From positions 1 through 64,000 of the IMG/VR virus record IMGVR_UViG_3300013121_000029: 64,000 nucleotides of DNA. The stretch is one strand, 5' to 3'. The notes under the pieces are model-generated. The model did not search any database. It was not told where the DNA came from and saw only the letters and a program-made list of their open reading frames with translations. Shown piece after piece: positions 1 through 64,000 of this stretch. The stretch is from a virus (lineage: Duplodnaviria; Caudoviricetes). Made by a program: the position numbers and the translations under genes. Numbering within the stretch: the stretch's first letter is position 1; each line of letters begins with the position of its first letter.

Positions 1-12
1 GATGAACGATTT

Positions 13-963
13 ATGAAGTTTAAAGATCGGACAGCGCATGTTGAGGAAGTTTGTTCTAATGTTTCATTTACAAAACAAGTGTTAGATAAATTATTACCAC
101 CAACGAGAGCATTAGTGGGTGTTCAACCTATTCCTGCTCCAGTTGGGTTATGTTATTATATGTCTCGTGGTGGAAGAACAACAGGACCTGATGGTATTCA
201 TAGAATGAGTCTCCAAGTGTTGTCTACCCCAACGGATGCATGTTCAAGAAAACTTCAACTACAATTCGCTCTTGAGCAAATGAAAGATTTAGGAACAGTG
301 CATGGTGTCGACGTCGCACATGAAATTGAGCAAATAATGTCTGTGCAAGTTGTTAATGAATTGTTTAATGAGATTGTTAATATAATTGAGAATAAAGTAA
401 GCGTTCAGAAAGAGTTTTCTTGTACATTGGGTCTTGATATGACTCCAAACCTTCCTTTAATAACTTTATTGAAACAAGTAAAACAACAAATAGGACTTAA
501 CACACGAGCGGGTTCGGGAAATGTCTTGGTAGTACAAAGCGCAGAAGTCTATGCAATACTTAGTAACTTATCTCAACAATTTCCGACTGTAAAAGAATTG
601 TTTACTCTTACGCCTTTTACGGAATTAAATGTTGAAATACCATGTATTGCATCAACGCCAGATTCAAACACGATTGTAATTACTCAGTTTGTCAATAAAC
701 ATGAGCTTATAATCGGTTACAAGGGCACAAACGGTGAAACAGATGCAGGATTATTCTATGCACCTTATAAACCTTGTCAGAAATTACCTGTTGTAGTTGA
801 TCCTGACACCTTTAGACCTGTTCAACAATTTGTTACTAGATTTGGTACTGTTGAAAACGATATTGAAAGCTATTATACTAGAGTAAAAATATTAGGAGTC
901 GAAAATGAAAATGTTAGATGTAATAACGAGTGCGACTGCGACTCCAAAAATAATTGCTCTTGA
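13..963 (+). CDS. T4 gp23/gp24-like capsid-family protein (short paralog)
   Basis: VGVQPI..PVGL.YY near N-term; C-terminal GYKGTNGETDAGLFYAPY...DPDTFRPVQQFVTRFG resembles the gp23 C-terminal signature. Confidence 0.75.
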   Translation: MKFKDRTAHVEEVCSNVSFTKQVLDKLLPPTRALVGVQPIPAPVGLCYYMSRGGRTTGPDGIHRMSLQVLSTPTDACSRKLQLQFALEQMKDLGTVHGVDVAHEIEQIMSVQVVNELFNEIVNIIENKVSVQKEFSCTLGLDMTPNLPLITLLKQVKQQIGLNTRAGSGNVLVVQSAEVYAILSNLSQQFPTVKELFTLTPFTELNVEIPCIASTPDSNTIVITQFVNKHELIIGYKGTNGETDAGLFYAPYKPCQKLPVVVDPDTFRPVQQFVTRFGTVENDIESYYTRVKILGVENENVRCNNECDCDSKNNCS

Positions 964-1420
964 TATGGATGGAGTTCTTGCGGACTTCGATTTAGGGGTG
1001 GAATACTTATTGGGAGCACCGAGATCCTCATTTTCAAAAGACGAATTAGATAACAAGATCAACTCTCTCCTCATGAGAGGACATGCTGTATATAATACCT
1101 TTCCTCAAATGAAAGATGCAAAAGAACTTTGGGAATACTGTTCTAAATATGATCCTTTTATTCTCACAGCAACAGGTCACGAATATCCTGAAGTAGCAGG
1201 TGACCAGAAGCGTGAATGGATTGAAGAGAATTTTCCATATAAGTTAACTGTTATAACTGTTCCACATAGTCATTTAAAGGCTAATTATGCTACTCCTAAT
1301 AGAATTTTAATTGATGATAGAGAAAAATCAATTATTCCATGGCGAGAAGCAGGGGGAGTTGGAATTTTACACAAGAATGCAAAAGATACTATTGCTCAAT
1401 TAAAAGAGCTTGGCTTATAA
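905..1420 (+). CDS. HAD-family 5'(3')-deoxyribonucleotidase
   Basis: DMDGVLADF motif I, ILTA, LIDDR motif; AGGAG upstream. Confidence 0.85.
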   Translation: MKMLDVITSATATPKIIALDMDGVLADFDLGVEYLLGAPRSSFSKDELDNKINSLLMRGHAVYNTFPQMKDAKELWEYCSKYDPFILTATGHEYPEVAGDQKREWIEENFPYKLTVITVPHSHLKANYATPNRILIDDREKSIIPWREAGGVGILHKNAKDTIAQLKELGL

Positions 1421-1444
1421 ATAAACATAAAGATAGATACCTAT

Positions 1445-2026
1445 ATGACACAACATCCTTTAGTTTTAGCACTTGACGTAGCTGGAAACCCATTCAAATG
1501 GATTGATTATGAAGAAGCCACCCTGGCATATTGTAAAGATCTTGTTGCTTGGGATTTAGGCAACGACGAACATTTTACGATTCATGGTGGTATTCAAAAA
1601 GCTACAGGTAATCAATCTAAATTAAAAGTTAGTAGCATTATTGCCATTAAAGGATTAAAAATCAGCAATGTGCGTTCTTACAATACTCCACCATTAACTA
1701 ACAAATCGTTGTTCAAACGTGATCACAACTTATGTGCATATTGTGGTGAGCAATATGCGTTTCCCATATTAACACGTGATCACGTTAAACCGAGAGCACA
1801 AGGCGGAGCTGATGTTTGGACAAACGTTGTAACAGCATGTGGTCCTTGCAATCGTCATAAAGACGATAGGACTCCAGAGGAAGCAGGAATGGAATTGTTG
1901 TATGTTCCTTATGTCCCTAATCGTTGTTGTTATTTAATATTACAAAATAAAAATATATTACAATGTCAAATGGATTTTTTACAGTCTAAATCAAATTTTA
2001 AACAACATCCTTTAAAAAAGAATTAG
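1445..2026 (+). CDS. HNH endonuclease (McrA-like)
   Basis: RDHNLCAYCG...TRDHVKPRAQGG..WTNVVTACGPCN..K. Confidence 0.9.
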   Translation: MTQHPLVLALDVAGNPFKWIDYEEATLAYCKDLVAWDLGNDEHFTIHGGIQKATGNQSKLKVSSIIAIKGLKISNVRSYNTPPLTNKSLFKRDHNLCAYCGEQYAFPILTRDHVKPRAQGGADVWTNVVTACGPCNRHKDDRTPEEAGMELLYVPYVPNRCCYLILQNKNILQCQMDFLQSKSNFKQHPLKKN

Positions 2027-2149
2027 GTGCTCAGTAATTACTTTGCTCTTCATGTTTTTATATATTGTATTTTCATAAGTAAATTTGTCTTTGTGTATTT
2101 CTTGCGATCTAGTAATAAACATTTCTGTTGTTAAACGTTTTGTGGACAT
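2012..2149 (-). pseudogene. truncated remnant of a DUF723-repeat homing endonuclease (45 aa)
   Basis: Manual translation MSTKRLTTEMFITRSQEIHKDKFTYENTIYKNMKSKVITEHLILF* matches the first repeat of 23892..24851 and 53163..53903, then stops. Confidence 0.6.
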
Positions 2150-2265
2150 GATTCGATCTCTGTATATTATTAGTATACTTTCCTTATTATTTATGTATTA
2201 AGTTTGATATTGTCAAGATTGAATTGAGTTGACGATAAATACACGCATACTATTTGGTAAATAAT

Positions 2266-3126
2266 ATGCGTGTATCCGATTTATTAGAAAACGTTGCAGA
2301 CAATGCACAATTAGTGCCAACAGAAGTCGAGGAAGTTCCTGTCGTTGTTGGTAGAATATATGTTTTCGATCCGATTAATATTAAGGATGTAGATGAAGAA
2401 TTACATTCTATCCTCACAGTATATTCTCAAAACGAAGATGAAATTAAACCTTATTCCATAAATGTTATGGATCCTATCATTTTCAAAGTAATTAGATTAG
2501 ATACCCCTGTCGAAGATACTAAAATTGTTCGGGTTCAAATTCTTTCAGATGTGGATTTACAAATTACCAAGTATGATATTAAGAAGAATCGTATTGTTCG
2601 TGATTTGAGAGGAAATCCATACACATTAAAATTAAAGCAATTACCAGACTTTGTTAATTTGGATTTAATTTCAGATGAGACGTTTGAATCAACATACGGA
2701 CGTCGTAGAAAACCGTATGAACATGGTTTAGTTGGTTATTTGTATCTCGATCATACACCAATTCCAATTGAAGAATACGACGAAGAGGGAGAATTAGAAT
2801 CAGAATTTGTGACAGGTTATGACGTCAAACGTCATTTATCCACAACAGGTTCAGCAGTTAAACATCGTAGTTTAGGTAAACCAAAAGGGCGTGGTGATTT
2901 ACTTCATCATAATGCAGCAATCAAACGTTACAATCAAATGACAGATTCAGAGCATCATGAAACAAGCAAAATGCAACAAGCAATTGCTTTATATAAGAGT
3001 AATTTAGCATTACCACGTGTAGCTGTTATTAAATTAATGATGTCACGTTTAAATATGACAAGAGCTGGTGCTTCAAGTTATTATACTAAAGCAATGCATG
3101 CAGTCGAAGATGAGAAGGACGAATAA
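2266..3126 (+). CDS. hypothetical protein
   Basis: Long ORF after TAAATA (~2237); start MRVSDLLEN. Confidence 0.7.
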   Translation: MRVSDLLENVADNAQLVPTEVEEVPVVVGRIYVFDPINIKDVDEELHSILTVYSQNEDEIKPYSINVMDPIIFKVIRLDTPVEDTKIVRVQILSDVDLQITKYDIKKNRIVRDLRGNPYTLKLKQLPDFVNLDLISDETFESTYGRRRKPYEHGLVGYLYLDHTPIPIEEYDEEGELESEFVTGYDVKRHLSTTGSAVKHRSLGKPKGRGDLLHHNAAIKRYNQMTDSEHHETSKMQQAIALYKSNLALPRVAVIKLMMSRLNMTRAGASSYYTKAMHAVEDEKDE

Positions 3127-3128
3127 AC

Positions 3129-3530
3129 ATGTTTTTGATTGAATTAAAGCAAACAGGAATATTGGAATTATTACATCAAATTAACGATGCTTTTAATACT
3201 AATGATGTGTTGCAGAAAGAAACTGCAGCACGATATTTGTCATTTTTAATGACCTATCGTGATTTCGATTTCCACTTCAAAGATAAAGAATACAATCCAA
3301 TGCTTCCAATTGAATATTTTTTACGTCCTGGTGTAGAAACATCTATTGCAGCTCTTGAACAATTTGCAAAAGCTGTAAGCGATGACAAATCCATTGACAA
3401 GCGTGTATTACGTTACACACAACGATTTATGGATGAACAAAATGGTAAGCAACAATTTCATTATCAATTAACGAAATTACAAGATTATTTTAAGAGACGT
3501 TTTGAAGAAACACAAAATGAAACTAAGTGA
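3129..3530 (+). CDS. hypothetical protein
   Basis: Tightly packed ORF in operon. Confidence 0.65.
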   Translation: MFLIELKQTGILELLHQINDAFNTNDVLQKETAARYLSFLMTYRDFDFHFKDKEYNPMLPIEYFLRPGVETSIAALEQFAKAVSDDKSIDKRVLRYTQRFMDEQNGKQQFHYQLTKLQDYFKRRFEETQNETK

Positions 3531-4038
3531 CTTACTTATTGAATCCGACCATGCACATATATATGAATGGTGCAAGAAATATGACATTACAAATTATGTC
3601 ATTGGCAAACATAGTGGACTCGTTCACGTACAAGGAAATGTGGATTTATCAAATAAAGGATTAACCTCCTTTGGTGTTAAATTTGGTACTATCGAAGGTA
3701 ATTTTTTGTGTCATAATAACAAATTAACATCACTTGAAGGTGCTCCTAAACACGTTGAAGGTAATTTCCATTGTGATAATAATAAGTTAGTATCGTTACA
3801 AGGTATACCGAAATCGATAGGAGGATTTGTGGATTTATCAAATAATCAATTAACATCACTTGAAGGTGTACCAAAAACAATATATGGTAGTTTTTATTGT
3901 GATCGTAACAAGTTAACGTCACTCGAATTTGCTCCTACTGAGGTAAATGGTAGTTTTTATTGTGACGGCAATAGAACAGCATTTACCAAAGAAGATGTAA
4001 AAAAAGTATGCAATGTGAAGGGGTCAATAAGTGTATAA
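3517..4038 (+). CDS. LRR-like repeat protein, type A copy 1
   Basis: 22-aa repeats GxFxCxxNxLTSLEGxPxxV; N-terminus nearly identical to 21757..22293, which fixes the start at 3517. Confidence 0.85.
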   Translation: MKLSDLLIESDHAHIYEWCKKYDITNYVIGKHSGLVHVQGNVDLSNKGLTSFGVKFGTIEGNFLCHNNKLTSLEGAPKHVEGNFHCDNNKLVSLQGIPKSIGGFVDLSNNQLTSLEGVPKTIYGSFYCDRNKLTSLEFAPTEVNGSFYCDGNRTAFTKEDVKKVCNVKGSISV

Positions 4039-4291
4039 ACAAACTATTCAAATTGGAGCGATTGTATTATCTTTTATTGATAATAAAGATTGGGATGGTT
4101 TAGAAAAGTTTATTAGTTATGTTGATGTGTGTTATGAAGAACCTGAAACACTAGTTTGGATATTAGTCTTAGCAAGTCCTCACCGTCATAAATTTAATAA
4201 TTGGTACTCCTTTAGATATGTTGTATTAGATGAATTAATGCAACGACAGATTCCCACCTATACCTTTCATTCTTTAATAACAATTCCTTAA
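4031..4291 (+). CDS. hypothetical protein
   Basis: GTG-start ORF overlapping the previous gene end. Confidence 0.55.
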   Translation: MYKQTIQIGAIVLSFIDNKDWDGLEKFISYVDVCYEEPETLVWILVLASPHRHKFNNWYSFRYVVLDELMQRQIPTYTFHSLITIP

Positions 4292-4299
4292 AAATCTCG

Positions 4300-4328
4300 T
4301 TGACATTTAGTATTTTCTGATGTATTAT
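4300..4328 (+). promoter_or_regulatory. sigma70-type promoter
   Basis: TTGACA-N17-TATTAT. Confidence 0.8.
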
Positions 4329-4362
4329 ATTCTTAATTCTTAATTCTTAATTCTTAATTCTT
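4329..4362 (+). repeat. tandem heptamer (ATTCTTA) x ~5 in a 5' leader
   Basis: attcttaattcttaattcttaattcttaattctt between the -10 box and AAGGAG. Confidence 0.9.
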
Positions 4363-4375
4363 TAAGGAGTATAAT

Positions 4376-4612
4376 ATGATTGCAGAAACAGAAACAGTAG
4401 ACTCAGCAGAAACAGGTGGCGGTCAGGCCTCCCAACCATCAAAACAACCTTCACTAATGCGAGCATATTCAAGACGTGAGATGCGTCGAATGCTAGCACA
4501 GGTGAAAAGAATGAGAAATCCAAAACGTGGTACGACCAAACCTCTTCATAATCAAGCAAAGAAGAAAACAAAACGTCTTCAACAAAAACTATCAAGAAAG
4601 GCCAACAGATGA
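4376..4612 (+). CDS. small basic protein
   Basis: AAGGAG RBS; K/R-rich C-terminal half. Confidence 0.7.
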   Translation: MIAETETVDSAETGGGQASQPSKQPSLMRAYSRREMRRMLAQVKRMRNPKRGTTKPLHNQAKKKTKRLQQKLSRKANR

Positions 4613-5082
4613 TTATAGATTCTTTCTTTGGAAAGTATAGATTTTTATCTAATTTTTATCCTTGTTTTGTGCGTGATGATATGGGATTATCATACGTATC
4701 GGTAGAACATGCATATCAAGCTAACAAATCATTAGATATCAAGGAAAGAATACAATTTGTATCTACTGCTAAAGGATGCATATCAGCATCAGAAGCCAAG
4801 CAACTTGGTAAGACAGTAAAGATGCGTCCAGACTTTAATCACATTAAAGTTGGAATTATGGAAGAGTTTGTTCGTCAAAAATTTCGTGATCCTAAATTAC
4901 GTTTAAAACTACTTGAAACAAAGTCCGCAGAATTGATTGAAGGAAATACATGGGGAGATACTTTTTGGGGAGTTTGTGACGGAAAAGGACAGAACCATTT
5001 AGGGAAAATTCTTATGAAAGTAAGAGATGAGATTAAAAAAGAATATCAATTGCAAGATATATTTGAGGTTAACAATGACTGA
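4609..5082 (+). CDS. NADAR (YbiA-like) family protein
   Basis: FLSNFY, SVEHAYQA.K, LIEGNTWGDTFWG, GQNHLGKILM..R. Confidence 0.92.
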   Translation: MIIDSFFGKYRFLSNFYPCFVRDDMGLSYVSVEHAYQANKSLDIKERIQFVSTAKGCISASEAKQLGKTVKMRPDFNHIKVGIMEEFVRQKFRDPKLRLKLLETKSAELIEGNTWGDTFWGVCDGKGQNHLGKILMKVRDEIKKEYQLQDIFEVNND

Positions 5083-5698
5083 AACAACAATTACATTTGA
5101 AACATTACAACAATTTGTGCCGTTGGCTCTTCGCACAGAATCCCCTAATGGTGATTTTAAGTCCCCAAGATTCTTATTAGAAGAAGCATTAAAAGCATAC
5201 ATTGCAGCAGGAAATATGATCGATCAAATTAAGAAGCATGCATTTTATGGTTCAAAATTTGATCTTCCGAAATATGAATTTACTCTTAAACAACTGAGCG
5301 ATCAGTTGCTCCATGCAGCAGTTCGTATTTCTTATTTGGATCAAATAACCAATGATCCAAACGGACAACTTGATACTACTTTTGTAGCTGTAAATCCAAG
5401 AATTGCGCATTCTTTAATTGGAGCTGTTACAGAATCGACTGAATTAGCACAAGCCTTTTTGAAATATTTACAAACAGGTGAAGTTGATTATGTAAACATT
5501 TCTGAAGAGTTTGCTGATGCTTTTTGGTACTATGCTATTTTTGTTGATGAAGCAAAGATTGATCCAATGCAGCCTCTTATTAACGTAATTAACAAATTGC
5601 GTAAGCGTTATCCAGAGAAATTTGAACAATTTTTAGCTGAACATCGTGATTTGTTGAGTGAACGTTCGATTTTAACAACAAATATTAATAATGATTGA
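5075..5698 (+). CDS. MazG-like NTP pyrophosphohydrolase
   Basis: ALRTES, TESTEL, EEFADAFWY, NKLRKRYP; GAGG before ATG at 5075. Confidence 0.75.
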   Translation: MTETTITFETLQQFVPLALRTESPNGDFKSPRFLLEEALKAYIAAGNMIDQIKKHAFYGSKFDLPKYEFTLKQLSDQLLHAAVRISYLDQITNDPNGQLDTTFVAVNPRIAHSLIGAVTESTELAQAFLKYLQTGEVDYVNISEEFADAFWYYAIFVDEAKIDPMQPLINVINKLRKRYPEKFEQFLAEHRDLLSERSILTTNINND

Positions 5699-7331
5699 AG
5701 AATTAAAATTACACAATATAATTTTATCAAATAATAAAATTAATCCTAGTTATAATAAAATCATAACACCAACGATTATAGAACAAATCGTTGGTGTTAC
5801 TTCGTTCTTACCAATTACTGCTTCGATTACAGAACGGTTATATTGTATTCTTAATAATATTGATATATTACCGCTTTGCTTAACTTGTAACAATAAAGTT
5901 ATTTTCGTTGATAGTTCAGTAGGATATAGAAAGTTTTGTAGTAAAAAATGTGCAGCCCGACATCCTTCAGTTAACCAGAAACGTAAAACACAGATTAAAG
6001 AGACTAATATTAAGAAATATGGTACAGAACATTATTTTCAAACGGAAGACTTTAAGAGCAAAAAAGAAATAAGTTTACATGAACATTATGGTACTACTAA
6101 TATTATGCAAAATTTGGATATTTTAGAAAAAAGATCACAAACTAATGTAGAGAAATATGGTACTTTGTCACCTTTACAACATGAAGAGACAAAGAAAAAA
6201 ACTCAGAAAACTAATTTAGAGAAATATGGAACCGTGCATGCTTCCTCTTCAGACATGGTTAAACAGAAAGTTAAACAGACGTTTCGTAGAAAGTATAGTT
6301 GCGAACAAAATCAACTTCATATATCCCCTGAAAGCTTAAAGTGTTTATCTGATGAACAAACATTATATACATTGCATCATGTTGAAGAAAAGTCTTTAAC
6401 AGAAATCGCGTCTATGTTAAATGTGGATGTTAATACAGTATGTTCATATTTTAAAACTTTCAGAATAGAAATTAAAAGATTTCAACATTCGTCACTTGAA
6501 CACAAATTATTAACAGATTTACAAGCATTAAATTTACGTGTGGAATCAAATAACAGACAAATAATTGCTCCACAAGAACTAGACATAATAATACCAGAAT
6601 ATAAATTAGCAATTGAAATATGTGGATTGTATTGGCATAATGAGTTAAATGTTGATTCGTATTATCATTTAATTAAATTAAAAAGAACAAACGCAGCAGG
6701 ATATTCTCTATTAACAATATTTGAAGATGAAATAAAATACAAATATGATATTGTTTTAAATACGATCAAACATAAATGTGGATTAAATAATGTTCGAATT
6801 TTTGCTCGCAATACTCAAGTAGTTGATATACACGACAAACAAGTAAAGGAGAGGTTTTTCACCAAATATCATATTCAAGGGAATGGACCAGGAAGTGTTA
6901 CTTATGGATTATATTATGATAATAATATAGTTGCAATGATGACATTTATTGTGAGTAAAAATAACGCAATTTTAAATAGGTATGCAACTAGCAGTAATGT
7001 AGTGGGTGGATTTTCGAAATTACTTACTCATGCTGAGAAACATTTAACAGTTACACACATCGAGACATTTGCTGATTTAAGGTGGAGCAGTGGAGATTTA
7101 TATGAAAAAAACGGATTTGTGTTAGATAATATTCTTTCTCCTGATTATATGTATGTAATTGGAGACAAAACTTTTCATAAATTTAATTTCAGACATAAGT
7201 TTTTACCCACAAAATTAAAAAAATATGATGCTACGCTATCAGAACATCAAAATTGTTTGAATAATAGAATTTACAGAATTTATAATTGTGGATTAAAAAA
7301 ATACAGAAAAACAGTTGACTTAACGATTTAA
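5691..7331 (+). CDS. Hef-like free-standing homing endonuclease (KYG repeats + PD-(D/E)xK-type domain)
   Basis: CxxC, FCSKKC, TNxxKYG repeats, ELDIIIPEYKLAIEICGLYWH, FADLRWS.G, RIYNCG. Confidence 0.8.
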   Translation: MIEELKLHNIILSNNKINPSYNKIITPTIIEQIVGVTSFLPITASITERLYCILNNIDILPLCLTCNNKVIFVDSSVGYRKFCSKKCAARHPSVNQKRKTQIKETNIKKYGTEHYFQTEDFKSKKEISLHEHYGTTNIMQNLDILEKRSQTNVEKYGTLSPLQHEETKKKTQKTNLEKYGTVHASSSDMVKQKVKQTFRRKYSCEQNQLHISPESLKCLSDEQTLYTLHHVEEKSLTEIASMLNVDVNTVCSYFKTFRIEIKRFQHSSLEHKLLTDLQALNLRVESNNRQIIAPQELDIIIPEYKLAIEICGLYWHNELNVDSYYHLIKLKRTNAAGYSLLTIFEDEIKYKYDIVLNTIKHKCGLNNVRIFARNTQVVDIHDKQVKERFFTKYHIQGNGPGSVTYGLYYDNNIVAMMTFIVSKNNAILNRYATSSNVVGGFSKLLTHAEKHLTVTHIETFADLRWSSGDLYEKNGFVLDNILSPDYMYVIGDKTFHKFNFRHKFLPTKLKKYDATLSEHQNCLNNRIYRIYNCGLKKYRKTVDLTI

Positions 7332-7343
7332 ACATACTATAAT
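7315..7343 (+). promoter_or_regulatory. sigma70-type promoter
   Basis: TTGACT-N17-TATAAT. Confidence 0.8.
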
Positions 7344-7374
7344 ATACTTACAACATTGAAAAAGAGGATGTAAT

Positions 7375-9333
7375 ATGACAAACAATGTTTTAGAACTGTT
7401 CGTAAAAAATTATAAACACAACGATCCTACAGAAATGTCTCTGCAGCAATTCTTAGAGGAATGTAAAAACAATCCTCTTGCATATGCAACTGCAGCAGAA
7501 CGCATGATAAATGCTATCGGTGAACCAGAAGTAGTAGACACATCAAAAGATCCACGATTAAGTCGCATCTTTCTTAATCGTAAACTTAAACGATATGCTG
7601 CATTTAAGGATTTTTATGGGATTGAAGAAGCAGTTGAGCAAATAGTTAATTATTTTAAATTCTCGAGTCAGGGACTTGAGGAAAGAAAACAAATTCTTTA
7701 CTTACTCGGTCCAGTCGGTTCTTCTAAATCGAGTGTGGCTGAAAAACTTAAAGAGTTAATGGAACAGCATCCGATTTACGTGTTAAAGGCAAAAAATGCC
7801 GAAACAGGCGAAGACGAAATTTCACCTATATTTGAGTCTCCTTTGGGTTTATTTGATAAAGAAACGTTTGGATCAGTGTTACAAGAACAATATAGAATTC
7901 CAGAACGATATTTAACTAATATTATTTCACCTTGGGCCGTTAAACGTCTCAAGGAATTTAAAGGCGATGTTAGCAAATTTGCGGTAATGAAGCTTTGGCC
8001 TTCGAGATTAAATCAAATTGCAGTAACAAAAGCAGAACCTGGTGACGAAAATAATCAAGATATTTCTAACTTAGTTGGTAAAGTTGATATCCGTAAGTTG
8101 GAACTCTTCTCGCAAGATGACCCTGATGCGTATAGTTATTCAGGTGGTTTAAACGTAGCAACACAAGGCATGTTAGAATTTGTCGAGATGTTCAAAGCTC
8201 CTATCAAAATGTTGCACCCTCTGTTGACAGCAACACAAGAAGGTAACTATAATGGTACTCAAGGATTTGGGGCTATGCCTTTCCAAGGAATTATTCTTGC
8301 TCACTCAAACGAAAGTGAGTGGGAATCATTCAGAAACAATAAGCGTAACGAAGCGTTCCTCGATCGTGTATGTGTTGTTAAAGTACCTTATTGTTTAAGA
8401 GTGGATGAAGAAGTAATGATTTACAAAAAGTTACTTAAAAATTCACAATTAGCAGAAGCTCCAATTGCTCCTGGTACTCTTGAAATGATGGCTCAGTTTT
8501 CTGTATTGACAAGATTATTTGAACCTGAGAATAGTAGCATTTACTCTAAAATGAGAATCTACAATGGTGAGAATCTTAAAGACACAGATCCTAAAGCAAA
8601 GTCAATTCAAGAATATCGTGATGCAGCAGGCGTTACTGAAGGAATGACAGGTTCAAGTACACGTTTCGCGTACAAAATCTTGTCAAAAACGTTCAACTTT
8701 GATAGTGAGGAAGTAGCTGCAAACCCAATTCACTTGATGTATACTCTTGAGAAAGCATTGGAGCAAGAACAACTTGAGAAATCGAAATATGAAACATATA
8801 TCAATTTCATCAGACGTTATCTTGCAGTTCGATATGCAGAGTTTATTGGGGAAGAGTTACAGAAAGCATATTTGGAATCGTATAATGAATATGGACAGAA
8901 TTTGTTCGATCGTTATATCACGTATGCTGATTACTGGATTCAGGATCAAGACTATCGTGATCCTGACACTGGTGAACAATTCAATCGTAAAGCATTGAAT
9001 GAAGAATTGGAGAAGATCGAGAAAGCAGCTGGTATCGCAAATCCGAAAGATTATCGTTCTGAATGTGTCAACTTCGTATTGCGTGCAAGGGCGAATAACG
9101 GTGGTAAGAATGTTGATTGGAGATCATTTGAGAAGTTACGTCAAACGATTGAGAAGAAAATGTTCGGTTCGACAGAAGAATTGCTCCCTGTTATTTCGTT
9201 TGGAGCCAAGAAGAACTCTGATGAAGAGAAGAAACACAGTGACTTTATCGACCGCATGAAAGATAGAGGATACACTGAGAAACAAATCAGAATCATGGTT
9301 GACTGGTACCAGCGTTATAAGAAGAGTAACTAA
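7375..9333 (+). CDS. prkA: PrkA/YeaG family AAA+ serine protein kinase
   Basis: GLEERKQILYLLGPVGSSKS, EPGDENNQDIS.LVGKVDIR, EFVEMFKAPIK.LHPLL, NEAFLDR. Confidence 0.96.
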   Translation: MTNNVLELFVKNYKHNDPTEMSLQQFLEECKNNPLAYATAAERMINAIGEPEVVDTSKDPRLSRIFLNRKLKRYAAFKDFYGIEEAVEQIVNYFKFSSQGLEERKQILYLLGPVGSSKSSVAEKLKELMEQHPIYVLKAKNAETGEDEISPIFESPLGLFDKETFGSVLQEQYRIPERYLTNIISPWAVKRLKEFKGDVSKFAVMKLWPSRLNQIAVTKAEPGDENNQDISNLVGKVDIRKLELFSQDDPDAYSYSGGLNVATQGMLEFVEMFKAPIKMLHPLLTATQEGNYNGTQGFGAMPFQGIILAHSNESEWESFRNNKRNEAFLDRVCVVKVPYCLRVDEEVMIYKKLLKNSQLAEAPIAPGTLEMMAQFSVLTRLFEPENSSIYSKMRIYNGENLKDTDPKAKSIQEYRDAAGVTEGMTGSSTRFAYKILSKTFNFDSEEVAANPIHLMYTLEKALEQEQLEKSKYETYINFIRRYLAVRYAEFIGEELQKAYLESYNEYGQNLFDRYITYADYWIQDQDYRDPDTGEQFNRKALNEELEKIEKAAGIANPKDYRSECVNFVLRARANNGGKNVDWRSFEKLRQTIEKKMFGSTEELLPVISFGAKKNSDEEKKHSDFIDRMKDRGYTEKQIRIMVDWYQRYKKSN

Positions 9334-9338
9334 AAAAG

Positions 9339-9362
9339 AAAAGGGCCGCAAGGCCCTTTTTT
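9339..9362 (+). terminator. Rho-independent terminator
   Basis: AAAAGGGCC-GCAA-GGCCCTTTTTT. Confidence 0.85.
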
Positions 9363-9369
9363 ATTACAG

Positions 9370-9398
9370 TTGACTTTCAGTTTAACATTCTGTATAAT
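9370..9398 (+). promoter_or_regulatory. sigma70-type promoter
   Basis: TTGACT-N17-TATAAT. Confidence 0.8.
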
Positions 9399-9427
9399 AA
9401 GAATATATCAGTCGGAGAACCTTTTAC

Positions 9428-10723
9428 ATGGGTTATACTTTAATAGATAGACGTAAAAACGGAAAAAACAAAAGTGTTGTTAACCGTCAGAAATTTATTA
9501 AAAGAGTACAACAGAAAATTAAAAAATCTGTGGACGATTTTATTAAAGACAAAAACATAACAGACGTTATTAATAATGACAATAAAAACATTAATATTCC
9601 TGTTGGAGATATTAGTGAACCGACTTTTCATCATAAGCCAAACTCAGGGAACAACGAAGGTGTGTTACCTGGAAATAAGAAGTTTAATCCTGGTGATACC
9701 ATAGATAAACCACCTTCTGGTGGTGGAGGCAAAGGAAACAAAGCCTCCAAAGATGGGGAGCATGAAGACGATTTCGTCTTCACTTTGTCCAAGGAAGAAT
9801 TCTTACAATTCTTATTTGAAGGTTTGGAATTACCTGATATGATAACTAAAGAATTATCTCTTGTTGAAGAATTGAAACCTCAACGAGCAGGATTTTCGAC
9901 TGATGGCAATCCAAGTAGACTTGATTTGTTACAGTCCATGAGACAATCTATCGGACGTCGATTTGCTTTACGTAATCCTAAAAGAAAGGAACTTCGTGAA
10001 TTGGAACAAGAATTACAAGAGTTAAACGCTAAATCGTCTTTAACGGATGATGAAAATAAAAGGAAACAAGAAGTTGAACAACGTATTATCGTGCTTAAGC
10101 GTAAGTTAAAAGCAATTCCATTCGTGGATACCAATGATTTACGTTATAGACAATTTATCAAAGAGATTGTACCGATTCATAAAGCTGTTATGTTTAGTGT
10201 GATGGACGTATCAGGCAGTATGACAGAATTTAAGAAAGATTTAGCAAAAAGATTTTTTATGTTGTTGTATTTGTTCTTAGAACGTAATTATGAACAAATT
10301 GATATCGTGTTTATTAAACATCACTCTGAAGCAAGAGAAGTAGATGAGCAAGACTTCTTTTATGGAAAAGAAAGTGGTGGTACTGTCGTTTCGACTGCAC
10401 TCGAATTAACAAGAGATATCATAAAAGAACGTTATCCAATTAATCAATGGAATATTTACATTGCTCAAGCATCTGATGGCGACAATTATGATGACGATAA
10501 TGAATTGGTTAGAGATATAATTTTAAACGATTTAATGCCGTTGATTCAATGTTATTATTATATTGAAATCCAACAAAATAATGGTTGGGATAATTCAACA
10601 CTTTGGCCATTGTATGAACAACTGCAAGCAGCATCAAGAAAAATGCAAGTTGCTCAGGTGGCTGATGTGGGAGATATCTATCCAGTGTTTAGAAATCTTT
10701 TTCAAAAAAGGAATAAAGTATGA
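9428..10723 (+). CDS. yeaH: YeaH/YhbH (DUF444) VWA-like protein
   Basis: IDRR.NGKNKS.VNRQ.F, MDVSGSM, ESGGTVVS, AQASDGDN; follows prkA. Confidence 0.95.
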   Translation: MGYTLIDRRKNGKNKSVVNRQKFIKRVQQKIKKSVDDFIKDKNITDVINNDNKNINIPVGDISEPTFHHKPNSGNNEGVLPGNKKFNPGDTIDKPPSGGGGKGNKASKDGEHEDDFVFTLSKEEFLQFLFEGLELPDMITKELSLVEELKPQRAGFSTDGNPSRLDLLQSMRQSIGRRFALRNPKRKELRELEQELQELNAKSSLTDDENKRKQEVEQRIIVLKRKLKAIPFVDTNDLRYRQFIKEIVPIHKAVMFSVMDVSGSMTEFKKDLAKRFFMLLYLFLERNYEQIDIVFIKHHSEAREVDEQDFFYGKESGGTVVSTALELTRDIIKERYPINQWNIYIAQASDGDNYDDDNELVRDIILNDLMPLIQCYYYIEIQQNNGWDNSTLWPLYEQLQAASRKMQVAQVADVGDIYPVFRNLFQKRNKV

Positions 10724-13062
10724 GAGATGAAAGCAAACTAATTACAAAAGACAGTGATTGGAGTCCTGAAATTCTTCAACGTTTTATTGAAGAAATCGAT
10801 ACAATTGCTAAAGAAGAATTACAATTAGAAACATATCCAAACCAGATTGAAATCATTTCTTCGGAACAAATGTTAGATGCTTATTGTGTATCACCTGATC
10901 ATAAACTTTTAAGATCAGATTTAAAATGGGTCGAAGCCGGCAACATTAACATTGGAGACGTTGTGTTAAGTTTTGACGAATATGGGCCACATCGTCGTTT
11001 TCGTTCTGGCACAGTACTACAACACGTAATTGAGCCAGCTCCTGTTTATGCTGTAACATTATCTTCAGGAAAAGTATTTAAGGTTACAGGGGAACATAAG
11101 TGGTTAGTTAGACAAAAAAAAGGAAAAGCTTCAACATTAAAGTGGGTAACAACGTTAAATTTACGTGATAATAATCACAAATACGATGCTTCTTGTATTC
11201 CGAAAGTATTAGACGTATGGGAACATGATCAGAGTTACGATGCAGGATGGTTAGCTGGCATGTATGATGGTGAAGGATCAATTTTGAAACACTCTGTTCA
11301 GGCTCTCACAATTGCACAAAACGAAGGTCCGACATTAGATAAAATCAAGGATATATTAAGCAATAAAGGTTATACATACTATGAATCAGAAAAACCTGGT
11401 ACGAAAACTTGTAAGACTATTGGGATAACAGGGACATATTCAGATCGTTTAAAACTTCTCGGTTCTATAAGACCCGAGAGATTAGTATCAAAAATATCAT
11501 TTGATCAAATTGGATTAATGAAAACATCAAATCATGAAACAGTAATATCTGTTGTGTTGTTAGGCGTGCAAGATATTGCTAAGATTACAACATCAACGGG
11601 AACTTTTATATGCGATGGATATCCAATGCATAATTGTAGCGTAGCAATGCCAATTATGTATCCTCATTGGTCTTTTGGTAAACAATTTGTAGCTGAATCT
11701 TATGCTTATAGAAAGGGCAGAATGGGATTAGCATATGAAGTAGTTATTAACTCAAATCCTTGTATTGCATATTGTATGGAAGAAAATACTGCAATGATGC
11801 AAGCATTAGTAATTGCTCATGCTTCTTATGGCCATAATGCTTTCTTTAAAAATAATTATCTATTTAAGCAGTGGACTGATGCAGAATCTATTATTGATTA
11901 TCTTGTGTTTGCAAAAAAATATATTATGGATTGTGAAGAAAATTACGGAAGCGATATTGTAGAACAAACATTAGATGCTTGCCATGCTTTAATGAATTAT
12001 GGGGTTGACAAATATACTAAACCAGAACGTTTGTCATTATCAGAAGAACGTGATAGACAAGAACAACGAAATGAATATGTACGTTTACAAGCAAACGATT
12101 TATGGAGAACAATTCCGAATTATGTAAAAGAATCAGAACCTAAACCGATTCATTTCAGTGAACGTAACAAGAAGGTAACAACATTAGACGAGCCTCAGGA
12201 AAACATCTTATATTTCCTCGAGAAAAATGCTCCTAATCTTGAAGACTGGCAACGTGAAGTTGTACGAATTGTCCGTAAAGTAGCACAATATTTTTATCCT
12301 CAACGTCAAACTCAAGTAGGTAACGAAGGTTTTGCTACATGGACTCACCATACAATTATGAACAGATTATATGACAAGGGATTGATTAGTGAAGGATTTA
12401 TGTTAGAATTTATTCAATCTCACACTGCTGTTGTTGCACAACCATCTTTTGATAGTCCGTATTATAATGGAATTAATCCTTATGCTTTAGGATTTGCAAT
12501 GTTCAAGGATATTGAACGTATTAGTACAGATCCGACAGACGAAGATAAAGAATGGTTTGCACATCAAGAATGGGTTGGTAATGGTAAGCCATATGATAAT
12601 GTTAAATGGGCTGCATTTAATTTTAAAGACGAAAGTTTCATTAGACAATTCTTAAGTCCAACAGTTATGCGCATGTTTAAGATGTTTACATTATATGATG
12701 AAGACGGAAGCGATCATTATGTTGTAACAAGCATTCATAATCTTGATGGTTATCGTCATATTAGAGAAACTCTTGCTAATCAATATACTTTAGTAATGAG
12801 AGAACCTAATATTCAAATTACGCATGTGCATTTTAAGGGGGATAGATCCTTGTATCTTACTCATCAAATTGCAAACGATAAATTATTGGACGAACGTGAT
12901 GCTATGAGAGTCATGTATTATTTGTCCTCTTTGTGGCAATTTGATGTGGTAATGGACTCTGTTAGTTATGATAAAGACAATGACGAACTTGCATCTAGAG
13001 CATCCTATGCAATTAAAGATGGCCAACCAGTTATTGAATATTTCATGGAAGACTCAAAGTAG
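10720..13062 (+). CDS. ycgB: SpoVR/YcgB family protein containing an intein
   Basis: YPNQIEII..EQM.DAY, MPI.YPHWSFGK, AHA.YGHN.FFKNN, NEG.ATW.H, NPYALG. Confidence 0.95.
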   Translation: MRDESKLITKDSDWSPEILQRFIEEIDTIAKEELQLETYPNQIEIISSEQMLDAYCVSPDHKLLRSDLKWVEAGNINIGDVVLSFDEYGPHRRFRSGTVLQHVIEPAPVYAVTLSSGKVFKVTGEHKWLVRQKKGKASTLKWVTTLNLRDNNHKYDASCIPKVLDVWEHDQSYDAGWLAGMYDGEGSILKHSVQALTIAQNEGPTLDKIKDILSNKGYTYYESEKPGTKTCKTIGITGTYSDRLKLLGSIRPERLVSKISFDQIGLMKTSNHETVISVVLLGVQDIAKITTSTGTFICDGYPMHNCSVAMPIMYPHWSFGKQFVAESYAYRKGRMGLAYEVVINSNPCIAYCMEENTAMMQALVIAHASYGHNAFFKNNYLFKQWTDAESIIDYLVFAKKYIMDCEENYGSDIVEQTLDACHALMNYGVDKYTKPERLSLSEERDRQEQRNEYVRLQANDLWRTIPNYVKESEPKPIHFSERNKKVTTLDEPQENILYFLEKNAPNLEDWQREVVRIVRKVAQYFYPQRQTQVGNEGFATWTHHTIMNRLYDKGLISEGFMLEFIQSHTAVVAQPSFDSPYYNGINPYALGFAMFKDIERISTDPTDEDKEWFAHQEWVGNGKPYDNVKWAAFNFKDESFIRQFLSPTVMRMFKMFTLYDEDGSDHYVVTSIHNLDGYRHIRETLANQYTLVMREPNIQITHVHFKGDRSLYLTHQIANDKLLDERDAMRVMYYLSSLWQFDVVMDSVSYDKDNDELASRASYAIKDGQPVIEYFMEDSK
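10885..11634 (+). mobile_element. intein (250 aa) with LAGLIDADG endonuclease motif
   Basis: Starts CVSPDHKLL, TGEH block B, WLAGMYDGEG, ends FICDGYPMHN followed by Cys; removal restores DAY|CSVAMP. Confidence 0.92.
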
Positions 13063-13099
13063 TATAAATACAATATACTACTTTGGTTACGAGACACGC

Positions 13100-13621
13100 A
13101 TGAATTTAATTGCAGACATTAATACTGAATTATTAACAGAGCAAGAGGCGTTTCAATGTTTGACAGAGAATTTTGAAAAATGTAAACTTGCCTCCCCTTT
13201 ATTGAAAGACATGGAATTAAATGTCTTTATGGAAGCAGCATCGAATATATTACACAATTTAGCATTGCAAGCGTCCCAAGGAAAAATTAAAAATGCTGAA
13301 GATGCAATTGACATTGTAACTATATTAAAAGTAATGCAAAATCCTGAATATCGTGAAGCATTAGAAGATTCTATCAATCAGAAACAATTTTCTGTTGTTG
13401 TACGACATTTAGGTGATGATCAACGTGTTGTTTCCTTCTTAAAGAAACAGGCACGTCATCCTTCGATTCAGTCTATTAAAGGCAGAGTCACAAAAGCGTT
13501 TAATTCTGTCGAAGAACCAGAACACGCTAAACAAGTAGCTCATTTTTTACAAAAAATGAGAATGGATTATGAGAAAATTCAATTAAAACTTCAACAGCAG
13601 GGACCTACCAAGAATGGGTAA
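13100..13621 (+). CDS. hypothetical protein
   Basis: TATAAATA at 13063-13070; likely start MNLIADINTELLTE. Confidence 0.65.
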   Translation: MNLIADINTELLTEQEAFQCLTENFEKCKLASPLLKDMELNVFMEAASNILHNLALQASQGKIKNAEDAIDIVTILKVMQNPEYREALEDSINQKQFSVVVRHLGDDQRVVSFLKKQARHPSIQSIKGRVTKAFNSVEEPEHAKQVAHFLQKMRMDYEKIQLKLQQQGPTKNG

Positions 13622-13673
13622 AGTTAAAGATAGTGCTGTTGAATCATCAACTTGTGAATGTCCTTCACACGTA

Positions 13674-13705
13674 AAGGCGAATTGATCTTTCAATTCGCCT
13701 TTTTT
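13674..13705 (+). terminator. hairpin/terminator
   Basis: AAAGGCGAATTGA-TCTT-TCAATTCGCCTTTTTT. Confidence 0.7.
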
Positions 13706-13729
13706 ATTTCCATCAATAAGGAGTTTACC

Positions 13730-14497
13730 ATGGGAAGAAAAGCTGCAAATAGAAAACACCAACAACAAATAATAGAGATGAGTAACATGTTACATAATAA
13801 CATAAATGCACAAATGGACGGACCAAAAAGAAAAAAATGGTCCTCACATGATCTCAAAAATATTCAACCTATGACAGATCGACAACGCGATATGTTTGAG
13901 TGTTTCTTTAGTGGCCAACACGTGTGTGCATATGGTTCTGCAGGAGTAGGAAAAACATACATTGCTATGTATCTTGCTCTTAGAGAGGTTTTAGACAAAG
14001 ATCAACCACAAGATCATGTAATTATTGTTCGTACTACTGTCCAAGGACGTGACCAAGGTCACATGCCAGGAACAAAAGAAGAGAAGGAAGCAATGTTTGA
14101 ATTGCCATATAAAGATATCTTGTGGGATTTAATTGGTAGAGCTAGTACCTACGATGATATGAAAGAAGTTAATTTGGTACGATTCATGTCAACCTCCGCA
14201 ATTCGTGGTTTAACATGGGATAATGCAATCATTGTTATTGATGAATTTCAAAACATGACATGGTCTGAGTTTGATAGTATCGTTACACGTGTCGGTGTAA
14301 ATTCTAAACTTATTGTTTGTGGCGACATTCATCATCAATGTGACTTGAAGAAGCATGAAGAATCAGGAGCACAAAAGGCAATGAAAGTAATGCAATCGAT
14401 GGATAAATTTGGTTGTATTCAATTCACTAAAGACGATATTGTGCGTTCTGAATTTGTTAAGAAGTGGATCGAAGCTAGAGAAAAACTAGGTCTTTGA
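13730..14497 (+). CDS. phoH: PhoH-like ATPase
   Basis: GSAGVGKT, RGLTWDNAIIVIDEFQN, TRVG, GD..Q.D, DIVRS; AAGGAG before ATG 13730. Confidence 0.93.
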   Translation: MGRKAANRKHQQQIIEMSNMLHNNINAQMDGPKRKKWSSHDLKNIQPMTDRQRDMFECFFSGQHVCAYGSAGVGKTYIAMYLALREVLDKDQPQDHVIIVRTTVQGRDQGHMPGTKEEKEAMFELPYKDILWDLIGRASTYDDMKEVNLVRFMSTSAIRGLTWDNAIIVIDEFQNMTWSEFDSIVTRVGVNSKLIVCGDIHHQCDLKKHEESGAQKAMKVMQSMDKFGCIQFTKDDIVRSEFVKKWIEAREKLGL

Positions 14498-14515
14498 ACG
14501 AGTTAAAATAAATAT

Positions 14516-14545
14516 AAGTAGGTCCTTTACAGGGACCTACTTTTT
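14516..14545 (+). terminator. Rho-independent terminator
   Basis: AAGTAGGTCC-TTTACAG-GGACCTACTTTTT. Confidence 0.7.
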
Positions 14546-14561
14546 TATAGGAATCTAACAA

Positions 14562-15155
14562 ATGACAGTGATGGAAATTTTTCAAGCGATTGGTGTTATA
14601 GCAACAGGAGCTGCAGCTGTGGCAACTGCTTGGATCAAAGTTGTAGTACCAACAATTAATTTTGTTAAAAAGATTAAAAAATCATTTGATGTGATAGAAG
14701 CAATGAGTGAGCAATTTGCAACTAATGGTGGCTCATCTTTACGCGATGCAATCAATCGAATCGAAGCAAGACAAATTCTTCAAGAGCAAAGACATAAATT
14801 ATTATCTATGGACGCTCCGTTTGCGATTTTTGAAACGAGTCCGAGTGGAGATTTCGTTGATGTGAATAGAACATTTTGCCGTTGGGTAGGGCGTTCGACA
14901 GAAGAACTGCTCACAAAAGGATGGCTTAATACTCTTTCGCCAGCATGGCGCGATACAGTATTTGAAGAATGGCAGAATTCCGTCAGTCAACAACGTGAAT
15001 TCTCCATGAAATTTAGATTGATAGACCTTGAGAATGATACATTACCTGTATTCGGTACTGCTTTCCCTCTTTACGATTCGAAGAAGAATTTAGTAGGATG
15101 GATTGGAATGATTTACAAGGTCGATCTTCCAGAAGAAGTTCCAGACTCTCCGTAA
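14562..15155 (+). CDS. single-TM protein with coiled segment and C-terminal PAS domain
   Basis: Hydrophobic N-terminus, NGGSSLRDAINRIE, then PFAIFETSPSGDFVDVNRTFCRWVG.STEELL..GW...L.P and LVGWIG PAS/PAC pattern. Confidence 0.8.
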   Translation: MTVMEIFQAIGVIATGAAAVATAWIKVVVPTINFVKKIKKSFDVIEAMSEQFATNGGSSLRDAINRIEARQILQEQRHKLLSMDAPFAIFETSPSGDFVDVNRTFCRWVGRSTEELLTKGWLNTLSPAWRDTVFEEWQNSVSQQREFSMKFRLIDLENDTLPVFGTAFPLYDSKKNLVGWIGMIYKVDLPEEVPDSP

Positions 15156-15161
15156 TATCTA

Positions 15162-15190
15162 TTGACTTTTCTTTTATTTTAATGTATTAT
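15162..15190 (+). promoter_or_regulatory. sigma70-type promoter
   Basis: TTGACT-N17-TATTAT. Confidence 0.7.
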
Positions 15191-15209
15191 AATCAAAAGA
15201 GAAGTTAAC

Positions 15210-15413
15210 ATGAGATCTCGCAATAAGACGTATCTATACAATAACGTCGAAGTTAAATTAACAGGAAGATATACCACGAAAAAACGTACGAGACAACGTC
15301 AAGAAATTGATGTGTACGTTTTTGAGGTCGAACCTGTTGACACATTCGATGGAGCTTGGAAGAAATGGGCCAACGACGAAGATCTGCTTGATATTAATAC
15401 AATGGAGAATTAA
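15210..15413 (+). CDS. hypothetical protein
   Basis: Short ORF after promoter, abutting thyA. Confidence 0.6.
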   Translation: MRSRNKTYLYNNVEVKLTGRYTTKKRTRQRQEIDVYVFEVEPVDTFDGAWKKWANDEDLLDINTMEN

Positions 15414-16319
15414 ATGGCAGACGTATATCATGATCGTCAATACTTGGAATTACTTCAAGATATTTTAGATAATGGAACATGGCAAGAAAATCGCACAGGA
15501 ATACGAACAAAATTTATTCCTGGAGCAATGATTAAATATGATCTTCGTAAAGCCTTTCCTGCCTTTACTTCAAAACAATTAGCATTCAAAGCTTGCAAGG
15601 GAGAATTAATTGGCTTCTTAAGAGGATATACTAATGCTGCTGATTTTCGTAAACTTGATTGTAAAATTTGGGACCAAAATGCAAACGAAAATAAAGATTG
15701 GTTGAATAATCCTAACAGAAAAGGAACAGACGATCTTGGTGTTGTGTATGGTGCAATGTGGAGACGATGGCCGATTAATCATTCTGAACGAGGGGTAATG
15801 TGGGCTGGTAAATACATTGATCAAGTTAACGAAGTGTTGCAAAAATTATATACTAACCCTACTGATCGTCGTATGATCATTTCAGGATGGAATCCAGAAT
15901 ATTTTGATAGAATGGCATTGCCCCCATGTCACGTATTATATCAGTTTATTGCAAATATTCAAACAAAAGAACTACATCTTTGTATGTATCAACGTTCCAA
16001 TGACGAATTCTTGGGCACCCCTTTTAATGTTGCAAGTGCTAGTATGTTTTTAACATTAATGGCTAATTTAACAGGGTTTACTCCTGCCACGTTTACACAT
16101 TTTATGGCAGATGCTCATATCTATGAAAATCATATTGAAGCAGTACAAGAACTATTAAGCAGAGATCCTTATCCTTCTCCAACATTAATATACTCAGGAC
16201 CAAAATATGATGACACTAACAAATTTGACGCGTCTGTTTTTGATAAGATTCTCCCTGAACATTTTACTTTAGTTAATTATCAATCTCACCCTGCCATTAA
16301 AGTACCCATGGCTGTTTAA
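15414..16319 (+). CDS. thyA: thymidylate synthase
   Basis: NRTG, DLGVVYG, MALPPCH, YQRS.D.FLG.PFN, DAHIYENH. Confidence 0.97.
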   Translation: MADVYHDRQYLELLQDILDNGTWQENRTGIRTKFIPGAMIKYDLRKAFPAFTSKQLAFKACKGELIGFLRGYTNAADFRKLDCKIWDQNANENKDWLNNPNRKGTDDLGVVYGAMWRRWPINHSERGVMWAGKYIDQVNEVLQKLYTNPTDRRMIISGWNPEYFDRMALPPCHVLYQFIANIQTKELHLCMYQRSNDEFLGTPFNVASASMFLTLMANLTGFTPATFTHFMADAHIYENHIEAVQELLSRDPYPSPTLIYSGPKYDDTNKFDASVFDKILPEHFTLVNYQSHPAIKVPMAV

Positions 16320-16321
16320 CG

Positions 16322-16350
16322 TTGATTTACATATTTAAATAATATATAAT
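16322..16350 (+). promoter_or_regulatory. sigma70-type promoter
   Basis: TTGATT-N17-TATAAT. Confidence 0.7.
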
Positions 16351-16374
16351 ACTCTTATCTATTGAGGTAAGAGT

Positions 16375-18315
16375 ATGAATATCGATACCATTATTGCAAC
16401 CATCAACGATGTCTTAAACGGCAACGATGAGCACGAAGTAACAGATCTTATTGAAATGCTTAAAGTGTTAGATGATTATTACTACAATGATAATCCAATT
16501 ATCGACGATTCTTTATACGATTCCTTTTATAATTATGTGAAAAGCTGTAATCCATCCAATGTATATTTTATTGGGGTCGGATCGCAAGTTCGTGGCGGAA
16601 AAGTTCCTCTACCGCATGCAATGCCTTCTCTAAATCAAATCCAAATTGGCGAAATAACACAATGGGTTCGTGATAATAATTTGTATGATGAAGAGTTAAT
16701 TATTACAGATAAACTTGACGGTGCATCTGCAATGATTATCTACGATTCCCAAGGAAAATTGCAAATATCATTTAGTCGTGGCGACGGTATTCAAGGTGCT
16801 GACACGACACGTCATACTAGTAGAATGAAACATCTTCCTCAAGCTATTTCAAAAACGATGGAAGTAAGATGCGAAGTAGAAATCTCAGAACCGAATTTCT
16901 CAATCATTAAAAACATGGTATCTTCAAGTAGTGGAGAGCCTTATCGTAATGCACGAAATATGGTAAGTGGATTGATGAATGCATCCACTAATCCTTCAAT
17001 TGTTTATGATTACATAAACGTAATTGCTTATTCTATTTTAGGACCGAGTGATAAGTCAAAAGAAGAACAGTTATTGGAATTAAAAAATGAGGGATTTGAA
17101 ATTCCACATTTCACAAAGATTCAAGGCAAGTATTTAACAGATGAATATCTTGCTAACTATATTAATGAACGAAGAGCAAATAATCCGTTTGCTATTGACG
17201 GTATTGTAATTGACGTCAATCGTAGTGAGTTGAGAAAACAGCTTGATGTTAATGTGGATGAAGGTAATCCAAAATCATCAATCAAATATAAAGTAGCTGA
17301 TGCTTCTAATCAATATGCTGCAACTGTAAATTATGTTGAATGGAATATTTCTAAACATGGTTATTTAAAACCTCGTGTAGTATTCCATCCTTTCCCTCTT
17401 GCAGGAGTTACTGTTACTCATACAACAGGATATAATGCAAAATACATTTTAGATAATAATATTGGACCTGGTACAGTGTGTATTGTATCACGTTGTGGAG
17501 ATGTAGTTCCTAATATTATGAGTATGGTTAAGGCAACAAAAGCCCAGATGCCTACAGAAAATTGGAAATGGAATGAGACAGGAGTAGATGCTGTTTTAAC
17601 TGAAGTAAATCAAAGTGAGGAAGTTAAAATTCTACAATTATTAGACTTCTGCTCTTCACTTGATTTTCCACATTTGAAAGAAGGAAATGTGAGAAAGTTG
17701 TATGAAGATGGTATTAAAACTCCATATGATATTGTGAATATTACAATGGTACAAGCAACAAGATCTCTTGGCTCAAATGGTATCAAAGCATATCACGGTA
17801 TTCGTGAGAGGTTAAGTGATGTTGCATTGAGTGATGTTATGGGTGCATATCCATCTTTCGGACGAGGAATTGGACAACGCAAAATGAAAAAACTTGTCGA
17901 AGCATTGGGAGATGATCCTCATGCTTCAATATGGAATGGAGTAGCCATTTCGATGGTTGAAGGATTTGACACCAAGACAGCAAGTTTAGTAATGAATGGA
18001 TTAGAATCGTTTTTAGACTTTTATGATAAAACCCAAAATGTTATAACATATAAAGGAAAAGGGGTAAAGGTTGAAGGGAAATTAACAGGACATAAGATTG
18101 TAATGACAGGGTTTAGAGATAAGGAATTAGAGAAACGTGTAGAAGAGCTAGGTGGTGAGAATCAAAGTGCTGTAAGTGCAAAAACGACAATTGTTGTTGC
18201 TGCTGATCCTGATAGTACTTCAGGTAAAGCTAGCAAAGCACGTGAATTGACAGCATCAGGAAAAGCAAATATTAAAGTAATGAGTGTTAAACAATTTAAG
18301 GAATTTGTTTCATGA
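16375..18315 (+). CDS. ligA: NAD+-dependent DNA ligase
   Basis: YY...PIIDD..YD, MPSL, KLDG, SRGDG..G.D, DGIV, GDVVP, C-terminal BRCT (VMTGFRD). Confidence 0.95.
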   Translation: MNIDTIIATINDVLNGNDEHEVTDLIEMLKVLDDYYYNDNPIIDDSLYDSFYNYVKSCNPSNVYFIGVGSQVRGGKVPLPHAMPSLNQIQIGEITQWVRDNNLYDEELIITDKLDGASAMIIYDSQGKLQISFSRGDGIQGADTTRHTSRMKHLPQAISKTMEVRCEVEISEPNFSIIKNMVSSSSGEPYRNARNMVSGLMNASTNPSIVYDYINVIAYSILGPSDKSKEEQLLELKNEGFEIPHFTKIQGKYLTDEYLANYINERRANNPFAIDGIVIDVNRSELRKQLDVNVDEGNPKSSIKYKVADASNQYAATVNYVEWNISKHGYLKPRVVFHPFPLAGVTVTHTTGYNAKYILDNNIGPGTVCIVSRCGDVVPNIMSMVKATKAQMPTENWKWNETGVDAVLTEVNQSEEVKILQLLDFCSSLDFPHLKEGNVRKLYEDGIKTPYDIVNITMVQATRSLGSNGIKAYHGIRERLSDVALSDVMGAYPSFGRGIGQRKMKKLVEALGDDPHASIWNGVAISMVEGFDTKTASLVMNGLESFLDFYDKTQNVITYKGKGVKVEGKLTGHKIVMTGFRDKELEKRVEELGGENQSAVSAKTTIVVAADPDSTSGKASKARELTASGKANIKVMSVKQFKEFVS

Positions 18316-18833
18316 CAAAATATGGTTTTAATACATTACGAACAGAACAAGAACTTGACAAATTACATCATGATGTCGATTTGTTTCTTAAACATTGTTT
18401 TATTGTTGATAGATTTACAGTGGTTAAGAGTTTAGTGGAAGGTGAAATATACTCATTAGCAACAACTAAATGTTCAAATACTTTTGAAGTATATAATATA
18501 GCAATTGTAACGCATGATGATAAAGAATTAGACCAATTTACTGTCGATCTTGAAGTAATGTTTAATGAACCACGTGTAATTGCTGTTGAACGTCATTATA
18601 TTCACGGTGATGGATGTTGTTATACGTTTAAAGGAAAAAACGTTGTAAATGTTTATATTGTTCCGCACTTTGGAATTAGTAATATGGTATCATATAATTT
18701 TAAAAATGGTGAAAAAATGAAAAGCATTTTTTGGCTTACCATTCCTAATACTTCTTCCATTAATTTGTTTGATCGTATAATTAACAACGAAACTATAGAG
18801 TATTATTCTGCGAGGAAATTCTGTGAAGATTAA
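18312..18833 (+). CDS. hypothetical protein
   Basis: ATGA overlap with ligA. Confidence 0.6.
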   Translation: MTKYGFNTLRTEQELDKLHHDVDLFLKHCFIVDRFTVVKSLVEGEIYSLATTKCSNTFEVYNIAIVTHDDKELDQFTVDLEVMFNEPRVIAVERHYIHGDGCCYTFKGKNVVNVYIVPHFGISNMVSYNFKNGEKMKSIFWLTIPNTSSINLFDRIINNETIEYYSARKFCED

Positions 18834-19338
18834 TTTGATTGTTGCCGTTGATAAAAATGGTGGATTTGGGAAGGAAGGTAAAATTCCGTGGCACTTTAAA
18901 TGTGATTTCAAACATTTTCAAAATATGACAAAGGGACATATTTGTGTAATGGGACGAACGACATACGAAGACATGGCTGAAATGATGAAAGCACGTGGAA
19001 AGGATATTAAAGATGGCATTCTTCCTGAACGTAAAAGTTATATGTTAAGTTCAGTTAGAAAGAAAGCAAAAGGAGTAACAGTAGCCAAGACTTTACAGGA
19101 AGTAATAGATAAGCATCCAGATGAAGAAATATGGATATTGGGTGGAGAGCGCTTGTTTAAAGAAGGATTGGATTTACGTGCCACTGCATATGTTACAGTA
19201 ATTGACAATGATTATAAATGTGATCGTTTTTTTCCTGTAGAAACGTTACAGGATTATTATAATATTGTCGATGGTAGACGCGAAGAAGAAAATAGTGTAA
19301 AATTAATGTTTATGAAATATGAGGCGAAACCAAAATAA
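18823..19338 (+). CDS. folA: dihydrofolate reductase
   Basis: LIVAVD.NGGFG.EGKIPW...D..HF, VMGRTTY, WILGG, CDRFFP. Confidence 0.95.
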   Translation: MKINLIVAVDKNGGFGKEGKIPWHFKCDFKHFQNMTKGHICVMGRTTYEDMAEMMKARGKDIKDGILPERKSYMLSSVRKKAKGVTVAKTLQEVIDKHPDEEIWILGGERLFKEGLDLRATAYVTVIDNDYKCDRFFPVETLQDYYNIVDGRREEENSVKLMFMKYEAKPK

Positions 19339-19379
19339 TGTATAAATACTATACAATCTATTATTTGGAGAGATAAGAT

Positions 19380-19787
19380 ATGACAAACTTTAAAGAAGCA
19401 CAAGCCTTTTTCGAGGCTGCAGGAATTGATGTACAAGCCGAGAATGTACAACGACTTATTGAAAATAACCTTCTTCAGCAATATAAAACACATTTTGGAT
19501 TTTTTGCTGCAGGTCCAACTACATTAAAGCAATTTCCTGATAAGAAAATTTACGGATTTGATACAGAAAATCATGGCCGTCGTTGGTATGCTATTGGAAA
19601 AAAAGGCGATCGCCTTGAAGGAAACATGTTTACTGTGGTCGGAGGATCGCCTGATGATTTGGGAGATTACCACATGGATAACAAGAATCCTCAAGAAAGA
19701 AAAAGGATTGGAGCAACTTATCAAATGTCTCAACAAGAAGTAGAAGCACTTATTAAGTATCTTCAGCATTTGGGAAAGTTAGAATAA
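19380..19787 (+). CDS. hypothetical protein
   Basis: TATAAATA at 19341, GGAG RBS. Confidence 0.65.
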   Translation: MTNFKEAQAFFEAAGIDVQAENVQRLIENNLLQQYKTHFGFFAAGPTTLKQFPDKKIYGFDTENHGRRWYAIGKKGDRLEGNMFTVVGGSPDDLGDYHMDNKNPQERKRIGATYQMSQQEVEALIKYLQHLGKLE

Positions 19788-19797
19788 AAGAATCAGA

Positions 19798-19845
19798 ATA
19801 TGTTACAGTAATTGACAATGATTATGAAATATGAGGTGAAACCAA
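19798..19845 (+). repeat. internally deleted copy of the dhfr 3' end
   Basis: 19798-19825 identical to 19188-19215; 19822-19845 matches 19310-19333 at 23/24. Confidence 0.85.
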
Positions 19846-19846
19846 C

Positions 19847-20035
19847 ATGAGCAATTTGTCGAAACACGATAGAGAGTTAGGAGTTCAAGCAGCAGCAAAA
19901 ATATTTAAAGGAACAGGAATAGGGGCAGCTTTGTTTACACGAAATGCAGATGCTATTGCACAATATTTAGCAACTGGGGAACTACCACCTGCCCCTACTA
20001 ACCGAAAACCTGTTGTCGATGAAGACAAGAAATAA
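19847..20035 (+). CDS. hypothetical protein (62 aa)
   Basis: GAGGTG RBS. Confidence 0.6.
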   Translation: MSNLSKHDRELGVQAAAKIFKGTGIGAALFTRNADAIAQYLATGELPPAPTNRKPVVDEDKK

Positions 20036-20044
20036 TAAATAAAG

Positions 20045-20368
20045 AATCAGATGAAGGCAAGACGAAAGTAGGCAAGACGCGAGTTCGAACCTCGCCATCT
20101 CCACCAAGGGATTTTCGTAAAGCCACAGGAACTCAGGACGGACATATATCTATCCTAAACATTATGTAAGAATGTTGAGCTGTGGGGGAAAGTCTTTTAT
20201 GGGGATGAATTGGAATCGATTGGTTACGAGTACTTTAGCTGGATGATCGGTTGGGAACCTTCCGTAATAGAACAAAAACTGTAAATGACGCAAATGAAGC
20301 GTTTAGTCTAGCTGCCTAAAAGGTAAGCATGAGTTTTATTGGTTGAGCTCGGAAACAGAATCAACCAA
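20045..20368 (+). ncRNA. ssrA: circularly permuted (two-piece) tmRNA
   Basis: Acceptor piece ends GACGCGAGTTCGAACCTCGCCATCTCCACCA (20106); coding piece starts GGGGATG (20201), giving a 7-bp acceptor stem with G3:U70; tag ORF 20287-20319 DANEAFSLAA*; outer ends approximate. Confidence 0.92.
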
Positions 20369-20875
20369 TGCTTTTTCAATATATATCCAATATTTTGTAC
20401 CATCGGGTCTGGATCTTTTTCTTCGACGTTTGGCTTTTTCTGATATTTTCTGTCGTACTTCTTCCCGATTCATAACATTGTTGCACCCTGTCCTATTAGG
20501 AAACTTTTTTCCTTTAGTGTTTCCAGGTTTTCCTTTTCTTGCGTTTGAAATTTTTTGACGTTGCTCTATGGACATAGGTTTTCCCTTATTTAAAGCTGTA
20601 AACCCTTTTTTTCGGCCCATTTTTGTATTATAATACCGTGTTCGAAATTCTGTTGGTTTAATTAATGCAATTAATCTTCGTTCTTCACGTATAGCATCTT
20701 GTTTTGTATCATATATTCTTAATATACGTCGTTTAAAATCTTGTGGTCTAAACAACACTTCCCCTGTAAACCACCGTGAAGATGAAATATAACCATCAGA
20801 AAGTTGTCCACTATGAGAACCAATGTAAAACATTTTTCTTACACGATCGAACCAAATATACACGAAATGAATCAT
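20336..20875 (-). CDS. GIY-YIG homing endonuclease (Seg-like, NUMOD3-type tail)
   Basis: FVYIW...FYIGSH.G...DGY..S, E..LI, YYN, GKPMS.EQRQKIS; GGAG before ATG 20875. Confidence 0.85.
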   Translation of the reverse strand: MIHFVYIWFDRVRKMFYIGSHSGQLSDGYISSSRWFTGEVLFRPQDFKRRILRIYDTKQDAIREERRLIALIKPTEFRTRYYNTKMGRKKGFTALNKGKPMSIEQRQKISNARKGKPGNTKGKKFPNRTGCNNVMNREEVRQKISEKAKRRRKRSRPDGTKYWIYIEKALVDSVSELNQ

Positions 20876-20952
20876 AAATTTTACTCCAAAATAATACAAA
20901 CTACTACTTTTGCTTTTAATGCGTGACTATTTAGTAAAAATATAAACAATCC

Positions 20953-20980
20953 AAAAAAGAGGAGTCAAATCCTCTTTTTT
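20953..20980. terminator. bidirectional terminator-like hairpin
   Basis: AAAAAAGAGGA-GTCAAA-TCCTCTTTTTT. Confidence 0.7.
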
Positions 20981-21001
20981 GTTTTATAAATAGTTAAGGA
21001 G

Positions 21002-21733
21002 ATGATATCTCTTATAACCATAAGGAAAATAATAATGAGAAAATACAACAATAATAATGACCCATCACAACAACAAGCTGTTCAAACAGACGCTCCTTAT
21101 ACATATGTAGAAAGTATGCTGGCCCTTAAAATTCATCACTTCTACCTCTCACAAAGCATTGAAGAACCAGAAAGATATATTGATATGATTCATAAAATCA
21201 AAAGCGCAGGTCCTGGCGAGACCATTTATATCTATCTTAATACTCCTGGCGGACGTTTAGACACAGCAATGCAATTAATTAATGCAATGCGCATTTCTCA
21301 AGCAAAAATTGTTACTGTTGTAGAAGCAGAAGCTCATTCAGCTGGCACATTAATCTTTTTATGTGGAGATGAATTTATTGTTCATGATAACTGCAGTATG
21401 ATGTTCCACAATTTCTCGGGTGGAGCAATTGGTAAAGGAAATGAGATGAAGTTGCAAATTGATGCAACAGTAAAATGGTTTAGTAAATTAGCTAAAGACA
21501 TTTATTATCCTTTCTTATCTCATCAAGAGATTGATGATATGATTAATGGAAAGGATTTATGGATGGAAAGCGAAGAAGTTCGCAAACGTTTAAAGAAAAT
21601 GGTGAAGATTCTTGTTGCTGAAAATAAGAAAAAAGAACAAGCTGCGCTTCAAATTATTAATGAAGAGGTAGTTGCTCAAGAAGGGGAAGAAACTCCTCCA
21701 CCAAAAAAACCTCGTAAGAAAAAAGGAGAATAA
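21002..21733 (+). CDS. ClpP-like protease subunit
   Basis: IYLNTPGG, AHSAGT (catalytic Ser), MMFHN (His), DLW; TATAAATA at 20985; alternative start 21035. Confidence 0.88.
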   Translation: MISLITIRKIIMRKYNNNNDPSQQQAVQTDAPYTYVESMLALKIHHFYLSQSIEEPERYIDMIHKIKSAGPGETIYIYLNTPGGRLDTAMQLINAMRISQAKIVTVVEAEAHSAGTLIFLCGDEFIVHDNCSMMFHNFSGGAIGKGNEMKLQIDATVKWFSKLAKDIYYPFLSHQEIDDMINGKDLWMESEEVRKRLKKMVKILVAENKKKEQAALQIINEEVVAQEGEETPPPKKPRKKKGE

Positions 21734-21758
21734 AAAAGGGCCGAAAGGCCCTTTTTTT
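21732..21758. terminator. bidirectional terminator between convergent genes
   Basis: AAAAAAGGGCC-GAAA-GGCCCTTTTTT. Confidence 0.9.
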
Positions 21759-22293
21759 ATGTGACAACCTGCCCTGTGACAACCTGCCCTTTCACATCAC
21801 AAATCTTTCTTATATCAATTTCGTTAAAGGTTATTGCATTAAACCCACAGCTAAATTCACCACCAACCAGTTTAGGTGCACCATCAATAGAATGTAAATC
21901 ATTATGACGACAATAAAAATCTCTCCCCACTTCGACAGGAGCACCCTTCAGTGTGGTAAGTTTATTAAATCGACAATCGAACTCACCTCCGACATATTTG
22001 GGACCATGTTCAAGTGATAAGATGTTATTAACAAAACAATAAAAGTCACCTTCAACATATTTGGGACCATGTTCAAGTGATGTTAACATGTTATTATTAC
22101 ATTTAAAATTACCTTCAATTGTACCAAATTTAACACCAAAGGAGGTTAATCCTTTATTTGATAAATCCACATTTCCTTGCACATGAACTAATCCACTATG
22201 CTTGCCAATGACATAATTTGTGATGCCATATTTCTTACACCATTCATGTATATGTGCATGGTCGGATTCAATAAGTAAGTCACTTAGTTTCAT
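21757..22293 (-). CDS. LRR-like repeat protein, type A copy 2
   Basis: Same 22-aa repeat; first 63 aa 61/63 identical to 3517..4038. Confidence 0.85.
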   Translation of the reverse strand: MKLSDLLIESDHAHIHEWCKKYGITNYVIGKHSGLVHVQGNVDLSNKGLTSFGVKFGTIEGNFKCNNNMLTSLEHGPKYVEGDFYCFVNNILSLEHGPKYVGGEFDCRFNKLTTLKGAPVEVGRDFYCRHNDLHSIDGAPKLVGGEFSCGFNAITFNEIDIRKICDVKGQVVTGQVVT

Positions 22294-22814
22294 TTATCTT
22301 TCCAAGCATTCCAATGACCGTGCTTGTGATTATCTACGACATATAATGTTACTTTAATTGGATACTTCTCATCGAAATTATCTTCGACTTTCTTATCAAC
22401 AATTTTCTTTGCTCCCCAGTGAACATCGCTAAACATATCTACTCTATAATCAGCAATAGAAATGTTTTTAGCTTGGATTACATACAACATATTGTAGCGC
22501 TCACCATTCGGAGCTTTACCTTCTTCTCCCACAAATTCAGACTTATATGGCTCTTCTTTTTTCGTAGGAATAACTGGCTCATCCTCTATTCCTTTATCAA
22601 CAGAAGAGCGATGAGATTTACGTTTACGAGATGGAATTAAATCAGCACGTTCCCAAGCATCAGGATCTGTCTGCCAATCTCCAGGACCGTATTGTGTTAT
22701 TTTTGATGCTTCATTAATGCCTTTTTTGAGAATATATTGTTTAAACACTTCTCTTGCCGCTTCATCGTTTTTATTGATTAGTTCGTCTACAATGGTACCA
22801 ATTTGTTCTTTCAT
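22290..22814 (-). CDS. hypothetical protein
   Basis: Likely start MKEQIG (22814) after AGGA and TAAATA. Confidence 0.65.
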   Translation of the reverse strand: MKEQIGTIVDELINKNDEAAREVFKQYILKKGINEASKITQYGPGDWQTDPDAWERADLIPSRKRKSHRSSVDKGIEDEPVIPTKKEEPYKSEFVGEEGKAPNGERYNMLYVIQAKNISIADYRVDMFSDVHWGAKKIVDKKVEDNFDEKYPIKVTLYVVDNHKHGHWNAWKDK

Positions 22815-22884
22815 GGGAGATTTCCTGTTTATTATATTTATACATATTGTTGTAACATCGTTTAATTTAACGTATAATTGAAGA

Positions 22885-23922
22885 ATGACGAATCTTGAAA
22901 AAATTATAAGACAGCATGTACAGCTTTCTAACCGTCCCAACGGTAAGGGATGGTTAACTGTGTTGTGTAGAGTTTGCAATGACCACGGTAAAAAAGGTAA
23001 ACGAGCTGGTTTTTTGTTTACTCCTATATCAGTGTCATATCATTGTTTTAATTGTGCACAGAAAGGTAATTATTCTCTTACTCAACCAAATCCTTTATCG
23101 GATGATATGGTTAAAGTGTTAAGATCATTTGATGTATCAGAAGAGGAGATACAACAAATAAATTTCGAAATATTGAACAACGCTGACAATAAAGGTACAG
23201 GATATAAGCCACAACTTTCAAATCCGTTAAATCTTGATATCGTCGAAGCTAGAATGCCTCCTAATTGTGTCCGTGTTGATAGTTTACCTAAAGACCATAT
23301 ATGGAGACAGATTGCTGAATTATATCTAACAGAGAGTAGGGGAATTGATCCTTCTTCATATCCTTTCTATATTGGGTTAAAATCTAACGAATACAAAGAA
23401 CTTTATAGTAAATGGGAAAAGAGATTAATTATCCCTTGTTACAAAGATAATAAACTAGTATATTTCGAAGGTAGGGATTTAACAGGTAAGCAACCTAAGA
23501 AGTATATAGGTGCTGACGTTCCGAAAAGTAATATGTTATATGGATTCGATCGTCTATATATAGATAAGGATAAACCCTTGTTTATCACGGAAGGTTTTTT
23601 TGATGCTCTATGTATAGGTGGGGTAGCTGTCTTTGGAAACGTACTATATAAAGAAGTAGTACATCATTTAAACAGCTCACCTCGAACCAAAGTGGTCATT
23701 CCTGATAGACAAGGTAATGGTTATAAATTAGCTCAGCAAGCTATTAAATTAGGATGGAGTATTTCCACACCTGACATTCCTTCCACGAAGGATATTAATG
23801 AAGCAGTGTTGAAGTATGGTAAGTTATATGTGATAAAAAGCATAATGGATAATATATACTCAGGTTTTGCAGCGGAAACGCATTTACGTTTCTATTGTAC
23901 TGACTCAATGAAAAAATCTTGA
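22885..23922 (+). CDS. DNA primase (T4 gp61-like)
   Basis: CRVC.D...HCFNC Zn finger, RLIIP, FEGR, KY, ITEG.FDA, PD..G, KDINE. Confidence 0.9.
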   Translation: MTNLEKIIRQHVQLSNRPNGKGWLTVLCRVCNDHGKKGKRAGFLFTPISVSYHCFNCAQKGNYSLTQPNPLSDDMVKVLRSFDVSEEEIQQINFEILNNADNKGTGYKPQLSNPLNLDIVEARMPPNCVRVDSLPKDHIWRQIAELYLTESRGIDPSSYPFYIGLKSNEYKELYSKWEKRLIIPCYKDNKLVYFEGRDLTGKQPKKYIGADVPKSNMLYGFDRLYIDKDKPLFITEGFFDALCIGGVAVFGNVLYKEVVHHLNSSPRTKVVIPDRQGNGYKLAQQAIKLGWSISTPDIPSTKDINEAVLKYGKLYVIKSIMDNIYSGFAAETHLRFYCTDSMKKS

Positions 23923-24851
23923 ACAAATTCTTGAAACTCTTTATTAGTTATTTCTGTAGTGATGCATTCTGTCCAACCTTTAAATTTTTGTAATGGGATG
24001 TGACGTTGATTATTTTTTAATATAAATTGTTCAAAGTTCCAAGCAATCCAAAGAGTAGTATCTATAGTAGTTAGCAATTCAACAGAATAGTATTTTTTAA
24101 ACGGAATGCATCTTTTGTTTGGATTATTAGAGATTCCGATTTTAAAAAAGTGTTCATTATTGGTTGTTAATTTAATAATATAAACTTTTGTGGTTTCTTC
24201 CTTAATCCAAGGTTGTGAATTAAATAATTGATTGTTATAATATCCTATATTTTCTTTGGCTTTATCTCTTGCACATTGTTGACATCCTGCTTTTTGAGCC
24301 CAATGTACATATGGTAGTTGTAGGAAAGTCCCATGCTTCTTACATATAATTTTTATTGGGGTTCTGTCGTTTACATATTCAACTTGACTGTAATCATATT
24401 TATCACCATGAGCTTCAATACATTTTTTGATAGTACTATCAGTTGTAACATGATGATTTGATGTACATTTGGAACATCCTTGACCGAGACTGTGATGATT
24501 TGAAGGAAGCATCCAAAAAGGTCCATGAATTTTACAATCAATTCGTATTTTTGTTGTATCATTGATATATACACTATTGTTGTAAATATAAATATCATTA
24601 TGTTTACGTCTAGATTTGTTGATAAAATCTTCTGTTGTTTGTTGCTTATTAGCGCACTTGGGACATCCTGTGGGATGATGTGAAGTAGCAATATGTTTCC
24701 CCGCAATGGTTTTAAAATCTCCATGAATGGGACATGTTACGATTACCTTATCTCCCCATCTTACATATATAGTTTTAGTATAAGTATATTTGTTATTATG
24801 TAATATATTAGCTTTTGACACGAAAGATTCGGTTGTCCATAGTTGTTTCAT
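23892..24851 (-). CDS. homing endonuclease with DUF723-type Zn repeats and C-terminal GIY-YIG/T5orf172-like domain
   Basis: Three HxxKYxY...CxxHG...GCxxC repeats; VYII...FFKIGIS...R...E..I; GWTEC. Confidence 0.8.
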   Translation of the reverse strand: MKQLWTTESFVSKANILHNNKYTYTKTIYVRWGDKVIVTCPIHGDFKTIAGKHIATSHHPTGCPKCANKQQTTEDFINKSRRKHNDIYIYNNSVYINDTTKIRIDCKIHGPFWMLPSNHHSLGQGCSKCTSNHHVTTDSTIKKCIEAHGDKYDYSQVEYVNDRTPIKIICKKHGTFLQLPYVHWAQKAGCQQCARDKAKENIGYYNNQLFNSQPWIKEETTKVYIIKLTTNNEHFFKIGISNNPNKRCIPFKKYYSVELLTTIDTTLWIAWNFEQFILKNNQRHIPLQKFKGWTECITTEITNKEFQEFVQDFFIESVQ

Positions 24852-24915
24852 AGAACGTAATAATATATAATTAATAAATACTATTTATAAGATAACATAC
24901 CATTGGATCCGATTA

Positions 24916-26805
24916 ATGAAAAAAACAACAAGTTATACAGATAAAGATATTAAAATATTGACCGACCGTGATCATAGCAGATTAAGAACGTCAATGTATC
25001 TCGGAAACATAAACACTCAGCAGGTTAAAATACCATTGTTTCACAATAACACATTAACTTTCGAAGAGGTAGAGTTTTCACCAGCAGTGTTTAAAGCTGT
25101 GGATGAAATAATAATGAACTCATTAGATGAATTTACCAAATGTGATTTTCAAAAAAATAAAGTATTAACATTAGACTATGAAAATGATGAATTTACAATT
25201 AAAGATAATGGCAGAGGGGTTCCAATCGGAAAACATTCTTCAGGTCCTTACACTCCTGAAGTAGTGTTTACAAGTTTTAAATCTGGTCGAAATTTCGATG
25301 ATGACACAAAACAAGTAGGAATTACAGGACAAAATGGAATTGGAGCAGCGGCAACAGCATTTACATCAGAATACTTTAAAATTGATATCAAGCGAGATGG
25401 AAAACATTATTCCCAATTATTAACAGAAGGAACTAATATAATCAACCCTCCTGTTATTAAATCTATAACTTCTCAATATACTGGCACTTCTATTTCATTT
25501 AAATTGGATTCTTCAGTTTATAAAAACATTAAAATTCCCGAAATATATTTTCACAATAGAGCAATAGAAATTGCATTGTGTAATCCAGGAGTGGCAGTAG
25601 AATATAAAAACAAAACGTACAAGTTCAAGAAAGGGTTTGAAAATATTATTGAGAAGATTTCAGACACGTATTTTGAATTTAGTGTTGAAAATGATCAAAT
25701 GCACGTGCAATGGTTTATTATTCCTTCGTTACACAAAGAATTGGATGAACGAATTTGTACATGGGTAAATGGATCGTATTTGTTCGACGGTGGATTATGT
25801 AATACACAATTTATGAATGCTTTTTCTGATAGTGTACTTGAACATTTACAACCTTTAGCAAAACGAGCAAAGATAGAAGTTACAAAGAATGATGTGAGAC
25901 AAGGGTTAACTATTATAGGAAACCTTAGAATTAAAAATCCACAATATGATTCACAATCCAAAACACGATTAACAGGTCCAAATTTAAGAAATGAATTTGT
26001 AGGTCTTCTTTCAGAACAGTGGTCCTTATTTGCAAGACGAAATAAGGTCTGGTTACAACAAATTCTTGATCGTGCTGCTGAACGTCATAATAAAGATGCA
26101 AACAAACAAGCAGAAAAGCAATTAGCTAAACAATCAAAACAAAAAATCGATAATTTACGTGATGCAACAAGCAAACGTAGACAGGATTGTATTTTGTTTA
26201 TCACAGAAGGGTTATCTGCTGCTGGTCAAATTACAGAAGTACGTGATCCTAATATTCATGCTATTTTTACATTGACAGGAAAAATTAATAACGTATATGG
26301 ATGTACTGTATCACAATTATTAAAGATGGAGAAATTATTAGATTTAATTGCAGCCGTCGGTTTAGTTCCTGGAAAAAAAGCTGATCGTTCTTCGTTGAGA
26401 TATGGACAACTTGCATTATCTACTGATGCCGATACCGATGGGGATGATATTGCTACATTGCTTGTAAATTTCTTTTATACCTTTTGGCCTGAATTATTTG
26501 ACCCCAAGCTTCCATCTTTTATTGTACGTCTAAATGCACCTAACGTTGTTGCAAGTAAAAACAACAAACGGGTCCATTTTACAACAATGGAAGAATTTAG
26601 AAAACATGAAGATAAGCACAAAGGATGGACAATTGAATATATGAAAGGATTAGGTAGTATGCATAAACAAGATTGGGAAATGTTACTGCAAAATTTCGAT
26701 AAGCATGTTATTCGATTTAAAGATGATGCTAACATGAAACAAACATTAGAATTATTATTTGGTCCAGATGCAAATAAACGTAAGGAATGGTTAACGAGGA
26801 AATAA
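24916..26805 (+). CDS. type II DNA topoisomerase ATPase/TOPRIM subunit (gp39+60/GyrB-like)
   Basis: EIIMNSLDE, DNGRGVP, GQNGIGA, ITEGLSA, DADTDG, KGLGS. Confidence 0.95.
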   Translation: MKKTTSYTDKDIKILTDRDHSRLRTSMYLGNINTQQVKIPLFHNNTLTFEEVEFSPAVFKAVDEIIMNSLDEFTKCDFQKNKVLTLDYENDEFTIKDNGRGVPIGKHSSGPYTPEVVFTSFKSGRNFDDDTKQVGITGQNGIGAAATAFTSEYFKIDIKRDGKHYSQLLTEGTNIINPPVIKSITSQYTGTSISFKLDSSVYKNIKIPEIYFHNRAIEIALCNPGVAVEYKNKTYKFKKGFENIIEKISDTYFEFSVENDQMHVQWFIIPSLHKELDERICTWVNGSYLFDGGLCNTQFMNAFSDSVLEHLQPLAKRAKIEVTKNDVRQGLTIIGNLRIKNPQYDSQSKTRLTGPNLRNEFVGLLSEQWSLFARRNKVWLQQILDRAAERHNKDANKQAEKQLAKQSKQKIDNLRDATSKRRQDCILFITEGLSAAGQITEVRDPNIHAIFTLTGKINNVYGCTVSQLLKMEKLLDLIAAVGLVPGKKADRSSLRYGQLALSTDADTDGDDIATLLVNFFYTFWPELFDPKLPSFIVRLNAPNVVASKNNKRVHFTTMEEFRKHEDKHKGWTIEYMKGLGSMHKQDWEMLLQNFDKHVIRFKDDANMKQTLELLFGPDANKRKEWLTRK

Positions 26806-28130
26806 TGAATACATCAGAATACATTGAACAACAACGAAAAAATTATGCTTTATATATTTTAAGCAGTCGTTCTATACCATCAATCACAGACGGTCTTAAA
26901 AGCGGTGCACGAAGATTAATGTGGCAAGCAAGAAACGGTCAAAAAGTAAAAAGTGCAACACTAGTGGGATTAACAATGCCGTTACATCCACATGGTGATT
27001 CATCATTAGAAACAGCAATTAATACGTTAGCTGCACCATACGGAAATAATTATCCATTATTAGATGGGATTGGAGCGTTTGGAACACGATTGGTGCCGAA
27101 TGCATATGGAGCTGCTCGATACACAAGTGTAAAGCCATCTGAGTTTGCAAAAGAGGCATTTTATGTAGATTTAGAATTGTTGCCTATGAAAATGAATTAT
27201 GACAATACTCTTGAAGAACCAGAACATTTCTTACCATTAGTTCCAATGTTTTTGCTTAATCCTGTAGAAGGTATTGCTATTGGGTTTTCTTGTGATATTT
27301 TTCCTCGTGCATTAGATGATGTAATAGAAACACAGTTGAAAATCCTCGAAGGAAAAGGACAACGTAACGAACCACAAATTACATTTACTCCTTTTCACAG
27401 TGTTTCAAAAGGTAAAAATGATCTCGGAAAATGGATATTTGAAGGTGAATTTAAGATTAGTGATAGTGCAACAGTTCATGTCACAAATTTACCGTTTGGA
27501 TTATCATATGATCAATTTATTAGTCTTCTTAACAAATTATATGAACAACAGAAAATAGTTGATTTCACAGATAAATCAAGAGACAATATCAACATTGAGG
27601 TTAAGTTTAAGCGTGGAGAGTTATTGAGATCTGATGCCAATGAATTCGTAAGGGATTTACTTAAATTACAAATTGCATTAACAGAAAACTTTAATTTGAT
27701 TGATTTCGATGGTAAATCTGTCATTTCTCCATCGTATTTCGACGTTGTTAAAATGTTTACAGAATGGCGTTTATCGTTCTATAAAAAGAGATTTGAATTA
27801 ATGGCCAAGAACTTAACAATTGATATTGAAAAACTACAAGATTTATTAATTGCTATTAAACACAATGCTGGCGGTGAAGCAGTTAAGAAAAAAGGTAGAA
27901 CTGAGTTTAAAGAGTATCTTGCTACATTAAAGATTAAACATCTTGATTACATCGCTTCTCTTCCTGTTTATCGTTTTACAAAAGAAGAAAAAGAGAAGAC
28001 AGAAAAAGAGTTAAAGGAATCTCTTGAAACATTAGATTCCTATAACCAAATTATTAAAAACAAAGAATTACAAGTGGATGTGTATAAGCAAGAATTGAAA
28101 AAACTTAGAAAGCAGTTTGTTACGGCTTAA
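26805..28130 (+). CDS. type II DNA topoisomerase cleavage subunit (gp52/GyrA-like)
   Basis: RSIP...DGLK...RR, HPHGD, GAARYT catalytic Tyr, GIAIGF; TAATG overlap. Confidence 0.95.
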   Translation: MNTSEYIEQQRKNYALYILSSRSIPSITDGLKSGARRLMWQARNGQKVKSATLVGLTMPLHPHGDSSLETAINTLAAPYGNNYPLLDGIGAFGTRLVPNAYGAARYTSVKPSEFAKEAFYVDLELLPMKMNYDNTLEEPEHFLPLVPMFLLNPVEGIAIGFSCDIFPRALDDVIETQLKILEGKGQRNEPQITFTPFHSVSKGKNDLGKWIFEGEFKISDSATVHVTNLPFGLSYDQFISLLNKLYEQQKIVDFTDKSRDNINIEVKFKRGELLRSDANEFVRDLLKLQIALTENFNLIDFDGKSVISPSYFDVVKMFTEWRLSFYKKRFELMAKNLTIDIEKLQDLLIAIKHNAGGEAVKKKGRTEFKEYLATLKIKHLDYIASLPVYRFTKEEKEKTEKELKESLETLDSYNQIIKNKELQVDVYKQELKKLRKQFVTA

Positions 28131-28350
28131 ATAACACTTCGCCATATCTACGATAAATGGTGAGAACAGCTTTTGCGATAGGAGCTGGTTTATCTTTTAA
28201 GAGGGCTTGAACTGCTACTTCAGCTAAAATTTCATCTAACGGAATGTTATTTTGAGGAATGTAACGCAAATTAGGAATCAATTCCATTGCTTCTTCAAAG
28301 AATTGTTTATAAGAATATTCTACTTTCGCGTTTGGATTACCGTACATCAT
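28120..28350 (-). CDS. hypothetical protein
   Basis: First gene of the minus-strand block. Confidence 0.55.
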   Translation of the reverse strand: MMYGNPNAKVEYSYKQFFEEAMELIPNLRYIPQNNIPLDEILAEVAVQALLKDKPAPIAKAVLTIYRRYGEVLFKP

Positions 28351-28398
28351 TTTAAAGTACCTTTATTGTATTAGTATATATGACTAAAAACAATAGTG

Positions 28399-29262
28399 TT
28401 ACTTACTATGTGTTTGTACTTGTTTATATACAGTGGTTAAGAAATGTCTCCATGCTTTTTTAAATTGTTCAGGTTGATCCTGATAATTTTTTAGTAACCC
28501 CATGTAAACAGAATTAAATTGATTTGATATAAAACGTACATCGTGAGTATGTGTTCGTAAAAAATGCAACGCTTTAATTACATCTCCTTTAAATTCATCA
28601 ATAAGAGAAGTAGCAGTAGCTGCAGCCATAGAATCTGCTTCATCAGAAAATCCTACGTAACGAGCATAATCCAATGTTGGACCTAATTTTTCACGTGTAT
28701 CTTTATCAGGATAATCACCACGTTTGATCTTGTTGTTCATCGAGGAAACTTTAGTTTTATATACACGTTCCTTCGAAATATCATTATTATTTGTGGTTAT
28801 TTGCTCTAAATGAGCTATTTCATGGACTAATCCTTCGAGGATTGGTCTAATGTTTTTAAGGAAGTTTGATTTTCCATCGATCTCATCATCATCCTTCTCT
28901 TCATAAAGCGTTGAAATAATTTTGTTAAGGAACTTATCCCCTAGCAACAATTCAATATCATCTGTTGCTGCAAAACGTCCTTTGTAATATACATTATCAA
29001 ACAAAGAAAATTTAAACTTGATGTTTTTTGCCCACATACCCTTTTCTTTATAATGATTGCGTAAGAATTCTGTAACCATTCTACTCATTTTTGGTAATGT
29101 GTATGTTTTGATTTCTGTTGGGAGAATGTGTTTATTATACCCTGGTTGTTCAACTATGTTCATACAGTCATAATAAAAATATCTGGACAACTGTGGCCAG
29201 ATATTTGTATATACCCAAGGTACTTTTGTGGATTCTGTAATGATTTGTTTAAGAAGATCCAT
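28399..29262 (-). CDS. putative HEXXH zinc metallopeptidase-like protein
   Basis: LVHEIAHLEQ and downstream Y....DEADS. Confidence 0.6.
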   Translation of the reverse strand: MDLLKQIITESTKVPWVYTNIWPQLSRYFYYDCMNIVEQPGYNKHILPTEIKTYTLPKMSRMVTEFLRNHYKEKGMWAKNIKFKFSLFDNVYYKGRFAATDDIELLLGDKFLNKIISTLYEEKDDDEIDGKSNFLKNIRPILEGLVHEIAHLEQITTNNNDISKERVYKTKVSSMNNKIKRGDYPDKDTREKLGPTLDYARYVGFSDEADSMAAATATSLIDEFKGDVIKALHFLRTHTHDVRFISNQFNSVYMGLLKNYQDQPEQFKKAWRHFLTTVYKQVQTHSK

Positions 29263-29287
29263 AGTTTACAACATCATATTGTACTAT

Positions 29288-29593
29288 TTATCCTTTTTCT
29301 ATTAACATCTCATATAAAACGTCATGTGGATTTACTTTATATCCAATTACTGATTTGATGAAGTTGTATTGATCTACTACAGTAATATCTACTAAAGTAA
29401 TATAAGGCATTTCATTAATAATTGTTTCCCACAAATATTCTTTAAATTTAGCAATTGTCTCAGTCGTTATAGGTTGTCCAAGAAACTGCATTACTGAATA
29501 ATTATAGCATTTAAATAGTTTTGATTCAATACCTAATAATTTTTTTGTTATAGGACGTGGATCTGTGTATACAATAGCTGTTATCGATGTCAT
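29288..29593 (-). CDS. hypothetical protein
   Basis: Overlap-coupled ORF. Confidence 0.6.
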   Translation of the reverse strand: MTSITAIVYTDPRPITKKLLGIESKLFKCYNYSVMQFLGQPITTETIAKFKEYLWETIINEMPYITLVDITVVDQYNFIKSVIGYKVNPHDVLYEMLIEKG

Positions 29594-30489
29594 CGTTCTA
29601 GTACTAACTCCTGTTTGTTAATTAAAGTAATTGTTTCATTCACTGCATTAATAATTGGGGTATAATCAAAAGTATAGAATCCAGCACAACTAAATGCATT
29701 GAATTCTACGATTTTGACATCACCATTTTCCAATTCTGCAATATCGACCACATAACAATGATCAATTTGATAAGGATACTTTGCGACTTGTTCTGCTAAT
29801 TGCATTACGTTAGAATTAACATCAACTGTTTTGATGTTAGTGTCCTGATCATAGTAATTTATATTACCGATGTTATAGGTAGAAGCATTAACGACTTGTT
29901 TGTTAACAATTACACATCGTGTCTCAGATTTAATTTTTTGAGCAGGAGCGACTACGATCATTGTACTATCAACAACTCCAGTTAATTGTTTTAAACAATT
30001 AACTTCATAATCAAAATCTTTATTTGGAATGCATTGACCAGTAAACACTTTTCCACCACTGTTTGGTCGAATAAAAATGTTATTTGTTTGATACATATTA
30101 TAGAAGAAATGTGGATCTTCTACTAACCGCTGAAAAGGCACAAACACGTAGTCAGAATTTAATAACCACTCTTTAGGAAATTTTGTTAAGTAATTTTGAC
30201 ATTCAATATCTTTAGTTAATCCAAACATATAGGGTTCTTGAATTAAGGCTCCCATCATTTTCAAACTATTAACTTTCTTTCGTATGTGTTCACAAAAATT
30301 AATAGTACCATAAATGACAGTGTTTTTATCACCAAAATATAACGGAAATGCATCGTCATCAAACATTGCATATTTGGTAACAAATATATTACTTGGATGT
30401 TTTGTATTGTTAATGCCACGCACAAACTGCATTAATTCCATTTCATTGGAAAATATTCTCGTATCCACGACCCAGTTTATTCTATTCAT
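29590..30489 (-). CDS. ATP-grasp domain protein (DUF4343/R2K-like)
   Basis: FIRPNSGGKVFTG, ETRCVIV, YVVDIA....KIVEFNAFSCAGFY. Confidence 0.8.
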   Translation of the reverse strand: MNRINWVVDTRIFSNEMELMQFVRGINNTKHPSNIFVTKYAMFDDDAFPLYFGDKNTVIYGTINFCEHIRKKVNSLKMMGALIQEPYMFGLTKDIECQNYLTKFPKEWLLNSDYVFVPFQRLVEDPHFFYNMYQTNNIFIRPNSGGKVFTGQCIPNKDFDYEVNCLKQLTGVVDSTMIVVAPAQKIKSETRCVIVNKQVVNASTYNIGNINYYDQDTNIKTVDVNSNVMQLAEQVAKYPYQIDHCYVVDIAELENGDVKIVEFNAFSCAGFYTFDYTPIINAVNETITLINKQELVLER

Positions 30490-30746
30490 TTCTTCACCTG
30501 TTTGAGTTCTTTCACTCTTTTCTTATACAATTTTTCAATTGTTTTAATTGCTTTATTGATAAGTTCAACACGTTCCTCACGAACCTTCTCAGGCAATGAT
30601 TCAGCACTCTTCAATGAGCGTGGTAAGATACCATTAGGGCCAATGTATTGAGTTTTAAATTGATCGAGCCACGGAACAGAATTAGCCCCTTTTATTTCAA
30701 CAGTAGCTTTTTCGATGATAGCATCAATATTATTGTCATATTTCAT
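30486..30746 (-). CDS. stand-alone PheRS alpha-subunit N-terminal (tRNA-binding coiled-coil)-like protein
   Basis: Colinear A..I..A..V..LD....YIG..G.L.......LP...R......IN.A.........R..EL pattern of the PheS N-terminal arm; AAGGAG RBS. Confidence 0.75.
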   Translation of the reverse strand: MKYDNNIDAIIEKATVEIKGANSVPWLDQFKTQYIGPNGILPRSLKSAESLPEKVREERVELINKAIKTIEKLYKKRVKELKQVKK

Positions 30747-30797
30747 AATACTACTCCTTATAAGAATAGTATATATGATTTTGATTAGGATTTCAAC

Positions 30798-31151
30798 TTA
30801 ACCAGTACGATTAAACATACCTGGTGAAGATCCTGCCCCGTGGTTGGATATAGAAGACATTTCAGTGTCTTTTGGTAATTGTGAATTCAATTCTTGTTTT
30901 AATTGATCACGAAGTAATGTAGCTTGTGAAAGTAATGATTGGTTTTCAGGATTAGTATCATCAAAACCTAGAGATGTAATTAATTTGTTAAGTTCGTCTA
31001 TTGTTGTTTGTATAATACTTTTATTATCGTTCTCTGGTTCCATATCGCGCATGGTAAAGGCATCTGATTTCGATGCCTTTGTTATTTGAACCATTGCATT
31101 ATGATGAGATTGTTCAGAAGTGTCGCTGAGTAATTCTGTTAAAAACTTCAT
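30798..31151 (-). CDS. hypothetical protein
   Basis: Coupled ORF; MKFLTELLSD leader. Confidence 0.6.
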   Translation of the reverse strand: MKFLTELLSDTSEQSHHNAMVQITKASKSDAFTMRDMEPENDNKSIIQTTIDELNKLITSLGFDDTNPENQSLLSQATLLRDQLKQELNSQLPKDTEMSSISNHGAGSSPGMFNRTG

Positions 31152-31492
31152 TATACTATTGTTTGATCAGTTGTTAAACGTTTCCAATTAGAACCGTTGT
31201 AATATACGTTATCATAATCATTCCCAGCTTGTGGAGGAGTTGATGGGTGTAATTTCATAAGATCACGATATGTTGTTAAGAACGGCATTCCATTTGGTAA
31301 TACAACACTAGATAATTCTTCTGTTGTCATAACCCCAGCGACAGCATCATACACATCACTAAAAAGTTGCTGATCATATGGCGTTAATTGATTCCAACGA
31401 ACATACAAAGTACCGTGTGGTGCAGTAATAGCAACACATTCATATAAAGTTTCATTATAATAGATATCAACGTTTACTAAAGGGACTGTCAT
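31151..31492 (-). CDS. hypothetical protein
   Basis: Coupled ORF. Confidence 0.6.
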   Translation of the reverse strand: MTVPLVNVDIYYNETLYECVAITAPHGTLYVRWNQLTPYDQQLFSDVYDAVAGVMTTEELSSVVLPNGMPFLTTYRDLMKLHPSTPPQAGNDYDNVYYNGSNWKRLTTDQTIV

Positions 31493-32298
31493 TTCTTATC
31501 TCCTACTGTGATTGCTTTGAATCTATTAACAATAGAGTCAACTTCTTTTCCACCATTGTGTAAAAATTTACGAACACTTGTTGGAATCTTTTCTTGCAAA
31601 GAACTTTTCAAAGAAGACATATAAGTTGTTGCTTGGTTAAATTCGCCATTTTGAAGGAAATGTGATAAGTGAGTCAACACTTCTAACACTTTCAAACAAT
31701 TACCGGCATCATCTAATTGATCTTCCATATAATTGTGTTGATAATGAAGTTCATGTGCTTTAATTGCGTCTTTTAACTCTGAAAGTAATGTCTTCACCTT
31801 TGATTTGATTTCAGGAGACATTTCTGGTAATGCTTCAGTTTTTTGATTCTTAATATGAGCAGGAATGAAATCAGGAGATTTTTCCACTTCCATCGATTCT
31901 TTCATTTGCACAGGATTGTCCATTTCACTCGCGGACATTTGTGCATCTACCATTTCTTCTTGACCTTTTTTCATATCATCATATTGCTCTGCTTGAGAAT
32001 TTACTTCTAGTGTTTCAATACGTGATTGAGCATCTTTCATTGCTTCTTCACGATTGTCAGCTGAGTATACAGATATCTTACACGAAGCACCACACTCTTT
32101 AACAAGTGCCACTAGTTCGTTTGGGGTGACGATGCTGATGAGGTCATCTGGTTTTGTAGGATTAGCAGGATCATAAGAGGTAGGATCCTTTACTACAATT
32201 ATTTGTTCTTCTTTTGGTTCAGGGGAAGCAGTAGATGAAGTATCAAACTCGATATCTTCTGCAATTCCAGCTAAACGACGTAATTCTTGCTGATTCAT
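31489..32298 (-). CDS. hypothetical acidic protein, possibly head-associated
   Basis: ELRRLAGI N-terminus; TAAATA in hairpin upstream. Confidence 0.6.
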   Translation of the reverse strand: MNQQELRRLAGIAEDIEFDTSSTASPEPKEEQIIVVKDPTSYDPANPTKPDDLISIVTPNELVALVKECGASCKISVYSADNREEAMKDAQSRIETLEVNSQAEQYDDMKKGQEEMVDAQMSASEMDNPVQMKESMEVEKSPDFIPAHIKNQKTEALPEMSPEIKSKVKTLLSELKDAIKAHELHYQHNYMEDQLDDAGNCLKVLEVLTHLSHFLQNGEFNQATTYMSSLKSSLQEKIPTSVRKFLHNGGKEVDSIVNRFKAITVGDKK

Positions 32299-32351
32299 AT
32301 TACCACCAAATCTTTTAATGTATTTATTAAAAAGATTGGATTTGGTAGTAA

Positions 32352-32909
32352 TTAATTATGTGGAATAATTTCGAACAGATTGGATACTCTTGATACATCA
32401 GTGATATTTTGATTCCACGGCCTATTGATTAAGAATACTTCCTTAACATTCAACAATCCATATGCTTGTTCAGCATGAGCATGATTGTCTTCCACATATA
32501 CTTCTACACGCGGAAATGTTTTAAGATAGTCACGTTTTGCAGCATGAAGAGGTACACATATAACTTCATCAATTGCTAATGAATTATCAACACACCATTG
32601 TTGGGTAAGAGAAAGTCCTGAAGGATGGTATCCTCGAGCTGTGAGAATAACAGTTTTGCATCCTTGATCTTTATAATATTGTACTAATTCTTTAGCTCCA
32701 GGTTCGACAGTTAATTTTTCCAAGATTTCACGTTCAACTATCATTTCACTAATATGATTAAAATCAAAATTGTAAATCTTACCAATTTCATATTGATTCC
32801 ATTCTGTCCAAGAAACATGTTTATTTAAATGCTCACTTACGAGAACTTCTAATGGTTCTCGTAAGTTTGCCAGTACATCATCACAATCAAAAACAGCAAC
32901 TTTATTCAT
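32352..32909 (-). CDS. HAD-family nucleotidase/phosphatase
   Basis: FDCDDVLA, ILTARG, YVEDN, RPWN; overlaps RNA ligase stop. Confidence 0.85.
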   Translation of the reverse strand: MNKVAVFDCDDVLANLREPLEVLVSEHLNKHVSWTEWNQYEIGKIYNFDFNHISEMIVEREILEKLTVEPGAKELVQYYKDQGCKTVILTARGYHPSGLSLTQQWCVDNSLAIDEVICVPLHAAKRDYLKTFPRVEVYVEDNHAHAEQAYGLLNVKEVFLINRPWNQNITDVSRVSNLFEIIPHN

Positions 32910-34056
32910 CGGTATTGATAACATTGTCAGTAAATCCATATTTTTTATAGTTCTTTTTCAAGAATTCTTTATATTCTACTCCTTTACCTAGATATTTGCT
33001 CATAGCCAATCCGAACGTACCATCTTTAAATGTTTCTTGTCCAAGAATAGCATATGACTTTCTATCTAACTCTTTATTAGCAGAGTAGAATGTTTCAATA
33101 CTTGAAACTAAATGATTATAAATGTGATCCGCTTTGATTTGGATTTCATTTATTCTCGTTATAGCAGCTAAATCATCATAAAACAATGCACGAACATCAT
33201 CAATTGCTTCATCAAGAACAGCTTCAAACAATCTACGTGTAGAATTAATTGAGTCTTTTGCACGATGACGTACAAGATACCAATTCGTCTTTAACTTCAT
33301 GAATTGTTTATTAACTCTAAGCACATATCCTTCAATATTTTCTTGTTTGTCCATTGATTCGACGAACTGTTCAACAGAATTGTATTGTGATACAATATCA
33401 TTTACTGGAATTGTTTTAATCCAATATCTAAACAGAATATTATTAATATCAGCACGGACCACGTCACGTAAATTATTTAAAGTAACGTATTCCCCTGTGT
33501 CGTTATGACGAATACCAAGAACAATCAATTTGGCTTTATCATATGGCAATACGATTCTATTTGTTGGAGAAACATATTCCATATTAACAGTAAAATTACG
33601 ATCGACCATATATGATAAAGCATATAATAATTCATCATTATTATCAAGAAGTTGTTGAGCAGCTTGGGCTTGTTCAGAAAACAATGATGCTTTTGTCTTT
33701 AATTTAACAGTATCTTTATGAGAATATGTTGAGATTAAAGATCCGTCCGCTTTATCCATAATGTCTGTTGTTTGAGTAAAATCAACAGTCATAGTGAAAG
33801 GATTTTCACGGTAATTAAAGAACTTTTCAGGGGTTCTCGCTACTAAACGAATTGGTTGTCCGTCCTTCAGTTCAAACATAATGCCACGTGCTTCTAACGC
33901 ATTTTTAGCACAGAAATCAGTGTATGAGGCAAGACGATAATTAAAAATACGATATTCAATATCGTCCATTTTTTGATCAACAATATAAAATGCTTCGTTA
34001 GCTTGTGTTAAAGCTAACAAATCATTATAAATGTCTAATTGGTTTATTGTTAACAT
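32902..34056 (-). CDS. RNA ligase 1 (T4 Rnl1/RnlA-like)
   Basis: IFNYRLASY.DF, EARGIMF, KFFN, DKADGSL, NMEY, EGYV, KLKT.WY. Confidence 0.93.
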   Translation of the reverse strand: MLTINQLDIYNDLLALTQANEAFYIVDQKMDDIEYRIFNYRLASYTDFCAKNALEARGIMFELKDGQPIRLVARTPEKFFNYRENPFTMTVDFTQTTDIMDKADGSLISTYSHKDTVKLKTKASLFSEQAQAAQQLLDNNDELLYALSYMVDRNFTVNMEYVSPTNRIVLPYDKAKLIVLGIRHNDTGEYVTLNNLRDVVRADINNILFRYWIKTIPVNDIVSQYNSVEQFVESMDKQENIEGYVLRVNKQFMKLKTNWYLVRHRAKDSINSTRRLFEAVLDEAIDDVRALFYDDLAAITRINEIQIKADHIYNHLVSSIETFYSANKELDRKSYAILGQETFKDGTFGLAMSKYLGKGVEYKEFLKKNYKKYGFTDNVINTDE

Positions 34057-34063
34057 AAAATCC

Positions 34064-34501
34064 TCATTTATTAGAGTAAATTATACATCCTGAACCTATA
34101 AGGATCAACAGTCCACCTATAAGCATTGAGGGATTTAATTGTTTTTCTTTGAATAATAAAAATCCGACTATAGCAACTAATAGCGGATACGTTATTTCGA
34201 CCAATGCAGCTAACGTAGGGTTGTTACTTGTTCCGATTGCTTGAAATAAGCAAAGTGTTCCTACTGTTCCTGTTATCGCAGTAATGAATACGAAAAATTG
34301 TTGTTGTAAATTAGATGCTAATAATTTTTGAATATCGTTATCAATGATATGATAGTAAAGGGGTAAGAATATAGTTAAAGGAATTAATGGTAACATAAAG
34401 ACAAATAACGGACTAACAACATCCAATGCTTTATTAATAAAGTTGTAATGGAAACCCCATATTACTACAGTAAAGAAGGCCCAAATATACCAAGGAAACA
34501 T
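34064..34501 (-). CDS. EamA/DMT-like membrane protein
   Basis: ~5 TM segments, IWG, EITYPL, GG.LI..G. Confidence 0.75.
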   Translation of the reverse strand: MFPWYIWAFFTVVIWGFHYNFINKALDVVSPLFVFMLPLIPLTIFLPLYYHIIDNDIQKLLASNLQQQFFVFITAITGTVGTLCLFQAIGTSNNPTLAALVEITYPLLVAIVGFLLFKEKQLNPSMLIGGLLILIGSGCIIYSNK

Positions 34502-34547
34502 AATTTACACTCCTTTTTTAGAAGTATATTATATTTCATGATTAAAG

Positions 34548-34925
34548 TCAACTTGGTAAATCAGATCCTAAAGGAAGAGGAAGTTTATTTGCAGGAATGA
34601 TTGTCTTATCTTTTTTATCTTGCTGCTTGACGCGCCATGCCTGAGAACCTTTGAATCCTCTATTCTTTGCAAGTTCACGTACAGCAAATCCAATCAAATG
34701 TTCATATTGAATCCAAGCATCTTTTTGTGTGATTTTAGGAATTACCTGACCAGCAACGTCATATGCTTTTTTAACAAGATGAATAGAATCTTTCCAATTC
34801 TGTGTTAAATCTTTTGCCCCTTTACGAATATTGTGCTTAATGTCTTTAATTGTAACAGGAGCAAGAGCTGTTCCGTCTCCTGTAATGTCTGGTTCTGATT
34901 CTCTCATTTCACGTAGAAATTGCAT
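34548..34925 (-). CDS. hypothetical protein
   Basis: GAGG RBS; MQFLREMRES leader. Confidence 0.6.
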   Translation of the reverse strand: MQFLREMRESEPDITGDGTALAPVTIKDIKHNIRKGAKDLTQNWKDSIHLVKKAYDVAGQVIPKITQKDAWIQYEHLIGFAVRELAKNRGFKGSQAWRVKQQDKKDKTIIPANKLPLPLGSDLPS

Positions 34926-34937
34926 ATCAACCTCTAA

Positions 34938-35849
34938 TTAAAAAATGCCAAAAGGAAAATGATATTTAGCACGCTGATGTCTGGAAGTGATAATAATTGC
35001 ACCAATTCCAGGACCACCATCACCACCACTTCCCGCCAAACTATTGTTAGCTCGTACAATAGATCCACCACCACAACCATAACCACCAGTTCCAGCAATC
35101 AATCCTTCATTCCCTGCATCCATAAATTTTGATGCACCGCCAACGGCTTGTGAAGTACTACCAAGAAGCCCTGCTACAAAATGATTTACTTGTCCTGCCA
35201 TTGAAACCAAGCTTGTAATAGCAGCGGCGGAATAACCACTGCCACCAGCTGTTCCTCCATATATCACACTCTCAAATACACTTCCGGTGTTACCACTTGT
35301 TGAGTCTGCGCCTTTATATTCTACTCCTGTTAATTGAATAGTAGTCATCGTACCGTAACCAGGAGTGTCGCCTATAGTAGCTATTACACTATTACCACCA
35401 TTAAAAGTAAATGGACCTGGGTTTCTTGCAGCATCCCCTCCGGCACCACCTTCTAACACGAATGTTAGTGGTAAATCAGTACCGTACTCTGTTGAGTCGC
35501 AAGTAAGAGAAATGGTCGTGTCCCCACCTGGGGAACCAGTCCCTTCACTCGATGTTCTACCAGCTCCTCCGTCCCCTAAAGTAAAAGTTACTTCCGAAAA
35601 CATGCTATATGGTACAGAAAACAAAAATCCTGTTCCACCAGCCCCCCCAACTGCAGTATAACCACTACCATCATTATATGAACGACCGCCCCCACCTCCG
35701 CCAGCTAAACCATAAATGAATACGGTAGCATTTGCTGGAATATGTCGTAAGGGTTTGGTAACAGTTCCACTAGACGTAATTATTTCAGTATGATACACTT
35801 CATTGTATAAATCAAAATAATTTGTTGGAAATTTTGTGTTCGATGTCAT
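34938..35849 (-). CDS. glycine-rich tail-fiber-associated protein
   Basis: AGGGGGG, GGAGG, G.GG.G, GGDT glycine-rich domain pattern. Confidence 0.65.
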   Translation of the reverse strand: MTSNTKFPTNYFDLYNEVYHTEIITSSGTVTKPLRHIPANATVFIYGLAGGGGGGRSYNDGSGYTAVGGAGGTGFLFSVPYSMFSEVTFTLGDGGAGRTSSEGTGSPGGDTTISLTCDSTEYGTDLPLTFVLEGGAGGDAARNPGPFTFNGGNSVIATIGDTPGYGTMTTIQLTGVEYKGADSTSGNTGSVFESVIYGGTAGGSGYSAAAITSLVSMAGQVNHFVAGLLGSTSQAVGGASKFMDAGNEGLIAGTGGYGCGGGSIVRANNSLAGSGGDGGPGIGAIIITSRHQRAKYHFPFGIF

Positions 35850-35867
35850 GTATTTTACTCTTTAATG

Positions 35868-37970
35868 TTAATATTTATTCAAATAAGGAGACAGAAGTAA
35901 GTTCATATCCATACCTGGTTTATTAATCCAATCAATATAACCTATAATTGGTGGATCGTCTGTTAACGATCCATGAGGTACAAGATAAACAAGACCATTA
36001 GGTGCTTGAACAGCACCCCAAAATCTTTGTTCGTTTGTGTAAGCAGGAGAATTGAGGTCTGTTTCGTTAAATTGTATAGATAAACGTGCTTGATTATTAG
36101 TATAATAACGTATTGGTCTAATGAACAATGCTTTGTCATTGTCAAATGGTGCAAACATAATCTCACCGCTTGGTGTTACGCAACCACCCATCCAACGTTG
36201 AGAAGAAGCAGTAGCTGTGGTAACCACACCAGAGAATAATCTTTGTACTTTGGTGTTATCCGAATCAGCTTTTGATGGATCGATAACCAATACATTATCA
36301 GCATCAAGAGGAGCACAATAAATCTTTCCATCAGCACCCAAAACACCGCCTGACCATTTATCGACACCTGTGTCCCCACCTTCAATAGTAAAATCTAATG
36401 ACGTTGGAGTGTGTGTTCCGGCCATTGTAGTTCCTACTGCTAGTCTTACAATTGTATCAGCAGTATCTGAAGAAGGAATAAAATACATATTATCGTCACT
36501 ACCAAGTACAACCCCTCTATATCCTGTAACGTTGTCAGGAGTTGGAATCATTTTGATACCATTTGATGTCATTCCACCAATAGTAGTAATTGTTGACAAC
36601 AAGGTAAATTGTGAATCCCATGGTGCTATACATAAGATAGAGTTTTCTATAACAGTGTTGTTTTGATAAGGTGCAGCGTATACTAAACCAGTAATAGGAT
36701 CAACAATAGAACCCATCCATCCAAAAGTTCCTTCAGAATCTAATTGTTTCCATTGGAATGTTTCAGTAGTAGGGTTAAATTTAAAGAAGTGATATGTTGT
36801 GTCGTTTGTTGCTTGATAGCTGTAGTTACTTGGAACGAATAATATATCACCATCAACAACTAATACCCCTGAAGCCCAACGTGGTTCAGACGAACCGGAA
36901 AAGTTAGTTAATCCTGTTGTATCAACTACAATTTCAGTATGAGTGTTTAAAATAGGGTTGATTTTTAAAATTGTAAAATCACCACTTGAATTACGGGAGT
37001 AAGGACTGCAATATATGCATCCATCAGGAGCAAGTACACCACCGGCCCAACGATGAGGTCTGTCATGCACCATAAATGGTGAGTCTCTTGTTTCAACCGG
37101 ATTTGTATAATCAGCCGCATGCAGATAAGCATATTTTTTAAGTTCAGCAGTAACAGGATGTGGGTTAATGTTTTCTTTTACCCATTGTGTAGTTGCGACC
37201 TTTAACGACTCGTCTAAATCTGGTGGATTTCTTGAAAGAAACACATAATTATCAGACGAGGTTGTTAATGTAATATCACCAGTCGTTGAATCAATATTTA
37301 AATCATTATTGCTTGTTAATGTTAAATCTGATGATGTTACATCAACCACATCAGCCGTTACAGTGATGTCACCAGTTGATGTTTCTAACTCAATGCTTTT
37401 TGAAGCTCCAAAATTTAATTCAATGTTGCCATTATTTTTAATGGTAATATTTGAATCTGATACTCCAGTCGATAATACTAAATCACCACTTGTGTTACTT
37501 GTAATAGTTGAATCTGGTGAAACGTTTCCAGTTGCATAGAATTGTAATGTTCTATTACCAGAATCTAAATCTGATGTGCCAATTTGAGTAGTTGATGGTA
37601 AAATGCTGAGTTTTGGATATTGAACGAAAGAACGTAAATCTTCTCGTGCTGTAACACTATCAGCGTCTGTTGTTACTTTCCACAAAGGAATGTCGTAGTT
37701 TTCGTTTGATGTGGCATCCCACGTTGCCCCTTCAAGTACCACAATATCTATTGGTGAACTTGAAAAGCGTAATACAATCCATGATACAGTATTTGCCGAT
37801 AAAGATTTAGTTTCACCAGTTATTTCAGTTAATGTATTATCTTCGGAATTGTATACAATTCCTGTATGATAACCAAAATATAAACCAGCAGGTGTATCAA
37901 TATTGAATGCAAATTGATCCTGTGATTCGTTAACAGTTTGACTATTTTTAAACGATTTACTAGAAGCCAT
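35868..37970 (-). CDS. tail fiber/receptor-binding-like protein with C-terminal beta-propeller repeats
   Basis: S/T-rich shaft, VATTQWV, repeated W.GGVL..DG.IY..P. Confidence 0.65.
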   Translation of the reverse strand: MASSKSFKNSQTVNESQDQFAFNIDTPAGLYFGYHTGIVYNSEDNTLTEITGETKSLSANTVSWIVLRFSSSPIDIVVLEGATWDATSNENYDIPLWKVTTDADSVTAREDLRSFVQYPKLSILPSTTQIGTSDLDSGNRTLQFYATGNVSPDSTITSNTSGDLVLSTGVSDSNITIKNNGNIELNFGASKSIELETSTGDITVTADVVDVTSSDLTLTSNNDLNIDSTTGDITLTTSSDNYVFLSRNPPDLDESLKVATTQWVKENINPHPVTAELKKYAYLHAADYTNPVETRDSPFMVHDRPHRWAGGVLAPDGCIYCSPYSRNSSGDFTILKINPILNTHTEIVVDTTGLTNFSGSSEPRWASGVLVVDGDILFVPSNYSYQATNDTTYHFFKFNPTTETFQWKQLDSEGTFGWMGSIVDPITGLVYAAPYQNNTVIENSILCIAPWDSQFTLLSTITTIGGMTSNGIKMIPTPDNVTGYRGVVLGSDDNMYFIPSSDTADTIVRLAVGTTMAGTHTPTSLDFTIEGGDTGVDKWSGGVLGADGKIYCAPLDADNVLVIDPSKADSDNTKVQRLFSGVVTTATASSQRWMGGCVTPSGEIMFAPFDNDKALFIRPIRYYTNNQARLSIQFNETDLNSPAYTNEQRFWGAVQAPNGLVYLVPHGSLTDDPPIIGYIDWINKPGMDMNLLLSPYLNKY

Positions 37971-38009
37971 GATAACTACTCAAAATATGATTGTATTTAT
38001 CATTTTATC

Positions 38010-38366
38010 TCATTTCAAAGGGATACTTGGTAAACCTTCACAAGTAGAAGAATACATCCCAGTTGTAGATTCTAATTCTGAGGAATAATTGAGTAATTGT
38101 TTAATAGTGGCTTTGTAATATTGAACAACCTTACCAGGTTGGTCCTTATCATCCTCAGAAATTAGGTCTAAAAATAAAATCGGACGTTCGGGTTTTTGCA
38201 CTGAAAGCATTTCTGATGGGCAAGCATATACAGGCTTTACGACTTCGATGGTCTTTGTATGATATACCATTTTATCGCAATCCCCTTTTGGACAAATTTT
38301 AATATAACTACATCCGCTCAATATAAAAAACATGGTGATGAGTAAAATTGGTTTAAAGTTTACCAT
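38010..38366 (-). CDS. o-spanin-like lipoprotein
   Basis: Signal peptide with LSGC lipobox, Pro-rich; overlaps upstream coiled-coil TM gene. Confidence 0.75.
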   Translation of the reverse strand: MVNFKPILLITMFFILSGCSYIKICPKGDCDKMVYHTKTIEVVKPVYACPSEMLSVQKPERPILFLDLISEDDKDQPGKVVQYYKATIKQLLNYSSELESTTGMYSSTCEGLPSIPLK

Positions 38367-38806
38367 TGTAGTGATCCTCTTCCTTCAATCAGATAATCAA
38401 TTGCTGAATTGCAATCTTTTGGACGTTGCTCATTTAAAATTTGACGTAATTCTTGTTCATTTTGTTGTTTTTTCTTTTCTGCTTCTAATTTCAATTGTGC
38501 AATTATTTCATTTTTCTTTTGTAATTCTTTTGCTAAGGTGTTCACGGCTGTATTTTGTTTCCCTATTGCCGTTTCAAGAGTCGTGATGGTTCCTGTTTGT
38601 ACAGTCATTGCATCATCTTTTGCAGACAACTTCTCATTTAACTGTTTAATAGTTCCTTCGTGTGTTATTGCTTTAGTTTGCCAGTCATTAATCTCACCCT
38701 TAAGAAACATTATATATCCACATAATGCTAATACTGCTAGTCCGACAGCTATTGCTTTTTTGTTATTACCTATAAATTGTAATAATGCTACTAATCCTGT
38801 GCCCAT
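38360..38806 (-). CDS. i-spanin-like protein
   Basis: N-terminal TM, long coiled coil, C-terminal Cys. Confidence 0.75.
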   Translation of the reverse strand: MGTGLVALLQFIGNNKKAIAVGLAVLALCGYIMFLKGEINDWQTKAITHEGTIKQLNEKLSAKDDAMTVQTGTITTLETAIGKQNTAVNTLAKELQKKNEIIAQLKLEAEKKKQQNEQELRQILNEQRPKDCNSAIDYLIEGRGSLQW

Positions 38807-39000
38807 TTATTGTTCCTCTTTTCTTCTAAAAGAAGTCTTTGACATTCTTTCAGTTGTTGTTTTGTTACATCACGTTCTTGTTCAGCCAAATATAAACGTT
38901 TGTTCATTAATGAAAGCATTTTTGTCAAACGAGCATTTTCAACTACAACTTTTTTATATGCAAGTTGTAATTTTTTAATTAATGTTTCATTATTATTCAT
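38791..39000 (-). CDS. small coiled-coil protein
   Basis: Coupled ORF. Confidence 0.55.
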   Translation of the reverse strand: MNNNETLIKKLQLAYKKVVVENARLTKMLSLMNKRLYLAEQERDVTKQQLKECQRLLLEEKRNNKWAQD

Positions 39001-39482
39001 CTGAGTTTTGCTCTAATTGGACGTATTTGTTTTGCCGCAGGCATGATTCTGCCATTATATAAATGGTTGTAAGGATTTCTTTGCAATGCTTGATCAGCAA
39101 AAGCTCTTGCAAAATCTCCATTAGGATATAACACACAATCTACGTGGGTATATTGTAATTCTTTTGCAATTGATAATCTATTAGAACCACCCCAAATAAC
39201 ATATACCGTATCAGTATCTTTATATCCTGTTGGTAAATCTAAAATTCTCTTCTTGTATTTTTCCTTTTGTGCTTTTAACTGCGAGAATGTACACTCGACT
39301 ACTAATAGAGGAAATTTTAACCCGTTAGCACTAATATCTTGTTTTACGTTATGGTAAAACGGAACTCCTCTATAATTAATTGCTACAGGGACAGAAGCCC
39401 ATAATTTATCAACAGGCAGCTGAACAATCTGACGATTATTCCACGTATCAGTATATTGGCATTTGAGAGTCGTTTCTTCCAT
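38997..39482 (-). CDS. ParB/Srx-like domain protein
   Basis: DI..NGLKFPLLV ... IWGGSNRL..AKEL. Confidence 0.6.
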   Translation of the reverse strand: MEETTLKCQYTDTWNNRQIVQLPVDKLWASVPVAINYRGVPFYHNVKQDISANGLKFPLLVVECTFSQLKAQKEKYKKRILDLPTGYKDTDTVYVIWGGSNRLSIAKELQYTHVDCVLYPNGDFARAFADQALQRNPYNHLYNGRIMPAAKQIRPIRAKLR

Positions 39483-39486
39483 GAGG

Positions 39487-39954
39487 TTATTTATTAGTGA
39501 TTTTGAGGTAATCTTCGAATCCGTTAATTAACATTTCGTTCATCGCTATATAATCTGAAATTATTCGTTGAAAAACGATAACTCCTTTAAATTTAGCATG
39601 TAAATGTTCTAATTGTTCTAGTTGTTCGTGTAGTTGCTTCATGATTTCATCTTTGTAATTCATGAAAATCGTATGTGCTATACGATTAAAAGGGGACATT
39701 TCTTCGTTAGGGTATGGGAGAGCATTCCACAATTGCTCTATATAATCGAAATCGTTATTGAATTTTTTTCTGATTAATTCGTGTGAATACTTAGTATTCC
39801 ATCGTGGTTGAATTATATCAGAAATTGCTGTTAAAACAGCATTAGATAAACGATTGTCGGAGGATGCTTTACTTTGATCACGGTCTTTTTTACGGAATCT
39901 TTCTGCAGCATTGATGACGTTGTCTTGCTCATGTAATAGATCTCTTATTAACAT
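39487..39954 (-). CDS. hypothetical protein
   Basis: AGGA RBS; MLIRDLLHE leader. Confidence 0.6.
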   Translation of the reverse strand: MLIRDLLHEQDNVINAAERFRKKDRDQSKASSDNRLSNAVLTAISDIIQPRWNTKYSHELIRKKFNNDFDYIEQLWNALPYPNEEMSPFNRIAHTIFMNYKDEIMKQLHEQLEQLEHLHAKFKGVIVFQRIISDYIAMNEMLINGFEDYLKITNK

Positions 39955-39969
39955 GGTTATTCCTGGTAT

Positions 39970-40800
39970 TTATTTGTACACTATATAATTTTGGTATAAA
40001 TTTGAATCTGTACCATATTCGCCGTCTGCAAATCCTGTTAAATAGAATTTTTCAAACGAATGTCCTGTTCGATATGCTGGTCTTATAATTCCAAACATTG
40101 TATCTTTACACCCTAATACTCCGATTCTAGCAACAAAATCTTCTGTGTTAACAAAATGAAATGGTGGATAAGGAATGACAGGCATTTCATCTGCACCAGA
40201 ACCGAATGTGTATACTTCTAATTTGTGAAGAATTTGGTTAACTTGAGCATCTTGTTTTAATCTTTTAATTATGTTTGATATAACAATTCCACCTTGAGAA
40301 TGTCCAATTAAAATAACTTTATCTTGTGACAATAATGCTTGTTTGATTATTTTTGCATAAGAATTTACAATTGGTTCTCTTATGTTCAATGTTCTTCCTA
40401 AGAAACATTCTAATATATCAATTAAAAGACCATTAGTAGGATTGTATAATCCTACTACTTTGTGTCTTAGCAAATAAGACAGATAATGTACTTGATGTGA
40501 GTATTTGTTTTCTGACGTTAACACACCATTAATATAAAAGATGATAGTGCCATCATTATCACGTTTATAAGAGTTTTCTGGAGCTGTAATGACAGGATGG
40601 TGATCGTTTAAATGGATACGAGGGACAATAAAATGCCATAAGGTTGACCAAACTGTATTTGGGTTTCTTTTTGGACAAAATCTAAGTATTTTTTCGTGAT
40701 TTTCTACATCATGTTTATTAGTTTTTTTCCATAAAAACAAATATTGAATATTTGTGAGAATTAGTGTTAGATCACGCCACAGATTAGATAAAAGGTTCAT
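39970..40800 (-). CDS. alpha/beta-hydrolase (lipase-like)
   Basis: FYING, LIGHSQGG, YTFG, EDFV, GHSF. Confidence 0.8.
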   Translation of the reverse strand: MNLLSNLWRDLTLILTNIQYLFLWKKTNKHDVENHEKILRFCPKRNPNTVWSTLWHFIVPRIHLNDHHPVITAPENSYKRDNDGTIIFYINGVLTSENKYSHQVHYLSYLLRHKVVGLYNPTNGLLIDILECFLGRTLNIREPIVNSYAKIIKQALLSQDKVILIGHSQGGIVISNIIKRLKQDAQVNQILHKLEVYTFGSGADEMPVIPYPPFHFVNTEDFVARIGVLGCKDTMFGIIRPAYRTGHSFEKFYLTGFADGEYGTDSNLYQNYIVYK

Positions 40801-40844
40801 TCTATGTTCCTCACCATACTATATTACTATTTAGATCAGAAAAC

Positions 40845-40873
40845 AAAAAACCGCGCCAAAGCGCGGTTTTTTT
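40845..40873. terminator. terminator
   Basis: AAAAAACCGCGC-CAAA-GCGCGGTTTTTT. Confidence 0.85.
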
Positions 40874-40888
40874 ATTTCGAAACGTTGA

Positions 40889-41491
40889 TTAACATTCGCA
40901 ACGATACTTAGGACACTTGCAACCCATGCAAGTTTCTTCGTCTTCAGGTTTACGTGGAGGAACATCATCTGCATCAAATTCAAGATCGACATCGTCCGAA
41001 GGAGGCATATCGTCCGAAGGAACTTCATCAGATGGTACATCTTCAGGAACCTCATCATCCATTGGCATATCATCATCCATTGGCATATCATCATCCATTG
41101 GCATTTCGTCAGATGGAGATACCATCTCTTTGCCCTTAGATGCAAAATATTGATGTAAGGAGTCAGTTGCTAATTCCTCATCGCCATCAATGATAGCATG
41201 AATCATAGTTTTAAGTAAGTCTTTTTCTTCGCCCATTCCGTCTTCTACAGGCTCATCGTCCATTGGAAGTTCGTCATCAGCATTCATTTCAGGTTCGTCT
41301 TCAGGCATATCATCTGATGGAACATCATCAGTTGGCATATCTTCAGGAACTTCATCAGTTGGTACATCAGAGCCAACATCAAGATCAAGTTCGTCATCAA
41401 CAACCCCTTCTTTAACGGGCTTGAGATTTAATTTGTTATTTTCTTTGGAAAACAACTTCTTCATTTTTGTTTTCTTTGGCGCGTTCTTCAT
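40889..41491 (-). CDS. very acidic low-complexity protein (prohead core/scaffold-like)
   Basis: DDMPM / DEVP repeats (18-bp tandem repeats ~41055-41108), central MIHAIIDGD helix, AAGGAG RBS and TAAATA. Confidence 0.65.
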   Translation of the reverse strand: MKNAPKKTKMKKLFSKENNKLNLKPVKEGVVDDELDLDVGSDVPTDEVPEDMPTDDVPSDDMPEDEPEMNADDELPMDDEPVEDGMGEEKDLLKTMIHAIIDGDEELATDSLHQYFASKGKEMVSPSDEMPMDDDMPMDDDMPMDDEVPEDVPSDEVPSDDMPPSDDVDLEFDADDVPPRKPEDEETCMGCKCPKYRCEC

Positions 41492-41552
41492 TTATAGTCT
41501 CCTTGTGCCAGACTTGAGTATTTATGAAGAGTGAAAGAAAAGGTATCAAAAA

Positions 41553-41975
41553 TCATTGACACCAATTGTATTTCTCGCCTTGACCAGAATATGGCATTGC
41601 ATGTTTTTTATCAATCATTAATTTATTGATATTAACACCATTCGATGTGGTTACAGTAGCATTTATACGACCACCGTATTTGTCCCACTTATAACTTGAA
41701 ATTTCTACAATGCTTCCTACAGGTAATTGTTCCATTAAGAAGTTTGATGCTAATACTGCTTTATCATGTTCTTTATTACATTTTGATCTACTTCCTTTTT
41801 CAGGGGTGTCAATACCATTTAATCGAATATACACTACGTTTAATGGAGGTGGTAAATCAACATGAGTTTTGAAAGTATCACCATCATATACTTGATCTAC
41901 TACAACATGAAAAGGTTCAGATGCCAGTGCAATAGTGGATATACACAATAGAAAGAAGAATAAAATTGCTTTCAT
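41553..41975 (-). CDS. thermonuclease (SNase) family protein with signal peptide
   Basis: VYDGDT, IRLNGIDTPE, DKYGGR. Confidence 0.9.
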   Translation of the reverse strand: MKAILFFFLLCISTIALASEPFHVVVDQVYDGDTFKTHVDLPPPLNVVYIRLNGIDTPEKGSRSKCNKEHDKAVLASNFLMEQLPVGSIVEISSYKWDKYGGRINATVTTSNGVNINKLMIDKKHAMPYSGQGEKYNWCQ

Positions 41976-42172
41976 AAAAACATCTCATAAAAAACTTTAA
42001 AGGTAATTGGTTTATCGTCAAACGATTCTTTAACAGCAAAATCTTTAGCGGCTTTCTTGCTGATTGTTTTTGCGACCTTTTTTACACGAGGCGGGCAGTT
42101 ATCTATTTGTCCTGTTTGGCAAGCATGTACCCACCCCATAAACTTACGTTGTGCTTCTGATTGAGCTGGCAT
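41972..42172 (-). CDS. small conserved phage protein
   Basis: MPAQSEAQRKFMG...KDFA. Confidence 0.65.
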   Translation of the reverse strand: MPAQSEAQRKFMGWVHACQTGQIDNCPPRVKKVAKTISKKAAKDFAVKESFDDKPITFKVFYEMFL

Positions 42173-42194
42173 AGAAATATCTCTTTAAAGATAT

Positions 42195-42359
42195 TTAGTC
42201 AGCATCCTCATCCTGTTCGATGGACTCAATCAATGCATCCATTTCGGCATAGAATTGTGAATATAAATCAACAATGTCATCCATATCATGAACTCGACTT
42301 GCTGATTCAAGTTCATCATGTAATGAATCCATAAGTTTTCTAACACGTGTTGTATTCAT
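42195..42359 (-). CDS. small acidic protein (54 aa, below ORF-track cutoff)
   Basis: MNTTRVRKLMDSLHDELESASRVHDMDDIVDLYSQFYAEMDALIESIEQDEDAD*, GAGGGG RBS. Confidence 0.6.
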   Translation of the reverse strand: MNTTRVRKLMDSLHDELESASRVHDMDDIVDLYSQFYAEMDALIESIEQDEDAD

Positions 42360-42360
42360 A

Positions 42361-42621
42361 TTACCCCCTCAACAATTCTCTACCATTTACGTCAACAATG
42401 GCAATTCGTAACAAAGCTCCAGCATTCTCTAAAAGCAGCTTTGCTAATGCTGATTGAGCTGCTTGTGGTGTGGTAAATTTTGGCGAAGCTTCACTAATAC
42501 CATTTTTAACAACATAATATTGTGTAGGTTCTACATCTTGTATTTTCGATTGTGGTTGGTTAATTGCTAATCCATCAGATTGGATAGCAGGATTATCATT
42601 AATTAATGTTTTTTTATCCAT
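42361..42621 (-). CDS. hypothetical protein
   Basis: Likely start MDKKTL after AAGGA. Confidence 0.55.
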   Translation of the reverse strand: MDKKTLINDNPAIQSDGLAINQPQSKIQDVEPTQYYVVKNGISEASPKFTTPQAAQSALAKLLLENAGALLRIAIVDVNGRELLRG

Positions 42622-42625
42622 GTTT

Positions 42626-43075
42626 TCATCCTTCAAGTTTTGATTTAATGTATGTAGAAGCAAATTCATTATCATATGTACCATCATGATCTTTTCTTAA
42701 GGCACCAAATACTTTACCGAACTCTTTAATAGACGTTGCATTGACTTGTACACAAAGTTGATCAATAAGTTGTTTTAATTCTTCCTGAGTTTTTTGTGGT
42801 GGTAAAAATCCCATTAGAACGTCACGTTCGATAGAAGTTTTGTTGGATATACCAGCTACTTTTTCCGTTTCAGTAATATTCTTAATGTATTGTTTTACAA
42901 GTTGTACAATTTCCAACGTAGATAATTCACGTTTATAGTTCTTTTGTTGTTTCTCAATATCACCAATAAAAGAAGATAGTAATAATGCTTTAATCTCAGA
43001 TGTTGGATTTTTTGTCTTCATAAAATCAAGACGTGCTGCAATTTGGGCACGTTTGATATCGGTAACGCTACTCAT
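42626..43075 (-). CDS. GatB/YqeY domain protein
   Basis: MK..., E..VL..FLP.Q.T.EEL, KEFGKV.GAL...DG. Confidence 0.85.
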   Translation of the reverse strand: MSSVTDIKRAQIAARLDFMKTKNPTSEIKALLLSSFIGDIEKQQKNYKRELSTLEIVQLVKQYIKNITETEKVAGISNKTSIERDVLMGFLPPQKTQEELKQLIDQLCVQVNATSIKEFGKVFGALRKDHDGTYDNEFASTYIKSKLEG

Positions 43076-43086
43076 TTTTGACTCCT

Positions 43087-43608
43087 TTAAGTTATGTCTA
43101 GTAGTAATTTGATAGTAGAGATATCTCTCCTAGCAAGATTATATATGGGTATTTTATAATAAGTTGCAATTCGTAATGCTTGACCAGTGCCTCCAGTATT
43201 AATAGTTGTTTTGTTGCCATCTTCACAACCATCAGCTGTATAACAAACGACAAAGTCAACTGGGTCGTCACAATTTATTCCTAAAATTTGATGAACGTTT
43301 CTCGAATGTAGATTTCTAACAGCCCTTTCCAACATTGTCCATTTGGGATGGAATTGCTGAGCAATTTGTTCAGCTTTATCGGATTTTTTATACAAAAGTG
43401 AGGGATTATTGTTGAATCCTTTCCAAGGTAAAAAAATCTCCATTTGACCCTTTCCTTGAACAGCTCCTCTCTCAAATGCTAAATCACAACCATCGGCTCC
43501 TCCGCTACGTAATAACCATCCTTGTTCAGCAGCTGATTTTGCAAACTCTTCTATTTGTGTTATAATGTGTGGCGGAACTGTCCTGCTTCCTATTCCAGCA
43601 TATTTCAT
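43087..43608 (-). CDS. SLOG/DprA-like nucleotide-binding protein
   Basis: YAGIGSR, LRSGGA.G.D.AFE, IFLPW, RN.HQILG, GGTGQA. Confidence 0.85.
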   Translation of the reverse strand: MKYAGIGSRTVPPHIITQIEEFAKSAAEQGWLLRSGGADGCDLAFERGAVQGKGQMEIFLPWKGFNNNPSLLYKKSDKAEQIAQQFHPKWTMLERAVRNLHSRNVHQILGINCDDPVDFVVCYTADGCEDGNKTTINTGGTGQALRIATYYKIPIYNLARRDISTIKLLLDIT

Positions 43609-44750
43609 TAGATAAGTTCTCCTCTTTTTCCGAAGAGTGTTTTGAGAGTATCGTTTGTGATAACTCCATCCTTAATTATAGTTCCGGCATGTAAAGATTC
43701 AAACATTTCAACTAAATCTTCACGATGCACTAATTCATCAGTATCAATATTGGATACCATTAAATCCACGTAAGGATAAATAGCATTTGCTAATAATTCT
43801 GATGATGTTTTAGGTACAGAACCAGGCATATTGGGAATGGCGATGAAATAATGCTTTCCAATTTTCTTATATCGATCAATAAGATTAGTAGGTTCAATTC
43901 CTTCAATACAACCACCCTGATCGATAGACACATCCACAAATACAGTACTTCTATATTCTGGTCCTTGCATTGTATCTATCATTTCTTTGGTAATTAGTTT
44001 AGGTGCCTTATCATCAGGAACTAACGCTCCACAAACGACAATGCCAACGTCATTGGTATAATTACAAAGACGTTCTTTGAAAATTGTGGGATCTTCAGCA
44101 ATATTAAAAGTACTAATGCTTGGAAAGAATCCTTGTATTGAATCTAATTTATTTTGATTAACATCAAATACTTCAATATAAGGATCATCACCATCTGCAG
44201 TACTGACAGCATGAAATCCTACTGTTCCTGCTCCTACAACTAATACACGGTGAGCATCATTTAACACTTCACCTAGTTCTGTTCTAAGAACATCGTTTGC
44301 CATATGGATTGCTAATTTTCCAGCAATTTTTGACATTGGAAATAGAAGAGGTAACGATAATTGTCCATACCTATTTTTAATAGATACACTTTCAAATGCG
44401 ATGCATGTCACCTTTCTTTCGAGTAGTATTTTAGTTAGATGAGGAAAGGCTGCAAGATGAAAATAACAAAATAAGATATGGGAATCGTTTAAGTATTGCA
44501 AATCAAATTGATTAGGTTCTTTAACTTTAACAATTAAACGAGCGTTGCTATAAACAGTATAAACTGAGCCAACAATCGCTCCTGCTCTTGTATAATCTTC
44601 ATTTGAGAACCCTGCTGATTTTCCAGCGTTTGTTTCTACATATACTTTAATGCCAGGATTTTTTTGTATGATAGCTTCAACGTGATAGGGGGTTAACGCG
44701 ACACGTCCCTCACCAAGTTTTCGTTCAACAGGAATACCAATATTATACAT
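43608..44750 (-). CDS. ald: alanine dehydrogenase
   Basis: IGIP.E...E.RVALTP, VKVKEP, YFHLAA, LPLL.PMS.IAG, GAGTVG, VDVSIDQGGC, NMPG.VP. Confidence 0.9.
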   Translation of the reverse strand: MYNIGIPVERKLGEGRVALTPYHVEAIIQKNPGIKVYVETNAGKSAGFSNEDYTRAGAIVGSVYTVYSNARLIVKVKEPNQFDLQYLNDSHILFCYFHLAAFPHLTKILLERKVTCIAFESVSIKNRYGQLSLPLLFPMSKIAGKLAIHMANDVLRTELGEVLNDAHRVLVVGAGTVGFHAVSTADGDDPYIEVFDVNQNKLDSIQGFFPSISTFNIAEDPTIFKERLCNYTNDVGIVVCGALVPDDKAPKLITKEMIDTMQGPEYRSTVFVDVSIDQGGCIEGIEPTNLIDRYKKIGKHYFIAIPNMPGSVPKTSSELLANAIYPYVDLMVSNIDTDELVHREDLVEMFESLHAGTIIKDGVITNDTLKTLFGKRGELI

Positions 44751-44755
44751 AATTA

Positions 44756-44806
44756 AACCTCGAATCGAGATGAAGTAATTATACTAGATTTCGATTCGAG
44801 GTTCAA
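44756..44806 (-). promoter_or_regulatory. promoter embedded in an RBS-occluding inverted repeat
   Basis: TTGAAC-N17-TATAAT on -; arms 44756-44771 and 44788-44803 cover the GAGG of ald. Confidence 0.7.
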
Positions 44807-44813
44807 CCGGTTT

Positions 44814-46268
44814 TTAGACTGTTACATACTCCATTGCTTTATTCGTTAACTCACGAATTTCATCAATCGTTTGATCACGTAACAATGCACCATTTTCAAA
44901 CACTACATCCATTAAATCAGTATCTGTTGGTAATACATCTTCAATGCGTTTCGATACAATATCACCTTCATATGTTTGAACTGTAGTCAAACGACCTTTT
45001 CTTGAGGTCTTTCCTGAATCAGTAATTGGGTCTTTGAATACATCTCTCCAAACACCATTTACACAAATCGCTGATGCTTTTTGAGCGAATTTGTAATCAT
45101 CACGAGTTACACCTTGTAATAAAGCACCACCCATTCCAAATACAAAGTTTTCAGCACTAATTCCACGTTCTGCAGCAAAGTATAGAATATCGTGAATTGT
45201 ATCGAAATTAATACCATCTCCCTGTAATACACGAATATATGGCGGAAGTACTTTGTACCCTTTAGAGTTAATAGTGTATCCAAATAATTTCATTAATTTA
45301 GTTACACAATCAATTGGTACAGTTACAGGATCGCCAGAATCAGGTCTTACAACAAAACGACCACCAGCATTTACAATACGATCTTTATACTGTGTTCCTA
45401 CTTTTTGCACAAAACGCATTGTGTCATATGTATCAGCTACACAAGAAACGATTTGGAATGATTTAGTATCTTTGCAACGTTGTTCCAAGATACTTACCAT
45501 CTTTTCGATTGCTGGTGTATCATCTCTTTCTTCAGCAATTGAATTAGCACACATTGTTGAGTGTTCTGATGCAATTACAGAGAATCCAATAACACCTGTA
45601 GCATTATAGTAATCAATTGCAGCTACTAAACCACCCATCGTATCTGTTCCAAAGAAGTTAACCAAGTGAGCAACATCCCCGATTTGAGCACTTTCTTCAG
45701 AGGACACACCACGATATCCAAAATCATGTAATGCAAACGCGAGACTGTCAAGGTTATCGGCTGTTTTTTCTAACCAATTTTTGATTTCCAATTTAATTCT
45801 AAATGAGTTAGTAGCAACAGTAGAACCATACCAAGCTGCTTTAAGAGCAAGAGTTTCGAAGTAAGATGGAATCCATGGAAACTCAGGATCAGTATTTTCG
45901 ATGGTATATAAAACTGTTTTAGTAGGAACAACCATTCCTTCTTTGACAGCTCTAATACGAATGGGTAAGAATCCGTTACATTTATTAACTAAACGTTCCC
46001 ATCCTGTGCGATTGAAAATACCAGGTCCTAAGTGCGCATCGATTAATGATTGAGCGTAATCAACGTCTTTCATAGTAATTTGTTTAACAAGGTAGTTTTT
46101 TAATGCAATTTGCATTCCAAAATATACCACCCATTCAAAACCTGATACAGAACCTCTTGATCCACCATGTGAGTGAACATATTCAGTTCCTTCTGGATTC
46201 TGCATCCAGTGTCCTACTTTGTAGGAGTCAGACATCATAATTAAGTTTTTTGTTTTCATAGTAAGCAC
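44814..46268 (-). CDS. nadV: nicotinamide phosphoribosyltransferase
   Basis: DSYK..H, LHDFGYRG, FFGTD, ASEHS, VVRPDSGDP, QGDG, FGMGGALLQ, KDPITD.GK.S.KG. Confidence 0.95.
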   Translation of the reverse strand: MLTMKTKNLIMMSDSYKVGHWMQNPEGTEYVHSHGGSRGSVSGFEWVVYFGMQIALKNYLVKQITMKDVDYAQSLIDAHLGPGIFNRTGWERLVNKCNGFLPIRIRAVKEGMVVPTKTVLYTIENTDPEFPWIPSYFETLALKAAWYGSTVATNSFRIKLEIKNWLEKTADNLDSLAFALHDFGYRGVSSEESAQIGDVAHLVNFFGTDTMGGLVAAIDYYNATGVIGFSVIASEHSTMCANSIAEERDDTPAIEKMVSILEQRCKDTKSFQIVSCVADTYDTMRFVQKVGTQYKDRIVNAGGRFVVRPDSGDPVTVPIDCVTKLMKLFGYTINSKGYKVLPPYIRVLQGDGINFDTIHDILYFAAERGISAENFVFGMGGALLQGVTRDDYKFAQKASAICVNGVWRDVFKDPITDSGKTSRKGRLTTVQTYEGDIVSKRIEDVLPTDTDLMDVVFENGALLRDQTIDEIRELTNKAMEYVTV

Positions 46269-46277
46269 CTCGCTTGT

Positions 46278-47390
46278 TTATTTGATTGTTAAATTTGATG
46301 AAATAATGTGGTAATGATCGTCGAAGAATCTTTCTTCCACTTTTGGAAGGAATTCGATCGGTAACCATTCTACATGGAGAGCATCACTCCCTGCTTTTAC
46401 CTTCGGTAACGTTGGCTCATCAAGCACAATGATACCTGCATGTGTAATTGTTTGTCCTCTTAGAGAACGATTTGGAGCATCATACACATTGATTGTTTTT
46501 AAACATTTTTCGATAATTCTTGGTGGAACATCAATACTTGTTTCTTCTTTAAGTTCACGTAATATACATTGTTTAAGTGTTTCTTTACGTTTAGCTTCAA
46601 GGAAGCCACCTGGTAAGGCTAATAATCCTCTTCCTTGTTTACCACCACGCGTAACAGTAAGAACATAACCATTACAATATACTACTGCATCACCAGTTAC
46701 AAATGGTCCTTCACCATAAATTTTACGTTTTGCTTCAATGTCATTTTTCCAATCGATTAAATTTTCAAGAACGTATTCGTGTTCATTAAAAATGGATTGA
46801 ATCTTTTCGATTACAGGTTTACAAGTAATTTGTTCAACGAAATTGATACTATCGACTTCATGTTGTTGGAATGTTTGTGTTCCAAACTTCCACAGATACA
46901 TTAATGATGAATCAAATAAATGTTCACGAATATTAGTGGCATTTACAATCTTTCCATTAATTTCATATGCTGATACTTCAGCATATTTCCATTGTGGTTT
47001 AAACCATTTGATATATGAAGAGGAATTATCCTTTTCGTAACCAAATAAAGTTACTTCGTAAGGTTCTTGTACGGTGGCATGAATGATATTTGATACTTGT
47101 GTACGTACGGCAATTAACCAATCAGCATCTGAGTAGTGATAATCACGAACGTATGTAAATTGAATTCTTTTTAATGTATCAGCATCGTACATGGCTGATA
47201 CCATCATTTGTCTTTCAGCAGCAGTGAAAGGATCTTTAGGGGTTCTAGGGGATTTTGCAGAACCGAGACAGACAATTACAAAGTCAGATGATTGTAATGC
47301 TGTATCGATAAGGTGTTTGTGTCCTTTGTGGGGAGGGTTCATTCTCCCAATAACGACACCGAATTTTATTGCTTTTTTATTTGTATTCAT
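46278..47390 (-). CDS. nadM: bifunctional NMN adenylyltransferase / Nudix ADP-ribose pyrophosphatase
   Basis: GRMNPPHKGH, PFTA.ER, NATNIR; LPGGF...RELKEET Nudix box; FDDH. Confidence 0.93.
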   Translation of the reverse strand: MNTNKKAIKFGVVIGRMNPPHKGHKHLIDTALQSSDFVIVCLGSAKSPRTPKDPFTAAERQMMVSAMYDADTLKRIQFTYVRDYHYSDADWLIAVRTQVSNIIHATVQEPYEVTLFGYEKDNSSSYIKWFKPQWKYAEVSAYEINGKIVNATNIREHLFDSSLMYLWKFGTQTFQQHEVDSINFVEQITCKPVIEKIQSIFNEHEYVLENLIDWKNDIEAKRKIYGEGPFVTGDAVVYCNGYVLTVTRGGKQGRGLLALPGGFLEAKRKETLKQCILRELKEETSIDVPPRIIEKCLKTINVYDAPNRSLRGQTITHAGIIVLDEPTLPKVKAGSDALHVEWLPIEFLPKVEERFFDDHYHIISSNLTIK

Positions 47391-47515
47391 GTTTGGCCTC
47401 CAAACGTTTAATTATTGATTTTGTAAAACTATTATAATATAAGTCCCACCTTGGGACAAGAGTATTTAGTAATTATTTTAAAAAGGTTCCTGTATTAATT
47501 GTTAAATCAGTTAGT

Positions 47516-48079
47516 TCATATTGAATTTGCTTTACATAATGAATATGCTCGATTTTTCCATCCGTTTTCGAATACTTTTAATTTTGGGTTACGAGCAATT
47601 ATTCGTTGATAAAATCCCCACATTTCATCACAAAATGCAGTTAATAAGATTTGTTCTTTATCATCAGCACAAGCATTAATAACTCCCATGGTAGCAGGAC
47701 CAACGATGCCATCAACTGTCAATCTCATTCCGAATGCTTTATTAAGAGCAGTTTGCAATAGCTTATGTGCTTGAGAAGTACCCATATTTACAGCAGCATC
47801 AAATACTTTTGTGGCAATAGTATCATCAACAATGTTACCATATTTGTTCTTATCCCACCAAATTTTTTGATAGATTTTCTTAGCATCAGCAATTTTCATA
47901 TTTTTGATGTCTTGAATATCAACATCCCCATCTTTATCGATATCACCAAGTTCAGGATAATCTTTTAAGAATCTCAATGATACACCATAATTCGTTGCAC
48001 CACCAGGATCATTAGGGTTATTAACATAACCACCTTCATGTTTAAGTAATACTACTATTGCTTTTTCGAAATTTGCCAT
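47516..48079 (-). CDS. glycoside hydrolase family 108 endolysin
   Basis: HEGGYVNNPNDPGGATNYG, FDAAVN.G, DG.VGP.T, F.NGW.NR. Confidence 0.93.
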   Translation of the reverse strand: MANFEKAIVVLLKHEGGYVNNPNDPGGATNYGVSLRFLKDYPELGDIDKDGDVDIQDIKNMKIADAKKIYQKIWWDKNKYGNIVDDTIATKVFDAAVNMGTSQAHKLLQTALNKAFGMRLTVDGIVGPATMGVINACADDKEQILLTAFCDEMWGFYQRIIARNPKLKVFENGWKNRAYSLCKANSI

Positions 48080-48089
48080 TTTTATATCC

Positions 48090-48347
48090 TTATGTTATAT
48101 CTATTTTTGCTATTATTTTAAGTGCTGCTAACCATTTAACAACAGCTTCTGCTTCCTTGTATTTATCAAATATAAAAGCATCACCCATATCACGCGACCA
48201 CATAACAGTATTATGTTTAACGTTATCATAATCTGCAAGATAGAAATGAGGGGTTTTATCAGTTTTCTGTCGAACAATGACATATTCCATTACATTATTA
48301 TCCATCGCGTCGTCGTCATCTTCGTGAAAGTACATATTATACCTCAT
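48090..48347 (-). CDS. hypothetical protein
   Basis: Coupled ORF. Confidence 0.55.
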   Translation of the reverse strand: MRYNMYFHEDDDDAMDNNVMEYVIVRQKTDKTPHFYLADYDNVKHNTVMWSRDMGDAFIFDKYKEAEAVVKWLAALKIIAKIDIT

Positions 48348-49138
48348 TAAAATTTTGCATATTCAGGGAATCCTTCATCTATAAGTTCTTGTTTTATTAC
48401 ATCTAATTCTCTTTCGTAAATTGGTATTTTCATGTGTTTTCTAACAATACGATCGACTTCATATGGTATTCCACTTAACGATAATAAATCAATACCACGT
48501 ATCATAAACACGCCCATAATATTTGATTTGATTGGTGAACTACTAATAAAAGATTGTTTAACTTGTTTGCACGTTTTATGTATATTATGCAATGTGGTAA
48601 GTGATTTACTACTTATATGAATACCTGATTCTGGACTTGAAGGATATCCTTCGACGCTTGTAATTTGATCACATCCGAATGTAGTTAAACTTCCTTTTAA
48701 TACAGAAGGTAGTCCTTTAACTGATGTTATTGGTAATGATGCTAATGTGATGTCTCCGCCTACATGAGAAGGAAAATGTTCTAACGACGTAATGCTGCAA
48801 TTTCTGATATGACAATTAGATCCGATATATATTGGACATCCTTTCAAAGATGTTAAATTAGGCAAGTCCATTAGTGTGAAATCCCCTGAGACCGTGTGTG
48901 GACACCAACCTTCGAGACTTGTCAATTTGGAGGATGTAAATAGTTTAAAATCACCAACGACTTCACCAAAACGAAGATGTGGTAATAACGGTTTAACACA
49001 CCTATCGTAATCAATACATGTCCATTGTCTATGGTTAGCGTTAGCAAAATTTAGATTAACATATCCTTCTTTTGATAAAGAAAGATATTTTAAGGGTATA
49101 AAGGATAACTTTGAAAATTCTTGTAATATATTGTCCAT
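48347..49138 (-). CDS. LRR-like repeat protein, type B copy 1
   Basis: LTSLEG.P / LTSLKGCP repeats; C-terminal LHK..K, I..HM...ELIDEG...AK shared with 59705..60559. Confidence 0.8.
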   Translation of the reverse strand: MDNILQEFSKLSFIPLKYLSLSKEGYVNLNFANANHRQWTCIDYDRCVKPLLPHLRFGEVVGDFKLFTSSKLTSLEGWCPHTVSGDFTLMDLPNLTSLKGCPIYIGSNCHIRNCSITSLEHFPSHVGGDITLASLPITSVKGLPSVLKGSLTTFGCDQITSVEGYPSSPESGIHISSKSLTTLHNIHKTCKQVKQSFISSSPIKSNIMGVFMIRGIDLLSLSGIPYEVDRIVRKHMKIPIYERELDVIKQELIDEGFPEYAKF

Positions 49139-49181
49139 AAACAGTTATCATTGATTGGATTAACTATTTATGGACAAATAG

Positions 49182-49553
49182 TCATTTTAACTTTGCTTTA
49201 TGAACGATTCCATCATTTATATTCATTACATAATATGATTGATCAATTTCGTTGTTGTTATGTACACAAACATCAAATATAGCTGATTCGACAGGAACTT
49301 TAAGATTGTTAACTACTTTATTAAACAATTTTTCAAGTTGTTGTGGTTTTGAAGGAAGTACAACGTCCCCATATATGGAAAGAATAATGCTAGAAGTGCT
49401 AGCATATCTATCGTTATTATTTAAAACAACAATATTTAATTTATCATATGGTAATATCTGTTTTGCAATTTGCACAAAATTAATATCACCGTGTTTTGCT
49501 TCAATGTGATTAAGATGAATACTACCATTAATTCTTACGAAAGTATCTGCCAT
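49182..49553 (-). CDS. hypothetical protein
   Basis: GAGGAG RBS. Confidence 0.6.
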   Translation of the reverse strand: MADTFVRINGSIHLNHIEAKHGDINFVQIAKQILPYDKLNIVVLNNNDRYASTSSIILSIYGDVVLPSKPQQLEKLFNKVVNNLKVPVESAIFDVCVHNNNEIDQSYYVMNINDGIVHKAKLK

Positions 49554-49564
49554 TTTAGTTCTCC

Positions 49565-49882
49565 TCAGAAAATACTCATTGCACGTTTATAATCATCAAT
49601 TGCTGTATCACACATAGACTTATCATATTTTACTACTTTTCCGTTATAGTAATCTTCGATGGCTTCTATTGCCACTTCTTCTTTCGCGGCCATGTCCCAT
49701 AATTCGCCTGTATCATTATCGAATATCAACCAACAACTAACATCAAAGTCTTGTTTTGTTTGATATTCACCTGGTTCGAAGATATCTGTGTTAGTCCATT
49801 TATTATGGGAGGGATTTTTACATTCTTTATAATCTATAGAGAATTCGACTTCATCTTTGTGAATTAATAGGTACTCTTTCAT
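49565..49882 (-). CDS. hypothetical protein
   Basis: Packed ORF. Confidence 0.6.
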   Translation of the reverse strand: MKEYLLIHKDEVEFSIDYKECKNPSHNKWTNTDIFEPGEYQTKQDFDVSCWLIFDNDTGELWDMAAKEEVAIEAIEDYYNGKVVKYDKSMCDTAIDDYKRAMSIF

Positions 49883-49883
49883 A

Positions 49884-50333
49884 TTAGTAATTAAATAACC
49901 TCACTTTTACATTGTGTCCAATAAGATATGGAACACCATCTCCTTGACTGTTTTGTGGATAATATTCTTTATATACCACTTCTTTAATGCCTGAGTTTTG
50001 GATACGTTTAGCACAAGGTAAACAAGGACTCACAGTCAAATACATTATTGCATTTTCAGATCCGAAAGTAGACTTTGTAAGTTTATCCAACGCATTTTCT
50101 TCTGCATGTAAAACTTCTGGTTTAGTAATCATTGTACCATCTTCTAAAACATGCTCACAATCATTTGAATCACCAGAAGGAGTCCCGTTCCACCCATGAG
50201 AAATAATTTGAGTATCTTTAATTATAATACATCCCACTTGTTTTCGTCTTGCATAACTCATTAATGCTACTCGACTTGCTAGATCCATGTACAATGTATC
50301 ATACTTTAATTGTTTTTCTTGTTCAATTGTCAT
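49884..50333 (-). CDS. dCMP deaminase
   Basis: QVGC, GWNGTP, LHAEENA, SPCLPCAK. Confidence 0.93.
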   Translation of the reverse strand: MTIEQEKQLKYDTLYMDLASRVALMSYARRKQVGCIIIKDTQIISHGWNGTPSGDSNDCEHVLEDGTMITKPEVLHAEENALDKLTKSTFGSENAIMYLTVSPCLPCAKRIQNSGIKEVVYKEYYPQNSQGDGVPYLIGHNVKVRLFNY

Positions 50334-50577
50334 AAAATGTTACTACTCCATCTTTATCATCTAAGTAAGGAAACAACCCTTGAGCAGCAGTATACGGAAA
50401 GGGTGTTCCGAAATTTATAACAGTTTGAGCATCTTCTTGTTCATTACTTGGTTCTTCTACTACTCCTATAAAGGCACATTGGTGTTGATTCTTATCTTCA
50501 ACTAATACAACACCAATTAATCCTGATAGTCCATGAAACCAAAAATAATCAACGACTTTGTAAGATGATGGACTCAT
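50323..50577 (-). CDS. hypothetical protein
   Basis: Packed ORF with GAGG. Confidence 0.55.
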   Translation of the reverse strand: MSPSSYKVVDYFWFHGLSGLIGVVLVEDKNQHQCAFIGVVEEPSNEQEDAQTVINFGTPFPYTAAQGLFPYLDDKDGVVTFYDN

Positions 50578-50582
50578 ATTTA

Positions 50583-51155
50583 TTACCTCAATTTAACACC
50601 TGTTTCGATTCCTGTTTCGAATGCATTGTTAGCATAACCACTCTTAATAGGAGTACACATTTTTTCTAAATCTTTGACTTTTGGAAATCCAAGAATACGT
50701 AACATTAAACCACTAACAGCATAGTTACGATAATTTTGATACTCGGCACATTGATCGAGTAATATAGTTTGTTCGTTTTCGAATTTATTACGACCTGCTT
50801 CTATCATAGTTTGAATTGTACGATATAATGCAGGATCAATTGAGGGATTATTTTCTTTAATCCATTGCCAAGTGGCTTGACTTCCATTCTCACCATAACG
50901 TCCACCAATTGCAGCTTGAACAACTTTTGTCAAGTCATCTCTCGCCATATCAGTCACTTGTGCAGCTTCAACGATCTTTAAAGAATATGCTGAAAGAACA
51001 TTTTGGTTATTCTTGTATGTTCGTTCGATTCCTGTTTCATAACTAATTGCAGTATTGTGAACGTTGATAAGCATTCCTACAATTGCTAGGATCGGAACGA
51101 CGATACAAAATATAATTGTTGCTATAAGTACTACAGTTTTAATGTTACTATTCAT
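50583..51155 (-). CDS. membrane-anchored phage protein (LemA-like helical)
   Basis: N-terminal TM; GRYG, WIKE.NP, IEAGR..F. Confidence 0.6.
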   Translation of the reverse strand: MNSNIKTVVLIATIIFCIVVPILAIVGMLINVHNTAISYETGIERTYKNNQNVLSAYSLKIVEAAQVTDMARDDLTKVVQAAIGGRYGENGSQATWQWIKENNPSIDPALYRTIQTMIEAGRNKFENEQTILLDQCAEYQNYRNYAVSGLMLRILGFPKVKDLEKMCTPIKSGYANNAFETGIETGVKLR

Positions 51156-51197
51156 TTGTTAGGGACCTCTTTTGATAAGTTCATAGTTAATATACTT

Positions 51198-52358
51198 TTA
51201 TTTTGTAAATGGATCAACATCGTTTTTATGGAAAAATATTGTCAGCCCTATTGGACATAAAAAGCATATAAATCCAACGATCCACAAAATCCAAACAGGA
51301 GGCTCAATCCTACTTTCTAAATATTTAAAATCTTCCATTTTAGGACGATTATAATTGGATTTGATTTGCTCCATAACAATTTTAGATATGTCTACTGGAT
51401 TTGTTTGTTCAGGAGAAAGAGATATTAGTTTATTACGTAATTCAACTTGGAACAATTCATTATTATAATTTTTTGCCCATGTCATAACATCAGCCCATAC
51501 TAATTTAGTATTAGTAGGATCATAACCCAAGAATATAACCACGTCGTTTTTCTTTCCGCCAACCCAAGCACGTTCGATATCATGTCTAATAGTACTATCA
51601 GGGTTGTTGGTTAAAATAACGGTTGCATTTACTTGATATATAGCACCAGCATCACGCAAAATGTTTCCTATTTCAAGATTATATGCTTCTAATAGATTTT
51701 GTTTATTTACATCTTTAAATTGTAAAGCCAATGCGTGTTTAGTGCGATAATAATCAAATACAATTGGATATACAGGAGCAACAATTTTAGCCTTATATCC
51801 AACAGTATTATTGAATAAACTATCAGGGGCTGCTTTCACATAATTAGTAAATGTGTGACTAGAACTAGCCGGTTCTCCCACGTATGCTTTTGTCCATCTT
51901 GGAGGTTCATTAGCTCCTTGTTTGTCAACACGAGAAATAGTATGTGTTGTAAAAGAGTCTGTAACGTACCATTTCCTTTCCCATGGATAATGATATTTGT
52001 ATTGTGTTTTATATCTTGGGTGACAAGTTCGGTGTCCCTGAGAATCTGTAGTACACCTGTCAGGATACACACGTTTTTGACGTGTAGAATATTCTGTGCA
52101 AAAGGAATCAGGCCAATCGTTCCATCCTGATGGACAAGTTTCTGTTCTTTGTGTTTTAGACAAAACCTTGCCATTAAGGATTTCTGTATCAACAGTTTGA
52201 GAATATTTTCCTGTAAAGTAGAATAATGATGAAGAAGTGACTACTATTAATATTGCGGTTGCGGTTTCAAACCAATTTATAGTCGATCGTAAAAACCATT
52301 TAGCTCCTAAAAACCAAATGATAGGAAACAATAAAAAGGCAATATAACGATAATCCAT
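51198..52358 (-). CDS. membrane protein (2 N-terminal TM, 1 C-terminal TM)
   Basis: Cys-containing loop, RVD.QG..EPPRW, NYVKA, W.GGKKNDVV. Confidence 0.65.
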   Translation of the reverse strand: MDYRYIAFLLFPIIWFLGAKWFLRSTINWFETATAILIVVTSSSLFYFTGKYSQTVDTEILNGKVLSKTQRTETCPSGWNDWPDSFCTEYSTRQKRVYPDRCTTDSQGHRTCHPRYKTQYKYHYPWERKWYVTDSFTTHTISRVDKQGANEPPRWTKAYVGEPASSSHTFTNYVKAAPDSLFNNTVGYKAKIVAPVYPIVFDYYRTKHALALQFKDVNKQNLLEAYNLEIGNILRDAGAIYQVNATVILTNNPDSTIRHDIERAWVGGKKNDVVIFLGYDPTNTKLVWADVMTWAKNYNNELFQVELRNKLISLSPEQTNPVDISKIVMEQIKSNYNRPKMEDFKYLESRIEPPVWILWIVGFICFLCPIGLTIFFHKNDVDPFTK

Positions 52359-52368
52359 GGTTTAATCC

Positions 52369-53103
52369 TCAATTATATTCAGTACCATCTTTACGTGTTA
52401 AATATTCTTCACTTACACTTTTAAGAATTACTCTACCAAGATCATAGTTAGTATATTCTAATTGTGGTGTAATAACAATTCCTTCACGCATGTGTAATTC
52501 TTTTCCTGACACTGTTTCTTTACCAGATGTATATCTTTTAATAAGATCAGGATTCCAAGGACCAAAATATAATACTGGAACACGTGTTAATCCTAATTGT
52601 TTAATAACAATCATCTTTTCGAATTCGTGCAGATATCTACCTTTTTTTGGCATTCCAATATACACATCAAATACTCTGAATTCAGTTCTAGTGAATCCAT
52701 AATCAAACCCATCTTGTACTCCTGGTCCAATTATTTCGCCTACAACATAAATGGGAGTTTCAGGAGTGAGGAACGAATGTTCTCCTGATTCACATAATTG
52801 TTTTAATCGTTGACCAATTGTTAATCCATTAACATCTAATGATTGTCTATATGTTCTAACGTATAGATTTTGGCTATTTGTTTCATTATCTTTAAATGCT
52901 AAACCTTTTGCTCCAAGACCTTTTGAAATAATAATTACCTTACCATCTTCGAATAACTCTGGTTGATCTTGTAATAAAGGATTATAACCTATTTGACAAT
53001 TTGTGCCATGAATTTTTTCTGTTACGGTTACTCTAACATCTTCATTAAATACACTTCCGTTGTAGGTAACATTCTTCGTGTTAATTAAAATTTTCGCTTT
53101 CAT
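52369..53103 (-). CDS. RNA ligase (DRB0094-like), C-terminal nucleotidyltransferase fragment
   Basis: TEKIHGTN motif I, GEIIGPGVQ, FRVFD, REGIV, LKSVS..YL; own promoter at 53133-53161. Confidence 0.88.
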   Translation of the reverse strand: MKAKILINTKNVTYNGSVFNEDVRVTVTEKIHGTNCQIGYNPLLQDQPELFEDGKVIIISKGLGAKGLAFKDNETNSQNLYVRTYRQSLDVNGLTIGQRLKQLCESGEHSFLTPETPIYVVGEIIGPGVQDGFDYGFTRTEFRVFDVYIGMPKKGRYLHEFEKMIVIKQLGLTRVPVLYFGPWNPDLIKRYTSGKETVSGKELHMREGIVITPQLEYTNYDLGRVILKSVSEEYLTRKDGTEYN

Positions 53104-53132
53104 ATTCTCAATCTCATAAATAGATAGATAAT

Positions 53133-53161
53133 ATTATACGTTAATAAAAGAAGAAATTCAA
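53133..53161 (-). promoter_or_regulatory. sigma70-type promoter for the ligase C-fragment
   Basis: TTGAAT-N17-TATAAT on -. Confidence 0.75.
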
Positions 53162-53162
53162 T

Positions 53163-53903
53163 ATGACAAAAACAATTCCGCAAGAACAAGTAATTCAAAG
53201 ATTCAGAACAATACATGGGGACAAATATGATTATTCTGAAGTCCAATATGAAAAAATGTTAATTAAAGTTTGTATTATATGCCCTCTTCATGGTAGATTT
53301 TTGATGAGACCTAATGATCATATATGGAATCATGGATGCCCTACATGCGGAAGTATACAAGGCAATAAAACCAAAATTAAAAATGAGAAAGCATCTGTGG
53401 ATGAACACGGAAAAACAAAATTTGAAAAAAGATATGAAAAAATACACGAAACAAGACGTCGAAATCAAAATTATAAATCAGCAGCCATTAAACGCATACA
53501 CACAATGAAGAGTAACGGAAGTTACGAGACCTGGAGAAGAAATTGGTATAATAAAATGGTAGAAATAGGAAAGTTTTCTGACCCATCTGATTATGATTTT
53601 GTCACATATGAACGTTTTAAACGTCGAGTATATAGAGAAACACGAAAAACATTGAAACGATGGGGTTATTTAATAAACTTTGATTCCACATTATTTACTA
53701 CAGATCGTCTTGTTGTTGATCATAAATATTCTGTTAACCAAGGATTTCTCAATAAAGTGTCGGTATATACTTTATCCCATATTCGAAATTTAACAGTTAT
53801 GGATCATAGTTCTAACTCCAGAAAAGGATCAACATGTTCAATAAGCTTAGAACAATTACTAGAAGATATTAATAATTTTGATCAAACTTGTATTGACGGG
53901 TAA
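53163..53903 (+). CDS. HNH homing endonuclease inserted antisense within the RNA ligase gene
   Basis: N-terminal HGDKYDY..CPLHG..GCPTC; C-terminal VDHKYS...NL......N.RK; TAAATA at ~53117. Confidence 0.85.
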   Translation: MTKTIPQEQVIQRFRTIHGDKYDYSEVQYEKMLIKVCIICPLHGRFLMRPNDHIWNHGCPTCGSIQGNKTKIKNEKASVDEHGKTKFEKRYEKIHETRRRNQNYKSAAIKRIHTMKSNGSYETWRRNWYNKMVEIGKFSDPSDYDFVTYERFKRRVYRETRKTLKRWGYLINFDSTLFTTDRLVVDHKYSVNQGFLNKVSVYTLSHIRNLTVMDHSSNSRKGSTCSISLEQLLEDINNFDQTCIDG

Positions 53904-54461
53904 TATAGGATTTCCTAATACATCACATTCGACTTCTATTTCTTCTGTAGATGACAGACTTTTCAATGGAGATTTGAAATTTTCAAGATCGTAATGTAAA
54001 GTAAATCCTGGAATATATGCTACATCACCACCAAATGATGGAGGAGGTACAGGTTCATATTTTGTAATACCTAAAAATTCAGCAACATCGTCTCCTTCCT
54101 TAACTAAGAGGACTTCTGCTGCTTCTGGATGTCCTTCTATGTTTACAGGACGTTCGATATCAGCATCATCAGAATCACCATTTACAGGAAATATTAATCC
54201 CTCAGAAAGTTGGCCACGGAGGCGAATCTCCTTCACTCTATTTTTATTTGGTCCAGCTAATTTGCCGACTAATTCTAATTTTTCGACAATCCACTGTGGA
54301 AGTAATGATGCAGGAGGAATGAATACTGCTAGATCTCCTGTTTTGTAGAGACCTTTTTTAACAATAGAACGATACTCCCCTATACGTGCAAGTTCTATGG
54401 CATCTGCATTAGGATGCGGTTCGATAGTTAATTTAAGTACTTGGACTTTAAATGTTGACAT
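53859..54461 (-). CDS. RNA ligase (DRB0094-like), N-terminal OB-fold fragment
   Basis: IEPHPNADAIE, VKKG..K.GD.AVFIP..S.LP, RLRGQLSEGL, LGITKYEP, YDLEN. Confidence 0.85.
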   Translation of the reverse strand: MSTFKVQVLKLTIEPHPNADAIELARIGEYRSIVKKGLYKTGDLAVFIPPASLLPQWIVEKLELVGKLAGPNKNRVKEIRLRGQLSEGLIFPVNGDSDDADIERPVNIEGHPEAAEVLLVKEGDDVAEFLGITKYEPVPPPSFGGDVAYIPGFTLHYDLENFKSPLKSLSSTEEIEVECDVLGNPILPVNTSLIKIINIF

Positions 54462-54520
54462 GATATATACTCTAAAAAGATTTATAGAGTATTATCATTT
54501 AAAATAAATTGATAATCAAC

Positions 54521-55054
54521 TTATACGAATATCCTTCCTAGAACTTTAGTTACCCGTGAAACGTCAGATGGATGAAACGTTGTGCCATTCTGTCCACACG
54601 AGAAATTACCTTCGACTACTTTAGGAGCACCTTCTAAAGTAGTTAATTTGTTTTCATAACAAAAAAATCCCTTAGGTCCTATACGAGAAGGTGCACCCTT
54701 GAGTGATATTAATTGATTACCAACACATGAATATTCTCCATCTACCTCCGAAGGTGAATATTGTAATGTGGTTAATTCGTTGTGTGAACAGTCAAAATTA
54801 CCTTCGACTACTTTAGGAGCCCCTTTAAGCGAAGTTAATTTATTATATGAACAATCAAAATCACCTTCAATCGTTCCAAATTGTATATCTATCGAAATTA
54901 ACTTGGCACCTGACAAATTTACATTGCCCATAACGTGAACATGACCTGAATGTTTCCCCACCACATAATTGTTAATGTTATATTTCCTACACCATTTATG
55001 TATTGCTGAATGATCTGGCTCTGTAGTTTCTGTTAATAAGTCAGTTAGTTTCAT
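54521..55054 (-). CDS. LRR-like repeat protein, type A copy 3
   Basis: Same cap (WC.KY.I.NY..GKHSG.VHV.GNV.LS) and 22-aa repeats. Confidence 0.85.
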   Translation of the reverse strand: MKLTDLLTETTEPDHSAIHKWCRKYNINNYVVGKHSGHVHVMGNVNLSGAKLISIDIQFGTIEGDFDCSYNKLTSLKGAPKVVEGNFDCSHNELTTLQYSPSEVDGEYSCVGNQLISLKGAPSRIGPKGFFCYENKLTTLEGAPKVVEGNFSCGQNGTTFHPSDVSRVTKVLGRIFV

Positions 55055-57102
55055 GTCATGTAAGTTACGTTATCAGCACGTGAAGTATTAAGTTGTCTCA
55101 AAAATGCTTCATATGTTTCTTTACTATCAAGAATTAAGAAGGCACCACGATTGCGTAATAAGGTAACAATATTTCTAAAATTATCCCCGTGTAATATATC
55201 ACTATCAGATGCAACAATAATATTATACTTGTCAGTAATAGCTTCTTGTGCAATTCCTAATTCTGCAGTTGTGAAAGCAGTACCACCATTTTGCGTCATA
55301 TTAATTACTTGTGATAATTTATGAGTCCAGGTTGAAGGTGAATCTTTAACAGAGTTAACAGGAGCAGCTATATCCCCCTCAACTTGTGCTTTAAATAAGG
55401 AATACCCATCACTGAATCTCATAATAGCAAATTGTGTTTTACGGAAAGCTGTCTTACTAGCAAGTTCAAGAACGCTCTTGTTGATAGAACCAATAATAGG
55501 AGACATTGATCCTGACGAGTCTAATATAAACAATAGTTTAGCTGTAGTCTCGACTCCAATTTCGCCAGGAGAAACGGAACCAGATCCTGTTTGTTTAACC
55601 TGCAAGGCAGTTCTTCCGGCACTTCTTGTATTCATTCTTTGATATGTTTCTTCAGTTTCTTGAGCAGCATTTAGCACTAATTGACGAATGATTTCCTTCC
55701 AAGAAATTCGTGGAGGTTGTGGAGTTACAGCAGTAATTTTTCCAGCACCGCTTCCAGGTTGTCCTGTGGATTTAGATTTAGCAGGAGGTTGATCTTTTAC
55801 ATCATCCTTACGTTCCTCTTTAACCTGTTCAGCAATTTTCTTACTTACTTCATCCACCACTTGGTTAATATTTTGACCAGGTTTAGTATGAATATCAATT
55901 GATTGCTGTCCTTTTTCAGGTGGATTAGTGTCATCAATATTAACATTAGTTTCCTCACCTTCTTCGTTACCAGGATCATGATCGTCCGTTTGACGATCTA
56001 ACCAATCTTCAATATCGCTACCATTTTCCCCATCACCTGGATCACCACCTTCGCCATCTTTACTTTCATCATCTTTACTTTCTTTTAATTTTTGTAATTC
56101 TTCTTTAACAATTTTGTACATCAATTCATAACTGTCTTGACGGTCATAGTTAATTTCGTCACAAAATAATCCCATAGGAAGCGGAGAGAATCCGCTTTTT
56201 GCTAGTAAGTAGTTAGAACGGAAGTCACCAACATAGTTAATAATTTTAGGATTTGCTTTTCCACCATTATCTGGATCTTTAATGATTTTTTGATAATAAA
56301 AATCACTATGTGTAAAATGCATGTATTCATGTAGAATTAAAAACTCAATATAAGCATACTCTGGTGGGAATTTACCACCATTGTTTGTATATTTTAATCC
56401 TTGTGGTTGAAGTTTAATTATATGAGCATAATCCATTAATTTTTGCATAAACAAAATATTAAAGATAAATGTACCACTTGGAGTAGCAGCTGCAGTATCG
56501 ATAGAAGCCCATCTATCTTCTTTTGTAGATTGTTTATTCTTTTTTCTCTCTAATCTTTCTTCTTTTTCTTTTTGTAATTGTTCGGCTTTTTTAGGATCAA
56601 TAAGATCGTTGCCGTGTCCAGGATGAACTCTTGTGAACACAAAGTCTTCATTTTTTAATGGTTTACGTTCAAGATAACTAACAAGTGGAAAGAATTCAGG
56701 CATCTCAGACTTAAGTTTATTGAGTAACCTTTCAAATATAACTTTTGAAAATTTTGGACCCCCGACGTCAACATCTACGTTACAAAATAAATCAAATAAT
56801 GTACTTTCGATAAAATTGTTCTTCATTGTCGAAAATAATAATGGAGCTAATTTTTCTTTTCCGTTTAAATTTGCGACTTTTTCGTTTATTAAATCAACAA
56901 CAACTGCTGGTGCCACATTTGCAGCCTTTGCGACGATTTTAATGACATCTTGAATATGAGGATCATTTAACGATGAAGCACGGAATTTCACTGTTCCGCG
57001 TTTGGCTTTTGTTATATCCATAGAAGCCTCACGAATAATCTTCGGAGGCATATCAAGTGATACCTTTTGTGTCATTCTATCTCTTAAGGATAACAATTTC
57101 AT
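55051..57102 (-). CDS. HEXXH metallopeptidase-like + VWA domain protein (DUF2201-like)
   Basis: IDTAAAT, ILHEYMH, N..GD...N, acidic/Gly linker, ISW...L, LDSSGSM MIDAS, GGT, SD.D. Confidence 0.85.
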   Translation of the reverse strand: MKLLSLRDRMTQKVSLDMPPKIIREASMDITKAKRGTVKFRASSLNDPHIQDVIKIVAKAANVAPAVVVDLINEKVANLNGKEKLAPLLFSTMKNNFIESTLFDLFCNVDVDVGGPKFSKVIFERLLNKLKSEMPEFFPLVSYLERKPLKNEDFVFTRVHPGHGNDLIDPKKAEQLQKEKEERLERKKNKQSTKEDRWASIDTAAATPSGTFIFNILFMQKLMDYAHIIKLQPQGLKYTNNGGKFPPEYAYIEFLILHEYMHFTHSDFYYQKIIKDPDNGGKANPKIINYVGDFRSNYLLAKSGFSPLPMGLFCDEINYDRQDSYELMYKIVKEELQKLKESKDDESKDGEGGDPGDGENGSDIEDWLDRQTDDHDPGNEEGEETNVNIDDTNPPEKGQQSIDIHTKPGQNINQVVDEVSKKIAEQVKEERKDDVKDQPPAKSKSTGQPGSGAGKITAVTPQPPRISWKEIIRQLVLNAAQETEETYQRMNTRSAGRTALQVKQTGSGSVSPGEIGVETTAKLLFILDSSGSMSPIIGSINKSVLELASKTAFRKTQFAIMRFSDGYSLFKAQVEGDIAAPVNSVKDSPSTWTHKLSQVINMTQNGGTAFTTAELGIAQEAITDKYNIIVASDSDILHGDNFRNIVTLLRNRGAFLILDSKETYEAFLRQLNTSRADNVTYMT

Positions 57103-59705
57103 TATGCTGTGGCCTCTTGTACAACAGTATTAGCAACATCATCTTGTTCAACGAACGCACTTACTACATCGAATAAAATATCTGGTTCAAGTTTGTCCTT
57201 AATTTCATTTTTCTTAATTCTGCAACTGGACACTTGATTTACACGATCGTTTGATACTTCATGCATAATCAAGGTGGTACGTAATACGATGAGGAAGTTT
57301 GCAAGGAAGCTGACTTGTAATGAATCATCTTGTGCAAATGTACCTTGTTCAATGTTAGGACGTAATACTGGATGAGATTGATCTAACAAATATTGCTGAG
57401 CACGTTTATCATTTTCAGTCATATATAAAGCCACGTTCTTCATTGCTGAATCGAATTCAGGATGTGATACGCTCTTATTTGCATTTATTAATTCTTCATC
57501 TTCAGGCATATCTTTCAATGGTTTCTTCAAAGACAAATAGTCTTGTAATACATCATCTAAACTCTTACGTAATGTAGGACGTTTGACGAATAAATTACCG
57601 AACACACTTACATCTAAGTTATCAAACCACTCACGTAATACATTATAAATGTTTTGATAATCTAAAGCACCATGCTTATATTGGAAAGAGTTTGTAGTTG
57701 CTTCTTCAAATGCTTCAGCCATTGTCTGTGTAACATATTCTTTTGACTTAATTTTATCTTCAAACACTTCAGGATTTCTTTTTAATTTATCTAAAATAGT
57801 ATCAACAGAATCGACCATGTGCTTATATAATGATTCATATTCACGTGGAGAGAAGTAAAATTCACTTGATCCGACATGTAAGTTAAATGGTTTCTTAGAT
57901 TCAGGAACACCTGGAGTCTTTGATTTAAATTGTGAAACAAATGTTTCTATTACAGCTTGAACTGCATCTTTAGCATCAGGTGAGGCGTCCACATCTAAAT
58001 TTTTAATGTAATTCCAAGTCGAGTTCCAATTACCATATGCTGGAATAATATCAACCACGTCTCTAAAATGTTCTGTTAATTGTGAAGTGGCGCCACCAAT
58101 AGGGTTAATTGCACCAACAACGATTGATCCGTCAGGAATTTTGATGAGATTTCCTTTTTCATCAGGACCAAAATTTTTCTCAAGCATAATTCTACGTAAA
58201 GCATTAAACACTTTAGTTGATTGTACGCGATTGATTTCGTCGAAGAAAATTAAATATTTCCATTCTTTATTAGGAAATTCTTTAATTAATTGTTCAGCTT
58301 TTTTCGGATCATCCTTGTATTGCTCACGCCAATAATCAAATAACACTTTCTCAGCACTTTTCTTTTGTGTCATAATACGTTGATAAAGTTCTGGTTCAGA
58401 GAAGTGTACTTTACGATTGCCTTCTTGATCTTCTTGTGCCAATGGAATACCAATAACGGATTCAGGATTTAATACTGTCGCTTCGATAGGAATATATGCT
58501 AATCCTAAATCGTGAGCAATTTTTAAAGAATTAGTTGTTTTTCCGATTCCCGGAGGACCAGACACGATAGGAATATATTTTCTATACTCTCCTAATTTCA
58601 TTTGAGCTCTAACAAGAGAGAATAGTGTATCTCTCCAACTTGTATCATCTAATGTTTGATGTTCGTCAACGGACATTTTTGACGTAGCTTTCATTGCGTC
58701 AATTGTTAATTTCATTACTTTTGAACTCAATTCACCAAAATGTTTATCGATATAATGATAGAAATTATGTTTTACGTTTGTAAGTAATTGTTTTGCTTCT
58801 GCTTCATTTTCGACAGGTAAGGAGGCACAAATATACAACATCAATTGTTCCCATCTACGAGGAGAAATTCTGACTCCACGATCAGTATAATTTATATCAT
58901 CATCTGTAAGATGTTCACGGAAGATTTTAATTACATCAGGGTTAATATCTACACGAGGATTTTTTTCGTGTTTAGATTCAAACCAATCAAACCATTCTTC
59001 TTTTGTTGGAGCTTCATGTTTAAGAATTAACCAATCTTCATTTGACAGTACTGGTTCAACAGCACCATGAGTAATGTCGCTCATATTTGAAGCATAGATG
59101 ATATACACACTATCAGGTACTTTATCCATACCGATATTACGGTTTAGCAATCCACGTAAGATGTTTCTTGTTCTTGTAGAAGATTGTCTATAGTATTCAT
59201 CTAAAAATAGAATGCAATTATAACGATCACGTGCCTTCTGAATAGTTGGTGGAATAGTTTTTTCGTCACCACCCATTCTCATAAACAATTGTTGAATGTG
59301 GCTCGGAGCGTCAGCAATTTCTTTCAAATAATCTGAATCACTTATTTTTTTAACTGCTTTAATTTTAGTTAATAAATTAGATTCTGCTAATTGGATTTGA
59401 TATTGTGTTCCTTTCGATGCTTGATCTTTCATGTCTTCTAAATCAACAGATACAGAATCGCCAGTTGATTTATTTGTGACCGGATCGAACGTGATAAAAG
59501 GAATATTAATCAAATGTTCTTCAATAATATGTGGAATCTCAATTACAATTGTTTTAATACCAGTTAATTTAGACAATAATTCAATACTACTAGTCTTTCC
59601 TATACCAGGATCACCAGTTAACAATGCTCCTGCTGGAGTTGTTGAATTCATGTTTTTAATAATCTTAGTTAATTGTTTTTCTATTTTTGTGCCCATTAAA
59701 TTCAT
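57102..59705 (-). CDS. tandem AAA+ ATPase (MoxR/dynein-related)
   Basis: Two Walker A (GDPGIGKT, GPPGIGKT), two Walker B (LFLDEYYR, IFFDEINR), two SPR sensor motifs. Confidence 0.9.
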   Translation of the reverse strand: MNLMGTKIEKQLTKIIKNMNSTTPAGALLTGDPGIGKTSSIELLSKLTGIKTIVIEIPHIIEEHLINIPFITFDPVTNKSTGDSVSVDLEDMKDQASKGTQYQIQLAESNLLTKIKAVKKISDSDYLKEIADAPSHIQQLFMRMGGDEKTIPPTIQKARDRYNCILFLDEYYRQSSTRTRNILRGLLNRNIGMDKVPDSVYIIYASNMSDITHGAVEPVLSNEDWLILKHEAPTKEEWFDWFESKHEKNPRVDINPDVIKIFREHLTDDDINYTDRGVRISPRRWEQLMLYICASLPVENEAEAKQLLTNVKHNFYHYIDKHFGELSSKVMKLTIDAMKATSKMSVDEHQTLDDTSWRDTLFSLVRAQMKLGEYRKYIPIVSGPPGIGKTTNSLKIAHDLGLAYIPIEATVLNPESVIGIPLAQEDQEGNRKVHFSEPELYQRIMTQKKSAEKVLFDYWREQYKDDPKKAEQLIKEFPNKEWKYLIFFDEINRVQSTKVFNALRRIMLEKNFGPDEKGNLIKIPDGSIVVGAINPIGGATSQLTEHFRDVVDIIPAYGNWNSTWNYIKNLDVDASPDAKDAVQAVIETFVSQFKSKTPGVPESKKPFNLHVGSSEFYFSPREYESLYKHMVDSVDTILDKLKRNPEVFEDKIKSKEYVTQTMAEAFEEATTNSFQYKHGALDYQNIYNVLREWFDNLDVSVFGNLFVKRPTLRKSLDDVLQDYLSLKKPLKDMPEDEELINANKSVSHPEFDSAMKNVALYMTENDKRAQQYLLDQSHPVLRPNIEQGTFAQDDSLQVSFLANFLIVLRTTLIMHEVSNDRVNQVSSCRIKKNEIKDKLEPDILFDVVSAFVEQDDVANTVVQEATA

Positions 59706-60559
59706 TATGTTGCCCTCGCAAACTGTTGTAATCCTGCTTGTACTAATTCATCTTTGCAATCCATTGGATCAGGATCAGACATTTGCAAATGTCTGTTAAT
59801 AATTTGAACCGCTGTGTATAGTGGACCTCTGTCATCAGAGGATAAGTTAATTTTCGTGACACCATCAATCAACATAACACTTAATATTGAACTTGTGATT
59901 TGATCATCAATAGTAATTGACCCTTTCATTTTTTTTACATGTTTATGTAAATTAGCTAATGATGTAAATCCATTATATGATATATTTAAGCTGCCTTGTA
60001 TATTACTAGGCATTCCTTCAAATGATTTGATTTGTGGACAATTAGTAATAGTTAATCCTGATGCTAATTTTGGTTGTGAAGTTTGTAAAGTAGAAGGTAA
60101 TCCTTTTAATGATGTTAGCTTTTCATTATTTGCAAGATTAATAATACTAGCTTGTTGAGGACAGCCTTCTAAATTTGTAATATTTGTATTATCCACAATA
60201 AAATTTGTAACAGATGGTGGACAGCCTTTTAATGAAGTAAATTCTTCGCCATGAAGGGCAAGTTGAAATAAAGTACCAGAGAATTTAAATGCCAAATGAC
60301 CATCTTTAAGAAGATGTGTAACTTCTGATTTTGTGAAGTGGTCCATTTCAAGACTAATGATTTGATTAGGTGCTACCACTGTTAAATCGTCTGTAATTTC
60401 AAATTGAATTAATCTAGAACCATGTACTTGGCGTTCATGGTTAATAATATTAAACAACTTCTCTATGTGCTCTTTTTTTGCCTCTATAGAAGATTCGTTA
60501 ATTGGAGTAATGTTGTTAACAACAGATTGTTTTAAATTAGCGAAATCCGTTAACTTCAT
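59705..60559 (-). CDS. LRR-like repeat protein, type B copy 2
   Basis: TSLKGCP, TNLEGCP, TSLKGLP repeats; C-terminal tail shared with 48347..49138. Confidence 0.8.
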   Translation of the reverse strand: MKLTDFANLKQSVVNNITPINESSIEAKKEHIEKLFNIINHERQVHGSRLIQFEITDDLTVVAPNQIISLEMDHFTKSEVTHLLKDGHLAFKFSGTLFQLALHGEEFTSLKGCPPSVTNFIVDNTNITNLEGCPQQASIINLANNEKLTSLKGLPSTLQTSQPKLASGLTITNCPQIKSFEGMPSNIQGSLNISYNGFTSLANLHKHVKKMKGSITIDDQITSSILSVMLIDGVTKINLSSDDRGPLYTAVQIINRHLQMSDPDPMDCKDELVQAGLQQFARAT

Positions 60560-60603
60560 GAAAAATACTCTTGTGGATTAACTATTTATTAAAAATTGCT
60601 AGT

Positions 60604-60819
60604 TTAATCAAAACTCATAGCACGTTTGAAACTTGCTGGATCGTTCTTTTTAAGTGACTTTAACGAATTGTAATGCGATTTATATTCAGGGCTTGTAGGA
60701 TCATCTAACCCCATAAAAGAAAGAGCAGCTTTGATTTGTGGATCATCAGAGCTGACTCCTTCATTTATTAACTGTTCTTCAACAGGTTTTGTGTTTGTTT
60801 CAATATCATGTAATTTCAT
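60604..60819 (-). CDS. hypothetical protein
   Basis: GAGG RBS inside 26-bp palindrome 60818-60843; TAAATA upstream. Confidence 0.6.
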   Translation of the reverse strand: MKLHDIETNTKPVEEQLINEGVSSDDPQIKAALSFMGLDDPTSPEYKSHYNSLKSLKKNDPASFKRAMSFD

Positions 60820-60843
60820 AGTAGAACCTCGAGGTTCTACTAT

Positions 60844-61890
60844 TTATTCCTCATCAGAATCGTTTTGATTAAATCCTTGACGAATACCTTTAAGGCCCTT
60901 GTAAGGTACAGATAAAGTCTTCACCACACTTGTCTTATTTCTCATTGCTGGAATAAAATCAAATGCTCTTTCAGAGAAACCTGCTAATTGATACCAACCA
61001 TCAATTTCGCTTACAGGAGTGGAAGCATATGCATTCAAGTTAAATGCTACTTTAACAACATTTGATCCGAAAATCTTTGTTGCTTCACGTTTTGAACTTA
61101 ACTGATTCACCTGCATATCACTAAACAGGATCACAGTATCAGGTTCAAATCCTAATGCTGGTTTAAGATCTAAAGCAGCCTGTAAGTTTGTTCCACCACC
61201 ATATGAACGTGCTTCAATGGCTTCTACGTTAGCAAACATATTTGCCTTTGGATCGACGTTGATGTGTTCAGCACTGTTACTGAAAATCGTAACTTTCACA
61301 TTAGTTGCGTTTTTATTTGCACCAACTAATGCTGCAGAGAAAAGCGCTCCAGTTTGAAGTGGAGTACCTTCCATACTTCCTGATACATCAAGAATAATCC
61401 AAATATTGTTACCAATAGAAGGAATGTTAGTTAAACTTGTGTTACATGCATCACGAACAGCAGCACGTAATCTATCTTTATTAACATTCTTACCTTGTGC
61501 TCCATCGATTGCTGTTAAAGCATTAACGAAACGGAAAGGAAGTTGTTTTGACTTTTTAATTTGGTCTTCATCAACTAACTTACCCATTACCTGCTTGATA
61601 ACAGTATCAGGTACGTTTGCTTCAATGATGTTTCGGAGATTGCGAAGAAGTGCCATATATTGTACACTGTTAGATTCGATCAAATCAGTCCAAACTTCAG
61701 CATTTGTTTTGCGCTCGTTTGCTGGTAATTGACCATTAGCACTCAACACAGTTTCCCATGTTTTTGGGGTTGCTAATTCGTCTTTTATCAATTTAGCAAA
61801 GATTTCACCTTGTTCTGGTGTTTTACCTACAGGGTGAACAATGCGTAATACGTCACGAAGTTTAACTTGTTTTTTGCTGTGCTTTGCCAT
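60844..61890 (-). CDS. Ro60/TROVE protein, C-terminal fragment (TROVE end + VWA)
   Basis: VKLRDVL..VHP, TWET.LS, YMALLRNLRNI, QLPFRF, LDVSGSM, GGT, FSDMQ; AGGAG before ATG 61890. Confidence 0.9.
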   Translation of the reverse strand: MAKHSKKQVKLRDVLRIVHPVGKTPEQGEIFAKLIKDELATPKTWETVLSANGQLPANERKTNAEVWTDLIESNSVQYMALLRNLRNIIEANVPDTVIKQVMGKLVDEDQIKKSKQLPFRFVNALTAIDGAQGKNVNKDRLRAAVRDACNTSLTNIPSIGNNIWIILDVSGSMEGTPLQTGALFSAALVGANKNATNVKVTIFSNSAEHINVDPKANMFANVEAIEARSYGGGTNLQAALDLKPALGFEPDTVILFSDMQVNQLSSKREATKIFGSNVVKVAFNLNAYASTPVSEIDGWYQLAGFSERAFDFIPAMRNKTSVVKTLSVPYKGLKGIRQGFNQNDSDEE

Positions 61891-62476
61891 TTTCTTTCTC
61901 CTGTTTGTGTAGTAATTTATGACATTGTTTACATAATGTAAGTCCATTGTCAATATTAAATCTTTCATCCATATTTGTAGAGAACGGTTTAATGTGGTGA
62001 GCTTCTAGTTCACAATGTGTGATTCCGCACATCCTACAATAATATTGATCGCGTTGGAAAACTAATGTTCTCCAGGTTTTATATTGGTCTGATTGTCTAA
62101 GTAAAATGTTTTCATTACTTAATCCACCTTTCCAATTCCAATGAAGTTCTTTACTCTTTCCTGTATTTTTTAATCGATCATCCGTTCGTTTAGTTAATCC
62201 TTTATTCCAACTTGATTTGCCTTTTCGTGAAATAGAAAGCTTTTGCTTAGTTTCTTCTGAAACAGTTTTTCCTACCCATTTATGCCTATGAAGTCGGGCC
62301 CATGTATTTGCTCTTCCTTTTAAGGAATCTGATACTGTTCGTCTCGGAATTCCATATCGCTTCATCCAATTTAACACTGTTGCTCCTGAGCAATTAAATT
62401 TATCTGCAATTTGTTGTAGTGATAATTTTTGGTTGATGTATAACTCAATTAATAATTCTTGTTCGATTTTTTTCAT
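61862..62476 (-). CDS. HNH homing endonuclease (HTH + NUMOD3 + HNH) inserted in the Ro60 gene
   Basis: LSLQQIA HTH, SEETKQKLS, WNKG, HWNWKGG, RD.Y.C..CG...AHHIKP....NG.TLC..CH. Confidence 0.9.
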   Translation of the reverse strand: MKKIEQELLIELYINQKLSLQQIADKFNCSGATVLNWMKRYGIPRRTVSDSLKGRANTWARLHRHKWVGKTVSEETKQKLSISRKGKSSWNKGLTKRTDDRLKNTGKSKELHWNWKGGLSNENILLRQSDQYKTWRTLVFQRDQYYCRMCGITHCELEAHHIKPFSTNMDERFNIDNGLTLCKQCHKLLHKQEKENGKAQQKTS

Positions 62477-62506
62477 TTTAAATACTTCTAATATTAGAAG
62501 TATTTA

Positions 62507-63121
62507 TTAATTCCATTTAGCAAGAGAGTACTCATTGAATTTTTCGAAAGCATCTGCAACCCCACGACGAATTGCCATAGGTACAGCATTCTTTCCACCA
62601 AAAACAGATAATGCATATGCATATAAATCAGTGATTTGGTCAGCACGTTGAATTACGTCGCAAACAACACGACGCATATCATTATAGGTAAACTGTTCAG
62701 CTTTTGATTGAAAAGTTGCTATTTTAATATTTTCAGCATCGGTTAACTCACGACCATTTGCACTTTGTTTAATAGTAGTAATTTGATCAAGGAACAATTT
62801 ACGATTATCAGAAAGGGCCTTTGCAAATTCAACACAAAGAATGATAGGCATGGTACGAATGTTCATATTCGTACGTGCGTGAACGATTAAATTTGCTAAG
62901 AAGTCGAAATTTTTATTGGCAACAACAGAAGACAAAAGTTCACGCAAACGACGTAAACGATCGTTTGAACTTTCATAGAATTCATCTTTACCGTACAAAG
63001 TCATTGTAACAACTTCGTACAATTGTTGTTCAGCATTTTTAAGGAATTGTGGATTACCGTTGTAAGAATAAGCAACCTTATTCTGTTTTGCGGATTTGTT
63101 TGGCTTATTTAATTTAGACAT
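62507..63121 (-). CDS. Ro60/TROVE protein, N-terminal fragment
   Basis: FYES, AR...N.RT.P, IQRADQ, RRGVADAF.KFNEY.LAKWN; GAGGAG RBS. Confidence 0.88.
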   Translation of the reverse strand: MSKLNKPNKSAKQNKVAYSYNGNPQFLKNAEQQLYEVVTMTLYGKDEFYESSNDRLRRLRELLSSVVANKNFDFLANLIVHARTNMNIRTMPIILCVEFAKALSDNRKLFLDQITTIKQSANGRELTDAENIKIATFQSKAEQFTYNDMRRVVCDVIQRADQITDLYAYALSVFGGKNAVPMAIRRGVADAFEKFNEYSLAKWN

Positions 63122-63151
63122 ATTCGTTTCTCCTCTTAATTTAATCTAAAC

Positions 63152-63180
63152 ATTATACTGTGTTAATTTTAGAAAGTCAA
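63152..63180 (-). promoter_or_regulatory. sigma70-type promoter for Ro60
   Basis: TTGACT-N17-TATAAT on -. Confidence 0.75.
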
Positions 63181-63210
63181 GGATGTTACGAATACCATTA
63201 GAAATATTTT

Positions 63211-63339
63211 AAAGAGACAAGGGCTAAAAGAGAGATTTTCGTGCTCTACCAACTGAGCTATATCTCCAGATGGAGATAGCAGGACTCGAACCTACGGCCA
63301 CGTCATTAACAGTGAAGTAACTCTTTTATACGCAACTTT
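63211..63339 (-). ncRNA. YrlA-like Y RNA with permuted tRNA-like domain
   Basis: GTTGCGTA-TAAAAGAG-TTACTTC, CTGTTAA, T arm GTAGG-TTCGAGT-CCTGC, capped acceptor stem TATCTCC-ATCT-GGAGATA, TA, D arm GCTC-AGTTGGTA-GAGC, CTCTTTTA...CTTGTC; adjacent to Ro60. Confidence 0.9.
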
Positions 63340-63350
63340 AAAAAACTTTA

Positions 63351-63415
63351 TGATGAGTCAAAGTTAGAAAGAGTGTGTTTCACCAAAAGAAGTAACTCTT
63401 TCCTACGCAACATCA
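63351..63415 (-). ncRNA. minimal Y-RNA-like element
   Basis: TGATG-TTGCGTAG-GAAAGAGT-TACTTC...GTG-AAA-CAC-ACTCTTTC-TAACTTTGACT-CATCA. Confidence 0.8.
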
Positions 63416-63434
63416 AAAACTTTTACAAAAATTC

Positions 63435-63520
63435 AGGTGAGTTAAAGTCGTACAGAGGATATTGGCCCGAGGCCAGTCTTTGTTAAGGAAAAGAAGTATC
63501 TCTGTTACTACGCAACACCT
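63435..63520 (-). ncRNA. Y-RNA-like element with GC hairpin insert
   Basis: AGGTG-TTGCGTAG-TAACAGAG-ATACTTC...TGGCC-TCG-GGCCA...CTCTGTA-CGACTTTAACT-CACCT; TAAATA at ~63528-63533 just upstream. Confidence 0.8.
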
Positions 63521-63547
63521 AAAAACCTATTTATGATACGAAATTTC

Positions 63548-63832
63548 AGTCGAGTTCAATTTTGAATTGAGCAGTCACCGGACAGGAGGTTATTAGTCCT
63601 GTTATACGGCCAACATTTACTCTCAAATGTTTTAAGATGAGTGTTTCTGACACCAGCCAACTTAACGTAATTGATACGAATGTTTTAAAGATCTTTTCAA
63701 TTAATAGTTAATTTCATTTGTGATATTTCTAAACATTAACTCTATATCACACAATAAAACTATTTGGTCTTACCTATTAATCGTCCGATCCAGCCGTTTT
63801 AATATGAAGTATCTCACTTCAACGCAACGACT
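63548..63832 (-). ncRNA. long (~285 nt) Y-RNA-like element with multi-hairpin insert
   Basis: AGTCG-TTGCG-TTGAAGTGAG-ATACTTC ... CTCAATTCAA-AATTGAACT-CGACT; several internal inverted repeats; no long ORF. Confidence 0.7.
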
Positions 63833-63861
63833 TCATTTCGAATTCATTAATTTATATATCT

Positions 63862-63890
63862 ATTATATATGAGAGTTTATTAAAATTCAA
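63862..63890 (-). promoter_or_regulatory. sigma70-type promoter for the ncRNA array
   Basis: TTGAAT-N17-TATAAT on -. Confidence 0.7.
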
Positions 63891-64000
63891 CTCTTTTTTT
63901 CATTTTTATTTTCTGGAACCCATTTTTTTACAAGTTCGTCCTTAAGAACATCACTAATTAACGATGTAGCTGTGTTCATTAAGAATGAAATAGGACCACC
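63887..64000 (-). CDS. 3' end of a gene running in from beyond the window
   Basis: Open frame GGPISFLMNTATSLISDVLKDELVKKWVPENKNEKKS*. Confidence 0.45.
   Translation of the reverse strand, partial: GGPISFLMNTATSLISDVLKDELVKKWVPENKNEKKS

What the first reader, a model, noticed from the sequence alone, without database searches (positions are those of the whole stretch)
63548..63832. Unusually long Y-like RNA with a ~230-nt multi-branched insert of unknown class
Seen: between the conserved stem strands lie several inverted repeats (minus strand): ACGGC...GCCGT enclosing AATAGTT/AACTATT with GTGATAT/ATATCAC, AATTGA/TCAATT, TTAAG/CTTAA with GTG/CAC and AACATTT/AAATGTT, followed by ACAGGA/TCCTGT. 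Only very short ORFs are present. It is over twice the length of the tRNA-mimic unit and I do not recognise the fold. Inference: a new effector RNA domain grafted onto a Ro-binding handle.
Basis: partly seen in the sequence, partly recalled or inferred. Interest (0 to 1): 0.75.

Follow-up and report, generated by a model that had tools for sequence, protein, structure and literature searches.

The report
Long Y-like RNA beside phage Ro60
A large uncultured phage encodes, in front of its Ro60 gene, an unusually long (285-nt) Y-type RNA. Its Ro-binding stem encloses a roughly 230-nt folded domain that recurs in four related phages and matches no described RNA family. Its function is still unknown.

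Summary
On the minus strand, 63548-63832 is the first of four tandem Y-like RNA units upstream of a phage Ro60 (TROVE) gene.

- **One RNA.** Its 5' handle strand (GTTGCGT-N6-GAGATACTTC) and a canonical 3' handle strand lie about 250 nt apart. Each pairs best with the other, both within the array and across four phages.
- **Conserved insert.** The 234-nt insert recurs at the same place, as first unit behind a sigma70-like promoter, in three complete units (275-346 nt) and one truncated unit from related metagenomic phages. Plain sequence similarity is weak. The same helices recur in the same order with different sequences: a three-part long hairpin, P5, P6, and P7o/P7 with an AAUAAC loop. Short blocks are also shared.
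- **Unclassified.** No Rfam family, intron, gene or Pfam domain matches it. About 80 ordinary units in these loci are 61-166 nt, and published Y RNAs are 80-130 nt.
- **Reading.** It is a new long variant of phage Y-like RNA: a Ro handle carrying a large conserved cargo domain.
- **Not shown.** Ro binding, transcript ends and the cargo's function were not tested. With only 4-5 members, covariation statistics are thin.

This scan has already noted Ro60/Y-RNA handle arrays in other phage genomes. The long cargo is what is new here.

The parts
63862..63890 (-). Sigma70-like promoter (TTGAAT-17-TATAAT) about 30 nt upstream of the long unit
   Evidence: 10 of 12 matches. The next promoter-like site on this strand lies at 63152-63180, after the fourth unit. 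No promoter- or terminator-like site lies inside the long unit on the minus strand. This is a consensus match only.
63548..63832 (-). The whole long Y-like RNA unit (285 nt), first of four tandem units
63806..63832 (-). 5' handle strand: stem a (63828-63832), invariant UUGCG (63823-63827), stem b (63813-63822), conserved AUACUUC (63806-63812)
   Evidence: The motif is shared by all four window units and by about 80 units in related Ro60 loci.
63572..63805 (-). 234-nt insert (cargo domain), 32% G+C
   Evidence: No Rfam match at E<=10.
63698..63783 (-). P2: long three-part hairpin (P2a 10 bp, an 11-nt bulge GUAAGACCAAA, P2b 10 bp, P2c 8 bp) with a 17-nt U-rich apical loop AGAGUUAAUGUUUAGAA
   Evidence: Pair probabilities are 0.90-0.96. 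The same three helices occur in L047, L053 and L049 with different sequences, and P2b encloses 32-34 nt in all four. The apical loop block GAGTTnnTGTTTAGnAAAT is shared with L047.
63640..63654 (-). P5 hairpin GGUGU/ACACU
   Evidence: P 0.75. The equivalents are GGCAC/GUGCU in L047 and L053 and GUCAC/GUGAC in L049, at the same place just 5' of the UCUUA block.
63612..63641 (-). Conserved block CUCA-UCUUA followed by the P6 hairpin AACAUUU/AAAUGUU with loop GAGAGU
   Evidence: The block is shared with L047, L051 and L053, with a variant in L049. Of P6's 7 pairs, 2 carry compensatory double changes across 5 sequences.
63577..63610 (-). P7o (GCCG/CGGU) and P7 (ACAGGA/UCCUGU) hairpin with loop CUAAUAACC
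   Evidence: All five members have a two-tier hairpin here with different stems and an A-A-U-A-A(C) loop.
63548..63571 (-). 3' handle strand: stem b' (63562-63571), internal loop AAUUGAACU (63553-63561), stem a' (63548-63552)
   Evidence: Duplex with the cognate 5' strand is -11.4 kcal/mol, the best in its row and column.
63210..63520 (-). Three ordinary Y-like units of the same array: 63435-63520 (86 nt), 63351-63415 (65 nt) and 63210-63340 (131 nt, a permuted tRNA mimic)
   Evidence: A partial YrlA match falls in the last unit (37.2 bits, below the 69-bit gathering score).
60844..63121 (-). Ro60/TROVE-vWA gene in two pieces (N piece 62507-63121; C piece within 60844-61968) separated by an HNH endonuclease ORF (61862-62476)
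   Evidence: The C piece has TROVE and VWA_2 matches and is 45-66% identical to full-length 500-530-aa phage Ro60 homologues. The N piece aligns to the N terminus of an unsplit homologue.

Best explanation
63548-63832 (minus strand) encodes a long member of the phage Y-like RNA family. The 5' and 3' ends pair into the conserved handle: stem a, the internal loop UUGCG / UUGNCU, and stem b. By analogy with Y RNAs, the phage Ro60 encoded immediately downstream binds this handle. In place of the hairpin or tRNA-like module carried by ordinary units, the handle encloses a conserved 224-295-nt multi-helix cargo domain. That domain has a long three-part hairpin with a U/pyrimidine-rich apical loop, a variable middle, and a 3' domain of P5, a UCUUA block, P6 and P7. 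The unit is probably transcribed from the sigma70-like promoter at 63862-63890 as the first unit of a polycistronic Y-RNA array and then processed. I infer that the cargo gives Ro60 a further specificity. It could dock a partner, such as a host 3'-5' exoribonuclease (as in Ro-Y RNA-PNPase complexes) or a phage RNA-repair enzyme. It could also present a decoy to host nucleases. What the data show: the pairing of the handle halves, the conservation of the cargo helices, and the lack of any known family. What is inferred: Ro binding, a single transcript, and cargo function.
For: - **Locus.** The window opens a 197.6-kb phage record. The unit heads an array of four units with one 5' motif, directly upstream of a TROVE/vWA gene.
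- **Handle pairing.** Cognate 5'/3' halves give the lowest duplex energy in every row and column, both within the window array and among the long units of four phages. The stems therefore covary across 250-320 nt.
- **Relatives.** Long units of 346, 316 and 275 nt occur in L047, L053 and L049, plus a truncated one in L051. Their Ro60 proteins are 59-66% identical to the window's. Each complete unit is the first behind a TTGAC-type promoter; L047 and L053 have a tRNA in between.
- **Structure.** Independent partition-function folds recover the same helices in the same order. Every listed helix (P2a/b/c, P5, P6, P7o, P7) is fully paired in every member, with different sequences and similar enclosed lengths. 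P6 has compensatory changes in 2 of 7 pairs.
- **Shared blocks are rare elsewhere.** The CTCA-TCTTA-TTGAG-GTAAA pattern gave 0 hits in IMG/VR, 48 in 241 million metagenome records and 18 in 596 Gb of genomes. None of these lay next to a handle.
- **Size.** About 80 ordinary units in the same loci are 61-166 nt.
- **Published precedent.** Y RNAs tether Ro60 to PNPase (PMC4201824). A phage Ro60 with two Y-like RNAs forms a RYPER-like complex with host PNPase (PMC12135203). TROVE proteins in jumbo phages are read as RNA-repair platforms (PMC7824862).
- **RNA ligase linkage.** RNA ligase PF09414 genes lie directly after Ro60 in L047, L051, L053 and L055, within two genes in L049 and L050, and further downstream in L108 and L113. 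The window's own copy is at 52417-53031.
Against: - Only four complete members and one partial member exist, so no statistical covariation test is possible.
- Plain sequence searches do not link the window's insert to its relatives: nhmmer found nothing, and blastn gave no hit to L047, L053 or L049 at E<=10. Homology therefore rests on position, the handle, short shared blocks and matching helices that I partly picked by eye.
- Thermodynamic z-scores are modest, from -2.26 to -1.38.
- In the single-sequence folds of L047 and L049 the handle is replaced by local alternatives.
- MAFFT plus RNAalifold on whole domains recovers only P6.
- The Ro60 gene in this phage is split by an HNH ORF, so the activity of its protein partner is unproven.
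- Nothing indicates which partner, if any, the cargo binds.
Confidence: 0.6

Rival explanations
1. The insert is an autonomous functional RNA: a ribozyme, a ligand- or protein-binding RNA, or a mimic of a host RNA other than tRNA. On this reading it uses the Y handle only as a clamp for processing and for Ro-dependent protection from exonucleases. Ro would stabilise it rather than be directed by it.
For: The cargo is far larger and more elaborate than any Y RNA module. It has its own conserved unpaired blocks: UCUUA, GAGNGU and AAUAAC loops, and a UUUAAAA loop. In L047, L051 and L053 a second promoter-like TTGACT..TATAAT sequence, seen by eye, follows the long unit, so it may be its own transcription unit.
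Against: No known ribozyme or riboswitch model matches. The handle of the long units is as well conserved as in ordinary units, including the invariant UUGCG. The data cannot separate this reading from the best explanation, and the two overlap.
Confidence: 0.2
2. The two handle halves are not one RNA. The 5' half would be an orphan or decaying unit (it can form a local hairpin UGAAGU/ACUUCA), the interval would hold unrelated small RNAs or nothing functional, and the 3' half would be a remnant.
For: A local hairpin at 63805-63821 competes with stem b. My permissive rule for 3' strands also finds chance partners at 340-650 nt for motif hits inside coding regions. The region is AT-rich with many alternative inverted repeats.
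Against: The same long arrangement recurs in four phages with covarying handle halves and matching internal helices. No canonical 3' strand lies closer to the 5' half. No promoter- or terminator-like site lies inside the unit.
Confidence: 0.08
3. The insert is a decayed gene, a mobile insertion or a small group I-type intron that landed in a Y unit.
For: The phage carries homing-endonuclease traffic, such as the HNH ORF splitting Ro60. The insert length of 224-295 nt lies in the range of small group I introns (my own knowledge). One assembly called an 85-aa gene over part of the L049 unit.
Against: No intron or other Rfam model matches at E<=10 or E<=1. No ORF of 40 aa or more lies on the RNA strand. 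The two overlapping frames have no Pfam match and are not shared between phages. Length differences between members are not in multiples of three, and helices are kept by paired changes. No insert-free version of this unit was seen.
Confidence: 0.03

Closest known systems
Bacterial and phage Y RNAs of the YrlA/YrlB/Yrn1 type bound by Ro60 (Rsr); Rfam RF02553; Chen et al. 2014 (PMC4201824)
   Same: It is encoded directly next to a Ro60 orthologue, several units per locus. The 5' and 3' ends form a long stem with a conserved bulged motif, and a variable module sits at the far end. The neighbouring unit in the same array is a tRNA mimic with a partial YrlA match.
   Different: It is 285 nt (275-346 in relatives), against 80-130 nt for characterised Y RNAs. 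This unit has no T-arm or tRNA-like module. The handle motif is UUGCG with UUGNCU opposite, not GNCGAAN0-1G. RF02553 does not match this unit at all, and matches the tRNA-mimic unit only below its gathering score.
Thermus phage phiLo Ro60 with Yrl1 and Yrl2 and host PNPase (PMC12135203)
   Same: A phage-encoded Ro60 with Y-like RNAs just upstream of the gene. It provides experimental precedent that such RNAs bind phage Ro60 and bridge to a host exoribonuclease.
   Different: phiLo has two short RNAs found through a CGAA motif, with no large structured cargo. GenBank phage Ro60 proteins are at most about 33% identical to this clade.
Ro60/handle-RNA arrays noted earlier by this scan in other phage genomes (e1-5367098, e1-5403464, e1-5635292, e1-5679549)
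   Same: Tandem units share one handle and carry different cargos (hairpins or tRNA mimics) in front of a Ro60-like gene.
   Different: Those notes describe short hairpin or tRNA-like cargos. Here one unit carries a roughly 230-nt multi-helix cargo with its own conserved blocks. I did not examine those loci myself.
Metazoan Y RNAs (hY1, hY3 and others)
   Same: From memory and untested here: the 3' strand UUGACU and the 5' GAGUUAYCUC-like stretch of vertebrate Y RNAs resemble the UUUGACU and GAGUUACUUC of this handle.
   Different: Those are about 100 nt with a pyrimidine-rich loop, made by Pol III. This resemblance is a lead only.

Membership tests
Y RNA / YrlA-type Ro60-associated RNA | Encoded adjacent to a Ro60 (TROVE) gene | tested here: met
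   The TROVE/vWA gene lies 90-700 nt downstream on the same strand. The same holds in all relatives.
Y RNA / YrlA-type Ro60-associated RNA | 5' and 3' ends form a long stem carrying a conserved Ro-binding motif (GNCGAAN0-1G in YrlA; GGUCCGA in animals) | tested here: inconclusive
   The terminal stem with a conserved asymmetric internal loop is present and covaries. The motif itself is UUGCG / UUGNCU, which is related to but not the same as the published motifs (PMC4201824).
Y RNA / YrlA-type Ro60-associated RNA | Size of about 80-130 nt | tested here: not met
   285 nt here and 275-346 nt in relatives. The published range is from PMC4201824.
Y RNA / YrlA-type Ro60-associated RNA | tRNA-like module (T arm, D arm) in at least one RNA per locus | tested here: not met
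   This unit does not meet it: no tRNA or YrlA match falls in 63548-63832 at E<=10. The locus does meet it, through the fourth unit at 63210-63340.
Y RNA / YrlA-type Ro60-associated RNA | Match to Rfam RF02553 at the gathering score | tested here: not met
   No match in this unit. The tRNA-mimic unit scores 37.2 bits against a 69-bit threshold.
Y RNA / YrlA-type Ro60-associated RNA | Physical binding to Ro60 and Ro-dependent accumulation | not testable with these tools
   This needs RIP, EMSA or genetics.
Phage handle-RNA array of this Ro60 clade (uncurated) | 5' GTTGCGT-N6-7-GAG-N-TACTTC, plus a 3' strand of stem b', a TTGNCT-type loop and stem a' | tested here: met
Group I intron (RF00028) or other self-splicing or ribozyme families | Match to the family's covariance model (conserved catalytic core) | tested here: not met
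   cmscan against all 4227 Rfam families found nothing in the long unit of the window at E<=10, nor in those of L047, L053 and L049 at E<=1.

The most novel reading that the evidence does not exclude
The 224-295-nt cargo is a new class of large structured RNA with a biochemical role of its own. It could be a ribozyme, a docking platform for a specific host or phage enzyme, or a mimic of a host RNA other than tRNA that draws defence nucleases. Phage Ro60 would carry or protect it. That would extend the Ro/Y system from 'tRNA mimics and small loops' to a general chassis for delivering complex RNA domains.
Probability: 0.25. Interest if true: 0.8.

Novelty: new variant of a known kind. Interest (0 to 1): 0.55.

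Why it matters
Y RNAs are understood as small adaptors (80-130 nt) whose variable module decides what Ro60 does. Only two kinds of module are understood in bacteria: PNPase-binding loops and tRNA mimics. A conserved cargo two to three times longer than any described Y RNA, held on the same handle, suggests the Ro chassis can carry much more complex RNA domains. It also gives a concrete object for asking what phage Ro60 systems do during infection: RNA repair, takeover of host exonucleases, or decoys against anticodon nucleases. Separately, it adds a candidate new structured RNA motif of about 230-300 nt that is absent from Rfam.

Tried and rejected
- **Rfam.** The gathering-score scan of the window found only a permuted tmRNA at 20046-20319. 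Permissive scans of 63100-64000 and of six related loci found nothing in any long unit.
- **Search for more members.**
  - The block-B pattern gave 0 hits in IMG/VR.
  - It gave 48 and 18 hits in metagenome and GTDB genome contigs, all chance and none beside a handle.
  - Two apical-loop patterns in IMG/VR gave only chance hits.
  - GenBank phages gave no DNA match, and their Ro60 proteins are at most about 33% identical.
  - An IMG/VR Ro60 profile scan returned 10 loci, none with a long unit.
  - The handle motif scan of IMG/VR returned 43 loci, whose true units are all short.
- **Sequence-only homology.** nhmmer and blastn do not link the window's insert to its relatives.
- **Automatic alignment and consensus folding** of the whole or half domains recovered only P6, because MAFFT misaligns the variable parts.
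- **Helices considered and dropped.**
  - A pseudoknot CUCA/UGAG across P6 is invariant in four members but not kept in L049.
  - A P7-loop pairing with GGGUUAU is seen only in L053.
- **Coding or decayed-gene reading:** rejected.
- **Idea not pursued.** The P3 loop UUUAAAA is complementary to a UUUUAA anticodon loop of tRNA-Lys type. In an AT-rich genome this is too likely to be chance.

Full report
**Context.** The window is the first 64 kb of a 197.6-kb IMG/VR phage record. On the minus strand a Ro60-type gene is present in two pieces. The N piece is 62507-63121 and the C piece, with TROVE and vWA matches, lies within 60844-61968. An HNH endonuclease ORF (61862-62476) separates them. The C piece is 45-66% identical to full-length 500-530-aa Ro60 homologues from metagenomic phages. 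Upstream of the gene lie four tandem units. Each begins with GTTGCGT-N6-7-GAG-N-TACTTC; there are four matches in the window, all here, against none expected in shuffles. The unit nearest the gene is a permuted tRNA mimic with a partial YrlA match (37 bits, below the 69-bit gathering score). The finding concerns the unit furthest from the gene, 63548-63832.

**Do the two halves belong together?** In ordinary units the 3' strand reads stem b', then a TTTGACT-type loop, then stem a'. It pairs with the 5' strand to leave the internal loop UUGCG / UUGNCU. For the long unit the only strand with this layout lies about 250 nt downstream (63548-63571). Within the window array, each 5' strand gives its lowest duplex energy with its own 3' strand, in every row and column. 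For the long unit this is -11.4 kcal/mol against -9.5 to -6.8 along its row and -5.4 to -4.7 down its column. The same holds for the long units of four different phages, whose stems differ in sequence. This covariation across 250-320 nt is the strongest evidence that the halves pair in one RNA.

**The insert.** The unit folds into a multibranched structure of -68 kcal/mol with z = -2.26. The region is AT-rich with many competing repeats, so a single-sequence fold is weak evidence on its own.

**Relatives.** I fetched the contigs that encode the closest Ro60 homologues. Long first units turned up in three of them:
- L047 2259-2604 (346 nt; Ro60 66% identical)
- L053 1777-2092 (316 nt)
- L049 1893-2167 (275 nt)

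A further unit is cut off by the contig end in L051 1-99. Each complete unit is the first behind a TTGAC..TATAAT promoter-like sequence. In L047 and L053 a tRNA lies between promoter and unit; I read its anticodon loop as GAA (Phe). About 80 other distinct units in these and other Ro60 loci are 61-166 nt. The apparent units longer than 340 nt that my permissive rule reports are chance motif hits in coding DNA.

**Conservation of structure.** Independent partition-function folds of the four RNAs recover the same helices in the same order. A coordinate-based table shows every listed helix fully paired in every member, with different sequences:
- P2a: CGAUUAAUAG/CUAUUAAUUG, GCAGG/CCUGU, GGUAAG/CUUACU, AACGUUCU/AGAGCGUU.
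- P2b: encloses 32-34 nt in all four.
- P2c: UGUGAUAU/AUAUCACA, UGGUGA/UCACCG, UGGUGUU/AACACCG, CCAUUU/AAAUGG. It is capped by a 13-19-nt U/pyrimidine-rich loop.
- P5: GGUGU/ACACU, GGCAC/GUGCU, GUCAC/GUGAC.
- P6: AACAUUU/AAAUGUU, UCUUUUG/UAAAAGA, UCGUUUG/UAAACGA, CCCUUU/AAAGGG, AUUCUUU/AAAGGAU. Two of its 7 pairs show compensatory changes in RNAalifold.
- P7o/P7: a two-tier hairpin with an A-A-U-A-A(C) loop.

Between P2 and P5 lies a hairpin with a UUUAAAA-type loop, followed by a variable number of extra hairpins.

**How strong is the homology?** Plain similarity is weak. nhmmer and blastn do not link the window's insert to the relatives, and global identity is 49-63% of aligned columns. The family is instead connected by short blocks that are very rare elsewhere:
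- CTCA(n)TCTTA-n-TTGAGnGTAAA is shared by the window, L047, L051 and L053. It gave 0 hits in IMG/VR, 48 in 241 million metagenome records and 18 in 596 Gb of genomes, none beside a handle.
- GAGTTnnTGTTTAGnAAAT sits in the P2 apex of the window and L047, against 26 chance hits in IMG/VR.
- TTAGGTTTCGTTnCCnAA sits in the P2 apex of L053 and L049, against 5 chance hits.
- L047 and L053 share extended blocks.

With 4-5 members no formal covariation statistic is possible, and part of the helix assignment was made by eye.

**Not a known family.** No Rfam model matches any long unit. No ORF of 40 aa or more lies on the RNA strand, and the overlapping frames have no Pfam match. This argues against a decayed gene, a group I intron or a known ribozyme or riboswitch.

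**Transcription context.** A sigma70-like promoter (TTGAAT-17-TATAAT, 63862-63890) lies about 30 nt upstream. The next one on this strand (63152-63180) follows the fourth unit, and nothing promoter- or terminator-like lies inside the unit. This fits a single precursor but is only a consensus match.

**Likely mechanism.** Y RNAs bind Ro60 through their terminal stem and use the distal module to tether partners. They are 80-130 nt, and at least one per bacterial locus mimics tRNA (PMC4201824). A Thermus phage Ro60 binds two upstream Y-like RNAs and forms a RYPER-like complex with host PNPase (PMC12135203). TROVE proteins of jumbo phages have been read as RNA-repair platforms working alongside RNA ligases (PMC7824862). 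In this clade an RNA ligase (PF09414) gene follows Ro60 directly in L047, L051, L053 and L055, within two genes in L049 and L050, and further downstream in L108 and L113. The window has one at 52417-53031. I therefore read the long unit as a Ro60 handle carrying a large conserved cargo that gives the same Ro60 an additional specificity. The U-rich apex of P2 is a plausible single-stranded site for an S1/KH-type exonuclease domain. That step, like Ro binding itself, is inference.

**Comparison and novelty.** It works like a Y RNA, but it fails two descriptive criteria of the described family (size, tRNA-like module) and the Rfam model. It is best filed as a new long variant within an uncurated phage handle-RNA family. 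This scan has already noted such handle arrays in other phage genomes. The long conserved cargo is the new element here.

Noticed in passing
window 60844-63121 (-); L059 2850-5062: The Ro60 gene is split into a 204-aa N piece and a ~350-aa C piece by a 204-aa HNH/NUMOD3 endonuclease ORF. A relative (L059, protein P0014) is split at a similar place by a different 199-aa ORF with a weak NinG match. Homing-endonuclease invasion of this gene therefore seems to recur.
   Followed up: partly
window 20014-20410 (+): A permuted (two-piece) tmRNA gene: Rfam tmRNA_permuted at 85 bits, and ARAGORN tag peptide DANEAFSLAA.
   Followed up: no
L047 2172-2246; L053 1692-1766: A tRNA (anticodon loop read by eye as GAA, Phe; CCA encoded) lies between the promoter and the long Y unit, 13-14 nt from the handle. 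tRNA 3' processing may therefore create the long RNA's 5' end in those phages. The window lacks this tRNA.
   Followed up: partly
L056 2250-2400 and 2525-2650; L109 2540-2660; L111 2270-2480: Other conserved-looking, ORF-free structured elements of 110-200 nt sit between Y units in more distant Ro60 loci. They share GCGAGTAT(A/T)AAC-type blocks and have no Rfam match at E<=1 in L056 and L111. They may be further unclassified RNAs of these arrays.
   Followed up: no
L111 2966-2992; L109 ~2955-2990; L056 ~2958-2990; L113 ~2968-2990: Just before the Ro60 ribosome-binding site, several relatives have GTTGC(G/A)..N..TAACTC. This juxtaposes the two internal-loop strands of the handle (UUGCG and UAACUC). 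It could be a mini-handle in the Ro60 mRNA leader for autoregulation. I did not see it in the window.
   Followed up: no
window 63351-63415 (-); L051 170-244; L053 2164-2238; L055 2873-2937: The short unit with loop CUUUUGGUGAAA(A)CAC has clear orthologues in several relatives. Each unit type in the array (short hairpin, tRNA mimic, long cargo) therefore seems to be conserved separately.
   Followed up: partly
L049 2297-2420: A ~120-nt G+C-richer element with several hairpins lies between the first short unit and the first tRNA-mimic unit. It has no handle motif and no Rfam match.
   Followed up: no
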